Positions 1-64,000 of a stretch of 64,000 nt of DNA are shown in pieces. Each line of letters opens with the position of its first letter. Position 1 is the stretch's first letter. The notes under the pieces are model-generated. The model made no database searches. It saw only the letters and a list, made by a program, of their open reading frames with translations, and was not told the origin of the DNA. The stretch comes from an uncultured Bacilli bacterium (GTDB lineage Bacteria; Bacillota_I; Bacilli_A; RF39; UBA660). A program made the translations under genes and the position numbers. Where the stretch lies: contig CAJTZU010000003.1 in NCBI GenBank assembly GCA_910584165.1, forward strand, positions 126,576-190,575, read 5' to 3'.

Positions 1-390
1 TCTTTTATTAAAGAAAAGAAAAAGAATAAGAAAAAATTAGCAGAGGCAATTATTATAGAAAAACGGGATAATTTTGAAAAGATAGATGAAGATAAAAATA
101 TTCCAGAAGAAGAAAAAACAGAAGCTTCTAAGGTAGAAAGTATTATAGAAGAAAAGAAAGATGAATTGACTGAAGAATTAGAGGAACCTTTATATGATGA
201 AATATTAGATTTGATTGTAGAAGAGGACGAAGTAAGCATAGCTTTCTTACAAGAAAAATTTAGATTAGGCTATAATAGGGCATTACGCTGTATGACTTTA
301 TTAGAAAAAAATGGTATTGTTGGTCCTGAAACAGAATCTAAAACAAGAAAAGTTTTACTAAAACAAGAAAAGAAGGATTTGAAAGAGTAG
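1..390 (+). CDS. 3' end of a gene truncated by the window start. It has a K/E-rich low-complexity region followed by an FtsK/SpoIIIE gamma-like winged-helix domain.
   Basis: The frame is open from nt 1 through the annotated ORF 166..390. The C-terminus VSIAFLQEKFRLGYNRALRCMTLLEKNGIVGP matches the FtsK gamma-domain consensus (SISxLQRxxRIGYNRAARxxDxLExxGIV). TAG stop at 388-390. Confidence 0.55.
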   Translation, partial: SFIKEKKKNKKKLAEAIIIEKRDNFEKIDEDKNIPEEEKTEASKVESIIEEKKDELTEELEEPLYDEILDLIVEEDEVSIAFLQEKFRLGYNRALRCMTLLEKNGIVGPETESKTRKVLLKQEKKDLKE

Positions 391-452
391 TAATAGAATT
401 ACTATTCTTTTTTGTTTATGGTATAATAAAACTATATAAGGTAAGTGATTGG

Positions 453-2093
453 ATGAGCAAAAATTTTAATGTAGATTTTAAAGGTATAAAAGAAATAGAT
501 TTTGAAAAGTACCATTCTTTAAAGAATTCTATTCAAACAGTTTCCTCTCTTAATCAAGAAAATATTAATTATGGAGAAGCAGATGGCTTTGATTATGAAA
601 GTTACTTATCTAGTCGAGCAACAGATGACGAAATAATAGAAGAATATAAGCAATTACTCTTGATAAGTATTCACTATAAAGAAAAATTTAATGAGACTAT
701 TCATTCATTAGAGAAAGAAAAAATAAATTTAGAAAATATTTATTTGACTTATCAAGAAGGATATAATGCATACTTGTATTCCGGAGAAGAATCTCTTAGC
801 TTTGATGAATATGTTACTCTTACATATGGGACAGATTATGGACAATTAGGTATGACAGAAGAAGAGTATAAAAAAAGATTACAAGAAATTAATCAGGATT
901 TAAATGCTTTAAAACCATCTTCTTATTTATTAACACAGAAAATAAGTGAGATTCCATACTTAGCTCTTTCAGAAACTCAAAGATTTCAAGAATACGAAAA
1001 AAAGAAATTAGATACTAGTTATGATTCTTTGAAGGAAATTGTATATAAAAAAGTAGAAGAATATCGCTATAAGCATTACACAGAAATAGAAGATGTCCCT
1101 ACTACTGTAAATATGATAGTGGATTCTTTTAGATTTGAAGATATTCCTGATGAAGATAGAATAATGTGTTTTTACTTACTTGAAAATAAAGGAATAGTAG
1201 CAGTCTATGATTATGTTAGTGCGATAAAAGATAAATTAAACCGTAATGCGGGAGAAAAAGAAGCAAGTGAATTTATAGAAAGCATTTCTAATAATGGTGA
1301 GGTAGGTGCTACAGTTCTAACAATCGCTGAAGGTACAAAAGATGGATTAGATGATTTTGTAGATGGCATTTATAATGTTTTTGCAGCAGATGGAATAATA
1401 ACACAAAATCAATATGCCGAAATATATAAGATGTTAGCCTTAGAAGAAAAAGGTTTGTTAAAGTTAAATTATACTGGTGGAAGATTGTTGGGAAATGCAG
1501 CACCTTCTTTATTAGTAAGTTTTGGAGCTTCTAGAATTATAAGTTCGACAGCGGGTGCCTTAGCTGGAAACTCTTCAAGGGGGCTTTCTGTTATGGGAAA
1601 TGCTAGAAACTTAGCTCTTATCAATGGACATTCAGAGTTAGAATCTATTATTTATGGTGGAATACTTGGTTTATCAGATACTACTACTGGATATTATTTA
1701 AGTGGATTACCATTAGAAATTTCTGATTTAAAAGATTTACCAGGATTTTTAGGAACAGCAACAAATTTAGCTTTTGATAAATTGGCAAAAGTTGGTATCA
1801 AGTTTACTGCAGTAAATGCAGAAAGAGAGGTTCTAAATGATTGGGTAGATACAGGATTAATTTCTTCTGTTAGTAATAGTAATGTAGATTTAGTAGATAT
1901 TCCAGAGGAAGTAAGAAAAGACTTTTTTCTTGGATATACAAAAGGAAAAATGTTTCTAAAAGAATCTATTATAAAATTCACTTTTAATTATACTGATTAT
2001 CGTCTTTCATTTTCAGCTATCTTTGATTATATGAATAATCATCATGTTAGTTTTGAGGAAGCATTAGTAAATGTAAATTTTATGAAGGATTAA
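453..2093 (+). CDS. Hypothetical protein of 546 aa with a Gly/Ala/Ser-rich hydrophobic central segment.
   Basis: Long ORF with codon usage like its neighbours and followed by a strong bidirectional terminator. I recognise no family. Confidence 0.5.
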   Translation: MSKNFNVDFKGIKEIDFEKYHSLKNSIQTVSSLNQENINYGEADGFDYESYLSSRATDDEIIEEYKQLLLISIHYKEKFNETIHSLEKEKINLENIYLTYQEGYNAYLYSGEESLSFDEYVTLTYGTDYGQLGMTEEEYKKRLQEINQDLNALKPSSYLLTQKISEIPYLALSETQRFQEYEKKKLDTSYDSLKEIVYKKVEEYRYKHYTEIEDVPTTVNMIVDSFRFEDIPDEDRIMCFYLLENKGIVAVYDYVSAIKDKLNRNAGEKEASEFIESISNNGEVGATVLTIAEGTKDGLDDFVDGIYNVFAADGIITQNQYAEIYKMLALEEKGLLKLNYTGGRLLGNAAPSLLVSFGASRIISSTAGALAGNSSRGLSVMGNARNLALINGHSELESIIYGGILGLSDTTTGYYLSGLPLEISDLKDLPGFLGTATNLAFDKLAKVGIKFTAVNAEREVLNDWVDTGLISSVSNSNVDLVDIPEEVRKDFFLGYTKGKMFLKESIIKFTFNYTDYRLSFSAIFDYMNNHHVSFEEALVNVNFMKD

Positions 2094-2094
2094 A

Positions 2095-2121
2095 AAATAG
2101 AGAATAATCTCTATTTTTTTT
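2095..2121. terminator. Bidirectional rho-independent terminator between convergent genes.
   Basis: 9-bp stem AAATAGAGA/TCTCTATTT with loop ATAA and T-run TTTTTTTT. On the opposite strand it gives the A/T-flanked hairpin for the TetR gene. Confidence 0.6.
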
Positions 2122-2692
2122 CACCAATTTTATCAGGTATCAATAAGTCTAAGAAACTAATTAAATCCTCTTTTGTATATTTCTGATAGTCTGTTAACCA
2201 TTTTATAGAAACATTTACGACTGCTCCTACATAAAAATTAGTAATGATTTCTTCAGGGACATTTAAATCATTTTTATTTTCTTCTTCTTTTAATCGCTTT
2301 GTTAAATCAGCATTAATCGTCGCATAAAAAATGTCCATGATAATACTATTTTTATTATTGATGATGATAGAAGAAAATAAATCTCTATTTTCCTCTATAT
2401 GTGTTAGAAATAAATTTAGCATCTCCATATAATATTCTTTTGTATTAGAGATATTTTTATTACTTCTAAGTTTTTCTGCTAATTCTTCTTTAATATCTTC
2501 AATACAAGAAGCTAGTAATTCATATTTATCAGTATAATGAGCATAGAAGGTAGAACGATTAATCAGTGCTTTATTACAAATATCAGAGACTTTAATTTCT
2601 TCGAAAGTATAATCTTTTAATAAACTAATTAGAGTTGTATATAATAAATTTTTTGTTTTAATAATCCGTAAGTCAACCTTTTTTTCTTTCAT
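2111..2692 (-). CDS. TetR/AcrR family transcriptional regulator.
   Basis: N-terminal HTH signature (TFEEIKVSDICNKALINRSTFYAHYTDKYELL). About 190 aa. Divergent from the MMPL transporter gene. Confidence 0.8.
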   Translation of the reverse strand: MKEKKVDLRIIKTKNLLYTTLISLLKDYTFEEIKVSDICNKALINRSTFYAHYTDKYELLASCIEDIKEELAEKLRSNKNISNTKEYYMEMLNLFLTHIEENRDLFSSIIINNKNSIIMDIFYATINADLTKRLKEEENKNDLNVPEEIITNFYVGAVVNVSIKWLTDYQKYTKEDLISFLDLLIPDKIGEKK

Positions 2693-2874
2693 AATATCAC
2701 CTGAGAATATTATACTATTTTTTACTACAAAGTAAAGATAAACTACAATGAGTATGATATTTATACATACATTTCAATAAAATTGTTGGATAAAATACAA
2801 ATCAATTTATTCTGTGCGTGATATTTGTAGAAAAAAATAATAAAATGTTATGACGGATGGAGGGAAAAACAAAT

Positions 2875-5800
2875 ATGAAAAAATTTGGTGAATTTATTTG
2901 CAAACACAAAATAGGTGTTTTCCTATTATCATTAGTTCTATTAGCTGTTTCCTTTTTTGGAAATGCTATGACTAGAATTAATTATGATATTTTAGTTTAT
3001 ATTCCAGAAGATATCGAAACTGTTGAGGGACAAAATATTTTAACGGAAGAATTTAATATGGGGGCTTTCTCAGTAACCATAATCGATAATATGAAACCGA
3101 AAGATGTTTTAGCATTAGAAGAAAAGTTAAAACACGTAGAGGGAGTAAATAAAGTAGTCAGTTTATATGATGTGATAGGAACTACTATTCCACTTGAATT
3201 TTTACCAGAAGAAATTGTTTCAAAAGTGCATCAAGGTGAATCTGATTTACTCTTAATTACTTTTCAAGATTCGACTTCTTCAGAATCTACGTTAGAAGCT
3301 GTTTCTGAAATACGTAAAATTACAAAAGAATCTTGTAAGGTAAGTGGTATGAGCTCAATGGTATTAGATACAATGGAGTTATCAGAAAAAGAAATTGCTA
3401 TTTATGTATGTATTGCTGTAGCTCTTTGTTTATTAGTATTAGAATTATCCTTAGATTCATATTTAGTACCAATATTATTATTAGCTAATATAGGATTTGC
3501 AATTCTATTTAATTTAGGTTCTAATATTATTTTTGGAGAGATTTCTTATATTACAAAAGCATTAGTTGCGGTATTACAGTTAGGTGTTACAACTGATTTT
3601 TCTATCTTTTTGTATCATGCATATGAGAAGGAAAAAGAATTTTGTAAGGCAAAAGAAGAGGCAATGAGTAAGGCGATTCATTCAACATTTACATCTGTAA
3701 CAGGAAGCTCTTTAACAACTATTGCAGGATTTTTAGTATTATGCACTATGAAACTTACTCTTGGTACTGATTTAGGTTTAGTTATGGCGAAAGGAGTACT
3801 ATTAGGGGTTATTTGTGTTTTAACACTTTTCCCAAGTTTATTATTAATTTTTGATAAGTGGATAGAAGGTAGTAGACATCGTTCCATTATTCCTAATTTT
3901 TCAAAATTAAATAGTTGGATTATTAAATATCATATCCCAATATTTATTATTTTCTTAATTTTTTTAGTACCTATGTATTTAGCGTATTCTAAAGTTGATG
4001 TGTACTATAAGATAGATGAGAGTTTACCAAAATCACTTGAAAGTATTACAGCTAATGAAGCATTGAAGGAGGATTTTAATATTGTTTCCCCAGAAATAAT
4101 TCTACTAGATAAAAATATGAAGGCAAGTGATGTAAATGAAATGATAGAGAAAATTGAAGATTTAGATGGTATTGAATTTGTATTATCTTTTTCAAAATTG
4201 AAAGAAAGAGGACTTACAGAAGAAATGCTATCAGAGGATATTGTTTCAGTTTTTGAGAATGACAACTATCAAATGCTTTTAGTAAATTCTAGCTATGAGA
4301 TAGCAAGTAATGAATTGAATGAGCAAATAGAAAAAGTAAATGAAATTTTAAAAGAATATGATTCTAAAGCCATTCTAGCAGGTGAAGGACCTCTTATGAA
4401 TGATTTAGTTACTATTAGTGATCAAGACTTTAGAAATGTAAATGATTCTTCGATTGTTTGTGTTTTATTAATTATGTTTGTTATTTTAAAGTCATTATCA
4501 TTACCATTTTTATTAATATTAACTATTGAATTTGCAATATTTACGAATATGTCTTTTTCTTACTTTGGCGGAGCAGTTTTACCTTTTGTAGCGCCAATTG
4601 TATTAGGAACAATTCAATTAGGAGCAACTATTGATTATGCTATATTAATGACAACAACTTATATAGAAAATAGAAAATTAGAGAGTGATAAAAAGAAGGC
4701 TATGCAAAAGACTTTAGATTATTGTGGAATCTCTATTGTAGTAAGTGGATTATGTTTTTTTGCAGCTACATTTGGAGTAGGTTTATATTCTGAAATAGAT
4801 ATGGTAGGAAGTTTATGCACATTAATTTCTAGAGGTGCCATTATTAGTATGGCAGTAGTACTTATGGTACTTCCTTCTATTTTATTAATATTTGATAAGA
4901 TTATTTTTAAAACGACTTATCACAGAAAGGAGAAAAATATGAAAAATTTAAAAAAAGTGGCAGCCAGTTTTTTAGTAACTTGTATTGCTATTAGTTCAAT
5001 GCCCGTTTCTGCATTAACAAAGGATGAGACAGTTTATACAAAATTAAATACAGATGGTAGTAGAAAGTCTACTTTTGCAATCGAGCATTTAATAAATAAT
5101 GAAAATCTAGATACGATTGAAGATTTGTCTAATTTAAAGAATGTATGGAATATGAATAGCAATCATACATTTAAACAAGAAAAGAATAAATATACATGGT
5201 CTTCTTTAGGTAGTGACATTTATTATCAAGGTATTGTAGAAAAGGATACTCCTGTTACAGAAAGTATAAAATACTATTTAGATGGTAAAGAGAGTACAAT
5301 TCCAGATATGCTTGGAAAAAGTGGAAAAATTAAAATAGAAATTACATATACTAATCATGATAAGCATCAGGTAAAAGTTGCTGGAAAAGAGGAAACTTTA
5401 TATACACCTTTTGTTGTAACAACAGCAACTGTTATTTCTAGTTCTAATAATAAAAATGTAGAAGTAACAAATGGAAAAGTAGTAAGTAATGGTTCCTCTT
5501 ATGTAGTCGTTGCTTTATCCGCACCAGGTTTATATGAAAGTTTAAACATGGATACTTTAAAGGATTTAAATACTGTTATTTTAAGTTATGAAACAGATAA
5601 ATTTGAACTTTCTAGTATTTATTCTATTACTACTCCAAAATTAATTGAAACAGAAGATTTAGAAATTTTCAATAAATTAGATTCTATGTATGATAAATCA
5701 AAATTATTAAAGGATTCTATTGATAAAATAGAAGAGGGCTCTATTGAATTATTAGAAGGAAGTAAAAAGATTGAAAGTGGTTCTAGTTTACTTTATGAAA

Positions 5801-6654
5801 AATTAGAACTTGTATTAGAAAGTATTGGAAGTGTAAAAGATGGTGCGGTTGCACTAGATGACGGATTAAAACAAATCTTAGGACAATTACAATTAATAGA
5901 AAAAGAACTAGAAAATGGAATTAGTGAAAGTAGTATTCAAAGTTTAAAAAGATTGATTTCTACTAATCAAAATACAATGAATCAGTTAATAGAAACGAAT
6001 AAGGGATTAGCTAGTGTTTATGAGCAATATCAATTAAAAAATTATAGTTATGAGCAAGTAATTCAAATGGATTCTACTATGAAATTATATAATGTAAAAA
6101 TGAATTATGAAAATCTATATGAAAAAAATACTCAAATGATTACTCTATTAGGAATGAATAATAAGGCATTAGAAGAAACTTTGAGCAATGTTTCTATGCT
6201 CCAAGAAAAGATTCAGACATTAATTAGTACTTTAAATCTTTATTTATCTCAGTTAGAAGATGGCGCTAAAAAATTATCTGATGGAACTGCTTCACTAAAA
6301 GAAGGAGTAGCTATTATTACTTCTAAAACAAAAGATTTAAAGAATGGAACAAAAGATTTAAAAGAGGGAATTCATACTTTACAAACTGGCATTCATGAAT
6401 TTAATAAGGAAGGTATTACTCCTATTACAAACTTTTTAAACCAAGATGTAAGAAAAGTTACTAATAAAATGGAAGCTCTTGTAAAGTTAAGTGAAGATTA
6501 TCAAACATTTACTATGAAAGATAATAGTACTAATGGTAGTACGAAATTTATTTCAGTAGTGGATTCTGTTAAAATTCCTAAAGAAGTAAAAAAGGTTGAA
6601 AAGAAAAAAGAAAAAACTACATTTATTGATAGAGTAAAAAATTTATTTCAATAA
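2875..6654 (+). CDS. MMPL-family (RND-like) membrane transporter fused in frame to a C-terminal YhgE/Pip-like domain. The C-terminal part has XXXLXXG heptad repeats and coiled coil.
   Basis: The track ORF is 2857..6654. The better start is ATG 2875 after GGAGGG 2860-2865. Two 6-TM bundles, each preceded by a periplasmic domain, fit MMPL topology. The C-terminal half has repeated LxxGxxxLxxG motifs (LLEGSKKIESGSSLL, LDDGLKQILGQLQ, LSDGTASLKEGVAII, LKNGTKDLKEGIHTLQTGIHEF). An internal RBS, ATG and signal-peptide-like segment sit at 4927-5010. Confidence 0.7.
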   Translation: MKKFGEFICKHKIGVFLLSLVLLAVSFFGNAMTRINYDILVYIPEDIETVEGQNILTEEFNMGAFSVTIIDNMKPKDVLALEEKLKHVEGVNKVVSLYDVIGTTIPLEFLPEEIVSKVHQGESDLLLITFQDSTSSESTLEAVSEIRKITKESCKVSGMSSMVLDTMELSEKEIAIYVCIAVALCLLVLELSLDSYLVPILLLANIGFAILFNLGSNIIFGEISYITKALVAVLQLGVTTDFSIFLYHAYEKEKEFCKAKEEAMSKAIHSTFTSVTGSSLTTIAGFLVLCTMKLTLGTDLGLVMAKGVLLGVICVLTLFPSLLLIFDKWIEGSRHRSIIPNFSKLNSWIIKYHIPIFIIFLIFLVPMYLAYSKVDVYYKIDESLPKSLESITANEALKEDFNIVSPEIILLDKNMKASDVNEMIEKIEDLDGIEFVLSFSKLKERGLTEEMLSEDIVSVFENDNYQMLLVNSSYEIASNELNEQIEKVNEILKEYDSKAILAGEGPLMNDLVTISDQDFRNVNDSSIVCVLLIMFVILKSLSLPFLLILTIEFAIFTNMSFSYFGGAVLPFVAPIVLGTIQLGATIDYAILMTTTYIENRKLESDKKKAMQKTLDYCGISIVVSGLCFFAATFGVGLYSEIDMVGSLCTLISRGAIISMAVVLMVLPSILLIFDKIIFKTTYHRKEKNMKNLKKVAASFLVTCIAISSMPVSALTKDETVYTKLNTDGSRKSTFAIEHLINNENLDTIEDLSNLKNVWNMNSNHTFKQEKNKYTWSSLGSDIYYQGIVEKDTPVTESIKYYLDGKESTIPDMLGKSGKIKIEITYTNHDKHQVKVAGKEETLYTPFVVTTATVISSSNNKNVEVTNGKVVSNGSSYVVVALSAPGLYESLNMDTLKDLNTVILSYETDKFELSSIYSITTPKLIETEDLEIFNKLDSMYDKSKLLKDSIDKIEEGSIELLEGSKKIESGSSLLYEKLELVLESIGSVKDGAVALDDGLKQILGQLQLIEKELENGISESSIQSLKRLISTNQNTMNQLIETNKGLASVYEQYQLKNYSYEQVIQMDSTMKLYNVKMNYENLYEKNTQMITLLGMNNKALEETLSNVSMLQEKIQTLISTLNLYLSQLEDGAKKLSDGTASLKEGVAIITSKTKDLKNGTKDLKEGIHTLQTGIHEFNKEGITPITNFLNQDVRKVTNKMEALVKLSEDYQTFTMKDNSTNGSTKFISVVDSVKIPKEVKKVEKKKEKTTFIDRVKNLFQ

Positions 6655-6660
6655 GAAAAA

Positions 6661-6712
6661 AAGTTATACACACGTTTGTCGACAAGTATGTGTATAACTT
6701 TTTGCTTTTTTG
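6661..6712 (+). terminator. Rho-independent terminator after the MMPL/YhgE gene.
   Basis: 12-bp stem AAGTTATACACA / TGTGTATAACTT with a 16-nt loop, followed by TTTGCTTTTTTG. Confidence 0.75.
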
Positions 6713-6813
6713 TGTAAAGAAATAAAATAATGTAAAGTAAATTCGAAGCTCTTCAATTGTTTTTATTTCATTCATAGTTTCACCATAAACATTATATCAT
6801 AGTAAAATGTTTA

Positions 6814-6822
6814 TGGTATAAT
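6814..6822 (+). promoter_or_regulatory. Extended -10 promoter element (TGGTATAAT) upstream of the methyltransferase gene.
   Basis: TGnTATAAT lies about 20 nt upstream of the ATG at 6842. Confidence 0.45.
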
Positions 6823-6841
6823 AGATAAAGAGTGTGATAGT

Positions 6842-7729
6842 ATGAAAGAAATTCCATTATTTTTAATAGAGCGATTAAAAAATCAATACGGTGAAGAATT
6901 AATGAAGGAAATTGTAAAAGGCTTCCAAAAAAAAACAGTCACTTTTAGAATAAATCATTTAAAAACAACTTTAGGAGAAATTGAAAAAGTATTGGAGGAA
7001 GAAGCAATTTTATTTCAAAAGATATTTTGGTTTGATGATGCTTTCTTAATAGAAAATAAAACAGAAGAAGAAATTCGTTTATTAGATATTTATAAAGAAG
7101 GTAAAATTTATTTGCAGTCTTTATCTTCGATGTTACCAGTATTGTTTTTAGACTTAGAAGAGGGAATGAGCATTTTAGATATGGCAGCTGCACCAGGTGG
7201 TAAAACAACTGAGATTGCTTCTATCTATCAGGATAAAATACTAATTACTGCTTGTGAAAAAAATAAGATTAGGGCAGATAGATTACGTTATAATATAAAG
7301 AAGCAAGGTGTTAGAAGAGCAACTGTATTAGAAAGTGATGCCAGTAAATTAGATGAATATTTTTCTTTTGATAGTATTCTATTAGATGCTCCTTGTAGCG
7401 GTAGTGGTACTTTACAAAGGGAAAATAGTAATTCTTATTTTAAAGAAGAACTAATAGAAACAACAAAAAAATTACAAAAAGTTTTATTAAAGAAAGCTGT
7501 TCAAATATTAAAGCCAGGATCCACTATGATTTATTCTACTTGTTCCATTTTAGAAGAAGAAAATGAATTGCAGATAGAAGCCTTATTAAACGAGAAATTA
7601 GTAGAAGTGGTTCCTCTAGATTTTCCTAATGATATACCACTTCTCCCATCTAAAATATTTGGTACAGTAGTGGTAAAACCAACTTCTTTATATGAAGGAT
7701 TTTTTATAGCAAAATTAAGAAAGAGGTAA
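6842..7729 (+). CDS. RsmB/RsmF (NOL1/NOP2/Sun) family SAM-dependent RNA m5C methyltransferase.
   Basis: Motifs DMAAAPGGKT (SAM binding), LLDAPCSGSGTL (catalytic Cys) and STCS. Confidence 0.8.
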   Translation: MKEIPLFLIERLKNQYGEELMKEIVKGFQKKTVTFRINHLKTTLGEIEKVLEEEAILFQKIFWFDDAFLIENKTEEEIRLLDIYKEGKIYLQSLSSMLPVLFLDLEEGMSILDMAAAPGGKTTEIASIYQDKILITACEKNKIRADRLRYNIKKQGVRRATVLESDASKLDEYFSFDSILLDAPCSGSGTLQRENSNSYFKEELIETTKKLQKVLLKKAVQILKPGSTMIYSTCSILEEENELQIEALLNEKLVEVVPLDFPNDIPLLPSKIFGTVVVKPTSLYEGFFIAKLRKR

Positions 7730-7733
7730 TAGT

Positions 7734-8366
7734 ATGAAAATAATATTCGGTACTAGTAATAAAAGAAAAACAGAAGATATTGTGAAAGTAATAAATGAAA
7801 ATCGATTTGATTTAGAAGTTTTAACTTTAGAAGATATTGGGTGGAATTTAGCAGATATTGAAGAAGATGGTATAACATTAGAAGAAAATTCACTTATTAA
7901 GGCAAATGCTATATTAAACTTCTGCAAAAATCATTCTATCCATTATCCAATAATAACAGATGATGCAGGTCTTTTTATTAATGCGTTAGATGGTAGACCA
8001 GGAATTTATACTGCACGCTATGCAGAAGAGGAACGAATGAAAAATCCTTCTTTACCATCCTATGAGTGTGTTAATAAAGTATTACGTGAATTAGAGGGAA
8101 TAGAAAATAGAAAGGCCTATTATCAATGTGTAGTTACTTGTATGAAAGCTGATGGTAGTTTTAAGCAGAACATTGGAAGAACAGAAGGGGAAATTGCTGC
8201 TGAGATTACAGAGCCTATTATTAGACCTTACTTTTATTCTATTTTTAACTATCAAGGTATTAATTTTAGAAATTTAAATGAAGAAAAATTAAAAGAAACT
8301 TATCGTTTTCAAGCTTTAAAACAAGCATTAGAGGAACTTTTAAAAGATGAACAAAATATGGATTAA
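7734..8366 (+). CDS. rdgB: Non-canonical purine NTP pyrophosphatase (Ham1/RdgB family).
   Basis: The N-terminal IIFGTSNKRK and the DDAGLF...ALDGRPGIYTARYA core match the Ham1 fold. About 200 aa. Confidence 0.75.
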   Translation: MKIIFGTSNKRKTEDIVKVINENRFDLEVLTLEDIGWNLADIEEDGITLEENSLIKANAILNFCKNHSIHYPIITDDAGLFINALDGRPGIYTARYAEEERMKNPSLPSYECVNKVLRELEGIENRKAYYQCVVTCMKADGSFKQNIGRTEGEIAAEITEPIIRPYFYSIFNYQGINFRNLNEEKLKETYRFQALKQALEELLKDEQNMD

Positions 8367-8395
8367 GAGGGTAAAGATATTGATGAGGTAATAGT

Positions 8396-9025
8396 ATGAA
8401 AATAGTAAATCCTAAAATAAAAGAATTAGAAATTGGAAATTTGCACGAAACGATTAAAACTGGTGATTTATCTTTTTTTCAATATGAAAAGGAAAGAATA
8501 TTGGGGAAATATAATATTTCCGATTGTACGATAGATAGTTGTATTTTTAAAAATATTTCATTTGAAAATATTTCATTTGAAAATGTAGAGTTAGTAGATG
8601 TCATTTTTGAAAACTGTGATTTATCTAATAAATGCTTTGATAAAGAAGCTGTCATTCGAGTTATTTTTAAAAATTGTAAGATGACTGGTACAACATTTAT
8701 GGATAGCAAATTAGAAAATATTCAGTTTTTAGAGTGTAGCAATAAATATGTGAATTTTGCTAGTGCAAGTATGACAAATGTTATAATAAAAGATAGTGAT
8801 TTTGAAGAAACCTCCTTTCTAAGTACTAAAATAAAAAATCTAGAATTAGACAATGTTAAATTTAAAGGTGCAGAGTTTATCGGTACTACTTTAAAAGATG
8901 TAGATTTTTCTAATTCTGATATTTATGGAGCTAAATTTGATGTTAATTCTTTAAAAGATATGATTATTGATTCTATGCAAGCATCTGTTTTAGTGGGCCT
9001 TTTAGGAGTAAAAATAAAAGATTAA
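8396..9025 (+). CDS. Pentapeptide-repeat protein.
   Basis: Consecutive A(D/N)LxF-like pentapeptides (NISFENISFENVELVDVIFENCDLSNKCF...). Contains a perfect 15-nt tandem duplication at 8552-8581. Confidence 0.7.
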   Translation: MKIVNPKIKELEIGNLHETIKTGDLSFFQYEKERILGKYNISDCTIDSCIFKNISFENISFENVELVDVIFENCDLSNKCFDKEAVIRVIFKNCKMTGTTFMDSKLENIQFLECSNKYVNFASASMTNVIIKDSDFEETSFLSTKIKNLELDNVKFKGAEFIGTTLKDVDFSNSDIYGAKFDVNSLKDMIIDSMQASVLVGLLGVKIKD

Positions 9026-9052
9026 GTTGTACTTTTGTATAGCTTTATAGTA

Positions 9053-9061
9053 TGTTATAAT
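9053..9061 (+). promoter_or_regulatory. Extended -10 element TGTTATAAT.
   Basis: TGnTATAAT lies 19 nt upstream of the ATG at 9080. Confidence 0.4.
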
Positions 9062-9079
9062 GTTGTTAGAAGGTGAATT

Positions 9080-9871
9080 ATGGAGCAGTTAGAACTAGAA
9101 GTAAAAGTATTAGATATTGATGAAAAAAAGTTTATAAAGAAGTTAGAAAAGCTAGGTGCTAAAAAGATAGAAGAGTGTTATCAGTACTTATATACCTATG
9201 ATTTAGCAACTATTTACGGTAGGTTTGTAGATATTTTAACACAGTTAAATCATCCTGTAAGTAATATTAAATATGAAACAGCTCTTGCTAAATTGAAATT
9301 GTTTTTCTTTGATGTTGATAATTTGCTAAAAGAAAAAGAGAAAGAAAAATTAGAAACAATAGTAGGAGAACGAAATTTATCGAATCTATTAGAGAAAGAT
9401 TCTTTACTAACAATTTTAAATGATAAGAAATTAGATAAATTTTTTCAGAAATATCACAATAATGATTCGAAATGGATTAGGGTAAGAGAGACAAATGGGA
9501 AAACGACTATTGCTGTGAAACATATTTTAGCGCCCAATTCCACTCATTTACAACAGATGAAAGAAACAGAAATCGAAGTTCCGAGTATAGAAGAAGCTAA
9601 TAATTTATTAGAAGCATTAGGATTTTCTTATAAAAGCTATCAAGAGAAAAAAAGAATTACTTATTTATTAGATAAACATGAGATTGATATTGATACATGG
9701 CCTGGAATTCCAACTTATTTTGAAGTAGAGGGAAATTCATTAGAAGATTTAGAAGAATTATTATTGAAATTAGGATATTCTATGGAGGATACTGTTTCTT
9801 GTACAGCCGATAAAGTTTATGAAAGATATGGAAAGTCACAATTTGAGAAACGTGAAATGAAATTTGAATAG
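9080..9871 (+). CDS. Hypothetical protein, possibly with an N-terminal CYTH-like (triphosphate tunnel) domain.
   Basis: The N-terminus LELEVKVLDIDEKKFIKKLEKLGA resembles the ExExK start of CyaB/CYTH enzymes. Weak, by eye only. Confidence 0.45.
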   Translation: MEQLELEVKVLDIDEKKFIKKLEKLGAKKIEECYQYLYTYDLATIYGRFVDILTQLNHPVSNIKYETALAKLKLFFFDVDNLLKEKEKEKLETIVGERNLSNLLEKDSLLTILNDKKLDKFFQKYHNNDSKWIRVRETNGKTTIAVKHILAPNSTHLQQMKETEIEVPSIEEANNLLEALGFSYKSYQEKKRITYLLDKHEIDIDTWPGIPTYFEVEGNSLEDLEELLLKLGYSMEDTVSCTADKVYERYGKSQFEKREMKFE

Positions 9872-9878
9872 GTGATTT

Positions 9879-10457
9879 ATGATTATTTGTTTGGTTGGAA
9901 AAAGTGGTAGCGGAAAAAGTACAGTAGCGAATCTTTTTTGCAATTTGTCTACTTCTTTTTTACATATTGATATAGATTTAATTAGTCATAAAGTTATTAA
10001 TGAAGAGGAAGTTTCTCATCATTTATTAAAAGCATTTGGAAATACTATTTTTAAAGATGGAAAAGTGAATCGAAAAGCTCTAAGTACTATTGTTTTTCAT
10101 GATAAGAAAAAAATGAAGATATTGGAAGATATTACTTGGAGTGCGATGGAAAAAGAAATTGATTCTATGATTCAATCTCATTTAGATAAAATAATTTTAT
10201 TAGATTGGCAATTATTGCCTAAAACCAAATATTTTGATATAGCTGATAGAAGAATATTAGTAGATGCTCCTTTAGAAGTTAGGAAGAAAAGAGCAATTTC
10301 TAGAGATTCCATTTCTGAAGAAAAGTTTCTGGAACGAGAGAAAGCTTCTTTAAATTTAGAAAAGTATTCTTTTGATGATATTCTTATAAATACTACGAAA
10401 GAAGAACTTCAAAAGGAGGTGTATCGAATTTATGAAGAGAGTATTATACACAGGTAG
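9879..10457 (+). CDS. coaE: Dephospho-CoA kinase.
   Basis: P-loop IICLVGKSGSGKSTVA at the N-terminus. About 190 aa. Immediately upstream of and overlapping coaD. Confidence 0.6.
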   Translation: MIICLVGKSGSGKSTVANLFCNLSTSFLHIDIDLISHKVINEEEVSHHLLKAFGNTIFKDGKVNRKALSTIVFHDKKKMKILEDITWSAMEKEIDSMIQSHLDKIILLDWQLLPKTKYFDIADRRILVDAPLEVRKKRAISRDSISEEKFLEREKASLNLEKYSFDDILINTTKEELQKEVYRIYEESIIHR

Positions 10458-10920
10458 TTTTGATCCAATTACCAAAGGGCATATGAATATCATTTCACAG
10501 GCAAGTGAACTTTTTGATGAAGTGATAGTAGCAGTTTTACAGAATAGTAAAAAAGTAGACTCTTTTTTTACTATTGAAGAAAGAGTTCAATTGATGAAAA
10601 AAATATATAAGAATAAAAAGAATATTAAAATTATAATGGGAAGTGGGGCAGCAGTAGACTTGGCTTTTCAATATGAATGCAAAGCCATTATTAGAGGACT
10701 TAGAGGAATTACTGATTTTGATTATGAAATTCAAATGGCAGGTATTAATAAAGAGATTAGTAATCATCAAATAAACACGATTTGTTTATTTGCCGATCCT
10801 AATCAACAGTATATCTCCTCTAGTATGGTAAAAGAAATATTTTCCCTAAGGAAAAGTATTTGTAAATACGTAGATCCTATTATAGAAGAAGCAATGAAAC
10901 AAAAAAATTCTAGATTCTAG
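10432..10920 (+). CDS. coaD: Phosphopantetheine adenylyltransferase.
   Basis: RVLYTGSFDPITKGHMNII (T/HxGH nucleotidyltransferase motif), about 160 aa, typical PPAT. Confidence 0.85.
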   Translation: MKRVLYTGSFDPITKGHMNIISQASELFDEVIVAVLQNSKKVDSFFTIEERVQLMKKIYKNKKNIKIIMGSGAAVDLAFQYECKAIIRGLRGITDFDYEIQMAGINKEISNHQINTICLFADPNQQYISSSMVKEIFSLRKSICKYVDPIIEEAMKQKNSRF

Positions 10921-10926
10921 AATTTT

Positions 10927-11157
10927 TTATTCATTATTAGAAGTAGAATTTTTATCTGGAACGATAGATAACAGTTCATTAGGTGTACAGTTTAAATAAT
11001 TACATAGCGCTTCTATATATTTAAAAGAAATAGAAGAGGTTTCTCCTCGAATAATCCTATTTAAATTTCTAGAAGTTATATTCATTTGTTGACATAGCCA
11101 ATATTTTGATTTTCCATTTCTTTTTAATATTTCTACAATATTCATTTTAATCATCAA
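10927..11157 (-). CDS. XRE-family HTH transcriptional regulator (small, Cro/CI-like).
   Basis: HTH signature: KSKYWLCQQMNITSRNLNRIIRGE ... ALCNYLNCTPNELL. Confidence 0.7.
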   Translation of the reverse strand: MMIKMNIVEILKRNGKSKYWLCQQMNITSRNLNRIIRGETSSISFKYIEALCNYLNCTPNELLSIVPDKNSTSNNE

Positions 11158-11291
11158 GTATCACCTTCTGTATTTATTTTAAAGGATATGGAATATGAAA
11201 GTAAGATATTTGCATTACCTTTATTATATCTATAATTGAAAAAATAGAAAATAAAATCAAAAGTGTGATATAGTAGTATTAGGGTGATATC

Positions 11292-12059
11292 ATGAAAGTT
11301 TCTTTAATCCAAATGAATTCTAATGGAAATAAAAAAAGTAATGAAAAAAAAACGATGCAATTATTAAATCAATCGATTTTGACGAATCCTGATGTGATTT
11401 GTTTATCAGAATTATTTTTATCTTGGGGCACTGATTTTGAAAACGGTTCTGTTACAAAAGACGAAATCAAAATTTATCAGAATTTTGCTAAAGAAAATAA
11501 AGTTAACCTTATTTTAGGTACAGTTGCCTTAAAACAAGAAAATTCTAATAAAACGACCAATACTTGTTTTGTTATTGATAGAAATGGTAATATTGTTAGT
11601 CAATATGATAAAATTTATATGTATAAAGTAAATAAAGAGAGTTTTCAATTCGATGAGTTAGAAGACACTGTCCCAGGAAAAGATATAGGAATCTCAACAA
11701 TCGATGGAGTGAAAATAGGAATTGGTATCTGTTTTGATTTAAGATTCCCTGAGTATTTTCGAAAACTAGTGATGGCAGGCGCTCAAATTATTTTTTTACC
11801 TGCACATTTTAGAAAAGATACAGGAGAAAAGGCCTGGAATATTTTAATACCAGCACGTGCAATTGAAAATCAAGTTTATTTTTGTGCTTGTAATCAAACA
11901 GGAAAATCTTTGTGTGGAAAAACAAAGATTGTTGATTATGAAGGGAATACTTTAGAGCTTATTGAGGAAGAAGAAGGAATCATTAGTGCGAATTTAAACT
12001 TAGAAGCGCAAGCACAATTTCGAAAAGAATTACCAGTTTTAGAGCAAGTAAAATATTAA
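11292..12059 (+). CDS. Carbon-nitrogen hydrolase (nitrilase superfamily) protein.
   Basis: MKVSLIQMNS start, catalytic Glu context (CLSELF), GICFDLRFPE (catalytic Cys region), about 255 aa. Confidence 0.8.
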   Translation: MKVSLIQMNSNGNKKSNEKKTMQLLNQSILTNPDVICLSELFLSWGTDFENGSVTKDEIKIYQNFAKENKVNLILGTVALKQENSNKTTNTCFVIDRNGNIVSQYDKIYMYKVNKESFQFDELEDTVPGKDIGISTIDGVKIGIGICFDLRFPEYFRKLVMAGAQIIFLPAHFRKDTGEKAWNILIPARAIENQVYFCACNQTGKSLCGKTKIVDYEGNTLELIEEEEGIISANLNLEAQAQFRKELPVLEQVKY

Positions 12060-12074
12060 GAATTATAAAGAAAT

Positions 12075-12107
12075 AAGAAGAAAAGAGTTATCTTTTTCTT
12101 TTTTTGT
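12075..12107 (+). terminator. Possible terminator after the C-N hydrolase gene.
   Basis: Imperfect stem AGAAAAGAG / CTTTTTCT followed by TTTTTTG. Confidence 0.4.
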
Positions 12108-12137
12108 TATAATATTATTAAAAAGAAAGGTGATTTT

Positions 12138-12593
12138 ATGAATAAACTTTATCGATTTATGTATGAAAGATATGGAATAGATGAATTATATTATTTTAAT
12201 ATTTATCTTTATTTTTTATTAGTAATAGGAAATCTTTTTTTACGAATTCCTTATTTCTTTTTTGTAGAATTAACTGTTTTTATTTTTACTTTTTATCGTG
12301 TATTTTCAAAAAATAAACGTCAAAGAAAAAAAGAAAATGATTGGTATTTAAAAAGAAAAGAAACTTTTTTAAAACCTTTTCAAAATATGAAAAGAAATTG
12401 GAAAGATAGAAATGATTTTGTCTATAAAAAATGTCATAAATGTAGGACGACTTTACGATTACCACTTCCTTCTAAAAGAGGGCTCAATCATGTTATTTGT
12501 CCAAAATGTAAGAATAAATTAAATGTATTTTGTTTTAGAAAAGAAAAAATTGAAATTATTAAAGCGAATGGTGAGAAAAGATATTATTATTAA
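12138..12593 (+). CDS. Hypothetical membrane protein with a C-terminal CxxC...CxxC zinc ribbon.
   Basis: Two N-terminal TM segments, then CHKCRTT...CPKCKNK. Confidence 0.45.
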   Translation: MNKLYRFMYERYGIDELYYFNIYLYFLLVIGNLFLRIPYFFFVELTVFIFTFYRVFSKNKRQRKKENDWYLKRKETFLKPFQNMKRNWKDRNDFVYKKCHKCRTTLRLPLPSKRGLNHVICPKCKNKLNVFCFRKEKIEIIKANGEKRYYY

Positions 12594-12600
12594 TATTAAA

Positions 12601-12628
12601 AAGAATTTGAAAGAAATTCTTTTTTTTG
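12601..12628 (+). terminator. Rho-independent terminator.
   Basis: 8-bp stem AAGAATTT/AAATTCTT with loop GAAAG, then T7. Confidence 0.7.
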
Positions 12629-12741
12629 TCAAGTTGTTGTAAGAATTAAAAATATGAAAAGAAAATGAATGTTTTCTCCCCAAAAATCTTTATTTTATGT
12701 TAAAATAAGTTATTAATGAAGTATCAATGAGGTGTAGTTTT

Positions 12742-14127
12742 ATGGTGTTTAGTAGTTTAGAATTTCTATTTATATTTCTGCCAATCTTTTTAATTCTATA
12801 TTTTCCATGTAGCAGAAAAAAAAAGAATAGTTTATTGTTTCTTTTTAGTCTTATTTTTTACACATATGGAAGTATTAAAGAACCTATTTTTATTTTATTA
12901 ATAGTTGGATCTGTTATTATTAATTATTTTTTAGGGTTAAAGATAGAAAAGAGTTATTCTAAAAAATATTTAATTGTTGGGCTCATTTATAATTTTGGAT
13001 GGCTATTTCTTTTTAAATATTATGGTTTCTTTTCTTTACAAATGAATCAGTTATTAAATAATTCTCTTTTTCCTACTTTTGATTTTATTTTACCGATTGG
13101 AATCAGTTTCTATACTTTTCAAACAGTTTCCTATTTAATTGATGTTTATCGAAAAGATACAAAGGCAGAGAAATCTTTTATTAAATTTGGTACTTATATT
13201 ACAATGTTTCCACAGTTAATTGCTGGGCCTATTATTACTTATAAAAGTATTCGTAGGGAGTTGGATAATCGAAAGGCAGGAATTGATAATTTCTATATTG
13301 GTCTAAAATCTTTTATTATGGGATTAGGATATAAAGTATTACTTGCGAATAGAATAGGAAGTTTGTGGAATGATATTCAAGGAATCGGTTTTGAAAGTAT
13401 TTCTACACCCCTAGCTTTTTTAGGAATTATAGCTTTTTCTTTTCAAATTTATTTTGATTTCTATGGATATTCTTTAATGGCATTAGGCTTAGGAAAAATA
13501 TTAGGTTTTACCATTCCTATTAATTTTGATTATCCCTACTTATCTAGAAGTATGACAGAATTTTGGAGAAGATGGCATATTACACTAGGAAGTTGGTTTA
13601 GACAGTATGTGTATATTCCATTAGGTGGAAATCGCCATGGATTATTAAAAACGCTTAGAAATCTTCTCATTGTTTGGTTATTAACGGGATTGTGGCATGG
13701 AGTTAATTGGAATTTTGTGATATGGGGACTTGTCACTTGCTTTTTCATTATGATAGAAAAACTTTGGCTAAAGAAATTTTTAGATAATCATAAAATATTT
13801 TCTAGAATTTATATGATTGCCTTAATTCCTCTTACTTGGACAATATTTGCAGTTACAGATTTGAAGGAATTAGGAATTCTTTTTACTAGGCTATTTCCTT
13901 TTGTTAAAGGTATAAATGTATATAGTTTAGATTATGTAGAATATTTGAAATCTTATGGGTGGTTATTGTTAGTAGGTCTCTTCTTTTGTACAAGGATTCC
14001 TGATAACTTTTTAAAGAAAATAAAAAATCCAATTTTGGAAATTCTAGTTTATTTAGCGATTTTTTGGTTATCTGTTTATTGTTTATGTCGCGAAGCCAAT
14101 GATCCATTTTTATATTTTAGGTTTTAA
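12742..14127 (+). CDS. MBOAT-family membrane O-acyltransferase (AlgI/DltB/PatA-like).
   Basis: The track ORF starts at 12727. The ATG at 12742 follows GAGGTG. Multi-TM protein with conserved WRRWHITLGSWFRQYVYIPLGG and the MBOAT His region. Confidence 0.85.
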   Translation: MVFSSLEFLFIFLPIFLILYFPCSRKKKNSLLFLFSLIFYTYGSIKEPIFILLIVGSVIINYFLGLKIEKSYSKKYLIVGLIYNFGWLFLFKYYGFFSLQMNQLLNNSLFPTFDFILPIGISFYTFQTVSYLIDVYRKDTKAEKSFIKFGTYITMFPQLIAGPIITYKSIRRELDNRKAGIDNFYIGLKSFIMGLGYKVLLANRIGSLWNDIQGIGFESISTPLAFLGIIAFSFQIYFDFYGYSLMALGLGKILGFTIPINFDYPYLSRSMTEFWRRWHITLGSWFRQYVYIPLGGNRHGLLKTLRNLLIVWLLTGLWHGVNWNFVIWGLVTCFFIMIEKLWLKKFLDNHKIFSRIYMIALIPLTWTIFAVTDLKELGILFTRLFPFVKGINVYSLDYVEYLKSYGWLLLVGLFFCTRIPDNFLKKIKNPILEILVYLAIFWLSVYCLCREANDPFLYFRF

Positions 14128-14138
14128 GGAGTGTTAGT

Positions 14139-14996
14139 ATGATAAAAAAGAATAGTTTAAATTTTATTAGAGCTTTTTTATGTAGTATAGTAATTGCTTC
14201 TCCTTTTTTGATTAGACAAATTCCTTATGTAAAAGAAAAACTATCCAATGGAAAAAAAGATTATGCTTATTTAGAAGAACCAAATGATTTTCCTGAAACA
14301 CCAGAGAAGCCTTCTACAGATAATAGTGCTTCTAATACTAATAATAGCAATGAAAATCCTATAGAAAAACCAGAAGAGAAAACCCTTTCTTTCGAGACTG
14401 TAACAAATAGTTATTTTGATGATGCTTTATTGATAGGGGATTCGAGGACAGTGGGTATTCAAAAATATGGAGATTTAAAAAATGCTACTTATTTTTGCGA
14501 TACTGGGATGTCTATTTACAATATTTATTCTAAGAAGTTGTCTGTTTCAGGAGTAGGAAAAGTAACTTTAAAAGAATTGTTACATAAGAAACAATTTGGT
14601 AAAATATACATCATGCTTGGTATTAATGAAATAGGGAATAATATGGATAAAAGTGCGAAAAAGTTTCAAGAGGTTGTAAAACTTTTAAGGGATAGTCAAC
14701 CGAATGCAATTATTTTTATTCAAGCTAATTTACATGTTACAAAAGAAAAAAGTGAAAAAGGACCAACTTTTAATAATAGAAGAATTGATAAATATAATAG
14801 TAAATTAGCAGCTTTAGCTGATAACAAGAATATTTTTTACTTCGATGCCAATAGTCTTTTTGATGATGCTGGTGGAAATTTAAGAAAAGATTATACTTTT
14901 GATAACACTCACATTTATGCAAAATACTATGTAAATTGGACGAGATATATAAAAGAACATGGAATTATAAAAACAAGTGAAGAGCAAACTATATAA
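14139..14996 (+). CDS. Secreted SGNH/GDSL-type esterase or acyltransferase partner of the MBOAT (DltD/PatB/AlgJ-like).
   Basis: Signal anchor, then LLIGDSRTVG (GDS block). Translationally coupled position right after the MBOAT gene. Confidence 0.6.
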   Translation: MIKKNSLNFIRAFLCSIVIASPFLIRQIPYVKEKLSNGKKDYAYLEEPNDFPETPEKPSTDNSASNTNNSNENPIEKPEEKTLSFETVTNSYFDDALLIGDSRTVGIQKYGDLKNATYFCDTGMSIYNIYSKKLSVSGVGKVTLKELLHKKQFGKIYIMLGINEIGNNMDKSAKKFQEVVKLLRDSQPNAIIFIQANLHVTKEKSEKGPTFNNRRIDKYNSKLAALADNKNIFYFDANSLFDDAGGNLRKDYTFDNTHIYAKYYVNWTRYIKEHGIIKTSEEQTI

Positions 14997-14998
14997 AA

Positions 14999-15022
14999 AA
15001 AGAAATCTTAGGATTTCTTTTC
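14999..15022. terminator. Possible bidirectional terminator between convergent genes.
   Basis: Stem AGAAATC/GATTTCT with loop TTAG and flanking A/T runs. It overlaps the stop of the minus-strand gene. Confidence 0.4.
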
Positions 15023-15847
15023 ATTTGTAGGAAAATGAAGTCTATATTGAATTTCTTCTTCTTGCTTTTGATTTTCTATTTTTTCTGCCCAAGCTTTTAA
15101 TGCTTTTTTGTAGAATTCTCTTAATTTCATCAAAATTTCTTCTTCTAGAATTTCTCCATCTCTTTTATCTTTTTCTTTATAAATGGCTGCACATTTTCTA
15201 AATTCTGCAATGAAGTCTTCAAAACTCTTTTCATCTAAATAACGAATAATCATTTTTAGGGCATTACTTTCTGTATTGCATTTTTTTCGGTAATTACTTT
15301 TAGAAATTGTTTCTCTTAATTCTTCTTTTTGATAAGTAAATCCTGGTAAAGCAGCTTGCTCATAGTGAACATTCTCAGCTGCTTCCATACTATTTAGAAC
15401 TTCTGGATTGCAAGAATTTTTTAATAATTTTGGTAATACTTTTTCTGGATCTAGATATCCAAATTGATAGTAGAATGCAACTAGTTCATAAATATGAGTA
15501 GTTACTTCTGTAGATACTCTAGAAGTGATATTAGGCACTAAATCGGATAAATAAGCTTGTATTAATACGATGATTCCATCTTTATGGTTATTCTCGATAT
15601 TTATTCTTTTTAATTCTATTGAGAAATTATTTAAAAATTGAAATATTTGATAGTAAGGAATTCTTTGAAATAAAAAGCATAGAAATTTTGCTTCATGGTA
15701 GGAAATTAAGTCATTAGAAAAATCTGCATCATTTATATTTTCGAGTGCTTGTTGATAATCTTCTAGTGCTAAATTACCTGTTCTATAATGTTCTATTAAT
15801 GGTTTCATAATTTGAATTAATTTGATTTTATTTATGTTTTTACTCAT
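15008..15847 (-). CDS. Hypothetical cytoplasmic protein of 279 aa.
   Basis: Clean ORF with its own promoter region. No recognisable family. Confidence 0.5.
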   Translation of the reverse strand: MSKNINKIKLIQIMKPLIEHYRTGNLALEDYQQALENINDADFSNDLISYHEAKFLCFLFQRIPYYQIFQFLNNFSIELKRINIENNHKDGIIVLIQAYLSDLVPNITSRVSTEVTTHIYELVAFYYQFGYLDPEKVLPKLLKNSCNPEVLNSMEAAENVHYEQAALPGFTYQKEELRETISKSNYRKKCNTESNALKMIIRYLDEKSFEDFIAEFRKCAAIYKEKDKRDGEILEEEILMKLREFYKKALKAWAEKIENQKQEEEIQYRLHFPTNEKKS

Positions 15848-15965
15848 GCTATCACTCTCTTAGTAATCTATTATATACTTTTTGAACTAGCACTGTAAAG
15901 ATAAAAATAAAAAATATTCTATTTTTTTTATTTTATGCTATAATGACTACAGAAAGAGGGATACT

Positions 15966-16655
15966 ATGAGCATTTTAGTAGTAGATGATGAAATGGAAAT
16001 TGCCGATTTAATTGAAATCTATTTAAAGAATGAAGGTTATCAAGTTTATAAATACTATAATGGAAATGATGTATTAAAAGAAATTGATGATTTACAATTG
16101 GATTTAGCAATCTTAGATGTTATGATGCCTGAGATAGATGGATTCACATTATGTAGTAAAATAAGAGAAAAATATACGTTTCCAATTATTTTTGAGACTG
16201 CTAAAGTAGAAGATATTGATAAAATAAATGGTCTAACGATTGGAGCTGATGACTATATTACCAAGCCATTTCAGCCATTAGAATTAGTTGCTCGTGTAAA
16301 AGCACAATTAAGGAGATATAAAAACTATAATCCAAATAGTGAAAGGAATGCTTCTGTTATTGATTTTCGTGGAATTGTTATCAATAATGACACGCATGAA
16401 TCTTGTTTTAATAATAAAAAGATAGAATTAACACCCACTGAATTTTCTATTCTATGGATTTTATGTAAAAATAGAGGAAGTGTTGTTAAAACGGAAGATT
16501 TATTTATGGAAGTATGGAAAGAAAAATATTTAGAAAAAGATAATAATACTATCATGGTACATATTAGACATTTAAGAGAAAAGATGAAAGATACTGGCAA
16601 AAATCCAAAGTATATTAAAACTGTATGGGGAGTAGGTTATAAGATTGAAAAATAA
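15966..16655 (+). CDS. OmpR-family response regulator, VanR-like.
   Basis: Receiver domain (VVDDEMEIADLIEIYLKNEGYQV...LDVMMPEIDGF) plus a winged-helix C-terminus. Close resemblance to the VanR N-terminus. Confidence 0.85.
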   Translation: MSILVVDDEMEIADLIEIYLKNEGYQVYKYYNGNDVLKEIDDLQLDLAILDVMMPEIDGFTLCSKIREKYTFPIIFETAKVEDIDKINGLTIGADDYITKPFQPLELVARVKAQLRRYKNYNPNSERNASVIDFRGIVINNDTHESCFNNKKIELTPTEFSILWILCKNRGSVVKTEDLFMEVWKEKYLEKDNNTIMVHIRHLREKMKDTGKNPKYIKTVWGVGYKIEK

Positions 16656-17769
16656 AGAATTGTTAAAAAATAAATTGGTTCGTAAAACATTTTGGGATTT
16701 TATAACAAAGATATTTCTTTGGTCAACTATCTTTCCTCTTGGATGTTACTTTACTTTGCTAATTCTTTTAAGACTTGATTATTCGTGGCTATATAATCTT
16801 TCTCCTTTTTGGTATCGTAGAGCGCTAGGCTTTTATGAATTCTTATTTAGAGATGGAATGATTTTTGTTTTCATCTTCTTGATTTGGCTAATAGGCGTTC
16901 TTATCTTCTTATATCGTTTATTAAAAAAAGTATTTACTTATGTAGAAGCATTATCAAAAGCTGCTAATTTATTACTGGATAAAAATGTAGAATATATAGA
17001 ACTTCCAGACGAATTAGAAGAAATTGAAAGAAATATAAACTATTTAAAAAGAGAATCTGCTAGAAATGAAAAAGTAGCACGAGAAAATGTACAGAAGAAA
17101 AATGATTTAGTAGTTTATCTTGCCCATGATTTAAAAACACCTCTTACTTCTTTGATAGGATATTTATCGTTATTAGAAGAAGTAAAAGATATGCCTAAAG
17201 CGCAAAGAGAAAAATATATTTCAATTACACTAGAAAAGTCCTATAAATTAGAAGATTTAATAAATGAATTATTCGATATTACTAGATTTAATTCGGAAGT
17301 TATGGTATTAGAACCTGAAGAAATTAATCTAAATCTCATGTTAGAGCAAATCGTAGATGATTTTTATCCAGTTTTGAAAGAAAATGAAAGAGAGATAGAA
17401 CTTTCTATTTCTGATAAGATTATGTTAGAGGCAGATCCCGATAAACTTGCCCGCGTATTTAATAATTTAATTAAGAATGCAATTTACTATAGTACTGATA
17501 AAACAATTACAATAGAAATAAATCAATATGATAGTATGATAGAAGCTGTTATTACGAATAAGGGAAAGAAAATATCAGAAGAAAAATTAAAAAGGATTTT
17601 TGAAAAATTTTATCGTGCAGATTCTTCACGTACTAGTAAAACAGGAGGAAGTGGTCTTGGCCTTGCAATTGCAAAAGATATTGTAGAATTACATGGTGGA
17701 ACTATTAAAGCAACTTCTGATAAAGACTATACGAAATTTTATGTGGAATTACCATTATCAAAAAATTAA
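16645..17769 (+). CDS. Sensor histidine kinase, VanS-like.
   Basis: Two TM helices. H-box HDLKTPLTSLIGYLSLLEE, N-box NLIKNAIYYS, G-box GGSGLGLAI. Confidence 0.85.
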   Translation: MKNKELLKNKLVRKTFWDFITKIFLWSTIFPLGCYFTLLILLRLDYSWLYNLSPFWYRRALGFYEFLFRDGMIFVFIFLIWLIGVLIFLYRLLKKVFTYVEALSKAANLLLDKNVEYIELPDELEEIERNINYLKRESARNEKVARENVQKKNDLVVYLAHDLKTPLTSLIGYLSLLEEVKDMPKAQREKYISITLEKSYKLEDLINELFDITRFNSEVMVLEPEEINLNLMLEQIVDDFYPVLKENEREIELSISDKIMLEADPDKLARVFNNLIKNAIYYSTDKTITIEINQYDSMIEAVITNKGKKISEEKLKRIFEKFYRADSSRTSKTGGSGLGLAIAKDIVELHGGTIKATSDKDYTKFYVELPLSKN

Positions 17770-17857
17770 GGAAATATTAGAAGAAAGTAAGTAAATCCTT
17801 GCTTTCTATTTTATTTTTTATAGAATGGTAGTATAATGAGACTGTTAGGAGGAGTAT

Positions 17858-18616
17858 ATGCTAGAGGTAAAAGATGTAAAAAAGAAATTCGTTAGATATA
17901 CGAAAGATAAAAAGAAAGAAGAATTTTATGCTGATAAAGGAATCAGCTTTCAAGCAAAAGAAGGTACTATTGTTGGTATTTTAGGCCCAAATGGGGCGGG
18001 CAAAACAACTTTACTTAGAATGATAGGTGGAATTTTAGAACCAACGGATGGTAGTATCATTATTGATAAGTTAAACTATGATAAGAATGAAATAGAAATA
18101 AAAAAGAAAATTGCCTATTTATCTGGTAATACCAAAATTTATCAGTCTATTTCAGGTTATGAATTATTAAAGATGTGTGGAGAATTATATGATGTTCCTA
18201 AAAGTGAGATTGAGGGAAGAATTTCTAAAATTTCAAAAGAATTAGAAATGGAATCTTTTTTGCACAATCGAATTTCTAACTTATCTACAGGGCAAACTCA
18301 AAGAGTAAATATAGCGAGATGTTTAGTACATGATCCGAAATATTATATTTTAGATGAGGCGACTAGTGGATTAGATATTATTTCTAGTCAAGTTATTTTA
18401 GATTTTATTAAAAAAGAAAAAGAGAATGGAAAAATTATTTTATATTCTACCCATTATATGGAAGAAGCAGAAAATATTTGTGATTATGTTATTATGATTC
18501 ACAAAGGGCTTGTTATTAAAGAGGGTACTCCAGAAGATATAAAAAAGGCTACAAAGACAACAAATTTAAGAGATGCCTTTTTCACCTTAATAGGGGGTGT
18601 AGAGAATGAAAAGTAA
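17858..18616 (+). CDS. ABC transporter ATP-binding protein.
   Basis: Walker A GPNGAGKTT, signature LSTGQTQRV, Walker B ILDEATSGLD. Confidence 0.85.
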   Translation: MLEVKDVKKKFVRYTKDKKKEEFYADKGISFQAKEGTIVGILGPNGAGKTTLLRMIGGILEPTDGSIIIDKLNYDKNEIEIKKKIAYLSGNTKIYQSISGYELLKMCGELYDVPKSEIEGRISKISKELEMESFLHNRISNLSTGQTQRVNIARCLVHDPKYYILDEATSGLDIISSQVILDFIKKEKENGKIILYSTHYMEEAENICDYVIMIHKGLVIKEGTPEDIKKATKTTNLRDAFFTLIGGVENEK

Positions 18617-19754
18617 TATTTTTAAAATCTTAAAAAAAGAATTAAGAGAAACTATTCGTGATAAAAAGTCATTGATGATGATGTTATTAATGCCTTTTAT
18701 TATTCCTGCTTTTGCAATAGGAATGTCTTTCTTTTATGAAGCCATGAGTGATACTCCTATTGAAAATTATAATAAACTAGGTTTTGCTTATGAAGTAACA
18801 GATGCTGAAAAATTAATTTTTGAGGAATTACAAATTGAACCAGTTTATGACAATGTGGATTCTTTAAAAGAACAATATGAGAAGGGAGAAATTAATCTTT
18901 ATATTACAAGAGAGGATAAGACTTATACCTTACATGGGGATTATGATGAATCTACTCAGATGGCAGATGCTTTAGCAATGAGCTATTTAGAAGCCTATAA
19001 AGTTTATTTGCAATCAGAATATTTAGTAGAACAAGAAATTAATCCGTTAGAAGTAATTGATATTTTAAGAGTACAAGAGGATATTACTATGAAGAAAAAT
19101 CCTTTTGTAGAGATGATTACCCAAGAATGTTTTATGTTTTTGATTATGGCTCTTGCTATGGCTGCTGTTTATACTACAACAGATTCTATTGCAGGGGAAA
19201 AAGAAAAGGGAACTTTAGAAACTTTACTTACTTTCCCAGTAAAATCTAAAGATATTATTTTAGGAAAATTCTTAAGTATTTCTATTTCTTCTATAGTAGC
19301 AGGCTTACTTAGTATTGTTTTGATGTTAGGCTCATTATTCTATTTAGATGGTGCTTTTACAATCTATGAAGATGCTAACATTATTCCTAGTTTTCAGACT
19401 ATTTGCTATATGATTTTTATGGTAGTCATTTATTCTTTCTTTATTAGTGGATTATGCATTGCTGTAGCTAGTAAGACAAAGACTTATAAAGAGGCTCAGA
19501 GTGCTTTAACACCTGTTTCTTTTATAGCGTTTATTCCATCCTTAATTGCTACTTTAATGGGTCTTAAGACAACTACTGTTTTCTCTTTAATACCATTTTT
19601 AAATATTTCTTTATTGTTTAATGATATGATTGCTGGTAATATTAATCTTATTAATTTAGCGCTTGGAACATTTAGTTCTCTTATCTTTATTGTAATTGTT
19701 CTATCTATTATTATTAAACAATATAAATCAGAAAAAGTATTATTTTCAAATTAG
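18606..19754 (+). CDS. ABC-2 type transporter permease.
   Basis: 6-TM ABC-2 topology. Overlaps the ATPase gene by 11 nt, consistent with translational coupling. Confidence 0.7.
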   Translation: MKSNIFKILKKELRETIRDKKSLMMMLLMPFIIPAFAIGMSFFYEAMSDTPIENYNKLGFAYEVTDAEKLIFEELQIEPVYDNVDSLKEQYEKGEINLYITREDKTYTLHGDYDESTQMADALAMSYLEAYKVYLQSEYLVEQEINPLEVIDILRVQEDITMKKNPFVEMITQECFMFLIMALAMAAVYTTTDSIAGEKEKGTLETLLTFPVKSKDIILGKFLSISISSIVAGLLSIVLMLGSLFYLDGAFTIYEDANIIPSFQTICYMIFMVVIYSFFISGLCIAVASKTKTYKEAQSALTPVSFIAFIPSLIATLMGLKTTTVFSLIPFLNISLLFNDMIAGNINLINLALGTFSSLIFIVIVLSIIIKQYKSEKVLFSN

Positions 19755-19812
19755 GGGTTCTTTCGAGAACTCCTTTATGTTATAATCAATAATAGAGAGG
19801 TGTTAAGAGAAT

Positions 19813-20958
19813 ATGGAGAAAGAAAATTGTGTTTTAGAAAAAAAAGAAGTTCCAAATAAAAAGAAAAATACGAGAAAAACAATTGTTTTTGGAATTGTTT
19901 TTGTATTTGCCATTTTATTTGTTATTCTACTAATAATGATGATGAATGATTCTAAAAAAGAAAATGGAAATTCTTCTAATAGTAATGTAGAGGTAGAGAA
20001 TTATTATCATTATGATTATGAATATGTATTACAAACATTTTTTGGACAAGATTGCTATATTTATTTATTAAAAGATGGCAATGTAAAAATAGTATTTAAA
20101 ACACCTATATATGAAAGTTGTGAAGAAAAAAATTGCTTTAATCCAACAGGAAAATTTGAATATTCTGAAGAAACTCTTTCTTTTTCAGAAAAGTCTATGG
20201 ATAAAGTAAGAGATTTTATTACTTCGTTCTTTGATAAGAAGTTAACTAATTATGTCAATCTTGAAAAATTAGATTTAACTTTAGAACAGAAAAGAATGGA
20301 ACTTGCTATTCTATTAAATAGTGAAGATGATATTACTTTTGAGGAAGATTTGATTTTTGAAACAAAAACAAATCAAGTTAAAAATAGCGCTGGAAAAGTA
20401 ATTTTTGAAAATGAAAAAACAACTATTATGGCAAGCGATAACAAAATTGTTGCATCAATTGGTCAATATTTGAATGCCATTGTAGATACAGAATGGCAAA
20501 GAATGAATAATGCTTATTTAGAAAATATGAGAAAGGGAATCATAAAAGATAAATTGGAATCTTTAGCGGTTGGGTTAAAGTTCGAAGAATTAGGTGTATA
20601 TTCTTATTCTTTTAGTTATGCTATGCAAGGTTCTGTTGGTGGAGCTCCTTTAAAAGATATAAAGGGATATGTATTTTCATCCACAGGAGAAATTATGGAA
20701 TTCCCAAATGGCGATAAAAAAAGCATTCATGAATCTGCTATAGAAGAATTTAAAAAAAGTAAAGAATATAAAGAAATGAAAGAAAACTTAAAGGGAAATT
20801 GGGAAGACCTTTTAAATGAAAACATGTTTCAAACAGGATATTGGTATTTTAAAGATAAGAAAATTATCTTTGTAATACCAGAAAAATTATTATCCAATAA
20901 CGAGATGAGTTCTAATATTTTAAGAATAGAAGTAGATAATTCAGATATAGATTTTTAA
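19813..20958 (+). CDS. Hypothetical membrane-anchored (N-terminal TM) extracytoplasmic protein.
   Basis: Single N-terminal TM, then a 330-aa hydrophilic domain. No recognisable family. Confidence 0.5.
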   Translation: MEKENCVLEKKEVPNKKKNTRKTIVFGIVFVFAILFVILLIMMMNDSKKENGNSSNSNVEVENYYHYDYEYVLQTFFGQDCYIYLLKDGNVKIVFKTPIYESCEEKNCFNPTGKFEYSEETLSFSEKSMDKVRDFITSFFDKKLTNYVNLEKLDLTLEQKRMELAILLNSEDDITFEEDLIFETKTNQVKNSAGKVIFENEKTTIMASDNKIVASIGQYLNAIVDTEWQRMNNAYLENMRKGIIKDKLESLAVGLKFEELGVYSYSFSYAMQGSVGGAPLKDIKGYVFSSTGEIMEFPNGDKKSIHESAIEEFKKSKEYKEMKENLKGNWEDLLNENMFQTGYWYFKDKKIIFVIPEKLLSNNEMSSNILRIEVDNSDIDF

Positions 20959-20987
20959 AAAGAAAAAAGTATGCTTTGCATACTTTT

Positions 20988-22169
20988 TTAATGATGGTTA
21001 TTATGATGACCATAATTTGTGTTATTGTGATGATTGCTAGGATAGTAGTTATTGTTTGTATTCGTATGATGATATTCTTCATGATGATTATCTTTGTAAC
21101 AATCATTTCTAGTACAAGGTGGTTCTACATAGCCATTATTGGTATTTTCATTTTGATTTGTATTGATACTAGGAGTAGTAGTATTTATATTAGTTGAATT
21201 GAGATTAGAACTACTAGATGTATTTTGATTTTGATATCTAGGATGATTAGAAGTACAGCTAGGAAGATGAGTAGATAATTTTTTCCTTTTATGGGTATGA
21301 GAAATATTATTATCTGTTACATTAAAATAATGATGATTATGATTAGTACTGTTCCATGTTAAATCTACATTATAATATTCTCCATCTATGAAAACAAGAT
21401 TCCAGGCATGATCTTGAGATGAGTACCCAGAAACATAATAAGTAGGAATACCAAGGTTTATCATAATATATTGGAAAGCTCTAGCATATCCTGCACATAC
21501 CGTTTCTCCAGTTACCAAAGCACTATATGCACTTTGATTGAATTTTGCATTTAAATTGTATTTAGCAAGTTTTAGAATTTCATCGTGAACATATAATTCT
21601 TTCTCATATTCACTAGATAATTTTCTAGCCTCATTTAAAATTTTATTGGTTACTGTATCAAACTCCTTTTTTGAAGTAGCAAAATCATTAACAGTTTCAT
21701 TAAATTCTAAGGTAATTTGTACAACAATATTGTTTTCTGTATATTTGTAAGAATAAATAGTATTAATCCAAAAGAATTCAGGATGATCATTAAAGACAGC
21801 CTCCATTACCTTTTGAACTTCTTCTGTTGTAATATTAAGAGTTGGAACAAAAGTAGTCTTTAGTTCTTTCATGTTGGCATAGACTTGTTTATATAAAACT
21901 TGTCCTTCTATAGAAAGCATATCAAAATAAGGATAGAATTTTGTATCAAATGTATATTCACTACCAGTAATACCAGAATCTTCTAAATCAGCTAAATCAT
22001 TTTCATCTATTAGAAATCCATTAGAATAATCAAATTCACCAAGTTTAGATAGATGCGTTTCTGCATTATTAAAAAATTGGATAACTTTATCAGAATTTTC
22101 TACTGCTAAAAAGAGTATGATAATCATCATTAAAACATGAATAAATTTTGCTTTTTTCACAATTTTCAC
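20988..22169 (-). CDS. Secreted transglutaminase-like (Cys-His-Asp) protein with a C-terminal Asn/Thr/His-rich low-complexity tail.
   Basis: Signal peptide. Core C(AGYARAF)...H(DHAWNLVFIDGEYYNVDLTW) is typical of the transglutaminase-like cysteine peptidase fold. The last 90 aa are about 25% His plus 30% Asn/Thr. Confidence 0.6.
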   Translation of the reverse strand: MKIVKKAKFIHVLMMIIILFLAVENSDKVIQFFNNAETHLSKLGEFDYSNGFLIDENDLADLEDSGITGSEYTFDTKFYPYFDMLSIEGQVLYKQVYANMKELKTTFVPTLNITTEEVQKVMEAVFNDHPEFFWINTIYSYKYTENNIVVQITLEFNETVNDFATSKKEFDTVTNKILNEARKLSSEYEKELYVHDEILKLAKYNLNAKFNQSAYSALVTGETVCAGYARAFQYIMINLGIPTYYVSGYSSQDHAWNLVFIDGEYYNVDLTWNSTNHNHHYFNVTDNNISHTHKRKKLSTHLPSCTSNHPRYQNQNTSSSSNLNSTNINTTTPSINTNQNENTNNGYVEPPCTRNDCYKDNHHEEYHHTNTNNNYYPSNHHNNTNYGHHNNHH

Positions 22170-22318
22170 TTCCTTTTTACTATCATTTATTATATCATAA
22201 ATTTATGGAAAATATTCTAGATTTATGATAATGTTAATGTTAGTTGACAAATTTCCAACTAAAAAAGATAGAAAGCAACTATTTAATTTTGTATAATTTT
22301 TTTGTGAGGTGAAAGAAA

Positions 22319-22960
22319 ATGAGTATAGGTAAAAAACTTTATGAATTAAGAAAACAGAAAGGTCTTTCTCAAGAGGAAGTAGCAGATAAATTAAATGTAT
22401 CTAGACAGACAGTTTCTAAATGGGAAACAGATCAAAGTATGCCAGACTTTGATAAGATTGTTCCCATCTGTGAACTTTATTCTATTACAGCAGACGAATT
22501 GTTAATGGGAATAAAAAAAGAAAGCGAACAAGAAAGTGAATCAGCTTTGGATTCTAGGAAAGAAAAAGAAAAGGGAAAAAGAGCATTTGGAATAGGAATG
22601 GGAGTTTTAATTTACTTTTTAGCAGTTGTATGGGTTATGATTACAATTCCTGTTATGAGAATGAATCCAATTGTTTCTTCTGCAATTTTCCTATTAATTT
22701 GCGGAGTTGCTACATTCATTACTATTTATACTTGTATGGTATATAAGGCACCAAAAGAGAAAAAAGAAGAAGACCCAACAAAAAAATTAGTAAGACAAGT
22801 TAATGATATTATTGCAATGGTATTTGTAGTGATTTATTTAGCTGTTAGTTTTATCACCATGGCTTGGCATATTACATGGATTTTATGGTGTGTTTATGCT
22901 TGTATTGAGGAAATCGTAAAATTAATATTTATGTTAAGGAGTGATAAAAATGAAAAGTAA
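22319..22960 (+). CDS. XRE-family HTH regulator fused to a multi-TM membrane domain.
   Basis: N-terminal LYELRKQKGLSQEEVADKLNVSRQTVSKWE. Three predicted TM helices follow. Confidence 0.75.
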   Translation: MSIGKKLYELRKQKGLSQEEVADKLNVSRQTVSKWETDQSMPDFDKIVPICELYSITADELLMGIKKESEQESESALDSRKEKEKGKRAFGIGMGVLIYFLAVVWVMITIPVMRMNPIVSSAIFLLICGVATFITIYTCMVYKAPKEKKEEDPTKKLVRQVNDIIAMVFVVIYLAVSFITMAWHITWILWCVYACIEEIVKLIFMLRSDKNEK

Positions 22961-23834
22961 AGGTTGGATTATTGCTCTTATTACTTTTTTATCTGTTTTA
23001 GCAATTGCTTTAGTTGTACTAATGATAGTACTTTTAAATGGTGGATTTAAAAATTTGAATTTCATTATGTTTGCAAGTATTAGTAAAAATGTTGCAGTTG
23101 ATGAAGTATACGAAGAAAATTTTAGAATGATTGAAATTGATGCAGATGCTAGTGAAATAGAATTTTATTCTACAGAAGAAGACAAAGTAAGATTAGTAAT
23201 TCATGGGGAAGAAAAGGATATCTCTGTTACGACTAGAGGAGAAAGATTATCGATTACGTCTAACATGCAATGTAACTTTATTTGTTTCAATCAAAATAGA
23301 AGTAAAATAGAAGTTTATCTTCCGAAAGATTATGAAGGTAAAATCAAAGTAGAAAATGATTATGGAAATGTTACTATAGGGTCATTTGAAAATGCGGAAA
23401 TTGCTGTAGAAAATGATTGTGGAGATATTAACGTAGAAGCAGGAAATATCGTAAAATTAGAAAATGATTTAGGAGATATCGAATTAGGATTTGCAAGTAA
23501 TGCTGAAATCAAACAAAACTGTGGTAAGATTGAAGTAGGAGAAGTAGGAGATATTAAAGCAGAAAATGATTTAGGGGATATCAAAATTGAAAAGGTAACC
23601 AATTCTCTTCAAATTAAAGATGACTGTGGAGATATTGTGATTGATGACATTACAATTACGAAAAATTCTTCTATTACTAATGATTTAGGAAAAATTAAAA
23701 TAGGATTTACGAATGATATTTATATCGATGCCGAAACCGATTTAGGAAAAGTAAAAATTAATGAGAATACAAGAGATGCTTCCATTACTTTGAAATTACA
23801 AAATAGTTGTGGAGATATTATTGTTGATAATTAG
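22941..23834 (+). CDS. DUF4097-family (putative adhesin, beta-helical repeat) membrane-anchored protein.
   Basis: N-terminal TM, then repeated NDxGDI(K/E)IE and DCGDI blocks characteristic of DUF4097. Overlaps and is coupled to the upstream HTH-membrane gene. Confidence 0.7.
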   Translation: MIKMKSKGWIIALITFLSVLAIALVVLMIVLLNGGFKNLNFIMFASISKNVAVDEVYEENFRMIEIDADASEIEFYSTEEDKVRLVIHGEEKDISVTTRGERLSITSNMQCNFICFNQNRSKIEVYLPKDYEGKIKVENDYGNVTIGSFENAEIAVENDCGDINVEAGNIVKLENDLGDIELGFASNAEIKQNCGKIEVGEVGDIKAENDLGDIKIEKVTNSLQIKDDCGDIVIDDITITKNSSITNDLGKIKIGFTNDIYIDAETDLGKVKINENTRDASITLKLQNSCGDIIVDN

Positions 23835-23862
23835 AATAGATTGATTTCTATTCTTTTATTTT
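23833..23862 (+). terminator. Rho-independent terminator.
   Basis: Stem AGAATAGA/TCTATTCT with loop TTGATT, then TTTATTTT. Confidence 0.6.
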
Positions 23863-23895
23863 ATGATATAATAATGGGTAATAAAGGAGGTACTT

Positions 23896-25233
23896 ATGCG
23901 TAATTTATTTGAGGAAGAAGAATCAGTAGTAGAATTTAAGCCTCTTGCAGATAAAATGAGACCAAAGACATTAGAAGATTTTTTTGGTCAGGAAGAAGTA
24001 GTAGGGAAAGATTCTCCTATTAAACAGATGATTGAAACAGATAATATTACCTCTATGATATTTTGGGGACCTCCTGGAGTAGGAAAAACAACATTAGCTA
24101 AAATTATTGCTAGTAGTACCAATTCTGCCTTTTATGAATTAAGTGCGGTAACATCTGGTGTAAGAGAGATTAAAGAATTAATTGAACTTGCTAAATATAA
24201 TAAAAGTAATGGGAAAAGAACTATTGTATTTGTAGATGAAATTCATAGATTTAATAAGGCACAACAAGATGCTTTTCTACCACATGTAGAAAGTGGCAAT
24301 ATTATTTTAATTGGTGCTACTACTGAAAATCCATCCTTTGAGGTGAATTCCGCCTTACTATCAAGAAGTAAAGTCTATGTATTAAAAAGTCTAAGTGAAG
24401 AAAATATTGTAGGAATTTTAAAACGAGCTCTTTTAAAAAATGATAGTTATCAAAATGTAGAAATGAAAGAGGATTGTTTTTCCATTATTGCTAAAATGAG
24501 TAATGGAGATGCAAGAACTGCCCTTAATACTTTAGAAAATATTATTAATATTGCTCCATTGAAAAAGAATAAGAAAGAAATTACTAAAGAAGTCTTACAA
24601 AAGGTCTTACAAAATAAAATGTTTTTATATGATAAAAAGGGAGAGGAGCATTATAACTTAATTTCGGCTTTACATAAATCTATGCGAAATAGTGACCCAG
24701 ATGCAGCTATCTATTATTTAGCACGTATGCTAGAAGCAGGAGAAGACCCTCTTTATATTGCTAGAAGACTTATTCGTTTTGCATCAGAAGATGTAGGTAT
24801 TGCTAATCCTAATGCTTTAGTACAAGCAACGGCTGTTTATCAAGCCTGTCATTATTTAGGAATGCCAGAATGTAACGTTAATTTAGCGCAAGCGGTAGTT
24901 TATTTAAGCATTTGCCCTAAATCGAATTCTTTATATAAAGCTTATGGCATGGTAAAAGAAGATGCTATTAAAACGGCTAATGAAAAAGTGCCCCTACACC
25001 TTAGAAATGCTGTTACGAAACTAGATAAAGAATTAGGGTATGGGGAAGGATATGAATATGCCCATGAATATAAAGATAAAATTACTTCAATGGACTGTTT
25101 ACCGGAATCTTTAAAAGGAAAAAAATATTATTATCCAACAGATATTGGAAATGAAAAAGCAGCTAAGGAAACCTTAAAGAGAATAGAAGAATTAAAAAAG
25201 AAAAGGAAGGGTAAAGATGAAAATAAAATATGA
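23896..25233 (+). CDS. rarA: Replication-associated recombination protein A (AAA+ ATPase, MgsA/RarA).
   Basis: [12 protein letters not shown]...[18 protein letters not shown] (Walker A), [12 protein letters not shown] (Walker B/sensor), C-terminal MgsA helical domain. Confidence 0.9.
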
Positions 25234-25765
25234 TATGAGTAAAAACTATTGGAATACTCATAATGAGGCACAGGCAATTGTGATGATGAGGAAGAAATTA
25301 CTAAGAAATAAAAATGCAAGAATTGGAAATATTTTTCGGTCTGGAATTTTTTATGGAATAGGAATTTTAATTGTTTCCATTTTCTATTTTGTTTGTAAAG
25401 AAATAGGAGTAGAAGAATTATTTTTAAATGTAATATCTGATTTATTACTATTTTTAATTCTTTTTCTTGCCCTTTATTTCATTCTTATTTTTGCTACTTA
25501 TTTTATTAATTATAAAAGCTCTACTCATAAAGGTATATTAAAAATAGATGAAAAAGGTTTAGAGGATAAAGACGAAAATGGAAAAGTAACATCTATGCCA
25601 TGGGAAAATATTTTACTTGTAGTAGTAGGAAAATACACAGTAACTTTTGTAACCAATACAAAGAAAGTAATTTTCGTGAATATTGGAAATAAAAAGGACA
25701 TTTTAAAGGCTTTACAAACTTATCAAGCAGACCTCTTAGTAATAAATCAATCAAAGGAAAAGTAA
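25217..25765 (+). CDS. Hypothetical membrane protein (YcxB-like topology).
   Basis: Two TM hairpins. Overlaps the rarA stop. Confidence 0.45.
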   Translation: MKIKYDMSKNYWNTHNEAQAIVMMRKKLLRNKNARIGNIFRSGIFYGIGILIVSIFYFVCKEIGVEELFLNVISDLLLFLILFLALYFILIFATYFINYKSSTHKGILKIDEKGLEDKDENGKVTSMPWENILLVVVGKYTVTFVTNTKKVIFVNIGNKKDILKALQTYQADLLVINQSKEK

Positions 25766-26034
25766 TGGAATTTTTATTGGAATTTATTTTAGAACTTTTT
25801 CTAGAAGGGAGTATGGAAATTAGTTCTAATAAAAAGATTAGTAAATGGATTCGTTATCCATTAATGGCTTTTATTCTTTTCTTTTTCTTAACAGTTATAG
25901 GACTTATTTTCTTTGCTGGAATTCTTACTTTTTCTGATAATAAATTGTTATCTATTTTATTACTTCTTTGTGGTATGATTATGCTGATTGGGACGATTAT
26001 AAAGTTTAGAAATTTGTATTTAAAAAGGAAATAG
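25765..26034 (+). CDS. Small hypothetical membrane protein.
   Basis: 89 aa, two TM segments, ATGA overlap with the upstream gene. Confidence 0.4.
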   Translation: MEFLLEFILELFLEGSMEISSNKKISKWIRYPLMAFILFFFLTVIGLIFFAGILTFSDNKLLSILLLLCGMIMLIGTIIKFRNLYLKRK

Positions 26035-26035
26035 A

Positions 26036-26070
26036 GTTGTGTTTTTTACACAATTCTTTTTTTATTATTG
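26036..26070 (+). terminator. Probable terminator.
   Basis: Imperfect 9-bp stem GAGTTGTGT/ACACAATTC with loop TTTTT, then T-run. Confidence 0.5.
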
Positions 26071-26107
26071 ACAAATGTTATATACTGTTATATATTAAAT
26101 ATAACAG
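26068..26107 (+). promoter_or_regulatory. Sigma-A type promoter (TTGACA, 17-nt spacer, TATATT) overlapped by a perfect 9-bp inverted repeat, probably the GntR operator.
   Basis: TTGACA 26068-26073. TATATT 26091-26096. Inverted repeat CTGTTATAT(26085-26093)-ATTAA-ATATAACAG(26099-26107). Direct repeat TGTTATATA x2. Confidence 0.5.
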
Positions 26108-26120
26108 TTAGGGGTGATGT

Positions 26121-26504
26121 ATGAAAATAATCATTAGTAACAATAGTAGTGTACCAATCTATGAACAGATAAAAAACACTATTAAGAATCAGATTTTATC
26201 AGGAGAATTAGAAAGTGATACCATGCTTCCTTCCATTCGGGCGCTTGCGCAGGATATTCGTATTAGTGTGATGACAATTAAAAAGGCGTACGATGAATTA
26301 GAAGCAGAAGGGTATATCGTTACCAGACAGGGAAAAGGTTCTTTTGTAACTCCTACTAATCTAGAATTTAAAAAGGAACAAAAACAGAGAGAGATAGAAG
26401 AATATATTACAAAAATAATAGAAATAGCAGATCAGTATCAAATTACCAAAAAAGAGATATTAGAATTATTTAATTTTTTATATGAGAGGGATGAAAACGA
26501 ATGA
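26121..26504 (+). CDS. GntR-family (YtrA-like) transcriptional regulator.
   Basis: Winged HTH: YEQIKNTIKNQILSGELESDTMLPSIRALAQDIRISVMTIKKAYDELEAEGYIVTRQGKGSFV. Confidence 0.85.
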   Translation: MKIIISNNSSVPIYEQIKNTIKNQILSGELESDTMLPSIRALAQDIRISVMTIKKAYDELEAEGYIVTRQGKGSFVTPTNLEFKKEQKQREIEEYITKIIEIADQYQITKKEILELFNFLYERDENE

Positions 26505-27355
26505 AAGCAATAGAAATTCATGATTTAGTAAAAAAATATGACAGATTTGAATTGGGTAATATCGATTTAGAAATACCAAGTGGTATTATCGTAGGTCTTA
26601 TAGGAGAAAACGGAGCAGGAAAAACAACTCTTATTAAATCTATTTTAGGGATTATTAAAGCGGATAAAGGAGATATTCAAATATTTGACAAAGACTACCG
26701 AAAATATGAAAAGGAAATTAAGGAAGATATAGGGGTTGTTTTAGATAATATGTTTTTTCCTGAAATATTAAAGGTAAAAGATATTAATCCTATTATGAGT
26801 TCTGCTTATAAAAATTGGGATAGTAAACTTTATTTTCAATATTTAAAAGAATTTGATATTCCAAGTTCGCAACAAATTAAAAAATTATCTAAAGGAATGA
26901 GAAAGAAATTAGAAATTATAACTGCCTTATCTCATCATCCTAAATTACTTATTTTAGATGAACCAACTAGTGGCTTAGATCCTGTTGTAAGAAGTGAAGT
27001 ACTAGATTTATTTTTAAATTTTATTCAGGATGAGGAACATACAATTCTTCTTTCTACTCATATTACTAGCGATTTAGAACATATCGCAGACCATATAGTA
27101 TTTATCGATGAAGGAAAAAAAGTACTAGATAAAAGTCGCGAAGAAGTATTAGAGTATTATGGAATCTTAAAATGTTCAAAAGAAGAATTAGAAAAAATAG
27201 AGAAAACTGATATTCTTGCTGTTAAAAAGAATCGTTATGACTGTGAAGTATTAGTTTCTGATATTACGAATATGAAGAAAAAGTATAAAGATTATGTAAT
27301 TGATAAAATTACCTTAGAAGAATTAATGGTACTTATGATAAAGGGGGAAAAGTAA
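26501..27355 (+). CDS. ABC transporter ATP-binding protein.
   Basis: Walker A GENGAGKTT, signature LSKGMRKK, Walker B ILDEPTSGLD. ATGA overlap with the GntR gene. Confidence 0.85.
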   Translation: MKAIEIHDLVKKYDRFELGNIDLEIPSGIIVGLIGENGAGKTTLIKSILGIIKADKGDIQIFDKDYRKYEKEIKEDIGVVLDNMFFPEILKVKDINPIMSSAYKNWDSKLYFQYLKEFDIPSSQQIKKLSKGMRKKLEIITALSHHPKLLILDEPTSGLDPVVRSEVLDLFLNFIQDEEHTILLSTHITSDLEHIADHIVFIDEGKKVLDKSREEVLEYYGILKCSKEELEKIEKTDILAVKKNRYDCEVLVSDITNMKKKYKDYVIDKITLEELMVLMIKGEK

Positions 27356-27356
27356 T

Positions 27357-27992
27357 ATGATGAGTTTTATTAAAAAAGACTTATTAGTCATTAAAGCTAA
27401 CTTAAAAACATTTCTGATTATTTTAGTATTTTATATTATAATGGGTCTTACTATGGAAGATGGATTTGATATGACTTTCTTGCTTCCATTTATTTCTGTT
27501 ATGCTATTTATTTCAACTTTTAGTTATGATGAATTTAATAATTGGAATGCCTATAGTGTAACACTTCCAGATGGTAGAAGAAATGCTGTAAGAGGAAAGT
27601 ATTTAGCGAGTTTCCTTATTCTTCTAATTACTTCTATTATTGCATTAATTAGTTCTATGGGAATTGGCGTATATAAAGAAACTTTTCGTTTAGAAGAAAC
27701 CTTAATTTCTTTATTTAGTGCTATTACAGCAATGGTATTTGTTTTATCCATTATGTATCCTATTATTTTTAAAATAGGAATTGAAAAGGGAAGAATTCTA
27801 GTAATGGGAATTATTTTTGGGTGGACCTTTTTAATAGCAACGCTTGGAAAACTTATTGGACCTAGTTTTCTTGCTGATGTAGGGACTTTTATAGACAACT
27901 GGTATTATATTGTGCTTCCTTTCTTTATTTGTATTACTATAGGAATTTCTTATCTAATTTCTATTCATATTTATTTAAAGAAAGAATTTTAA
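27357..27992 (+). CDS. ABC-2 family permease.
   Basis: Six hydrophobic segments. Immediately follows the ATPase. Confidence 0.6.
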   Translation: MMSFIKKDLLVIKANLKTFLIILVFYIIMGLTMEDGFDMTFLLPFISVMLFISTFSYDEFNNWNAYSVTLPDGRRNAVRGKYLASFLILLITSIIALISSMGIGVYKETFRLEETLISLFSAITAMVFVLSIMYPIIFKIGIEKGRILVMGIIFGWTFLIATLGKLIGPSFLADVGTFIDNWYYIVLPFFICITIGISYLISIHIYLKKEF

Positions 27993-28022
27993 GAAAGATG
28001 AGGAAATCTTTCTTTTTTTTGA
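27993..28022 (+). terminator. Rho-independent terminator.
   Basis: Stem AAGAAAGAT/ATCTTTCTT with loop GAGGAA, then T8. Confidence 0.7.
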
Positions 28023-28046
28023 TATAATGGTGATGAGGTTATACGT

Positions 28047-28874
28047 ATGGTTGTAAAAGAAATAGAAGTAAAAGATCTAGTTACGAAATCGAATTTACCC
28101 GTAAGTGATTATGTTATTAATCCTTATGTTGGTTGTCCCCATGGGTGCAAATACTGTTATGCCTCTTTTATGAAAAGATTTACGAATCATAAAGAAGATT
28201 GGGGAACTTTTATAGATATTAAAAGATGTTCTAAGAAATTAAGTAAAAAGAAGTTAGAACATAAACGTGTCTTTTTATCTTCTGTAACAGATTGTTATAA
28301 CTCTTATGAAAAAGAGTATGAACTAACAAGGGGTGTATTAGAACAATTAGTAGATATCGATTGTTACTTAAATATTTCTACAAAATCTAATTTGATTTTA
28401 AGAGATATTGACTTATTAAAGAAAATGAAACATTTAGAAGTTTCTATTTCTATTAATACATTAGATGAAAAGTTTAGGGGGGATATGGACAATGCTTCCT
28501 CTATTCAAGAAAGATTAGAAACATTACGAATATTACATGAAAACGGTATTTATACAGTGCTATTTATGTCACCTATATTTCCTTATATTACAGATTTTAA
28601 AAAGATAATAGAGGTAAGTAAAAACTATGTAGATAGGTATTGGTTTGAAAATTTAAATTTAAGAGGTAGTTATAAAAGTGATATTTTAAATTATATAGAG
28701 AATAACTATCCAGAATACTTAAACGATTATGAAGAAATTTACAAGAAAGGAAATAAAAAATACTTTGAAGGATTATCTTTAGAGATAGAAGAGTATTGTA
28801 AGAAAAATAAAGTTTGTTACAACAATTACTTTTATCATGAGAAGTTAGTGGCAGAGAAAGTAGGGAAAAAATGA
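28047..28874 (+). CDS. Radical SAM protein of the SplB (spore-photoproduct-lyase/DNA photolyase-like) family.
   Basis: NPYVGCPHGCKYCYA carries the CxxxCxxC radical-SAM cluster motif in the SplB-type context. About 275 aa. Confidence 0.7.
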   Translation: MVVKEIEVKDLVTKSNLPVSDYVINPYVGCPHGCKYCYASFMKRFTNHKEDWGTFIDIKRCSKKLSKKKLEHKRVFLSSVTDCYNSYEKEYELTRGVLEQLVDIDCYLNISTKSNLILRDIDLLKKMKHLEVSISINTLDEKFRGDMDNASSIQERLETLRILHENGIYTVLFMSPIFPYITDFKKIIEVSKNYVDRYWFENLNLRGSYKSDILNYIENNYPEYLNDYEEIYKKGNKKYFEGLSLEIEEYCKKNKVCYNNYFYHEKLVAEKVGKK

Positions 28875-29353
28875 AAAGATTAACAAGGAGATTTATTGTT
28901 AGAAGTTTGGATAGTCTTTCTATAAGCGAGCCAATTCGTTATGAAAGGTACTATATAAATGATAATTTACGTATTCAAAAAAAGAATGCTCTTTATGAAA
29001 AAGAAGTATTGAATGAAGATAATATTGTAACAGAGAAAATAGAAATATCGGAAACAGAATTTTTAAAATTAAAGATGGGTGCTACTAGTGAAATTGTAAG
29101 AGATAGTTATCTTTACTTAAAAGATAATAGAGTGTCTATTAAGAAATACTATGGACTTTATAAAGAACTTTATAGAGTAGAAGTAACTTTTTCTAGTGCA
29201 GAAGAAATGAATGATTATCAAAAAGAAGATTGGATGTTAGAAGAAATTACTAATTCTCCTCTTGCTTTTGATAAATATTTAAGGAATCTTTCACGAGAAG
29301 ATTTTAAAAAAGAATTAGAAAAGTATATAGATGTGTGGAATGACTATGAGTAA
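28871..29353 (+). CDS. Hypothetical protein, possibly CYTH-like.
   Basis: 160 aa, overlaps its neighbours by 4 and 23 nt. Only weak resemblance to triphosphate-tunnel (CYTH) proteins. Confidence 0.45.
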   Translation: MKRLTRRFIVRSLDSLSISEPIRYERYYINDNLRIQKKNALYEKEVLNEDNIVTEKIEISETEFLKLKMGATSEIVRDSYLYLKDNRVSIKKYYGLYKELYRVEVTFSSAEEMNDYQKEDWMLEEITNSPLAFDKYLRNLSREDFKKELEKYIDVWNDYE

Positions 29354-30521
29354 AAGTGGAATAGATTTATTAAAAGAAAAAGAGAATATATTATTTCCTG
29401 ATTATAATCACTCTATTTTAAGTACAATAACTTCTATTTTAAAATATTATAGTGTAGAAACTCCCTATGTATCATTAGATTTATTAGATAAAAAGTTAGA
29501 GAAGAATTATAAAAATGTTGTTTTGATTGTATTAGATGGCATGGGAAAGAATATATTAGATAATTTACCTAATAATTACTTTAGTAATCATTTATTAGAT
29601 GTTGTTACTTCTGTATATCCTTCTACAACTCCTGCTGCTATGACAACTTATTACTCTGGAAGGCCACCAATAGAAACTGCTTGGATAGCTTGGTCACAGT
29701 ATATGAAAGAATATGGAAGATATCTAGATATTTTTCAAAAAAGAGATTCTTATACTGGAAAAGTATATAATGATATTAAAAAGGACTTATTAGAGATTAT
29801 TGGATATGAACAAATTTATGATAGAATAGAAAATGCATCACAAGATGTGAAAGTTTTTGAAGTTTCACCATCTTATGTATTAAAAAAGTCAAAGAAGTAT
29901 TTAAAAGCAGATACTGTTGATGGGATGGTAGAACATGTAAAGGTACTATGTAGTGCGGAAGGAAGAAAATTTATTTTTTGTTATCAAGATAATCCAGATG
30001 TTTTATTACATATCCATGGAACAAAATCAGAAGAAGTAAAAAATTATTTAATAGAAACAATTGCTAAAGTTGAGGAAATGACTGAAAGTTTAAAAGATAC
30101 TTTAGTAATTGTGACAGCAGACCATGGGCATCAGGATGTAGAAGAAGAATATGATATTAATGATTTTGAAACGTTAAAGGAATGTTTTATTATGCCTCCA
30201 GCACTCGAATCTAGATGCATGACATTTTGGATTAAACCAAAAATGAGAGAATACTTTCAAGAGGAATTTAACAAATGCTTTGGGCATGCTTATGTACTTT
30301 TAACAAAAGAAGAGTTTTTAGAAAATCATTTTTTAGGGTATGGAAAAGAACATAAAAAGGTTGATGATTTTCTTGGTGATTTTGTTGCTTTATCAACTAG
30401 TTCTAGTTCCATTAAGATAACTAATGATTATTATTTTGGAAAAATGAAAAAAGCTTCTACTCATTGTGGACTTACTAAGAATGAAATGTTAGTGCCAATC
30501 ATTACGATAGAAAAGGAATAA
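29331..30521 (+). CDS. Alkaline-phosphatase superfamily protein, type I phosphodiesterase/nucleotide pyrophosphatase (NPP)-like.
   Basis: VLDGMGKN (metal site 1), YPSTTPAAMTTYYSGRPPIETAW (Thr nucleophile block like NPP TKTFPNHY...TGLYPE), VTADHGHQD (metal site 2). Confidence 0.6.
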   Translation: MCGMTMSKSGIDLLKEKENILFPDYNHSILSTITSILKYYSVETPYVSLDLLDKKLEKNYKNVVLIVLDGMGKNILDNLPNNYFSNHLLDVVTSVYPSTTPAAMTTYYSGRPPIETAWIAWSQYMKEYGRYLDIFQKRDSYTGKVYNDIKKDLLEIIGYEQIYDRIENASQDVKVFEVSPSYVLKKSKKYLKADTVDGMVEHVKVLCSAEGRKFIFCYQDNPDVLLHIHGTKSEEVKNYLIETIAKVEEMTESLKDTLVIVTADHGHQDVEEEYDINDFETLKECFIMPPALESRCMTFWIKPKMREYFQEEFNKCFGHAYVLLTKEEFLENHFLGYGKEHKKVDDFLGDFVALSTSSSSIKITNDYYFGKMKKASTHCGLTKNEMLVPIITIEKE

Positions 30522-30525
30522 ATGG

Positions 30526-31083
30526 ATGAAAGAAAAGATAAATGAAATACTACTCTCCGGAAATATTTTAGAAAATATGGACTTTTTATTAAGTGTTATT
30601 CCAGAACTTAAATTTATGGTAGGATTTAACCATAAACATCCCCATCATCATTTAGATGTTTGGAATCATACATTAGAAGTAGTAAGAAATGTAGATAGTG
30701 ATTTAGAGTTAAGAATGGCAGCACTTCTTCATGATGTTGGCAAACCTTTTTCTTATCAAGAAGGGGAAGTTAGACATTTTCATGGTCATCCAGAAGTATC
30801 TGCTAGAATGTCACAGGGCATATTAGAAAGATTACAGTATGATGAAATATTTATACAACATATTTTTTATCTAGTAAAAAATCATGATACACCAATTGAT
30901 CCAGATAATTTAGATAATGAATTTAACTTAGTAGAAAAAAGATTACAATTGCAATATGCGGATGCTTTAGCGCATCATCCTGATAAAGTAAGACAAAGAA
31001 TAGAAAGATTAGATGCTATAAAAGTATCTTTAGATAGTAAGAAACCAAAAGTGAAAGTAATAAGAAAGGAAGATGAAGTATGA
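30526..31083 (+). CDS. HD-domain phosphohydrolase (CCA-enzyme-type HD domain).
   Basis: HPHHHLDVWNHTLEVV ... LLHDVGKP matches the H...HD...H...D signature. Confidence 0.7.
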   Translation: MKEKINEILLSGNILENMDFLLSVIPELKFMVGFNHKHPHHHLDVWNHTLEVVRNVDSDLELRMAALLHDVGKPFSYQEGEVRHFHGHPEVSARMSQGILERLQYDEIFIQHIFYLVKNHDTPIDPDNLDNEFNLVEKRLQLQYADALAHHPDKVRQRIERLDAIKVSLDSKKPKVKVIRKEDEV

Positions 31084-31478
31084 AAGAAATTGATAAAATA
31101 GCGTTTATTTATTTAAAAGATAAGAAAATATTATCTACCTTATCAAAAGGAAAGGATGCCTACTATATTCCAGGAGGGAAAAGAGATGGCAATGAGACTG
31201 ATGAAGAAACTTTAATTCGTGAGTGCAAAGAAGAGCTTACCATTGATATCAAAAAAGATACGATAAAATATTATGGAACTTTTAAAGCACAAGCTCATGG
31301 AAAAGCTGAGGGAATTATTGTGAAAATGACTTGCTATGAAGCAGAGTTTGATGGAAATTTAGAAGCTGATAGTGAGATTCAAGAAGTGGTATGGTTAGAG
31401 TACAAAGACTTAGATAAGATTTCGCCAGTAGATAAATTGATTTTTCAAGATTTACATGATAAAGGATTATTAGATTAA
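31080..31478 (+). CDS. NUDIX hydrolase.
   Basis: Nudix box PGGKRDGNETDEETLIRECKEELTIDI. ATGA overlap with the HD gene. Confidence 0.75.
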   Translation: MKEIDKIAFIYLKDKKILSTLSKGKDAYYIPGGKRDGNETDEETLIRECKEELTIDIKKDTIKYYGTFKAQAHGKAEGIIVKMTCYEAEFDGNLEADSEIQEVVWLEYKDLDKISPVDKLIFQDLHDKGLLD

Positions 31479-31514
31479 TCCTTTTTTTTATGTTATAATG
31501 GAATAGGTGATAGT

Positions 31515-32381
31515 ATGGAATTAATACATGTAAAAGGAAATACTTATTATATAAAGAATGCTACTAACATTGGTGTTTATAAAATAGATGAGAATAGTGT
31601 TTATCTAATAGATACAGGAAATGATTCTGATGCTGGAAAGAAGATATTAAAATTATTAGAACAAGAAAATTTAAAAGTAATGGGAATTATCAATACGCAT
31701 TCTAATGCTGACCATGTTGGTGGAAATAAAGTTATTCAAGATAGAACTGGATGTCAAATATTAGGCTATGGAATTGAAAAAAGTATTACAGAATATCCTT
31801 TATTAGAACCTTCCTTCTTATATGGAGGCTATCCTTTTAAAGAACTAAAAAATAAATTTTTATATGCAAAGCCTTCTATTGTTAAAGATATTGATAGTAA
31901 TCTTCCTAAAGGATTAGAATATTTTTTCTTACGGGGACATTTTTTTGATATGATTGGTATTAAAACAGATGATAATGTTTATTTTTTAGGTGATTCTTTA
32001 TTTAGTGAAGAAACAATTACGAAATATCATGTATCCTTTTTATATGATGTAAGAGAATTTTTGAATACTTTAGATTATTTAAATACCTTGGAAGGAATCT
32101 ATATTCCCTCTCATGTAGAAATGACTACAGATATTACTTCCTTAATTGAAAAGAATAGAAAAAATGTAGAAGAAGTATTAGAAGTTATTTATCATTATTG
32201 TCAAGAAAGTACCATGGAAGAGATTATGAAAAGAGTATTTGAGCACTATGGATTAGTAATGAATATTAGTCAATATGTACTAATTGGAAGTACTATTAAA
32301 TCTTATTTATCTTATCTTTATGAAGAAAATAGAATTACTTATGAATTTATTGATAATAGAATGATTTGGAAAAGAGTATGA
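31515..32381 (+). CDS. MBL-fold metallo-hydrolase.
   Basis: INTHSNADHVGGN (HxHxDH motif). 288 aa. Confidence 0.75.
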   Translation: MELIHVKGNTYYIKNATNIGVYKIDENSVYLIDTGNDSDAGKKILKLLEQENLKVMGIINTHSNADHVGGNKVIQDRTGCQILGYGIEKSITEYPLLEPSFLYGGYPFKELKNKFLYAKPSIVKDIDSNLPKGLEYFFLRGHFFDMIGIKTDDNVYFLGDSLFSEETITKYHVSFLYDVREFLNTLDYLNTLEGIYIPSHVEMTTDITSLIEKNRKNVEEVLEVIYHYCQESTMEEIMKRVFEHYGLVMNISQYVLIGSTIKSYLSYLYEENRITYEFIDNRMIWKRV

Positions 32382-32391
32382 AAGCAGTAAA

Positions 32392-32877
32392 ATGGTTGAG
32401 TTTTTGTACTGTATTTTGATAGTTTTAATATTTCTGATAGGCTTTCTTTTTAAAATGTCTTCCTCAAAATATATTAAAAAAGAAATTGGGATTGATATTT
32501 CTTCTTGTGAAATTATAAAAGATTTAGATACTCACGGTGGGTGTATGGGGGGTGGTTCCTACTTATTAGTAGCAGATTGTGAAAAAGTTAGAGGAGATAT
32601 TTTGCAACAAATGAGTAATTGAAAAAAATTTCCTTTATCAGAAAATCTTCAACTAGAAATTTATGGTGGAGAAAAAGATGGAGTTACTTTTGCTTCCAAT
32701 GACTATGCTTCTATTCCTAAAATAGAAAACGGTTATTATTATTTTTATAATAGACATCATGAAGCAAAGAGTGCTTTTAGTGATGAAGATTTATTTGATA
32801 ATTTTTCTTATAATTATACAGTTTCTTTCTATGATGAAGATACGAATTTCTTCTATTACTTTGAAATGGATACTTAA
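32392..32877 (+). pseudogene. Small membrane-anchored protein gene interrupted by an in-frame TGA at 32620-32622. Either a nonsense pseudogene or a 76-aa protein plus an untranslated remnant.
   Basis: ORF 32392..32622 and the next 84 codons (32623..32874, stop TAA 32875-32877) are in the same frame. The distal part has good coding character (KKFPLSENLQLEIYGGEKDGVTFASNDYASIPK...) but no in-frame start codon. Confidence 0.35.
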
Positions 32878-32888
32878 AAAGGTGATTT

Positions 32889-33632
32889 ATGAAAAAAAAG
32901 AGAATGAAAAAAGTTCAAAATTTATGGTGTAGCTTTTTATTGATTGCTATATTTACTATTTTCCAACTTTATCAAAATCATATAAAGGATGCCAGTGCTA
33001 CATTAAAGAAATCGTCAAATATAAATTCAGTTCCTTCTTATTCTTTAAATGATATTCCAACTTATAATGGGGAACTTTCTATTATAATTGATAATAACAT
33101 ACCGCTTTTTAAGGAAGAAGATTATACGAATAAAAGTTTTGAAATTTATAGCGAATTAGATTCACTAGGAAGAGTTGGAACTGCTTTTGCTAATGTTGGG
33201 ATGGATTTAATGCCAACTGAAAAAAGAGGAAGCATTGGAATGGTTAAACCAAGTGGTTGGCACACTGTAAAATATGATATAGTAGATGGAAAATATTTAT
33301 ATAATCGATGTCATTTAATTGGATATCAATTAACAGGGGAAAATGCGAATGAAAAAAATTTAATGACTTGCACGAGAGCGATGAATACAATTGGTATGTT
33401 ACCATTTGAAAATCGAGTAGCAGAATACATTAAGGAAACTAAAAATCATGTTCTTTATCGTGTAACTCCTATTTATGAGAACGATAATTTGTTAGCAAAT
33501 GGAGTAATTATAGAAGCTAGTTCTGTAGAAGATAGAGGTTCTAGTTTACAATTTTATGTATATGTCTATAATGCTCAGGAAGGTATTGAAATAAATTATC
33601 AAACAGGAGAAAGTAAATTGAAAGGGGATTAG
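32889..33632 (+). CDS. Secreted DNA/RNA non-specific endonuclease (EndA/streptodornase-like).
   Basis: Signal peptide. NRCHLIGYQLTGENANEKNLMTCTRAMN resembles the D/NRxH...N active-site block of DNA-entry and sugar-non-specific nucleases. Confidence 0.5.
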   Translation: MKKKRMKKVQNLWCSFLLIAIFTIFQLYQNHIKDASATLKKSSNINSVPSYSLNDIPTYNGELSIIIDNNIPLFKEEDYTNKSFEIYSELDSLGRVGTAFANVGMDLMPTEKRGSIGMVKPSGWHTVKYDIVDGKYLYNRCHLIGYQLTGENANEKNLMTCTRAMNTIGMLPFENRVAEYIKETKNHVLYRVTPIYENDNLLANGVIIEASSVEDRGSSLQFYVYVYNAQEGIEINYQTGESKLKGD

Positions 33633-33785
33633 AAAACTAATTCTTTTTTTGTCACTTAGAAGTCACTTTCCTTTTCTATAATTACTTTGTAGAGTGTTTA
33701 AGTCTATTTTTGAAGAAAAAAGTATCAAAGAATAGTAAAATATAAGAGAAAAAGTGTTATTTTATAAGTTATTATAAGAAAAATG

Positions 33786-33794
33786 TGCTATAAT
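33786..33794 (+). promoter_or_regulatory. Extended -10 element TGTGCTATAAT for the dlt-like operon.
   Basis: TGnTATAAT lies 37 nt upstream of the ATG at 33831. It is read as 'MCYN' by the ORF finder. Confidence 0.45.
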
Positions 33795-33830
33795 GGCTTT
33801 GGAATAGCAAATGAAAAAGAAGGAAGTGGC

Positions 33831-35348
33831 ATGATGTATAACATAATTGATTATTTAGAACAATCTGCTACCAGATATAAGGATAAAATAGCGGTTATAG
33901 AAGAGGATAAACAAATTACGTATTCTAATTTGCAAAATAGTAGTAAAGTTGTAGGTTCTTATTTTGCTGAGCAAAAAGTATTTAATGAGCCTATTCTTGT
34001 ATTTATGGATAAAGGAATTGATACCTTAATTACTTTTTTTGGAATTGTTTATGCAGGATGTTATTATTCGTTAATAAATCCAGAATTACCAGAAAATAGA
34101 ATTAACCAAATAAAAAATGTGACTGGCGCTAGATTTGTTGTTACAGATGATGAGCATCAGGAATTGGCGAGTACTTATTTTAAAGATATTCAAGTAAAAA
34201 ATGTAAAAAAATTAAAACAAGGTAACTTAAATGAAGCCGCTTTATTAGAGGCTAGGATAAATCATATTGATTATGACCCATTATATGTTAACTTTACTTC
34301 TGGTTCAACGGGGGTACCAAAAGGTGTAGTTATTTCTCACCGCTCTGTCATTGATTTCATTGATAAATTTACAGAAATTTTTCACTTTCATGAAAATGAG
34401 CGAATTGCAAATCAAGCGCCATTTGATTTTGATGTATCCGTAAAAGATATTTATTCAAGTATTAAAGTAGGAGCTACTTTGGTTATTGTGCCAAAGAAAT
34501 ATTTTTCCACTCCATCTGCATTACTAGATTATTTATGTGATAATGAAGTAACAACGATGACTTGGGCAGTATCCGCTTTATGTTTGATTACTACTTTTCA
34601 TGGATTAGATTATAAAGTTCCTACTACTGTTGAAAAAATTATCTTTAGTGGAGAAGTAATGCCACTAAAGCATTTGAAACAATGGATGGAACATTTACCG
34701 AATACGATGTTTGTTAATATTTATGGTCCTACTGAGATAACCTGTAATTGTACTTATCATATCATTGATCGAAATCGTGAGTATGATGATAAAATACCAA
34801 TTGGCAAAGCATTCCCAAACGAGAGAGTAATTCTTTTAGATGATGAGAATAATGAAGTTCATGAACCAAATAAAGTAGGAGAGTTGTGTGTAGCAGGTAC
34901 CTCTTTGGCGCTCGGTTATTATAATAATGAAGAACAAACTAGTAAGCATTTTGTTCAAAATCCTAATATTAAAAACTATATTGAATATATTTATCGTACA
35001 GGTGATTTGGCTTATTACAATAAAGAGGGAGAACTTGTATTTAATGGTCGAAAGGATTTTCAAATTAAATACCTAGGTCATCGTATTGAATTAGAAGAAA
35101 TTGATAAAGCTATTATGGAATATGATGAAGTTATTAGAAGTTGCACTATTTTTGATGAGGAAAAGTCAAAAGTATATGGATTTTATATTGGTGATATTTC
35201 TAAAAAAGATTTACATGCAAAATTACGTAGTGCACTACCAGCTTATATGATACCAACTGTTTTAGTTCAAATGGAAGAATTTCCAATGACAAAAAATGGC
35301 AAAATAGATAGAAAAAAACTAATGGAATTAAAGGATGTGAAGAAGTAA
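33831..35348 (+). CDS. DltA-like carrier-protein ligase (adenylate-forming enzyme, AMP-binding superfamily).
   Basis: The ATG at 33831 follows AAGGAAGTGG. The track ORF starts at 33783, inside the promoter. Core motifs NFTSGSTGVPKGVVISH (A3), YGPTE (A5), YRTGDL (A8), GRKDFQIKYLGHRIELEEI (A10-like). About 505 aa, the typical DltA size. Confidence 0.8.
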   Translation: MMYNIIDYLEQSATRYKDKIAVIEEDKQITYSNLQNSSKVVGSYFAEQKVFNEPILVFMDKGIDTLITFFGIVYAGCYYSLINPELPENRINQIKNVTGARFVVTDDEHQELASTYFKDIQVKNVKKLKQGNLNEAALLEARINHIDYDPLYVNFTSGSTGVPKGVVISHRSVIDFIDKFTEIFHFHENERIANQAPFDFDVSVKDIYSSIKVGATLVIVPKKYFSTPSALLDYLCDNEVTTMTWAVSALCLITTFHGLDYKVPTTVEKIIFSGEVMPLKHLKQWMEHLPNTMFVNIYGPTEITCNCTYHIIDRNREYDDKIPIGKAFPNERVILLDDENNEVHEPNKVGELCVAGTSLALGYYNNEEQTSKHFVQNPNIKNYIEYIYRTGDLAYYNKEGELVFNGRKDFQIKYLGHRIELEEIDKAIMEYDEVIRSCTIFDEEKSKVYGFYIGDISKKDLHAKLRSALPAYMIPTVLVQMEEFPMTKNGKIDRKKLMELKDVKK

Positions 35349-36508
35349 TGGATTATGAGAAGTTAATACAAGAACATGGAACTCCAACATACCTTTATGA
35401 TATCGAAACACTTATTAATCGTGTTAATTACTTAAAAAGCAAATTCGATGATGAAATTCACATGGTTTACGCTGTTAAGGCAAATACTTTTATTGCAAAA
35501 GAATTAGAACAAGATGTAGAGCGTTATGAAATCTGTTCTCCGGGAGAATTTAGAATATGCAATAATCTTTCTATTGATAGAAAGAAAATGGTAATTTCAG
35601 GCGTTTATAAGGACTATGAAACAATTGAAAATATGATTTCTAGTTATGATGATATTGGAAAATATACTATTGAGTCCGTTTCTCAATATGAATTATTAAA
35701 AGAACTTACTAGAAAGTATGAGCGACATATTCATATTTTAATTCGTCTAACATCAGGCAATCAATTTGGTGTCAATGAAGAAGAATTTTTAACTATTTTA
35801 AAAGATAAAAACGAGTTTATTATGGTAGATGGAATTGAATACTTTTCAGGTACCCAAAAACATTCTATTAAAAAAATTAATAGAGAAGTTGATTACTTAG
35901 TGGAATTTATAAGTAAGTTGGAAAGTTCTTTAGGAATATCTTTAAAAGAGGTAGAATTCGGACCAGGGTTACCAGTTTTTTACTTTCAAGATGATGAATT
36001 TGATGAAGAAGAATTTTTAACAGAAGTAAACTTAGCTCTTCGCAAAATGAAAGGAAAGGTTATTTCTTTGGAAATAGGGCGTAGTATTGCTGCTAGTTGT
36101 GGTACTTATCTCACGAAAGTAGTAGATATGAAGAGTAATAAAAATGGAAATTTTACATTGGTAGATGGTGGTATTCATCAACTCGTTTATTATGGTCAAA
36201 CAATGGCTATGAGAATTCCTTTTTTTGATGTAATGCCAAAAAGGGATGGAGAGCTAAATACGTATAATTTATATGGTTCTTTATGTACTATCAATGATAT
36301 TTTAGTGAAAAATATCACTGTTCCAAAGTTAGAAATAGGGGATGTTTTCCTATTTAAAAATGTTGGTGCTTATTCATCAACAGAAGGTATTTCTTTATTT
36401 TTAAGTAGAGATTTACCAAAAGTATTAATTTGTAGTAGAGATAAAAAAATTAGTGTTGTTAGGGATAGAATAAAAACAAGTGAATTAAATTTCCCTAACT
36501 ATCAATAG
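35348..36508 (+). CDS. PLP-dependent decarboxylase of the Orn/DAP/Arg decarboxylase (fold III, LysA-like) family.
   Basis: N-terminal TIM-barrel with YAVKAN (PLP-Lys block), C-terminal beta-domain with NVGAYSS (GAY motif). ATGG overlap with the ligase gene. Confidence 0.75.
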   Translation: MDYEKLIQEHGTPTYLYDIETLINRVNYLKSKFDDEIHMVYAVKANTFIAKELEQDVERYEICSPGEFRICNNLSIDRKKMVISGVYKDYETIENMISSYDDIGKYTIESVSQYELLKELTRKYERHIHILIRLTSGNQFGVNEEEFLTILKDKNEFIMVDGIEYFSGTQKHSIKKINREVDYLVEFISKLESSLGISLKEVEFGPGLPVFYFQDDEFDEEEFLTEVNLALRKMKGKVISLEIGRSIAASCGTYLTKVVDMKSNKNGNFTLVDGGIHQLVYYGQTMAMRIPFFDVMPKRDGELNTYNLYGSLCTINDILVKNITVPKLEIGDVFLFKNVGAYSSTEGISLFLSRDLPKVLICSRDKKISVVRDRIKTSELNFPNYQ

Positions 36509-36521
36509 GAGTGTGTTTAAA

Positions 36522-36749
36522 ATGGAAAAATTAATTGAAATATTAGAAAGTTTACAACCAGATGTAGATTATGAAACAACAGAAAATTTAATTGACGGAA
36601 GATATTTAGATTCGCTAACAATCTTATCTTTAGTGGCTGAGATAGAAGAAGAATTCGATGTTGAGATTCCAACAGTAGAGATTATTCCAGCCAATTTTAA
36701 TTCTGCAAAAAAAATATATGAGATGATTGAGAGATTAAGAGAAGAATAG
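36522..36749 (+). CDS. Small carrier protein (DltC/acyl-carrier-protein like).
   Basis: 75 aa. YLDSLTILSLVAEIEEEFDVEI carries the phosphopantetheine-attachment DSL motif. The ATG at 36522 follows AGGAGTG. The track start at 36513 is GTG. Confidence 0.75.
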   Translation: MEKLIEILESLQPDVDYETTENLIDGRYLDSLTILSLVAEIEEEFDVEIPTVEIIPANFNSAKKIYEMIERLREE

Positions 36750-36759
36750 AGGATTTATA

Positions 36760-38349
36760 ATGAATTACTTTGATTTAACTTATATTTTTCTTTTCTTACC
36801 AATTGTCATTATTGTTTATAATATAATGCCAAAAAAGATTAAACCTGCTATTTTGTTATTAGCAAGTTTTGTCTTCTTTTTTATGATTAGTAAGTTTTTG
36901 ATTGCCTTTTTACTTTTATCTATCTTATCGGTTTATTTAGGCACAAGATGGATGTCAAAGGTTGATAGGAAACGTGATGAAGTTTTAGAGAGTACTGAAA
37001 AAGAACAAAAAAAAGAAATTAAAAATAAGTATAGGCGAAGAAAAAAATTAATATTAATTTTAGTAATATTATTTAATATTACTTTTCTATTTGCTTTTAA
37101 ATATTTAAAGTTCTTTACTTTAAATACTAATTTTTTACTAAATTGTATGCATGTTGGATGGAGAATAAAAGTATTTAAATTTATGGCCCCAATTGGAATT
37201 TCTTATTATACTTTACAAGCCATATCGTATATAGTAGATGTTTATCAAGAAAAAGTAGAAGCAGATAAAAATATTATAAGAGTCTCTTTATATTTATCTT
37301 TTTTTCCACAGATTATGGAAGGACCTATTGCTAGATATAGTCAAACAGCACATGCTTTATATGAGCGTGTTAGAGTGAATTTTCAAAATTTTTGCTTCGG
37401 TTATCAACGTATCTTATATGGCCTTTTTAAAAAGTTTGTTATAGCAGATAGATTAAATGTAGTAGTGGGAAAAATATTTAGTAATTATCAAAATTATGAT
37501 GGTATTACCATTTTTATGGGGATTGCTTTTTATACGTTATTACTTTATATGGAATTTTCTGGCACAATGGATGTTGTAATTGGTAGTGGAGAAATCTTTA
37601 ATGTAAAAATACCTGAGAACTTTAGACAGCCTTTTTTCGCCAAAAACATATCAGAGTTTTGGACAAGATGGCATATTAGTTTAGGTGCTTGGTTTAAAGA
37701 CTATATTTTCTATCCTGTTTCTTTGTCAAAGCCAATGAAGAAATTGACGATGAGGGCAAGAAAAGGATTAGGAAATCATTTAGGGGCTTTAATTAGTGGC
37801 GCTATTGCTCTGTTTGCTGTTTGGTTTTTAAATGGATTATGGCATGGTGCAGGGTGGACTTTTCTATTTTATGGTTTATATCAATTTACCTTAATATTAA
37901 GTGGTAATATAGCAGAACCATTTATAAAAGATTTATGCACAAAATTAAAAATTAATCGCCAAAATATTGCTTATCGAATTTTTCAATCTGTAAAAATGAC
38001 TTTTTTTGTATTCATTGGAGAGCTATTTTTTAGAGCTCCTACTTTAGAAGTAGGATTTGGAATGTTAAAAATGATGTTTACGAAGATTCATATTTCAACT
38101 CTTTGGAATGGCAATTTATTTAAGTTAGGCATGGATAAAAAAGATTTCTTAATTGTCTTTTTAGCCCTTATAGTCATTTTTATAGTCAGTATTTTACGAG
38201 AGAAGAATATTAATATTCGCGAAAGTATCAGTAAGAAAAATATTGGTATTCGCTGGTTAATTTATTATGCTCTTATTTTAGCGATTATTATATTTGGAGC
38301 TTATGGACCAGGTTATATTCCAGTAGATCCAATTTATGCAGACTTCTAG
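36760..38349 (+). CDS. MBOAT-family membrane O-acyltransferase, DltB-like.
   Basis: Multi-TM protein with FWTRWHISLGAWFKDYIFYPV and a conserved His block. 529 aa. Follows the carrier gene by 10 nt. Confidence 0.85.
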   Translation: MNYFDLTYIFLFLPIVIIVYNIMPKKIKPAILLLASFVFFFMISKFLIAFLLLSILSVYLGTRWMSKVDRKRDEVLESTEKEQKKEIKNKYRRRKKLILILVILFNITFLFAFKYLKFFTLNTNFLLNCMHVGWRIKVFKFMAPIGISYYTLQAISYIVDVYQEKVEADKNIIRVSLYLSFFPQIMEGPIARYSQTAHALYERVRVNFQNFCFGYQRILYGLFKKFVIADRLNVVVGKIFSNYQNYDGITIFMGIAFYTLLLYMEFSGTMDVVIGSGEIFNVKIPENFRQPFFAKNISEFWTRWHISLGAWFKDYIFYPVSLSKPMKKLTMRARKGLGNHLGALISGAIALFAVWFLNGLWHGAGWTFLFYGLYQFTLILSGNIAEPFIKDLCTKLKINRQNIAYRIFQSVKMTFFVFIGELFFRAPTLEVGFGMLKMMFTKIHISTLWNGNLFKLGMDKKDFLIVFLALIVIFIVSILREKNINIRESISKKNIGIRWLIYYALILAIIIFGAYGPGYIPVDPIYADF

Positions 38350-39325
38350 GAGTGATAGTATGAAGAAATTTTTTAAAAGTATTGTTTTTGTATTTATTTT
38401 ACTTCTTTTAGTAGAAACTCTTACATTAGTATTATTACCAGGCAGAAATGTTAAAAAATATGGAGTATTTGAAGTAGCAGCTTATGAAATTTTAGGGGAA
38501 GAAGAAAATACGATTGATGTTATAGCAGCAGGAGATAGTTTAGTTTATAGTTCTCTTTCTCCTATGGAAATATGGAAGCATTTTGGTTATACTGTTTTTG
38601 ACTGTGCCTCTGCTGCCCAAATTATTCCGGATACTTATGATTTTTTGAAAGTTGGAATTAAAAGTCAACATCCTAAGATTGTGCTTATGGAAGCAAATGT
38701 TCTTTTTAGAGATCCTGCCAAAAAGAAACAAGAGAATAAACTACTTGATTATTTAAAGTATTATTTTCCAATTGCTAAATATCATGATAATTGGAAAAAG
38801 TATATTACTTATGGTAGAAAAAAAAATTGGGCAAATGTTTATAAGGGATATAAGTTTATCAATAAAGTAGAGCCTGCAACTGAAATTCATCCTATGAGTG
38901 GTTCTAAAAAAAGAAGGGAAATTATAAAAAGTAATTTACAAACTTTTGATGATATTGTAAAACTTTGTGAAGAGAATAATGTAAAACTAGTATTAGTCGC
39001 TTTCCCAACACAGAGTACATGGAGTTCTAAAAAGCATAATTCTACTCAGGATTTAGCAGAAAAATATGGTTTAGAATTTATAGATTTGAATTTAGTTGAT
39101 TTAGGAATCAATTGGGAAACAGATACTAAAGATGCTGGAAATCATTTAAATTATAAAGGCGCAATAAAAGTTTCCAAATATATTGGAAACTACTTAGAAA
39201 GTACAAATATATTAAAAGATCATCGCAAAGATGAAAAATATAAATCTTATATAAATGCTTATCGCATTTATTATCAGAATCATAAAGAACAATTAGATAA
39301 AATAGAAACGACTGCTATAGAATAA
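38336..39325 (+). CDS. DltD-like or SGNH-type extracytoplasmic protein (acyl-transfer/esterase partner).
   Basis: N-terminal TM anchor, VIAAGDSLVYSSL (GDS block). Overlaps the MBOAT gene by 14 nt. Confidence 0.6.
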   Translation: MQTSRSDSMKKFFKSIVFVFILLLLVETLTLVLLPGRNVKKYGVFEVAAYEILGEEENTIDVIAAGDSLVYSSLSPMEIWKHFGYTVFDCASAAQIIPDTYDFLKVGIKSQHPKIVLMEANVLFRDPAKKKQENKLLDYLKYYFPIAKYHDNWKKYITYGRKKNWANVYKGYKFINKVEPATEIHPMSGSKKRREIIKSNLQTFDDIVKLCEENNVKLVLVAFPTQSTWSSKKHNSTQDLAEKYGLEFIDLNLVDLGINWETDTKDAGNHLNYKGAIKVSKYIGNYLESTNILKDHRKDEKYKSYINAYRIYYQNHKEQLDKIETTAIE

Positions 39326-39648
39326 TCACCATCATGGGAAATTGATAAAGAAAGATTTTCAATAAGAAAGTCTTTTTTTATTTGATTATGTAAGATAATA
39401 AAAGGGGCATTATTATTATCATGTGATATTTCGATATCTTTCATGGAATAATGATTGATACCTTTTTTTAATGCTTTTAAAAAAGCTTCTTTTGCAGCAA
39501 ACAAACCAGCTATTGTAGAAAGATTAGAATTTCTTTTTTGAATATATTGTAATTCTTTTTCAGTAAAAATAGAATTCATAATAGTTTTATTGTTTACGAG
39601 GTCTTGAAATCTATGAATATTTACTAAATCGATACCGTTTGAAATCAT
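39280..39648 (-). CDS. acpS: Holo-(acyl-carrier-protein) synthase (4'-phosphopantetheinyl transferase, AcpS type).
   Basis: 122 aa. GIDLVNIHRF ... ISHDGDYSIAVV fit the AcpS family. Converges on, and overlaps by 46 nt, the 3' end of the DltD-like gene. Confidence 0.75.
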   Translation of the reverse strand: MISNGIDLVNIHRFQDLVNNKTIMNSIFTEKELQYIQKRNSNLSTIAGLFAAKEAFLKALKKGINHYSMKDIEISHDNNNAPFIILHNQIKKDFLIENLSLSISHDGDYSIAVVSILSNCSL

Positions 39649-39734
39649 AACATCACCAAAAATATTATATCACATTTAATTTGACAAAAGAGTGTGAAAC
39701 AGTTATTATAATACACTTGTTAGGGGAGATATAC

Positions 39735-41705
39735 GTGTCAAAAGTAAGAGTAGAATACTTATGTACAAATATTGATAATGAAAGAAAATTAAAATGGTTA
39801 GAAACTGCCAAATTTTCAAGAGTAGCAGAAGATCATGAGGTAGTAGATTTCTCTTTTGAAGAATATTTATTTAGATTTCGTAAGGAAACACAAAAATTTA
39901 CGGATTCAACAGGGGATATTACGTTAAGAGTACAGCAAGAAAAATACAAAAATTGGAAAGAAAGAAGTCAGTTTAGTATTTTTAGTTTAGATGGAAATTC
40001 TATTCGCTGGGATAATAGTATTATTCATTCTTTAGCCGTTTATTTAGCTAGTCATCCATTAGCGATTCCATACTTTTTAGAAGAAAATGCAGTTAATATT
40101 GTTGGATTATTTTTAGGAGAATCTCTTCTTGTCAATTCTATGGCTTTAGCGCCCCAATTTGGTTATGAAGAATTTAAACTATGGGAAGCACAACCTATTT
40201 CTGAAAAAAATTATCGTGCTAGAAATTTTGAAGCAAAATATAAATTATCTTTATTTTTAGGAGTATTAGATGAATTATTAGAATTGGGTGTCAATGTATC
40301 AGAATTCTCTTTTGTTGATTTAAGAAAAGTAAATACATTTATAGATACTCTTCAAGCACCACTTTGGAATGAAAAATTGATTAGTACTATGAATGCTTCT
40401 ACTTATAGACGTTGTGATGGGCAAAATTTTGAAGAAAAAGACTTATTAGGATTTATTGGGTTTGATGATGTTTCTACTTTCTTAGATTCTGTTATGCGTC
40501 TAGTAGAGTCTGAATATTATGTTCATTTTATTGAGGAACCAGTAACTATGAATCCTAAAGCAGTAGTAGCGTTACCTTACTTTCATACAACCAATATGGA
40601 TTTTCTGAAGAAGGAAGATTTAGTAGAAATCAAGGGATTATGTGAAACATTAAAGAATAAATTAAGAGAAGTAAAGTATTCTTCAGAAATAAAAGTATTA
40701 AAGAGAAAATTAGAACAACTTAGAAAAAGATTGTCTGAAAAGGAAGATAAGAAAGATTTTGATTATAGTGAAATCTTAGAAGAACTAGAATCTCTTTATC
40801 AAGAAATTTTAGCTACTTCTTCTAAAGAAAAAGAAGAACTATTAAGCCTATTAAAGCAATTGCTAGAGGAAAGCAACATAGACTTTAGAGTATCAGAAGA
40901 ATATAGAAAAGTAGAAGTTCCAAAAGAAAGTGCTAAAAAACTGGATATAGCTTCTAAAGTACAAGAATTAGATAGAAGAGTAAGTAGTTTAGAAACTAGA
41001 GTATCTACTTTAGAAAAACAGTTATTAGATTATATCAAAAATGGTGGAGAAATTCCTTCTATTACTGCTGATTCAGTATCTCGGGAAGAAGTTATTCGAT
41101 TAATTTTAGAGTATAGACCTGTTACTTTTAAAGAGAAATTAAGAAGATTAGAGGTTTTAAAACTATTAAAAGTAGGGACGATAGGCACTCTTTTAGGAGG
41201 ATTATTATTTATTAGTGGTTCTGCCCCTAGAATATTAGAAAATCCTTCTATAGTAATTCCAACAGCTCCTATTGTATCAGAAGAAATTAAACCAGAACCA
41301 ACATTGCCTCCAGACCTACCAAAATTAGAAGAATCAGTAGAAGAAACTCTAACTCCATCTATCCCAGTAGAAGAAGAGCAAGTTACTTTGAAACCATTAG
41401 AAGAAATAGTTAGAGAAGTAATTCGCGGTAATTGGGGAGATGGACAAGTACGTAAAGAGGCATTAGAAGAAGCAGGTTATGATTTCTTTACTGTTCAATC
41501 TTATGTAAATTATGTAAAAGAAAATAATGTACCATTTAATCAATTAAGACCAGTAGAAGAAATCATTAGGGAAGTAGCTAGTGGAAAATGGGGAGAAGGA
41601 GAAGAGATGATTGCTCGTTTACGTACTGTTGGCTATGATTATGAATCACTTAAAGAATTTGTTGAGGAATTCAAACAATCTGCTGCTACCAATCAGTATC
41701 ATTAA
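39735..41705 (+). CDS. Membrane protein with a cytoplasmic N-terminal domain, coiled coil, one TM helix, a Pro/Glu-rich linker and two C-terminal CW_7 (Cpl-7-type) peptidoglycan-binding repeats.
   Basis: GTG start at 39735 after AGGGGAG. The track ORF starts at 39681. TM VGTIGTLLGGLLFISGSAP. Repeats IVREVIRGNWGDGQVRKEALEEAGYDFFTVQSYVNYV and IIREVASGKWGEGEEMIARLRTVGYDYESLKEFVEEF match the Cpl-7 repeat consensus (GxWGxGxxRxxxLxxAGYDYxxVQxxVN). Confidence 0.6.
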   Translation: MSKVRVEYLCTNIDNERKLKWLETAKFSRVAEDHEVVDFSFEEYLFRFRKETQKFTDSTGDITLRVQQEKYKNWKERSQFSIFSLDGNSIRWDNSIIHSLAVYLASHPLAIPYFLEENAVNIVGLFLGESLLVNSMALAPQFGYEEFKLWEAQPISEKNYRARNFEAKYKLSLFLGVLDELLELGVNVSEFSFVDLRKVNTFIDTLQAPLWNEKLISTMNASTYRRCDGQNFEEKDLLGFIGFDDVSTFLDSVMRLVESEYYVHFIEEPVTMNPKAVVALPYFHTTNMDFLKKEDLVEIKGLCETLKNKLREVKYSSEIKVLKRKLEQLRKRLSEKEDKKDFDYSEILEELESLYQEILATSSKEKEELLSLLKQLLEESNIDFRVSEEYRKVEVPKESAKKLDIASKVQELDRRVSSLETRVSTLEKQLLDYIKNGGEIPSITADSVSREEVIRLILEYRPVTFKEKLRRLEVLKLLKVGTIGTLLGGLLFISGSAPRILENPSIVIPTAPIVSEEIKPEPTLPPDLPKLEESVEETLTPSIPVEEEQVTLKPLEEIVREVIRGNWGDGQVRKEALEEAGYDFFTVQSYVNYVKENNVPFNQLRPVEEIIREVASGKWGEGEEMIARLRTVGYDYESLKEFVEEFKQSAATNQYH

Positions 41706-41731
41706 AGATATCTTTGGATATCTTTTTTTTT
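41705..41731 (+). terminator. Rho-independent terminator.
   Basis: Stem AAGATATC/GATATCTT with loop TTTG, then T9. Confidence 0.7.
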
Positions 41732-41777
41732 GATTGCTTTTCTAAAATAGTCATTATATAATGAAATAGGTGATAGT

Positions 41778-42635
41778 ATGAAGATATTAGATTCATGGGA
41801 ACTATGGGTTATTATTTATTTAATATCTGCCATTATTTTTTCTCAATCTTTCAGAATTTCTAAAAGACAGATGAAAAATGTGGGAAGAATGACTGTCTTA
41901 TTAGAAATTTGTACAGCATTTTTTGCTATTTTCTTTCTTCCACTTTTTAGATTTACATTTCCTCAGGATTTAACTATTTATGGGACATTATTTTTAGTAA
42001 CTATTATTTATGCAGCAACAGATAGATTAAATATAGAAGCAAGATATGGATTAGAACCATCTACATTTAGCATGCTGAAACAATTATCTACTGTATTCAT
42101 GATTTTCTTTGGACTACTTTTTTTCAAGGAAGCGTTTGTTTTTGAAAAACTAGTAGGTGCATTTTTAATCGTATTTGCGAATTTATTATTAGCATTTGAA
42201 AGAGGAAAATTTCAGTTTAATAAATACTTTATTATTAGTGTGTTATCCAATTTATTGTTTGCGATTGCTATGATGATAAATGTTAATATTTCAGATTCTT
42301 TTAATTTAGCGTTCTATACGATATTAACAGTTTCTATTCCAGCTCTTTTTATTTCTTTATTTGGTAGATATTCTATGAAATCTTTGAAAGAGGAGTTTTC
42401 TTCTTATGATAAGAAATATTTTTTACTTTCAGCGTTTTCATGGTGTTTGATGTTACTTTCTTCTGTTAGAGCTTATCAATTAGGTAGTGTTACAGTAGTA
42501 GCTCCTTTATTTGCTCTTACTTCTATTTTAAATGCTACTATAGAATATTTCTTAAATCCGAATAAAAATAGGTTCCTACAAAAGATAATAGCCGCACTCC
42601 TTATTATTTTGGGAGTAATACTTGTTAAGATATAA
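41778..42635 (+). CDS. Integral membrane protein (about 8-10 TM, DMT/EamA-like topology).
   Basis: Hydrophobic throughout. No specific motif recognised. Confidence 0.5.
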   Translation: MKILDSWELWVIIYLISAIIFSQSFRISKRQMKNVGRMTVLLEICTAFFAIFFLPLFRFTFPQDLTIYGTLFLVTIIYAATDRLNIEARYGLEPSTFSMLKQLSTVFMIFFGLLFFKEAFVFEKLVGAFLIVFANLLLAFERGKFQFNKYFIISVLSNLLFAIAMMINVNISDSFNLAFYTILTVSIPALFISLFGRYSMKSLKEEFSSYDKKYFLLSAFSWCLMLLSSVRAYQLGSVTVVAPLFALTSILNATIEYFLNPNKNRFLQKIIAALLIILGVILVKI

Positions 42636-42678
42636 AGCAGTATGATATAATAATTAATACTAATGAAAGGATGAGTAT

Positions 42679-43557
42679 ATGGAAAAAGCGAAAGTTTATT
42701 TTATAAAAGATATTACACCAGAGAATATCGTTAAGATTTATGATGTACTTGGAAAAAAACTAGAAGGAAAAGTTGCTGTGAAGTTACACTCAGGAGAAAA
42801 AGGAAATCAAAACTATATGAAACCAGAAATGGTAAAAAATATAGTAGAGCATGTAAATGGAACAGTAGTAGAGTGTAATACTGCTTATGAAGGAGCAAGA
42901 GATACTACCGAAAAACATCAAGTTTTAATGAAAGAACATGGATGGTCTTCTTTATTTCATGTAGATATTATGGATGCAGAGGGAGATATTATTCTAGATA
43001 TTCCGAACGGGAAAGTAATTCAAAAAAACTATGTAGGAAAGAATCTTAATAATTATGATTCTATGTTAGTATTATCTCATTTTAAAGGACATCCAATGGG
43101 TGGTTATGGTGGAGCCTTAAAACAACTTTCTATTGGTATTGCTTCAAGTTATGGAAAAAGATATATTCACTGTGTTGGAAAAGAAAATGGTACTTTTGAA
43201 GATATGTTTCAAGTTGACCAATTAAAATTTTTAGAAGCTATGGCAGACGCAGCATCTTCTATTGTAGAGAAAATGAAAGATAATATTGTTTATATTAATG
43301 TAATGTGTAATATGTCAGTTGATTGTGATTGTTGTAATGTAGCAGAAGACCCATGTATGAAAGATATTGGGATACTTGCATCTTTGGATCCTATAGCAAT
43401 CGATCAAGCTTGTATTGATTTAGTAGAAAAATCAGATGACCCAGGAAAAGCTCATTTTATGGAAAGAGTAAACTCTAAAAATGGTATTCATACGATTGAA
43501 GCAGCGGCAACTTTAGGATATGGTACTAGGGAATATGAATTGATTGAAATTAGTTAA
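42679..43557 (+). CDS. DUF362-family protein (Cys-rich, putative Fe-S).
   Basis: N-terminus MEKAKVYFIKDIT...VAVKLHSGEKGNQNYMKPE matches the DUF362 start. Cys cluster VMCNMSVDCDCCNV. Confidence 0.6.
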   Translation: MEKAKVYFIKDITPENIVKIYDVLGKKLEGKVAVKLHSGEKGNQNYMKPEMVKNIVEHVNGTVVECNTAYEGARDTTEKHQVLMKEHGWSSLFHVDIMDAEGDIILDIPNGKVIQKNYVGKNLNNYDSMLVLSHFKGHPMGGYGGALKQLSIGIASSYGKRYIHCVGKENGTFEDMFQVDQLKFLEAMADAASSIVEKMKDNIVYINVMCNMSVDCDCCNVAEDPCMKDIGILASLDPIAIDQACIDLVEKSDDPGKAHFMERVNSKNGIHTIEAAATLGYGTREYELIEIS

Positions 43558-43595
43558 TTACTAATTTCTTTTTATTTGAAATCGTAAATGGTTTA

Positions 43596-43604
43596 TGGTA
43601 TAAT
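43596..43604 (+). promoter_or_regulatory. Extended -10 element TGGTATAAT.
   Basis: TGnTATAAT lies about 35 nt upstream of the ATG at 43639. It is read as 'MVYGIM' by the ORF finder. Confidence 0.45.
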
Positions 43605-43638
43605 GTTTGAGTTTGTGTGTTTCGAAGGAAGTGATATT

Positions 43639-44673
43639 ATGAGAAAACTTAAGCTTTATAGTAAAACTAGGAGCATTTTATTTCCTAGTGAGAATATTAT
43701 TACATTAGAAAATATGACTATGTCTAGGTATAAACTTGCGATTAATAAAGCAGCTTGTATTTCTCTATTTTTATCTTTAATTGGTAATTCTCTTTCTTCT
43801 ACCTTTTTTATGCATTCTTCTGAAATGGATAATTCCTTAGGTAATCTACAGGAGGAACTTAATGATAGGCGAGCAGTTTCTATTATTAATGACAAAAATG
43901 TACTAGAAGAGTATATGAAAAAATGGAATATAGAGACATCTTTTAGAGATTCTGGAAGAGGATTCTATTCAGTAGGTTTTCAAAAATTGGGAGGTTCTAC
44001 TTTGACAGAAGAAGATGTTGATAGAATTTATGAATTCATGATTCAAGAAAATTTGTCCTTGACAAGTTTTTCTCAGTTATTAGATATGATGACTTCTCCA
44101 ACAGGACCTTTTGGAAAAATAAGTTTTAATAAAAAGAGCGCTTTAACCGATTTAATGAGAGAAAATAAAAGTTATTTTGTAAAATTTTTAATTATTATGG
44201 CAAGAGATGGATATACATATGAGCAATTAGATTATATGTTTGCAGGAATCGTTGGTGAAGCAACGGGTTCGGGGCAATGTTATGACGATGCTTATGCTGT
44301 TGCATCTACTCTAATTAATAGAAGCCATACTTTATGGTATGTTAATCGATATGGACATAACTTCTATGATATTTTTATGGCTCCCGGTCAGTATGAAATA
44401 GAAGTCAGTGGAAACTATCTAAAATATTTAGGGGCGATTGATTTAGAAGGATACCATGCTGCTATTGATGCCTTTTATACAAGAGAATCTATGCACGATT
44501 ATCTACAATTCCGTGCTGATTGGGTAGATTTGAATTGCCATTATGAAACATTCGCACCAGGTGGTAATAAGTTTTTAGATAAAATGAAAGAATATGAATA
44601 TGTTCCTTATCCAGATGAGGTAGTGGAAATAGAAGATGTTAAGACTTATGTTTTAAATGGAGTAAAATATTAA
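43639..44673 (+). CDS. Membrane-anchored cell-wall hydrolase with a SleB/CwlJ-type (Hydrolase_2) C-terminal domain.
   Basis: The ATG at 43639 follows GAAGGAAGTG. IVGEATGSGQCYDDAYAVASTLINRSHTLWY...DIFMAPGQYE matches the GEARGE...VaxVixNR...pgQF blocks of SleB-like lytic enzymes. Confidence 0.5.
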   Translation: MRKLKLYSKTRSILFPSENIITLENMTMSRYKLAINKAACISLFLSLIGNSLSSTFFMHSSEMDNSLGNLQEELNDRRAVSIINDKNVLEEYMKKWNIETSFRDSGRGFYSVGFQKLGGSTLTEEDVDRIYEFMIQENLSLTSFSQLLDMMTSPTGPFGKISFNKKSALTDLMRENKSYFVKFLIIMARDGYTYEQLDYMFAGIVGEATGSGQCYDDAYAVASTLINRSHTLWYVNRYGHNFYDIFMAPGQYEIEVSGNYLKYLGAIDLEGYHAAIDAFYTRESMHDYLQFRADWVDLNCHYETFAPGGNKFLDKMKEYEYVPYPDEVVEIEDVKTYVLNGVKY

Positions 44674-44732
44674 TATTCTTTTGTAAACGATAAAAAGCAT
44701 GTTATAATAAATTTTATTTAAAGGGAGATATT

Positions 44733-45842
44733 ATGAAAAAAAGATATTTAACATTTGTAATGAGTGTATTAATGCTTTTCAATGCTGGATGTAGTCATCA
44801 AGAAGATAAAAGAGTAGATGGTGACGAAATCAAATTAATTGTGGAAGAGCCAAAAGAAGAAGAAACAATAGAAATCCTAGAAGAAAAAAATATAGAGATT
44901 GTAGAACCAGAAAAAGAAGTAGTGGTTAGAGATATTGTTATTAGTGCAGTTGGAGATTGTACATTAGGAACAGATACTAATTTTGGATACGGAAATAGCT
45001 TTACAAATGTATTAGATGATAACAATAGAGATTTTAGTTACTTTTTTAAAGAAGTACAAGATGTTATTGGAAATGATGATATTACAATAGCCAATTTAGA
45101 AACGACATTTACTAGTTCTAATGATAGAGTAGATAAAAAATTTAATTTTAAAGGAGATAAAGATTATGCTTCTATTTTAACGGAGGGTAGCATAGAGGCT
45201 GTGAATTTAGCAAACAACCATACTTATGATTATGGAAATGCTGGCTATAGTGATACGATAGCAGCCTTAAATGAAGTGGGAGTTCCTTATTTTGGATATG
45301 AAGATTATGTTATTTTAGAATTTGATGGAATAGAGGTAGGGCTTGCAGGCGTTACAGGATGGGATGAAGCATCTGCTAAAGCAAATACAGATAAAGCGAT
45401 AGAATATTTTCATAGCAATAATATTGATTTGATTATTATGACATACCATTGGGGCATTGAAAGAGATTATGACCAAAATACAACTCAACAAAATATTGCT
45501 AGATATGCTGTTGAGCAAGGTGCCAATTTAGTAATTGGTCATCATCCACATGTTTTACAAGGAATAGAATGTTATCAAGGAAAATATATTATTTATTCTT
45601 TAGGTAATTTTGTATTTGGTGGAAATAAGAATCCTAATGATAAAGATACGATGATTTTTCAGCAAACTTTCCATTATGAAGATGGCTTTTTAACAGATAC
45701 TTCGGTAGAAATAATACCTTGTTCTCTATCAGGAGAATCTACTAGAAATAATTATCAACCAGTTATGTTAGAAGGAGAAGAAAAAGAAAGAGTATTACAG
45801 AAAGTATTAGAGCATAGTACCAATTTTTCATATGAAAAATAG
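44733..45842 (+). CDS. CapA/PgsA-family metallophosphatase-fold lipoprotein (poly-gamma-glutamate capsule-synthesis-like).
   Basis: Lipoprotein signal LMLFNAGC. VISAVGDCTLGTD, IANLETTFT, DYGNAGY, GHHPHVLQGIE are conserved CapA blocks. Confidence 0.8.
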   Translation: MKKRYLTFVMSVLMLFNAGCSHQEDKRVDGDEIKLIVEEPKEEETIEILEEKNIEIVEPEKEVVVRDIVISAVGDCTLGTDTNFGYGNSFTNVLDDNNRDFSYFFKEVQDVIGNDDITIANLETTFTSSNDRVDKKFNFKGDKDYASILTEGSIEAVNLANNHTYDYGNAGYSDTIAALNEVGVPYFGYEDYVILEFDGIEVGLAGVTGWDEASAKANTDKAIEYFHSNNIDLIIMTYHWGIERDYDQNTTQQNIARYAVEQGANLVIGHHPHVLQGIECYQGKYIIYSLGNFVFGGNKNPNDKDTMIFQQTFHYEDGFLTDTSVEIIPCSLSGESTRNNYQPVMLEGEEKERVLQKVLEHSTNFSYEK

Positions 45843-45868
45843 AAAGACAAGACATTGTCTTTTTATTG
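45843..45868 (+). terminator. Probable terminator.
   Basis: Stem AAGACAA/TTGTCTT with loop GACA, then TTTTAT. Confidence 0.5.
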
Positions 45869-45877
45869 TGTTATAAT
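45869..45877 (+). promoter_or_regulatory. Extended -10 element TGTTATAAT.
   Basis: TGnTATAAT lies 16 nt upstream of the ATG at 45893. It is read as 'MCYN' by the ORF finder. Confidence 0.45.
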
Positions 45878-45892
45878 ATTTTTGGTGGTAGT

Positions 45893-46591
45893 ATGGACCA
45901 AGAAAAAATTGGAAAGTTTATAAAAGAAATAAGAACAAAAGAAAAATTAAGTCAACAGAAGTTTGCTTTAAAATATGGTGTTACTTACCAAGCCGTTAGT
46001 AAATGGGAGAATGGTAAAAATATACCAGATATTTCTATTTTAAAAGAAATGTGTAGAGAATATGAGATGAATTTAGATGACTTTTTAGAGACAAAGATTT
46101 CTCCTAAAAAATCTTATAAAAAAATTTGGATAATGTGTATTAGTATTGTTTTCTTAATCATGATAATCATTGTTTTGATTCTGCCAAAGAAGGATTCTAA
46201 TTTTGAATTTAAAACATTATCGACTAGCTGTGATGATTTTAATCTTTATGGAAGTCTTGCTTATAATGATTTAAAGTCATCTATTTATATTTCTAATATT
46301 ACTTATTGTGGTGGGGATGATTCTGATATTTATAAGAAAATAGAATGTACATTATACGAAGATAACGGAAATGCTAAAATAGAAATAAAAAAATCCCATT
46401 ATGAAAATGATAAAGGAATATCTTTAGAAGAGTTTTTAAAAGATGTGAATTTTCATATTGATAATTATGAAAAAACTTGTAAAGTATATCAAGAAAATAC
46501 TCTGTTTGTAGAAATAGAAGCAACGAATCAGAATGATAAAATTATTACTTATAAAATACCACTAAACTTAAAAGATAATTGTAATCATTAA
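45893..46591 (+). CDS. XRE-family HTH regulator with a TM segment and an extracytoplasmic C-terminal domain.
   Basis: IRTKEKLSQQKFALKYGVTYQAVSKWENG HTH. TM IWIMCISIVFLIMIIIVLIL. Confidence 0.7.
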   Translation: MDQEKIGKFIKEIRTKEKLSQQKFALKYGVTYQAVSKWENGKNIPDISILKEMCREYEMNLDDFLETKISPKKSYKKIWIMCISIVFLIMIIIVLILPKKDSNFEFKTLSTSCDDFNLYGSLAYNDLKSSIYISNITYCGGDDSDIYKKIECTLYEDNGNAKIEIKKSHYENDKGISLEEFLKDVNFHIDNYEKTCKVYQENTLFVEIEATNQNDKIITYKIPLNLKDNCNH

Positions 46592-46616
46592 TCTCAACTT
46601 AAAGTTGAGACTTTTT
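46592..46616 (+). terminator. Rho-independent terminator.
   Basis: Perfect 8-bp stem TCTCAACT/AGTTGAGA with loop TAA, then CTTTTT. Confidence 0.75.
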
Positions 46617-46680
46617 CAACCTTGACGTTATTGTAGAATTTTGTAATTTATTTTATAATCAAAATGGAAGGAGAGAGATT

Positions 46681-47301
46681 ATGAAAAAGTTTTTAACACT
46701 TTTATTAATAACTGTTATGTTATTTGGAGCAGTAGGATGCTTTAATAATAAAGAAAAGAAGGAAGAAGAAAAGCCAAAGACGGAGGAGAAAACAGATGCT
46801 CAAAAGTTTGCAGAAGAATATAAACAAGTAGACGAAGATAATGTATTTGTTTATAGAGATGTAGATGATATTATTAAAATCATGGAGCACGGAACAGGAA
46901 TCGTTTATTTAGGATATCCAGAATGTCCTTGGTGTCAGGCCTATGTAAAATATCTAAATGAAGTAGCAAAAGAAGAAGATGTAGAAAAGATTTATTATTG
47001 TAATACAAAGAAAGTAAAAGAGAATAGTATGGAGAAATATCAAAAGTTAGTTTCTTTATTAAGTGGTCATTTACAATATAATGATGAAGGTAATGAATGG
47101 ATTTATGTGCCAAATGTATCTTTTCATATTAACGGAAAGTTAATTGCTAATGATTATGAATCTTCTAAAGATACACATAATTTAAAGGACCCAAAAGACT
47201 ATTGGACAGAAGAAGAAGTGAAAGATTTAAAATCTAGATTAAAGAGTTATATAGAAGAAGTAGATGAAGCTTTAAACGCTTGTTCTGACTGTAATAAATA
47301 A
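46681..47301 (+). CDS. Thioredoxin-fold lipoprotein (CPWC redox motif).
   Basis: Lipobox LFGAVGC. YLGYPECPWCQAY carries the CxxC active site. Confidence 0.55.
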   Translation: MKKFLTLLLITVMLFGAVGCFNNKEKKEEEKPKTEEKTDAQKFAEEYKQVDEDNVFVYRDVDDIIKIMEHGTGIVYLGYPECPWCQAYVKYLNEVAKEEDVEKIYYCNTKKVKENSMEKYQKLVSLLSGHLQYNDEGNEWIYVPNVSFHINGKLIANDYESSKDTHNLKDPKDYWTEEEVKDLKSRLKSYIEEVDEALNACSDCNK

Positions 47302-47333
47302 GAATAAATTAGTTTTCGATTTATTCTTTTTTT
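47302..47333 (+). terminator. Rho-independent terminator.
   Basis: 8-bp stem GAATAAAT/ATTTATTC with a 9-nt loop, then T7. Confidence 0.75.
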
Positions 47334-47366
47334 GTTATAATATTAGAAGAACAAAGTGGAGGTATT

Positions 47367-48662
47367 ATGAACGAAATAAAATGTCCAAAATGTGGTACAG
47401 TCTTTCAAATTAGTGAAACAGACTATGAATCTATTGTGAAACAAATAAGAGATAAAGAATTTGAAAAAGAATTATCTTTACGGGAACAACAACATAAAAA
47501 AGAAGAAGAAAGTGCAGTTAAATTAGCGCAAGCAGAACTAGAAAAGAAACTATCGAAAGAATTGAATCAAAAGGAATTAGAAATCAAAGAATTAAAAAAT
47601 GAGCTGGAAAGAAAAGAAGAGCAGACTCAAAATAAGGTAGAAAAAGAATACCGTGAGGAACTCCAAAAAAAGACTCTAGAAATTACTGAGTTAAAAAATG
47701 AATTAAAGGTTAAAGATAATGAGAATGCTTTGACAATTCAAAAGAAAGTAGCTGAAAAAGAACAAGAAATAATAGAACTAAGTAATGAATTAAAATTACA
47801 TAAAAGTGAGTATTTATTAAAAGAAAAGACATTAAAAGAAAGTTATGAGGAAAAGATTAAGGATAGAGAAGAACAGATTTCTTACTATAAAGATTTTAAA
47901 GCAAGACAGTCTACTAAAATGATAGGAGAATCTTTAGAGCAACATTGTCATAATGAGTTTAATAAATTAAGACCATTATTCAAGAATGCTTACTTTGAAA
48001 AAGATAATGATATTAAAACAGGTTCAAAAGGAGATTTCATTTTTAGAGATTATGATGAAGAAAATATCGAAATTGTATCCATCATGTTTGAGATGAAAAA
48101 TGAAGCAGATACTACTTCTACGAAACATAAAAATGAGGATTTCTTAAAAGAATTGGATAAAGATAGAAAAGAGAAAAAATGTGAATATGCAGTACTAGTA
48201 ACTCTTCTAGAATTGGATAATGATTATTATAATAATGGAATTGTAGATGTATCTCATAAATATGAAAAAATGTATATTATAAGACCACAATTTTTTATAC
48301 CATTAATTACTTTAATTAGAGGAATTTCTATGCATTCTTTAGAATATAAAAAGGAATTACAAGTGATTCAAAATCAGAATATTGATATTTCTCACTTTGA
48401 AGAAAATATGAATGCTTTTAAAGAAGGCTTTGGAAGAAATTATAGGCTAGCTAGTGAAAAGTTTAAGAAAGCAATTGAAGAAATCGATAAGACTATTGAT
48501 CATTTACAAAAAACAAAAGAAGCACTTTTATCTAGTGAAAATAATTTACGTCTTGCGAATAATAAAGCGGAAGACTTAACGATAAAAAAACTTACCAGTA
48601 ATAGTGAGACAATGGCAAAAATGTTTGAAGAGTTAAAAGAAGGAGAAAAAAATGAAGAATAA
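47367..48662 (+). CDS. DUF2130-family protein (N-terminal zinc ribbon, long coiled coil, C-terminal globular domain).
   Basis: [17 protein letters not shown] zinc ribbon, an extended E/K-rich heptad region, then a conserved C-terminal domain. Confidence 0.6.
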
Positions 48663-49254
48663 AAAAATAACAAGAAAAATTACACAAGGGATGTATGTAC
48701 TTACAACTAATGGTGGTGGTTGTATGGTAGATGCCGTATCTCAAATAAGTGCAGGAGATAATCCCCTTATTGCCGTTGCTGTTATGAAGAAAAATTATAC
48801 GAATGAGTTACTTAAGAAAAATACTAAATTTGCTCTTTCTGTTTTGGGAGAGGATGTTCGTCCAGATATCATTTCTATTTTTGGAATGAATTCTATGAGA
48901 GATATGAATAAATTTGAAAAAGTAGAAGCAGAAGAGGTGGAAGGCATAAAAGTACTATCTGATTCTTTAGGATATATGGTATGTGAAATAATAGATTCTA
49001 TTGATAATGATACGCATACTTTATTTATTGGTAAGTTGATAGAAGCAGATGTCTATAAAGAAGGAGTGGCTATGAGTTATGGGTATTATCAAGAAAATAA
49101 AGAGGAATTTGTAAAAGTAACAACAGAAAATGGTAAAACAGCATGGATTTGTACAGTATGTGGATATATTTATTATGGAGAAGAAATACCAGATGATTTT
49201 AAATGTCCAATATGTGGAGTGGATAAGAGTTTATTTAAGAAAAAAGAAGGATAA
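48652..49254 (+). CDS. Flavin reductase-like domain protein fused to a C-terminal rubredoxin.
   Basis: The C-terminus [31 protein letters not shown] has the rubredoxin CxxCG...CPxCG motif. The N-terminal 130 aa look like a flavin reductase fold. Confidence 0.7.
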
Positions 49255-49378
49255 ATATTTTCTTCTTTTTTTGTAAACTATTTGTTTTCAATAAAATCTT
49301 AATTGACTTCCTAAATAAATAAGGGTATATTGATAATAGAATATGAGAATTATTCCATATTACTAATAGGAGGAAAAT

Positions 49379-50344
49379 ATGAAAGCAAATGAAATAAAAA
49401 AAGTATCCTGTGTTGGAGCAGGTGTTATTGGATATAGTTGGGCTCTTTATTTTTCATTAAAAGGGTTAGAAGTAACTGTTTATGATATAACAGAAGAGGC
49501 TTTATCTTTATCAAAGACAAGAGTTCATGAAAGTTTAAAATCATTGATTAAAAATAATGTTGTAACAGAAACTGAAAGTACTCAAATAGAAGAAAGAATT
49601 TCTTATACACTTTCTATGGAAGAAGCCGTAAAAGAGGTACAACTTATTGTAGAATCAGGACCAGAAAACTATGATATTAAAAGAAATATGGTTAAAGAAA
49701 TGGAAGAATTTACAAGTTCTGATACAATCATTGTAAGTTCTACGTCAGGATTACTTATTACAGAGATTGCTAAGTATGCAAAAAATCCAGAACGTTTTAT
49801 AGGAGCACATCCTTATAACCCACCACATTTAATTCCATTAGTAGAAATTACTAAGGGTGAAAAAAGTACAGATGAAGTAGTAGAGACTGCCAAAGAATTT
49901 TATACTTTAATTGGAAAAGAACCAGTTGTTTTACAAAAAGAAGCATTAGGATTTATCTGTAATCGTATTCAAATGGCTCTTTATAGAGAAGTATGTGATT
50001 TAGTAATGCGCGGGGTATGTACTATTGAAGATGCTGATAAAGCAGTTACTTTTGGACCAGGCTTACGTTGGGGAATTATGGGACCATCTTTAGTATTTCA
50101 ATTAGGTGGAGGTCAATATGGAATAGCTGGTGCTTTAAAACATATGGGACCATCTGCTAATATGTGGCTTGAAGATATGGCTGATTTTAAAAAGATTCCT
50201 GATGAATTTGCCATGATTGCGCAAACTGGAGTAAATGAAGAGATGAAAAATCGTTCTAGTGAAATAGGTAATGATGATGCCTCTTTAGCAGAATATCGTG
50301 ATAAAATGTTAATCGAAATGTTAAAACTACATGGGAAATTATAG
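49379..50344 (+). CDS. 3-hydroxyacyl-CoA dehydrogenase family NAD-binding oxidoreductase (L-carnitine dehydrogenase-like, about 320 aa).
   Basis: Rossmann KVSCVGAGVIGYSWALYFSLKGLEVTVYDI. AHPYNPPHLIPLVEI is the conserved catalytic region of 3-HCDH/LcdH. Confidence 0.7.
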   Translation: MKANEIKKVSCVGAGVIGYSWALYFSLKGLEVTVYDITEEALSLSKTRVHESLKSLIKNNVVTETESTQIEERISYTLSMEEAVKEVQLIVESGPENYDIKRNMVKEMEEFTSSDTIIVSSTSGLLITEIAKYAKNPERFIGAHPYNPPHLIPLVEITKGEKSTDEVVETAKEFYTLIGKEPVVLQKEALGFICNRIQMALYREVCDLVMRGVCTIEDADKAVTFGPGLRWGIMGPSLVFQLGGGQYGIAGALKHMGPSANMWLEDMADFKKIPDEFAMIAQTGVNEEMKNRSSEIGNDDASLAEYRDKMLIEMLKLHGKL

Positions 50345-50347
50345 AAT

Positions 50348-50665
50348 ATGGCAACAACAAAAGATTATAAAGAGTATTTAGTAGGACAATTATCTATACT
50401 AGAAAATATTGTCTGTAGACCAATGATGGGAGAATATCTTCTCTATTATGATGATATCTTATTTGGGGGAATCTATGATAATCGACTACTCATTAAAATA
50501 GTAGAAGGTAATCAAAAATATGAACTTCCAAGTGCAATTCCTTATGAAGGTGCTAAAACAATGTATGAGATAGAGGATTTAGATGACCAAGAACTCATTA
50601 AAGATATTGTTCTTGATACATGTAAATGTTTACCTAAAAAAGGTACTAAAAAAAGTAGAAAATGA
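50348..50665 (+). CDS. TfoX/Sxy N-terminal domain protein.
   Basis: RPMMGEYLLYYDDILFGGIYDNRLLIK matches the MFGgxglyxdGxmFaxixddxLyxK block of TfoX_N. Confidence 0.5.
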   Translation: MATTKDYKEYLVGQLSILENIVCRPMMGEYLLYYDDILFGGIYDNRLLIKIVEGNQKYELPSAIPYEGAKTMYEIEDLDDQELIKDIVLDTCKCLPKKGTKKSRK

Positions 50666-50679
50666 ATTCTACTTTTTTT
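50649..50679. terminator. Bidirectional terminator between convergent genes.
   Basis: 12-bp stem AAAAAAGTAGAA/TTCTACTTTTTT with loop AATGAA. It overlaps both stop codons. Confidence 0.7.
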
Positions 50680-51193
50680 GTTGATTATTTACTGCTTCAA
50701 ATTTTTTAGACATTTCTTCAGGTGTCTCTTTCATACCACGTTTGTACCACTCTGTACACCAACCATAAATGATGTAAGCTACCATGACTTTAATATAATC
50801 TTCTATTTCATTCATTCCTTCTTTATATCCACAAGCAGATAAAATATTCTCTTCTAAAAGATACTGGAGATTAGATTGATATAAAAGGGGAAGAACCTCT
50901 TTTTGTTCATAGAAAAACTTAAATATTTGATAGGCAATATTGGTATCGCCACTTTCTTCCCAACGTTTTCCCCAATCTTTTAGTGCTTTTGTTAGATAAC
51001 TTTTAACAACATCTTCTTTAGAAGAGAATTTACGATAAAAAGAAATTCTAGAGACACCAGCTTTATTCGTAATATCCGTAATCGTAATATTTTTAAATTC
51101 TTTTTCTTTCATTAATTTGAGTAGAGCTTCCTCAATATATTCTTCTAAATTCATAGATTCTTTCATGTTACAAATGAGCCTCTTTTGTTTCAT
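50669..51193 (-). CDS. TetR/AcrR family transcriptional regulator.
   Basis: HTH EKEFKNITITDITNKAGVSRISFYRKFSSKEDV. Divergent from the ABC/FtsX gene. Confidence 0.8.
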   Translation of the reverse strand: MKQKRLICNMKESMNLEEYIEEALLKLMKEKEFKNITITDITNKAGVSRISFYRKFSSKEDVVKSYLTKALKDWGKRWEESGDTNIAYQIFKFFYEQKEVLPLLYQSNLQYLLEENILSACGYKEGMNEIEDYIKVMVAYIIYGWCTEWYKRGMKETPEEMSKKFEAVNNQQKK

Positions 51194-51228
51194 TTACTAT
51201 TTTTTCTATTGTACAACCTAAAAAGATG

Positions 51229-51244
51229 TGTTACACTTGTAACA
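51229..51244. promoter_or_regulatory. Candidate TetR operator in the divergent promoter region (palindrome TGTTACA-CT-TGTAACA).
   Basis: Perfect 7-bp inverted repeat centred at 51236/51237, 43 nt upstream of the ATG at 51287. Confidence 0.4.
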
Positions 51245-51286
51245 TCTTAAAGCAGATTTAAGAAAAAGTCAAGTGGAGGAGATAAA

Positions 51287-53722
51287 ATGTTAGAACTAAA
51301 AGAGATAACAAAAAAATATGTCATCGGGGAAACTTTTCAGCCAGTATTAAAAGGAATCAATATAACATTTAGAAAAAACGAATTTACTTCTATCTTAGGA
51401 GCAAGTGGTAGTGGGAAAACAACTCTTTTAAATATTATTGGTGGGTTAGATCAATATGATAGTGGCGATTTATTGATAGAGGGAGTATCTACTAGAAAAT
51501 ATACAGATAGAGATTGGGATTCTTACAGAAATTATCGTGTTGGATTTATTTTCCAAAGTTATAATTTAATTGCTCATCAAACGGTTTTATCGAATGTGGA
51601 AATTGCGCTTACTTTATCAGGTGTATCTAAAAAAGAAAGAAAAAGAAGAGCTATCGAAGCATTAGAAAAAGTAGGATTAAAAGACCATATTCATAAAAGA
51701 CCAAATCAACTATCAGGTGGGCAGATGCAAAGAGTAGCGATTGCTCGTGCTCTTGTTAATAATCCAGAAATTATTTTGGCGGATGAACCTACTGGTGCTC
51801 TTGATTCAGAAACTAGTGTTCAAATTATGGAGTTATTAAGTGAGATAGCGAAAGATAAATTAGTTATCATGGTTACTCATAACCCAGAGTTAGCTCGTGA
51901 ATATTCTAACCGTATTATCACTTTAAAAGATGGACTTATTGTGGATGATTCTAATCCGTATAAAGAAGAACAAAAGGAAGTAAAAAAGCGAAAAGTTACA
52001 AAGACTTCTATGTCTTTAATGACTTCTTTGGGATTATCTTTCAATAACTTGTTAACAAAAAAGGGAAGAACTATTCTAACTGCTTTTGCAGGTTCTATAG
52101 GTATTATTGGAATTGCCTTAATTCTTTCCTTATCTAATGGAGTATCTAAGTATGTTGCTAATATGGAAAGAGATTCCTTATCAGATTATCCATTAACATT
52201 TGAAAAAAATAGTTATGATTTTTCAAAATTATTTACGGTCAATGAAAAAGAAAAAGTAGAGTGTAGTGGAGATAAACTCTGTTCTGAAGATGATATTACA
52301 GAGCAAGTAAATTTACTTACAGATGGACTTATTAAAAAGAATAATTTAGAGGAATTTAAAAAATATTTAGATTCTAATGAAGAAATGAAAGACTATGTAA
52401 CAGAGATTCAATATGGTTACAATTTAGATTTACAAATTTATTCTAATAAGAGTGGGAATTATACTAGAATTAATCCTAATACTTTTAGTATTTTAGGTAA
52501 TCAAGATATTAGCGAATCAGAAGCTGGTGTTACAGTATCTATGCCAGATACTACTACTCCTGTTTTCCAAGAATTATTAGATAATGAAGAAGTTTTAAAT
52601 AGTAAATATGAAATAGTAGCAGGAAATCTTCCAAAAGACTATAATGAACTAGTACTTGTAGTTGGAAAAGATAATATTATTCCAGATTCTATTTTATATG
52701 CTCTTGATATAAAAGATAGAAAAGAAATAGGAAAACTTTTAGAGGAAATGGGTAAGAAAGAGGAAAAAGAAAGTACTAGTTATTCTTATGATGATATTTT
52801 AAAATTATCTTATAAATTAATTTTAAATACTGACTATTATAAAAAAGAAGATGGTATGTATCGAGATTTTTCTAATGATAGAAATTATATGAATCATATT
52901 ATAGAAAATGGTCTAGATATGAAAGTAGTTGGAATTATTCGTACAAAAGAGGATAGTACTGCTTCTAACTTTGTTGGCTATAAACATACTCTAACAGAAT
53001 ATGTAATTCGTGAGATTGCTAAAACAGATATTTATAAAGAACAAGTTCAAAATAAAGAAGTTAATGTGTTAACACATGAAGAATTTGATGGACTTAACAA
53101 TACCTATGAAAATACAGCTAAGCTACTTGGGATTGCCAATTTAGATAATCCAGATTCTATTAATATTTATCCTAATGATTTTGATTCTAAAGAAAAAATT
53201 GTAAAATTAATTGATAATTATAATGAAGAGCAAAAAAGTAATGGTAAAAATGATTTAGTGGTTTCTTATACAGATTTGATAAAAACAGTAGTAAGTGGAG
53301 TTACTTCTATTATCAATATTATCTCTTTTGTATTAATTGGATTTGTTGCTATTAGTTTAATTGTATCTAGTATTATGATAGCAATTATTACCTATATTAG
53401 TGTTTTAGAAAGAACGAAAGAAATTGGTATTTTAAGAGCAATCGGTGCTAGTAAAAAGGATGTATCTCGTGTATTTAAAGCAGAAACAATTATTGAAGGT
53501 TTAATTGCAGGCTTACTTGGTATTGGCATTGCTTTATTAATTAGTATGCCAGTAAATTTCATTGTATCTGCTGTAGCAGGAATTGAATCTGTTGCAAGTA
53601 TGCCATTAGGAAGTGCTATATTCTTAATATTATTAAGTATTTTATTAAATGTTATTGCAGGTCATATTCCATCTAAAATGGCTAGTAAGAAAGATCCTGT
53701 TATCGCACTTCGTTCGGAATAA
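51287..53722 (+). CDS. MacB-type ABC transporter: N-terminal ATPase fused to a C-terminal FtsX-like permease (811 aa).
   Basis: Walker [11 protein letters not shown]-loop, signature [15 protein letters not shown], Walker [12 protein letters not shown]. Four TM helices with a large extracytoplasmic domain between TM1 and TM2. Confidence 0.85.
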
Positions 53723-53724
53723 TA

Positions 53725-53750
53725 AAAAAGCAAGGTTTTCTTGCTTTTTA
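53725..53750 (+). terminator. Rho-independent terminator.
   Basis: Stem AAAAAGCAA/TTGCTTTTT with loop GGTTTTC. Confidence 0.65.
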
Positions 53751-53809
53751 TTGATTTCATTGCAATTGTTTCGTATAATATTAGTTAGAAATAAACCTAG
53801 GAGGTTTTT

Positions 53810-54652
53810 ATGGCTGTAGAAGTTACTATTAAGAAAAAAGGTTTCTTTAAAAGAAAAATAGAAATTCCAAAACTTGTATTTGAAGATATGGGATATGGAA
53901 CAATGGATGATAATTGGAGGCTTTTAGAAAATGAAGTAGGGGAACCGACAATTGTTTATAGTCATAATATATTAGAAAGAGGAATAGAAATTGTTTCTGA
54001 AAAGGAAGAAATTTTATTACGTTTACCTCTACCAACAGGAGAAAATGAAATCCGCTTCTTTTATGAATATGTAGAAAGGTTATGTAAATACTTAAAAGTA
54101 GATACCTTTTTTAGATATGAAGAGGAATCCTATTTTGATAGAATAGAAGACTATATTAAATGGGATATTACTGCTAGTATTAGCGCTATTAGTGGTATGA
54201 GAGAATCTATTGAAAAGAAAGAATATGAAGAAATGTATATTTTTGGGGTATTAAATCCTATTACAATAGGTCCCAAAGAATTAGATTTTATTGATGACAG
54301 CCCAAAAAAATTAGGAGAACTTTTACACAATTTACAAAGTGTAGATGCTTATTATGCTGGCACTAAAATTTATCAAAGAGAAAATGGAGCCTTATTTGGT
54401 ATGTATGTTTTAACAGAGAATGTAAAATCAGTTATTCCATTAAAACCTACTATTCTTATGAATAATGAATTAAAAGTAGAGGAATGGTATGTTACTTTTT
54501 GCTATGATGAGGATATTGATGGAAGCATATTGTTTGATGATTTCATTAGTTCTATAGATACAAGCGATTATTACGATGCTACTCATTTCTTTATCACTTT
54601 GGAAAAAGAAAAGATGAAAGAATTATTAGATAAATATAGAAAAGAATTATAA
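53810..54652 (+). CDS. Hypothetical cytoplasmic protein of 280 aa.
   Basis: Strong RBS AGGAGG. No family recognised. Confidence 0.5.
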   Translation: MAVEVTIKKKGFFKRKIEIPKLVFEDMGYGTMDDNWRLLENEVGEPTIVYSHNILERGIEIVSEKEEILLRLPLPTGENEIRFFYEYVERLCKYLKVDTFFRYEEESYFDRIEDYIKWDITASISAISGMRESIEKKEYEEMYIFGVLNPITIGPKELDFIDDSPKKLGELLHNLQSVDAYYAGTKIYQRENGALFGMYVLTENVKSVIPLKPTILMNNELKVEEWYVTFCYDEDIDGSILFDDFISSIDTSDYYDATHFFITLEKEKMKELLDKYRKEL

Positions 54653-54653
54653 A

Positions 54654-54687
54654 AAGATTGAAATTTTATTATTTCAATCTTTTTTTG
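54654..54687 (+). terminator. Rho-independent terminator.
   Basis: Perfect 11-bp stem AAGATTGAAAT/ATTTCAATCTT with loop TTTATT, then T7. Confidence 0.8.
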
Positions 54688-54742
54688 TCGAAAAAAGGAA
54701 ATAGGATATTTTTCAATAATAATATTAGTAGAAAGATAAGCG

Positions 54743-55693
54743 GTGTTGAAGATGAAAAATGAAATTATTCTATTTGAAAATCAAAAAGTAAAATTAGAAG
54801 TAAATGTGAAGGATGAAACAGTTTGGTTATCTTTAGAACAGATGAGTAAATTATTTGATAGAGATAAATCAGTTATTTCTAGGCATATTAAGAATACTTT
54901 ACAAGAGGAATTAGATTCTTCAACTGTTGCAAATTTTGCAATAGTTCAAAAAGAAGGAAAAAGAAACGTAACTCGTCAGGTTGATTATTATAATTTAGAT
55001 ATGATTATTAGTATTGGTTATCGGGTGAAATCAAAAAATGGAGTTATTTTTAGAAAATGGGCTAATTCTATTTTAAAAGATTATTTATTAAAGGGTTATG
55101 TAGTTAATCAAAAAAGATTAGATTATTTAGAGAAAACAATTCAATTAATTGATATTGCTAATAGAATGGAAGATAGATTAGAAGATAATGATGCGAAAGA
55201 AATTTTAAAAGTAATTGGAGGATATTCTAAAGCATTAAATTTATTAGATGATTATGATTATAAAACCATAAGAAAAGTAGTTGGAAATAAAGATACTAGA
55301 AAGATTACTTATCAAGATTGTAAAGAGATTATTAGTAAATTAAAATTTCAAGAAAAGAGTTCTTTATTTGCAATTGAAAGAGATAGTGGTTTAGAGGCTA
55401 TCATAGGGGATATATATCAAACGTATGGAAAAGAAGATTTATATAAAAGTATTGAAGAAAAGGCTTCTAATTTCTTATATATGATTGTTAAAAATCATAT
55501 TTTTATTGATGGCAATAAAAGAATTGCGGCAACTCTTTTCATTTACTTTTTAAATTTTTATCATATCTTATATAAGAATGGTAGGGCTATTATTGATAAT
55601 AATACATTAACTGCTTTAACCTTATTAGTAGCAGAATCTAACCCTAAAGAAAAAGAAGTACTTATTGACTTAATTATGAACTTTTTGGGATAA
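54743..55693 (+). CDS. RhuM-family (virulence protein RhuM N-terminal DNA-binding domain) protein with a C-terminal Fic/Doc-family domain.
   Basis: The N-terminus IILFENQKVKLEVNVKDETVWLSLEQMSKLFDRDKSVISRHIKN...NLDMIISIGYRVKSKNGVIFRKWA matches RhuM. The C-terminus NHIFIDGNKRIAATLF matches the Doc/Fic HxFx(D/E)GNKR motif. Confidence 0.7.
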   Translation: MLKMKNEIILFENQKVKLEVNVKDETVWLSLEQMSKLFDRDKSVISRHIKNTLQEELDSSTVANFAIVQKEGKRNVTRQVDYYNLDMIISIGYRVKSKNGVIFRKWANSILKDYLLKGYVVNQKRLDYLEKTIQLIDIANRMEDRLEDNDAKEILKVIGGYSKALNLLDDYDYKTIRKVVGNKDTRKITYQDCKEIISKLKFQEKSSLFAIERDSGLEAIIGDIYQTYGKEDLYKSIEEKASNFLYMIVKNHIFIDGNKRIAATLFIYFLNFYHILYKNGRAIIDNNTLTALTLLVAESNPKEKEVLIDLIMNFLG

Positions 55694-55716
55694 CCTTTAA
55701 AAATAAAAATTAAGTA

Positions 55717-55747
55717 TTGACCTAAAGTAATGTTTAGGTGTTAAAAT
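55717..55747 (+). promoter_or_regulatory. MerR-type promoter: TTGACC, 19-nt spacer containing the dyad ACCTAAAGTAATGTTTAGGT, then TAAAAT.
   Basis: -35 at 55717-55722, -10 at 55742-55747, exact 19-nt spacer. Near-identical to the element at 58328-58358. Confidence 0.55.
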
Positions 55748-55766
55748 GAAAATGTGGAGGTATTTT

Positions 55767-56758
55767 ATGAATAAGAAATTTATAGTAATATTGATATTAG
55801 TGATATTCATTTTAGGAGTCGTAATTACATTTAGCATGATTAAGAAGGGGGATAAAAAAGTGGATAAAGAAACAAACAATAATACTGAAATTAATAGCAA
55901 TAGTAACAGTAATGAGAATACTCATCAAAATGTGGCTGTTATTTATTTTTCCGCAACAGGGACGACAAAGGATGTAGCAGAGACTTTAAAAGAAGTAACT
56001 GATGGAGATTTTATTGAGATTATTCCAGAAGAAAAATATACTAGTAATGATTTAAATTATAATAGTGATTGCAGGGCTAATAGAGAGCAACAAGATTCAA
56101 AAGCAAGACCTAAAATTGAAAATAAAATAGATGTTAGTAAGTACGATGTTATCTATTTAGGATATCCTATTTGGTGGGGAACAGCACCTAAAATTATTTT
56201 AACTCTTTTAGATACCTATGATTTAAATGGAAAAACCGTAATTCCTTTTGTACTTCTGGTAGTACTGGAATAGAGCAAAGTATTCAAGATTTAAAAAATT
56301 ACAAATCCAATATTCATTGGCTAGATGGAAAAAGATTTTCATCTCCTTCAAAAGCAGAAATTCAAAAATGGGTAGATAGTTTAGATATCCTAGTCACTAA
56401 AGATAAAAAACTTACTATTACTGTAAATAATCAAAAATTAACAGCAACTTTAGTAGATAATTCTAGTACAAAAGTGCTTTTAGAAAGATTAGAAAATGGT
56501 CCTATTACTATTGAAATGCATGACTATGGAAGTTTTGAAAAAGTAGGGTCTCTAGGATTTGATTTACCAACGAATGATGAAGAAATTTCTACTGATGCTG
56601 GGGACATTATTTTATATCAAGGCAATTCTTTTGTTATTTACTATGATAAAAACAATTGGAATTTTACTAAATTAGGGCATATCGATAATGTTTCAAAGAT
56701 AGACTTAAAAAATATATTAGGAAGTGGAAATGTAACTGTTACCCTTTCTAAAGAATAG
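55767..56758 (+). pseudogene. Flavodoxin plus cyclophilin-like-domain fusion gene interrupted by a -1 frameshift in a T4 tract at 56246-56249.
   Basis: The ATG at 55767 follows GGAGG. The flavodoxin motifs VAVIYFSATGTTK...YLGYPIWWG...GKTVIPF end prematurely (VLLVVLE*). Shifting one nt after IPF restores CTSGSTGIEQ..., the flavodoxin phosphate-binding loop, and runs without a stop into ORF 56474..56758. That ORF is a cyclophilin-like-fold domain (LTATLVDNSST...GDIILYQGNSFVIYYD...LGHIDN). Confidence 0.55.
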
Positions 56759-56769
56759 TCTTAAAAAAG

Positions 56770-56795
56770 CAAATCTAAAACTTAGATTTGTTTTT
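56770..56795 (+). terminator. Rho-independent terminator.
   Basis: Perfect 9-bp stem CAAATCTAA/TTAGATTTG with loop AAC, then T5. Confidence 0.75.
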
Positions 56796-56826
56796 ATGTT
56801 ATAATAAGGGAAATAGAAGGTGATGT

Positions 56827-57363
56827 ATGATTATTGTTTCTCATTATTCTTCCTTGCTAGGGGATATTTTAATAGCAGTTCAAAATGATAAATTAGTTGG
56901 ACTTTGGTTAGAAAATCAAAAGCATTATCTTTCAAATTTTAAAGAAAATGTGAAAGAAGATAATCAAAATGAAATAATTTTGCAAGTAAAAAGTTGGTTA
57001 GATAGGTATTTTAATAGAGAAAATCCTAGTATAAAACAGTTAGATATAGAACTTATTGGAACAGAATTTCAAAAAATGGTATGGAAAATATTGCAGACTA
57101 TTCCATATGGAACAGTTATTACTTATAAAGATATTGCATTAGAAATAGCAAAACAAAAGGGGATAAAAAGCATGTCTTCACAAGCAGTTGGAAGTGCAGT
57201 TGGACGTAATCCTATTTCTATTATTATTCCTTGTCATAGAGTGCTCGGTAGTAATAAAAGTTTAACTGGCTATGCTGGTGGAATTGATAAAAAAATAAAA
57301 CTATTAGAATTAGAAAATGTAGAGCTTTCTACTTTTACGATTCCAAAAGAAAAAAGCAATTGA
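56827..57363 (+). CDS. ogt: Methylated-DNA-[protein]-cysteine S-methyltransferase.
   Basis: Active site IIIPCHRVLGSN (PCHRV). 178 aa. Confidence 0.85.
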   Translation: MIIVSHYSSLLGDILIAVQNDKLVGLWLENQKHYLSNFKENVKEDNQNEIILQVKSWLDRYFNRENPSIKQLDIELIGTEFQKMVWKILQTIPYGTVITYKDIALEIAKQKGIKSMSSQAVGSAVGRNPISIIIPCHRVLGSNKSLTGYAGGIDKKIKLLELENVELSTFTIPKEKSN

Positions 57364-57378
57364 TTGCTTTTTTTTAAT
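57349..57378. terminator. Probable bidirectional terminator between convergent genes.
   Basis: Stem AAAAGCAAT/ATTGCTTTT spanning the ogt stop, with T-runs on both sides. Confidence 0.5.
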
Positions 57379-57856
57379 TTTTTTGACTAGATTCTCTTTT
57401 TTGATAATCTAGAAAGTTTAAAATATAATGTCTATTATGTTTTTGTACAAATCCAGCTTTCATGGCAATAGCAGCACTTCTTTCGTTGACGGCAAGAATA
57501 TTAATTCTATCTATATTTTGACTAAAAATATCTTCTACTACTGTTTGTAATGTAATTTGTCCAATACCTCTATTTTGAAAATCTTCTACAATATGATAAG
57601 TGATACCTCTTACATTTTCACTACCACCCACATCAAACCTACCAATTACCGTAGAATCTGTATTAATAATATAATAGTGTACACTATCTTGTTTATTATC
57701 TTTTTGTTTTAATAGAAGATACTGTTCCTGATATTTTGTTAATGGTAGTATAAACTCTAAAAATTCACCATGTTTATTAAAACGAAACTCAGGTGGTTTC
57801 ATAGTATCTGTTATTTTTGATGGGTCAATCATATTTATCACTCCTAAACTAATCAC
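57374..57856 (-). CDS. GNAT-family N-acetyltransferase.
   Basis: RGIGQITLQTVVEDIF and ILAVNERSAAIAMKAGF are typical acetyl-CoA-binding blocks. Confidence 0.75.
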   Translation of the reverse strand: MISLGVINMIDPSKITDTMKPPEFRFNKHGEFLEFILPLTKYQEQYLLLKQKDNKQDSVHYYIINTDSTVIGRFDVGGSENVRGITYHIVEDFQNRGIGQITLQTVVEDIFSQNIDRINILAVNERSAAIAMKAGFVQKHNRHYILNFLDYQKRESSQKN

Positions 57857-57859
57857 ACA

Positions 57860-58312
57860 CTATTTGTGTGCATTCTCATAGTATTTTTTAATGTCACTAG
57901 GCATTTTATCAAGTGTAATTGTTTTCATTCTTTTTTCCGTTCCATCTTTTAATGCCTCATCATAATACCAACATTTATAATTAATCATATTTAAAGCACG
58001 CTCTAATTCTGACATCTCTTTTTCAATACTCTTTTTTCTAGCAAGAAACATTTCTTTTCGTTTACTAATTGTTTCATCTCCTAGAGAACACCAATGCATA
58101 AATTCTTTGATTTCTTTTATCTGCATTCCTGATTTTTTTAAGCATTCTATTACCCTTAAAGCTTCGATAGTCTTTTCATTAAATTTTCTAATACCAGAAG
58201 AATCTCTTTCTAAATCCAATAATAATCCTTCTTTATCATAGAACCTTAAGGTGGGAATCGGTAAATTAAATATTTCTGAAACTTCTCCAATACTATACAT
58301 AAAAACCTCCAA
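57860..58312 (-). CDS. MerR-family transcriptional regulator (NmlR/AdhR-like, single conserved Cys in the dimerisation helix).
   Basis: HTH YSIGEVSEIFNLPIPTLRFYDKEGLL, coiled-coil C-terminus, Cys in LRVIECLKKSG. Confidence 0.85.
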   Translation of the reverse strand: MEVFMYSIGEVSEIFNLPIPTLRFYDKEGLLLDLERDSSGIRKFNEKTIEALRVIECLKKSGMQIKEIKEFMHWCSLGDETISKRKEMFLARKKSIEKEMSELERALNMINYKCWYYDEALKDGTEKRMKTITLDKMPSDIKKYYENAHK

Positions 58313-58327
58313 ATAAAAAAATAATAC

Positions 58328-58358
58328 TTGACCTAAAGTTAAGTTTAGGTATTACAAT
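58328..58358 (+). promoter_or_regulatory. MerR-type promoter: TTGACC, 19-nt spacer containing the dyad ACCTAAAGTTAAGTTTAGGT, then TACAAT.
   Basis: -35 at 58328-58333, -10 at 58353-58358. Sits 16 nt from the divergent MerR start. Drives the aldo/keto reductase gene. Confidence 0.6.
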
Positions 58359-58401
58359 GATAGTAGCACATAAAAAAAGAAAGTGCAAGAGGAGGGAATA
58401 T

Positions 58402-59370
58402 ATGAAAAAGAATATAATAATAGCAATCTCTTTTCTACTTTTCATAGTAGTTACTTCCTTTTATCTATGGAAAGAACAGGAAAAGAAAGAAAAATTGGAG
58501 GATAAAAAAATGAATATAAAAGAAAATGTTTCTAATGATACAAACTTTGATTTTAATGCTAAAACTGTAAAACTAAACAGTGGATATGATATGCCCATTA
58601 TAGGACTTGGAACATGGACACAGAATGATGAAACAACTGAAAATTCTGTATATTTCGCTTTAAAGGATGGCTATCGGTTAATTGATACAGCGCAATATTA
58701 TGGAAATGAGGTAGGAGTAGGAAATGGTATTCAAAAAGCAATCAAAGAAGGATTTGTTACAAGAGAAGAAATCTTCATTACTACGAAGGTATCTCCTTCT
58801 AATTATTACAATACTGCTTCTTCTATAGAGGAATCTTTAAGAAAACTCCAAGTAGATTATATTGATTTAATTTTTATTCATCAACGTGGTTCTAATGATG
58901 AAGAAGTGTATAAGGCAATGGAACAAGCTGTAAATGAGGGAAAAGTAAAATCCATTGGAATTTCTAATTATTATACGAAAGAAGCTATTGATGAAGTTTT
59001 AAGTTATGCGACTATAACACCTGCTGTTATTCAAAATGAAAATCATTTGTATTATCAAAATATGGAATTACAAGAATATGTTAGACAATATGGAATTGTC
59101 ATAGAATCATGGTATCCATTTGGAGGTAGAGGGCATACCAAAGACCATTTTAATAATGATGTAATATTAGAACTTTCTAAAAAATATCAGAAAACTTCTG
59201 CCCAAATTATTTTAAGATGGCAATTGCAAGCAGGCTATATCGTTATTCCTGGTTCTAGTAATCCTAGTCATATTAAAGAAAATTATGAAGTATTTGACTT
59301 TGAATTATCACTCTCTGATATGGAAAAGATAACAAGCCTAAATAAAATGCAAAGATATGAAAATTGGTAA
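58402..59370 (+). CDS. Aldo/keto reductase with an N-terminal membrane anchor or signal segment.
   Basis: The ATG at 58402 follows GGAGGG. The track start 58357 lies inside the promoter. GLGTW, IDTAQYYGNE, IFITTK and the catalytic tetrad context are typical AKR blocks. Confidence 0.85.
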   Translation: MKKNIIIAISFLLFIVVTSFYLWKEQEKKEKLEDKKMNIKENVSNDTNFDFNAKTVKLNSGYDMPIIGLGTWTQNDETTENSVYFALKDGYRLIDTAQYYGNEVGVGNGIQKAIKEGFVTREEIFITTKVSPSNYYNTASSIEESLRKLQVDYIDLIFIHQRGSNDEEVYKAMEQAVNEGKVKSIGISNYYTKEAIDEVLSYATITPAVIQNENHLYYQNMELQEYVRQYGIVIESWYPFGGRGHTKDHFNNDVILELSKKYQKTSAQIILRWQLQAGYIVIPGSSNPSHIKENYEVFDFELSLSDMEKITSLNKMQRYENW

Positions 59371-59374
59371 GAAA

Positions 59375-59407
59375 AAAAGTAAGTTTAGTGATTAGGCTTA
59401 CTTTTTT
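59375..59407 (+). terminator. Rho-independent terminator.
   Basis: 9-bp stem AAAAGTAAG/CTTACTTTT with a 13-nt loop, then T6. Confidence 0.7.
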
Positions 59408-59462
59408 CATGATATAATATTTCATATAAGAATGTGATAAATTTTCACTGAAAGGAAAAATT

Positions 59463-60113
59463 ATGAAAAAGAAAATCATTGTAATTATAATAGCCATATT
59501 CATTATTTTATTAGCGCCTATTCCAAATCATTTAAAAGATGGTGGTACAGTAGAATGGATTTCATTAACTTATAAAGTATCTAAAGTACATAGACTTGGG
59601 GAAAGTGGTTATCAAAATGGTTGGATAATAGAAATATTAGGAATTAAAATCTATGATAATGTAAGAAGCGATAATTTATCTTTAGATAAAAATAATAAAG
59701 GTGAAGATAAAAAAGAAAATAAATTAACTTGGGATGAAATTACAGATGATGGAGTTAATGAAGCACTATTATTAGAAAACGTTGATCAAGAAATATTGAC
59801 AGAAATTGCAACAGAACTTCAAACATTAATAGAAGAAGAGGAAGAAGAAGAAAGAAGAAATCCTGAAATTGTAATTACAGAGGGGTGGACTAGGGTATTT
59901 CAAACAGAAAGGTATCAAAAAGTTGTAAATATAGGAACTCCTGCTATAAAACCACTATATCTTATTTTATATAAAAGCCCTAATGCAGGTATGTATGAAT
60001 ATATTTGTGCAAAGGCATTGTATGATATAAGTGGATATGATTTTGAATGGGCAACCTCTATAGAGTTTTTGAAAAAATTTAATGAAAAAATTTTGGCAGA
60101 AAAAAGCTTATAA
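59463..60113 (+). CDS. Hypothetical membrane-anchored protein of 216 aa.
   Basis: N-terminal TM KKIIVIIIAIFIILLAP. No family recognised. Confidence 0.5.
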   Translation: MKKKIIVIIIAIFIILLAPIPNHLKDGGTVEWISLTYKVSKVHRLGESGYQNGWIIEILGIKIYDNVRSDNLSLDKNNKGEDKKENKLTWDEITDDGVNEALLLENVDQEILTEIATELQTLIEEEEEEERRNPEIVITEGWTRVFQTERYQKVVNIGTPAIKPLYLILYKSPNAGMYEYICAKALYDISGYDFEWATSIEFLKKFNEKILAEKSL

Positions 60114-60190
60114 ATAGTAATTGGGAGTTAGAGTAGTTATTGTTATTAAGAAAATAAATCATTGTGTATTTAAAAAGGGAGACTAAAAAT

Positions 60191-60649
60191 ATGAAAATAA
60201 TAGAAGTAGAAAATAGAGACGAAATTCTAATGAATCAGTTATTAGAGGTATGGGAAAGCGCAGTAAGAGAAACCCATTTATTCTTATCAGAAGAAGAAAT
60301 TGAAAATATTAAAAAATATGTGCCACAAGCTCTTATAGAAGTTTCTCATCTAATGATTGCTAAAGATGATAACAATCATCCTATTGCTTTTATGGGAATA
60401 GAAAATCAAAAATTAGAAATGCTATTTATTAAAAATAGTGAAAGAGGAAAAGGGCTAGGTAGAGAGTTATTGAATTATGGTATAAAATATTATCACGTTA
60501 ATGAATTAGCTGTAAATGAACAAAATCCTCTTGCTTTAGGTTTTTATGAACATATTGGATTTAAAGTGTATAAACGAAGTGAATTAGATGATCAAGGCAA
60601 TCCTTATCCAATTTTATATATGAAATTAGAAGATGATATGAAAAATTAG
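60191..60649 (+). CDS. GNAT-family N-acetyltransferase.
   Basis: The ATG at 60191 follows AGGGAG. RGKGLGRELLNYGIKY is the acetyl-CoA motif A. Confidence 0.7.
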   Translation: MKIIEVENRDEILMNQLLEVWESAVRETHLFLSEEEIENIKKYVPQALIEVSHLMIAKDDNNHPIAFMGIENQKLEMLFIKNSERGKGLGRELLNYGIKYYHVNELAVNEQNPLALGFYEHIGFKVYKRSELDDQGNPYPILYMKLEDDMKN

Positions 60650-60661
60650 GAGGAATTTTAT

Positions 60662-61378
60662 ATGGCTATGTGGAATCCTTGGAGAGGGTGTAAAAAATGT
60701 AGTGATGGGTGTTTGCATTGTTATATTCATAAAGGAGATTCAAAAAGGAATATAAATACTAATGAAATTGTTAAAACAAAAGATTTTGAAAAGCCAATAG
60801 AAAAATTAAAAAATGGCGAGTTTAAAATGAAGTCTGGAATAGTCTATCTATGTTTCTCTACTGACTTTTTAATTGAGGAAGCAGATGAGTGGAGAGAGGA
60901 ATGCTGGGAAATGATAAAGATACGACAGGATTGTATTTTTTTATTTCTAACAAAAAGGATTGATAGATTTATGAAATGTGTTCCAAAAGATTGGAATGAT
61001 GGATATGATAATGTAGTTGTATGTTGCACTATTGAAAATCAAAGAAATGCTGATTATAAATTATCTATATTTAAGGATTTGCCAATCAAGCATAAATGTA
61101 TTACTGCACAACCTTTATTAGAAGCCATTGACATAGAAAAATATTTAGATGATATTGAACTTGTCGTAGTAGGTGGAGAATCTGATTATCAGGCTAGACC
61201 TCTTCATTATGAATGGGTACTAAATATTAGAGAACAATGTATTAGAAAAAATGTTAGTTTTGAATTTAGACAATGTGGTACTTATTTTATAAAAGATGGA
61301 AAACAATATAAGATAGAAACAAAAAATTTAATGAAGCAAGCCAAATTAGCGAATATTGATTATAAAAGTAATCATTAA
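60662..61378 (+). CDS. Phage Gp37/Gp68-family (DUF5131) protein.
   Basis: The N-terminus MWNPWRGCKKCSDGCLHCY matches the conserved WNPxxGCxxxSxGCxxCY start of PF07505. 238 aa. Confidence 0.65.
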   Translation: MAMWNPWRGCKKCSDGCLHCYIHKGDSKRNINTNEIVKTKDFEKPIEKLKNGEFKMKSGIVYLCFSTDFLIEEADEWREECWEMIKIRQDCIFLFLTKRIDRFMKCVPKDWNDGYDNVVVCCTIENQRNADYKLSIFKDLPIKHKCITAQPLLEAIDIEKYLDDIELVVVGGESDYQARPLHYEWVLNIREQCIRKNVSFEFRQCGTYFIKDGKQYKIETKNLMKQAKLANIDYKSNH

Positions 61379-61481
61379 ATCTTATTTCTAGCAAAAATGT
61401 TAATAAAGTTAGCATAACTGTAAAGATTAATCGCTCGAAAAATAAACATAAAAATTGTATACTTAATTTGGAGGTGTAAAA

Positions 61482-61931
61482 ATGAATTTAGGAAATAATT
61501 TATTTCAAGCAAGGAAAAAAGCTGGCTTATCGCAGGAAGAAGTTGCTTCCAAATTAGGAGTAAGCAGACAGACTATTTCAAAATGGGAAACGGATGAAAC
61601 ACTACCTGATATTTATCAGTCTAAAAAACTTTCTAAATTATACCATTTGTCATTAGATGAATTAATAGAATTTGATATTGATGTGAAAGAAATAGAGGAA
61701 GCGATAGAAAATACTGATGAAAAAGTAGAAGCAAAGATTGATTGGACAAATGCTTGGAGTAAGAAATATCCAGTACTTGCTAGCTATCAAAAACAAGTTG
61801 ATATTAAAAAGTATTCTATTCAAATTAGAGAATTATTAGAAGAATTAAAAATAGTTTATAAATATAATGATTTAGATAGTATGTTAGTTTTAAAAGATAT
61901 ACTTTACCATGAATGGAAAGATAAAAATTAA
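61482..61931 (+). CDS. XRE-family HTH transcriptional regulator.
   Basis: LFQARKKAGLSQEEVASKLGVSRQTISKWETDE. Confidence 0.75.
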   Translation: MNLGNNLFQARKKAGLSQEEVASKLGVSRQTISKWETDETLPDIYQSKKLSKLYHLSLDELIEFDIDVKEIEEAIENTDEKVEAKIDWTNAWSKKYPVLASYQKQVDIKKYSIQIRELLEELKIVYKYNDLDSMLVLKDILYHEWKDKN

Positions 61932-61946
61932 TGGATTGGAGGAAAA

Positions 61947-62219
61947 ATGATTCAAATACAATTTATTAAAAATGAAAATAGAGCAGTAGCGTATGATAAT
62001 AATAAAGAAATTGGCGAATGCGAATTTATAGAAACAGAGAATGTATGGAATATTATTCATACTGGGGTTGATAGTAAATATCAAGGAAAGGGAATTGCTA
62101 AAGACTTGGTAAATTGCGTTATTGAAAATGCAAAAAAGTGGAATAAGAATCTTATTTCAGAATGTTCCTATGCAAAAAAAGTATTAGAAACTAGTAATAT
62201 TGATAGAAGAAGGGGATAA
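61947..62219 (+). CDS. Small GNAT-like acetyltransferase (90 aa, minimal acetyl-CoA-binding core).
   Basis: HTGVDSKYQGKGIAKDLVNCVIENAKK matches Q/RxxGxG/A motif A. Confidence 0.5.
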   Translation: MIQIQFIKNENRAVAYDNNKEIGECEFIETENVWNIIHTGVDSKYQGKGIAKDLVNCVIENAKKWNKNLISECSYAKKVLETSNIDRRRG

Positions 62220-62221
62220 GT

Positions 62222-62611
62222 ATGGAACAATCTCATGACAAAAGAGATGAATTTATAAAAATAGAAGTGGAAAAATTAATAGATTGGAATGAACCTAATG
62301 GGGAAGGTTGTATCGTTTCTGATAAAATAACCAAAGATGGTTTTAAAGTTGGATATATGTATAGGGAAGAACCAACAGATGCTAATCCAGATAGCGGTTG
62401 GAGATTTATGGCTGGAGATGAAGATGAGGAGTATATGAATAATCCTAATAATCATCATATATTTGCTATTAATACCATTTGTAATTACGATAAAGATATT
62501 ATACCTTATTTAAAGTCAGAAATAGGAAGTGCTTATATAAGAATTGATGATAACAAATTTGAACTTGATGATGGTTCAAAACCTATATTTGTGGATAGAC
62601 AAAATAGATGA
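62222..62611 (+). CDS. Hypothetical acidic protein, DUF2185-like (immunity-protein-like fold).
   Basis: 129 aa. GWRFMAGDEDEEYM block. Follows the previous gene by 3 nt. Confidence 0.4.
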   Translation: MEQSHDKRDEFIKIEVEKLIDWNEPNGEGCIVSDKITKDGFKVGYMYREEPTDANPDSGWRFMAGDEDEEYMNNPNNHHIFAINTICNYDKDIIPYLKSEIGSAYIRIDDNKFELDDGSKPIFVDRQNR

Positions 62612-62711
62612 AGTCTAATTTACCCGACAATTCTTAAATGTTAATATGCATTGCTTGTAGCAACGCACTATTCTTTATATAATAGTTTGTAAAGAAAGGA
62701 GTTGTTTTAAA

Positions 62712-63221
62712 ATGTTAAAAGAAAACATTAAACAAGTGAGAAAATCAAGGGGGCTTTCACAGGAAGAACTTGCTATTAAACTAAATGTAGTAAGACAAAC
62801 TGTTTCTAAATGGGAGCAAGGATTATCTGTTCCTGATTCTGAACTGTTAGTTAAAATCTCTGAAATTCTTGAAACGCCGGTAAGTACCTTGCTTGGCGAA
62901 AATATAGAAGAGACTAAAGTAGATGATTTGAAAGTAATTTCTGAAAAATTAGAGATTATAAACTTACAATTATTGCAAAGAAAGAATACAAGAAGAAAAT
63001 GGATTCATTGGATACTAATCTCATTATGTATCATTATTCTACTAATTTTTGCTGTATTATTCTTATTAAATAGCCCTTATTTTAATTGGGATTATAATAA
63101 TCCTGAAAATGCCGTTTTAGGAGTTATCTTTCATTCGTTTGAATGGCTATTTATTAGAGTAGCACCAATTGTTTTTATTGTATCCATTATTGGAATTGTC
63201 TTAACACGTAAGAAAGATTAA
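62712..63221 (+). CDS. XRE-family HTH regulator with C-terminal TM segments.
   Basis: IKQVRKSRGLSQEELAIKLNVVRQTVSKWEQG. Two TM helices. Confidence 0.75.
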   Translation: MLKENIKQVRKSRGLSQEELAIKLNVVRQTVSKWEQGLSVPDSELLVKISEILETPVSTLLGENIEETKVDDLKVISEKLEIINLQLLQRKNTRRKWIHWILISLCIIILLIFAVLFLLNSPYFNWDYNNPENAVLGVIFHSFEWLFIRVAPIVFIVSIIGIVLTRKKD

Positions 63222-63288
63222 ATCCAAATAATTTTAGATTTACGATTTATTCTTTTTTGGTACAATTTAATAGAAAGAAGGAATAGTT

Positions 63289-63831
63289 ATGAAATTAAAA
63301 AAAGTATTATCAAGTTTTATGATATTTGTATGTTCTTTATTTCTTGTTACAGGATGTACTGAAGAAAAAGTAGAAGAAAAGAAAGAAGAAGTAAAAGCAA
63401 AGTGCTCTATAGCAGAATGTATGAAAAAAATAGAGGCTACCAATACTGTAGAAGAAATTAATGATATTATAGGTTTTGAATCTACTACAGATGCTATGAT
63501 TGGTAGTGATTCTATTTGGAAGTTTGATTCTAAAAATTGGATAAGTTTTAAAACTTCTGGGAACGACAATATCACAATTCAAGCAACGATTGATAAAGAA
63601 ACCTTAAAAGATGACAAGATTAAATTACCTTCATCAAGTGAGTTACAGAAAGATTTAAATGATGGTTCATTCACTTATGAAGAATTGGTTCAAAAAGTTG
63701 GAGGAGAAGGAACACTCACAAGTATTTCAAAAGGTTCATTTAGTTATACTTGGGTAGATAAATCAGGTCAAAAATTGGGAGCAACTTTTAACAGAGAAAG
63801 TGGTAAATGTACAGTTGCTAGTTATAGATAA
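63289..63831 (+). CDS. Hypothetical lipoprotein.
   Basis: Lipobox LFLVTGC at residues 17-23. 180 aa. Confidence 0.55.
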   Translation: MKLKKVLSSFMIFVCSLFLVTGCTEEKVEEKKEEVKAKCSIAECMKKIEATNTVEEINDIIGFESTTDAMIGSDSIWKFDSKNWISFKTSGNDNITIQATIDKETLKDDKIKLPSSSELQKDLNDGSFTYEELVQKVGGEGTLTSISKGSFSYTWVDKSGQKLGATFNRESGKCTVASYR

Positions 63832-63854
63832 CAGAAATTATAAATAAATATGTT

Positions 63855-63880
63855 AGGCAGAGAATTATCTGCCTTTTTTG
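63855..63880 (+). terminator. Rho-independent terminator.
   Basis: Stem GGCAGA/TCTGCC with loop GAATTAT, then T6. Confidence 0.7.
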
Positions 63881-63936
63881 TGTTATAATGTTTATAGAGA
63901 TAGAGCGAAAAATAGTAAGTTGTCGAGGAGATAATT

Positions 63937-64000
63937 ATGAAAGAAATAATAGATTTCATTGTTTTAATCATTATATATATATTTATATTTTATAAGAAAT
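63937..64000 (+). CDS. 5' end of a gene for a small hydrophobic protein, truncated by the window end.
   Basis: GAGGAG RBS 7 nt before the ATG. MKEIIDFIVLIIIYIFIFYKK. Confidence 0.3.
   Translation, partial: MKEIIDFIVLIIIYIFIFYKK

Follow-up and report, generated by a model that had tools for sequence, protein, structure and literature searches.

The window, which is the whole 64-kb stretch of DNA that was analysed, contains a small locus in which the gene for a MerR-family regulator (merR) is divergent from an aldo/keto reductase (AKR) gene. Behind merR lies a gene for a GNAT acetyltransferase, and beyond that a gene for a flavodoxin-cyclophilin fusion. Two MerR-type promoter/operator sites, separated by a gap of 2.6 kb, precede the flavodoxin-cyclophilin gene (site 1) and the AKR gene (site 2). 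The coordinates of these features are collected in Table 1.

Table 1 Genes, promoter/operator sites and transcription signals of the merR locus
Feature	Position	Strand	Details
Site 1, MerR-type promoter/operator of the flavodoxin-cyclophilin gene	55717-55747	+	TTGACCTAAAGTAATGTTTAGGTGTTAAAAT; -35 TTGACC 55717-55722; 19-nt spacer; -10 TAAAAT 55742-55747; dyad 55720-55739
Flavodoxin_4 + Cyclophil_like2 fusion gene	55767-56758	+	N-terminal hydrophobic helix; RBS GGAGG 55756-55760
Hairpin and T-run, likely intrinsic terminator	56768-56795	+	RNA fold -12.1 kcal/mol, then TTTTT
GNAT acetyltransferase gene	57374-57832	-	Pfam Acetyltransf_1/3; 27 nt downstream of merR
MerR-family regulator gene (merR), 146 aa	57860-58300	-	Pfam MerR_1, MerR, MerR-DNA-bind; wHTH domain 1-72; dimerisation helix 74-119; C-terminal helices 124-127, 135-145
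Site 2, MerR-type promoter/operator of the AKR gene	58328-58358	+	TTGACCTAAAGTTAAGTTTAGGTATTACAAT; -35 TTGACC 58328-58333; 19-nt spacer; -10 TACAAT 58353-58358; dyad 58331-58350
Probable merR promoter	58360-58388	-	-35 TTGCAC 58388-58383; 17-nt spacer; extended -10 TGC-TACTAT 58365-58360
Aldo/keto reductase (AKR) gene, 322 aa, DkgA/YvgN-like	58402-59370	+	RBS AGGAGG 58390-58395
Hairpin and T-run, likely terminator	59373-59407	+	RNA fold -13.0 kcal/mol, then TTTTTT

Both sites show a MerR-type architecture, with near-consensus -35 and -10 hexamers (each matching the consensus at 5 of 6 positions), a 19-bp spacer between them, within the 19-20 bp typical of MerR-family targets, and a dyad within that spacer. 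The promoters TTGACC-N19-TAAAAT and TTGACC-N19-TACAAT had been described in a sequence-only reading of this DNA and were found exactly where that reading had put them, and the two 31-nt sites are identical at 27 positions, with mismatches at positions 13, 15, 24 and 28. A scan of the window for the dyad said to be common to them, ACCTAAA-N6-TTTAGGT, returned exactly two occurrences, at sites 1 and 2. The same two sites were the only matches in the window to a 31-nt degenerate pattern with up to 3 mismatches allowed, and the pattern had no match in 100 dinucleotide-preserving shuffles. Using a weight matrix made from 48 sites in other genomes and none from the window, site 2 scored 47.6 bits and site 1 scored 37.9 bits, while the top score on ten shuffles was 3.0. 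No further sites were found in the 64-kb window by the matrix or by the mismatch search, everything else scoring below 8 bits. When the entire window was scanned against Rfam, no RNA family came up, indicating that the repeat does not belong to any known RNA element. The start of site 2 is 27 bp away from the merR ATG (58300), and the site is divergent from this minus-strand gene, as had been proposed; site 1 is an "orphan" copy with no attached merR promoter.

The genes downstream of the sites also proved to be of the kinds described, with Pfam identifying Flavodoxin_4 and Cyclophil_like2 domains in one and Aldo_ket_red in the other (E 8e-46). The AKR scored 219 bits against the NCBIfam DkgA model (cut-off 425) and matched 1vp5, YvgN (3f7j) and 3b3d in the PDB, and the protein carries an N-terminal hydrophobic helix followed by a K/E-rich linker. 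Given the terminator-like hairpins listed in Table 1, the flavodoxin-cyclophilin unit and the AKR unit are each likely to be monocistronic.

The regulator scored 66.6 bits against Pfam MerR_1 (cut-off 21.6) and 42.9 bits against MerR (cut-off 28.2), and no second MerR-family ORF was found in the 64-kb window. An AF2 monomer model of the protein reached a pLDDT of 93.5, with the dimerisation helix above 90, and the Foldseek matches of the model were all MerR-family dimers, headed by Haemophilus influenzae NmlR (HiNmlR), which was also the closest PDB sequence match (E 4.4e-25, 37-38% identity). The regulator had been credited with a single conserved Cys, which is incorrect, as it contains three, at positions 53, 71 and 110. 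Both C53 and C110 are Cys in all 46 operator-linked homologues and C71 in 31 of them. C53 aligns with HiNmlR Cys54, the helix alpha3 Cys that is absolutely conserved across the NmlR/AdhR subfamily, and is Cys in 132 of 148 wider-family representatives. C110 sits in a KCWYY motif in the dimerisation helix, and in the wider family 69 of 107 representatives have Cys at the corresponding position; Cys110 is thus invariant only in the operator-linked clade, and sensing may not require it. The regulator clade retains R19, F/Y20 and K23 as DNA contacts, with Lys kept where HiNmlR has Lys24. At the position of HiNmlR Tyr17, a residue that contacts Cyt5 and favours G·C at operator position 5 (PMC5001606), the operator-linked homologues have Ser (40/46) or Pro (6/46), and operator position 5 is A·T in all sites of the clade. 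The change from Tyr to Ser/Pro at residue 17 therefore appears to correlate with the change from G·C to A·T at operator position 5, as in a correlated change of specificity.

The probable merR promoter overlaps the AKR promoter and diverges from it. It was missed by a simple consensus scan because only 7 of 12 positions match the consensus, and it was retained as a candidate solely on the strength of its conservation, in position and in elements, across the orthologous loci L001-L011. These loci have TTGACA, TTGCAC or TTGCAT, a 17-18-nt spacer and a TAnnAT or TAnnCT -10 that is mostly TG-extended, and the elements are kept while the spacer sequence diverges; the arrangement was looked for in L012 and was not seen. 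From this promoter, merR is predicted to start near 58353, so that its transcript would traverse the operator; the predicted plus-strand starts are near 55754 (site 1) and near 58365 (site 2). The merR-GNAT pair is also present in L001, and the GNAT gene was called at the same place in six conspecific assemblies (L017-L022). A weak hairpin (57872-57854) overlaps the merR stop codon. Whether the GNAT gene belongs to the unit is uncertain, though it may share a transcript with merR.

In other genomes, each of the 12 orthologous loci (L001-L012) has the operator in divergent orientation to merR, and these loci reach down to 53% identity, in Bombilactobacillus. A metagenome search whose pattern fixed only TTGACCTAAA-N6-TTTAGGT returned 80 matching loci, 72 of which have a TAnnnT -10 at exactly 19 nt and 69 of which have, in addition to this -10, a G at position 11, a position left unspecified by the pattern. 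The approximately 11 matches without G11 and/or the -10 were counted as chance or unrelated sites. A divergent MerR homologue adjoins the operator in 40 of the 62 metagenome loci with at least 500 nt of upstream sequence, and the 22 sites away from merR precede genes for DXS-like enzymes, cupins, Fe-type alcohol dehydrogenases (Fe-ADH) and AKRs. Among relatives, the genes behind the operator encode Fe-ADH, FMN reductase, flavodoxin, CMD-family (L001, L006, L088 and L093), cupin and alpha/beta hydrolase proteins, and in L002 and L005 a single operator precedes an operon that holds both the AKR gene and the flavodoxin gene. These data establish that the sites, with their architecture, co-occur with the regulator clade and with a recurring group of genes for oxidoreductases and hydrolases. 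The proposal that one regulator controls both genes in the window is backed, at the level of sequence, by the orthologous loci, by the L002 and L005 operons and by the sister lineage L004, where the regulator gene and the target genes have decayed together. A literature search for this gene combination with MerR found nothing relevant.

We consider it likely, at a probability of roughly 70%, that the MerR protein, both promoters, activation across an over-long spacer, autorepression and thiol/electrophile sensing together make up one regulatory system. In the mechanism that we infer, a dimer of the regulator would bind the 20-bp quasi-palindrome ACCTAAAGTn-nAnTTTAGGT, which fills the 19-bp spacer of two sigma-70-type promoters, that of the AKR gene, divergent from merR, and that of the flavodoxin-cyclophilin gene. 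By analogy with other MerR systems, the over-long spacer would keep both promoters weak as long as the bound protein is unmodified, and modification of the sensor would cause the dimer to under-twist and kink the DNA, allowing RNA polymerase to use the -35 and -10 elements together. The merR gene, perhaps with the GNAT gene, would be read from the overlapping, normally spaced divergent promoter, and since this transcript starts inside the AKR promoter and crosses the operator, the protein, when bound, should repress merR as well, in a manner analogous to autorepression in Tn21/Tn501 mer. Sensing would be thiol-based, through Cys53 (the equivalent of NmlR Cys54 and AdhR Cys52) and probably also Cys110, the presumed inducers being reactive electrophiles, for example aldehydes, dicarbonyls or quinones. 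The target chemistry, that of a DkgA/YvgN-like AKR here and of the enzymes found in relatives, fits carbonyl or quinone detoxification.

The same regulator and sites could instead serve a signal that is not a thiol-reactive electrophile, which we regard as rather unlikely, with either the C-terminal module binding a small molecule or C53, C71 and C110 binding a metal. The C-terminal tail, approximately 27 residues past the dimerisation helix, is conserved (P134, Y141 and H145), its two helices are predicted at a pLDDT of about 90, and it is absent from HiNmlR; in addition, the K-x-W-Y-Y aromatics are retained in the wider family even in members that have lost Cys110. The aromatic-rich KCWYY motif and helices 124-145 might in this case bind a specific small molecule, for example a xenobiotic from the diet or the host, as MerR proteins of the BmrR/TipA type do, but the tail is far smaller than known drug-binding domains. 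With respect to metals, Cys110 lies in the dimerisation helix, 9 residues before its C-terminal end in the AF2 model, and this is roughly the place of the ligand Cys of metal-sensing MerR proteins in the CueR and MerR structures. A metal sensor is nonetheless unlikely, given that the regulator has no CX7-8C metal loop (a motif described in bioRxiv 10.64898/2026.05.01.721428) and that no efflux pump or metal transporter was present among the targets classified in approximately 90 loci. The makeup of these targets also argues against a non-electrophile signal, as does the thiol dependence of the nearest relatives of known function.

Electrophile-responsive control of both promoters also has to be weighed against a reading, improbable in our view, in which only the AKR promoter works and site 1, a copy acquired by inheritance or transfer, has become an inactive relic before a decaying gene. 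Site 1 is unchanged in seven of seven assemblies, including two in which the flavodoxin-cyclophilin gene is intact (the T5 allele, encoding 330 aa, in L018 and L020), and it keeps every invariant operator position, the 19-nt spacing and a high matrix score. Other genomes commonly have orphan sites in front of genes for these enzyme classes, and flavodoxin genes lie behind the operator in L002, L005, L006 and L009-L011. What speaks for a relic is the frameshift of the downstream gene in the window and in four of the six conspecific assemblies (L017, L019, L021 and L022), where a tract at 56246-56249 holds T4 instead of T5. The frameshift splits the gene into ORFs 55767-56273 and 56474-56758 and divides the Pfam Flavodoxin_4 model at position 109/110 across two frames, so that the regulon in this strain may effectively amount to a single enzyme. 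The leader is also very short: it spans no more than about 13 nt, and the RBS follows the predicted start at a distance of about 2 nt. Site 1 is nearer to the merR-linked site of L002, from which it differs by one base, than it is to site 2, and the 52-bp match to L002 at 55696-55747 is 90% identical. Finally, in the sister lineage L004 the locus as a whole is in decay, merR being a pseudogene and the AKR, flavodoxin and GNAT genes being deleted, suggesting that regulator and targets decay together. It is very improbable that the shared 31-mer is simply a duplicated strong promoter, constitutive or belonging to another factor and adjacent to merR by coincidence, since for all its near-consensus hexamers a 19-nt spacer is disfavoured by unassisted sigma-70 promoters (PMC9909328), the palindrome is conserved far beyond promoter needs, the site and the MerR clade occur together in 12/12 and 40/62 loci, and a DNA-contact residue shifts in step with an operator base.

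Judged by its sequence, the regulator is an uncharacterised relative of NmlR and AdhR, and the recurrence of the site-regulator pair in many gut Firmicutes indicates a real but fairly ordinary stress regulon. A broader reading, which we offer tentatively, is that the regulator represents a distinct, widespread NmlR-related MerR subfamily of gut Firmicutes, with a second sensor Cys (KCWYY), a structured C-terminal module and an operator code of its own (ACCTAAAGT-N2-ACTTTAGGT, with Ser/Pro replacing Tyr17). Such a subfamily might use a two-Cys inter-subunit switch for diet- or host-derived electrophiles or quinones to control shuffled detoxification cassettes, drawn from a pool of AKR, flavodoxin, cyclophilin-like, alpha/beta hydrolase, cupin, CMD, FMN reductase, Fe-ADH and DXS-like ThDP enzyme genes, with some of the products possibly membrane-tethered in this lineage. 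No new regulatory principle is revealed by the locus, and its value is more practical. A precise operator and a candidate regulator are now given for genes that abound in gut Firmicutes but are usually annotated generically (flavodoxin, cyclophilin-like, AKR, alpha/beta hydrolase, cupin, CMD and DXS-like enzyme), making "unknown oxidoreductases" a testable stress regulon. A second sensor cysteine is suggested as well, and the shift from Tyr17 to Ser/Pro in step with that from G·C to A·T at position 5 lets MerR DNA specificity be studied as a natural experiment.

Of the known systems, HiNmlR (HI_0186; PDB 5D8C, 5D90 and 5E01), a thiol-dependent activator whose DNA complex has been solved, is the most similar. 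The two proteins share a short MerR layout in which a wHTH domain is followed by a long dimerisation helix. The present regulator retains an equivalent of Cys54 and the Arg, Phe/Tyr and Lys contacts of helix alpha2, and in both cases the regulator gene is divergent from its target, adhC-estD in Haemophilus. The operators are related (TTAGAG-N4-CTCTAA for HiNmlR versus CTAAAG-N4-(C/G)TTTAG here, in the same register to TTGnCn) and the Haemophilus adhC promoter is colinear (TTGcCtTAgAGT... versus TTGaCcTAaAGT...), the L143 spacer being read here also as N19. The description of the regulator as NmlR/AdhR-like therefore stands as far as its nearest relative by sequence and fold and the retention of C53 are concerned, but it is not an NmlR orthologue, as it scored 82.4 bits against the NmlR family NF041849 (NCBIfam equivalog), below the cut-off of 175. 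NmlR proper was rejected on this score, on the absence of its recognition pattern and on the lack of AdhC/EstD genes behind the sites examined. The published NmlR operator, YYNGAGNNNNCTCNRR, in which G·C at 5/5' is read by Tyr17 and Lys24 (PMC5001606), had no match within the window, and no class III ADH gene was found downstream of the operator in the window locus, the 80 metagenome loci or L001-L012, the sole AdhC-like match in the metagenome loci lying in a chance-type locus, on the opposite strand.

Further differences from HiNmlR extend from the operator to the targets. Operator positions 5/5' are G·C there and A·T here, in company with Tyr17 there and Ser/Pro here; HiNmlR has Leu at the C110 position, and its residues 119-135 are mostly disordered, in contrast to the structured tail of the present protein. 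Members of the NmlR/AdhR subfamily have no sensor region and stop shortly past this helix, with a disordered C-terminus, whereas the present protein continues for approximately 27 conserved residues beyond its dimerisation helix. Its targets are a class III ADH and an esterase, whereas those here are AKR, flavodoxin and related enzymes. Counago et al. placed the -35 elements of NmlR promoters at the midpoint of the inverted repeat (PMC5001606), while the repeat here lies within the spacer, as in canonical MerR promoters. No covalent modification of HiNmlR by formaldehyde was detected in that work (PMC5001606). In B. subtilis AdhR (YraB), Cys52 is needed for induction by formaldehyde and methylglyoxal, and the regulon includes several promoters (adhA-yraA and yraC), yraC being a CMD-family gene (PMC4776306). 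AdhR thus resembles the present regulator in being an NmlR-type MerR activator from the Firmicutes, with a conserved Cys, several promoters and a CMD-family gene, which is also found in relatives. It differs in having a single Cys (PMC5001606) rather than three, and its hallmark adhA, a thiol-dependent formaldehyde dehydrogenase gene, has no counterpart here. This comparison with AdhR draws on its published description.

Two more distant systems share parts of this arrangement. In Tn21/Tn501 mer, the dyad lies inside a 19-bp spacer and the divergent promoters overlap, so that the regulator covers the early transcribed region of its own gene. The present locus follows the same promoter logic, but kinship with Tn21/Tn501 MerR is at the family level only (E about 1e-6), and the locus has neither the Hg-binding Cys triad nor mer genes. 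The E. coli yqhD-dkgA genes are controlled by YqhC, which is an AraC-family and not a MerR regulator and acts through another promoter mechanism. They combine a stress-inducible DkgA-type AKR with an Fe-type alcohol dehydrogenase that serves as an aldehyde reductase, and this system is a functional analogue of the present one in that both enzyme classes occur behind the operator described here.

Two TTGACC-N19 promoters with a shared dyad had been proposed in the sequence-only reading, and both were found exactly where it placed them, each with a 19-nt spacer, one before the flavodoxin-cyclophilin gene (site 1) and one before the aldo/keto reductase (AKR) gene (site 2). The two sites agree at 27 of 31 positions, and the ACCTAAA-N6-TTTAGGT dyad occurs in the window at these two places and no other. 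A 31-nt degenerate pattern allowing up to three mismatches matched the window only at the two sites, with 0 matches in 100 shuffles. Under a weight matrix derived from 48 sites, all from other genomes, site 1 scored 37.9 bits and site 2 scored 47.6 bits, against at most 8 bits for the rest of the 64 kb and a maximum of 3.0 in shuffled sequence. An Rfam scan of the whole window matched no family.

Features of the two promoter regions and the genes around them
Feature	Position	Strand	Details
Site 1	55717-55747		TTGACCTAAAGTAATGTTTAGGTGTTAAAAT; 19-nt spacer
Hairpin and T-run	56768-56795		3' of flavodoxin-cyclophilin gene
ogt-type O6-alkylguanine-DNA methyltransferase gene	56827-57363	plus	between the two regulated units
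GNAT gene	57374-57832	minus	
merR gene	57860-58300	minus	ATG 58300, preceded by GGAGG
Site 2	58328-58358		TTGACCTAAAGTTAAGTTTAGGTATTACAAT; 19-nt spacer
Putative merR promoter	58388-58383 (-35), 58365-58360 (-10)	minus	TTGCAC, 17-nt spacer, TGC-TACTAT; just beyond AKR -10
Aldo/keto reductase gene	58402-59370	plus	read from site 2; Aldo_ket_red, E 8e-46
AKR gene's own terminator	59373-59407		

A genome scan with the MerR protein found full-length orthologues (53-95% identity) in 12 loci, including Breznakia, Faecalicoccus, Bombilactobacillus and uncultured Bacilli, and in 12 of 12 the operator lies directly divergent from merR, nine times exactly and three times with one mismatch. In metagenomes, the pattern TTGACCTAAA-N6-TTTAGGT matched at least 120 stretches and 80 loci were examined; 69 of the 80 listed carry G at position 11 and TAnnnT exactly 19 nt on, neither of which the pattern specifies, and the remaining 11 look like chance or unrelated matches. 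Among the matches listed, a MerR homologue is directly divergent in 40 of the 62 such sites having at least 500 nt upstream, and 22 good sites are orphans that, as site 1, do not adjoin merR. The operator consensus is a 20-bp palindrome of ACCTAAAGTT and AACTTTAGGT, perfect in L026 and L033. One metagenome contig, L093, has a canonical site and also a different MerR-type site, TTGACCTGAAGTTGACTTAAGGATTTATAGT, present twice (7462-7492 and 8126-8156) with a 19-nt spacer near a second MerR homologue, which suggests that paralogous regulators with diverged operators may share one genome.

The sister lineage L004 has flanks about 97% identical to those of the window (L004 5880-7600 against window 55186-59152). 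Its merR is a pseudogene that has lost 1 nt near codon 16 and, in a separate 3-nt deletion, Cys71. The lineage has also lost the GNAT gene, the flavodoxin part and most of the AKR gene, and still has an intact operator. Given these mutations and deletions, regulator and targets are decaying together in this lineage.

The window has no MerR-family ORF besides merR, and site 2 starts 27 bp past the merR start codon in the opposite orientation, reading into the AKR gene. The simplest reading of the minus-strand elements beyond the AKR -10 is that they form the merR promoter. This layout is kept in the orthologous loci L001-L011 although the spacer sequence diverges, with TTGACA, TTGCAC or TTGCAT adjoining the ribosome-binding site of the target gene, a 17-18-nt spacer and a TAnnAT or TAnnCT -10 that is TG-extended at most loci; it was not seen in L012. 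Only 7 of 12 consensus positions match, and a simple promoter scan did not list the element, so the assignment rests on its conservation. The merR transcript is predicted to start near 58353, inside the AKR promoter, and would cross the operator. The overlapping divergent promoters have the same arrangement as those of Tn21/Tn501 mer, from which autorepression of merR is predicted.

The gene behind site 1 starts at ATG 55767 after a GGAGG ribosome-binding site, and its product has a match to Flavodoxin_4 followed by one to Cyclophil_like2, the Flavodoxin_4 model being broken across two reading frames in the window at profile position 109/110. This frameshift was compared in six conspecific contigs (L017-L022), each encoding a MerR protein identical to that of the window. 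A TTTTT allele in L018 (GCA_948728675.1) and L020 encodes an intact 330-aa flavodoxin-cyclophilin fusion, whereas TTTT, at 56246-56249 in the window and also in L017, L019, L021 and L022, leaves the gene broken into 168 and 94 aa. Because both alleles recur in independent assemblies, the difference looks like real strain variation and not assembly error. Immediately before site 1, a RhuM/Fic-domain gene (54743-55693) is intact in the window, partially deleted in L004, and broken in both L019 and L020 into pieces of 225 and 70 aa; the site 1 neighbourhood, which holds Fic, DUF4299, Imm33, DUF5131 and a number of GNAT and XRE genes, has the appearance of a variable accessory region. The ogt-type gene lacks an operator and has a separate extended -10 (TGTTATAAT, near 56797-56805); it would fit an alkylation-damage theme, with no sign of regulon membership, and a bidirectional terminator separates it from the GNAT gene.

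The N-termini of the AKR (58402-58510) and flavodoxin (55767-55930) consist of a hydrophobic helix and then a K/E- or N/S-rich linker. Such N-termini are also listed for L001, L002, L005 (including its cyclophilin-like protein) and L009, and the extension is absent in clade members of other lineages (L006 flavodoxin, L007 cyclophilin-like protein, L049 AKR). Lys is more abundant after the helix than before it, so the helix-bearing enzymes may be tethered to the inner membrane face.

Behind a single operator, L002 has an alpha/beta hydrolase, AKR, flavodoxin and FMN reductase, and L005 a cyclophilin-like protein, AKR and flavodoxin. L006 has flavodoxin-CMD-cupin, L007 has alpha/beta hydrolase, cyclophilin-like, DUF3737, aminotransferase and FMN reductase genes, and other orthologous loci have one hydrolase or one flavodoxin alone. 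Among the metagenome matches listed, the site is followed mainly by genes for alpha/beta hydrolase, cupin, FMN reductase, a 580-aa DXP-synthase/transketolase-like protein, Fe-ADH, flavodoxin, CMD, AKR and an MBL-fold hydrolase. The DXP-synthase-like protein (about 580 aa; DXP_synthase_N, E 1e-82), a surprising partner in a detoxification regulon, is the first gene after the operator in at least nine metagenome loci (L028, L047, L052, L056, L058, L079, L084, L088 and L098). Two sites within about 10 kb were seen only in the window's own species. Site 1 matches the merR-linked L002 site at all but one base, the two having 52 bp in common at 90% identity, and by this near-identity the flavodoxin promoter seems to be a merR-divergent promoter copied without the merR half.

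The closest solved structures to the MerR protein are three entries for Haemophilus influenzae NmlR (HiNmlR; E 4.4e-25), followed by B. thuringiensis 3GPV, and HiNmlR is the top Foldseek match of the AlphaFold2 model (pLDDT 93.5). Of the NCBIfam models NmlR gives the best score, 82.4 bits, yet its cut-off is 175. Cysteines were aligned in 46 distinct operator-adjacent homologues with 42-100% identity to the window protein. The NmlR-signature cysteine expected at the outset is present as C53, aligned with HiNmlR Cys54 and invariant in all 46, but it is not the single conserved one that had been claimed: C110, in the motif F/Y-K-C-W-Y-Y, is equally invariant, at a position occupied by Leu in HiNmlR and Ile in 3GPV, and C71 is found in 31 of 46. 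In a wider sample, the best 150 representatives of 50%-identity clusters, Cys occupies position 53 in 132/148, position 110 in 69/107 and position 71 in 73/148. C110 lies within the modelled dimerisation helix (74-119); in MerR dimers, helix alpha5 of one subunit packs with its C-terminal part against the DNA-binding domain of its partner. Two further short modelled helices (124-127 and 135-145) span a conserved tail with P134, Y141 and H145. The corresponding region of HiNmlR is disordered. With this modelled tail the protein is not strictly of the 'no sensor region' type.

By the MerR family's established mechanism (PMC9909328), the dimer would keep the two 19-bp-spacer promoters in an unfavourable conformation and, once modified, would activate both by under-twisting the DNA. 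The promoter type and regulator family are textbook; in the literature searched, neither this subfamily nor its operator or regulon turned up. The favoured signal is reactive electrophiles, which would be sensed at C53 with C110 as likely partner, since the relatives are thiol-dependent, the AKR is DkgA/YvgN-like and the accessory genes are of detoxification type. In B. subtilis, YvgN and YtbE act as reductases on glyoxal and methylglyoxal, and the clade's accessory genes (Fe-ADH, FMN reductases, flavodoxins, CMD, cupins, hydrolases) belong to types usual in carbonyl and quinone detoxification. The main rival is that the C-terminal module responds to a small ligand or a metal. For electrophile sensing, the nearest characterised relatives, NmlR and AdhR, are thiol-dependent sensors of formaldehyde and methylglyoxal.

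The comparison with NmlR itself was made at one Haemophilus nmlR-adhC-estD locus. No AdhC or EstD homologue was found behind the metagenome sites among the matches listed, and the NmlR recognition pattern has 0 matches in the window. The Haemophilus intergenic region reads TTGCCT-TAGAGTGAGCTCTAAAGTG-TAAACT, and its inverted repeat, TTAGAGTGAGCTCTAA, agrees with the published NmlR recognition sequence, YYNGAGNNNNCTCNRR (PMC5001606). In our reading its spacer is also 19 nt, whereas the authors of that study place the NmlR -35 elements at the repeat centre. The register is the same as in the window sites (TTGcCtTAgAGT against TTGaCcTAaAGT), and position 5/5' is G·C in the NmlR operator but A·T in that of the window. 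In HiNmlR this position is read by Tyr17 and Lys24, and mutation costs 10- to 190-fold in affinity (PMC5001606). The Lys is kept in the operator-linked clade, and Tyr17 is replaced by Ser in 40 of 46 and by Pro in 6 of 46. As residue and operator base change together, this correlation supports the proposed protein-operator pairing and sets the clade apart from NmlR proper.
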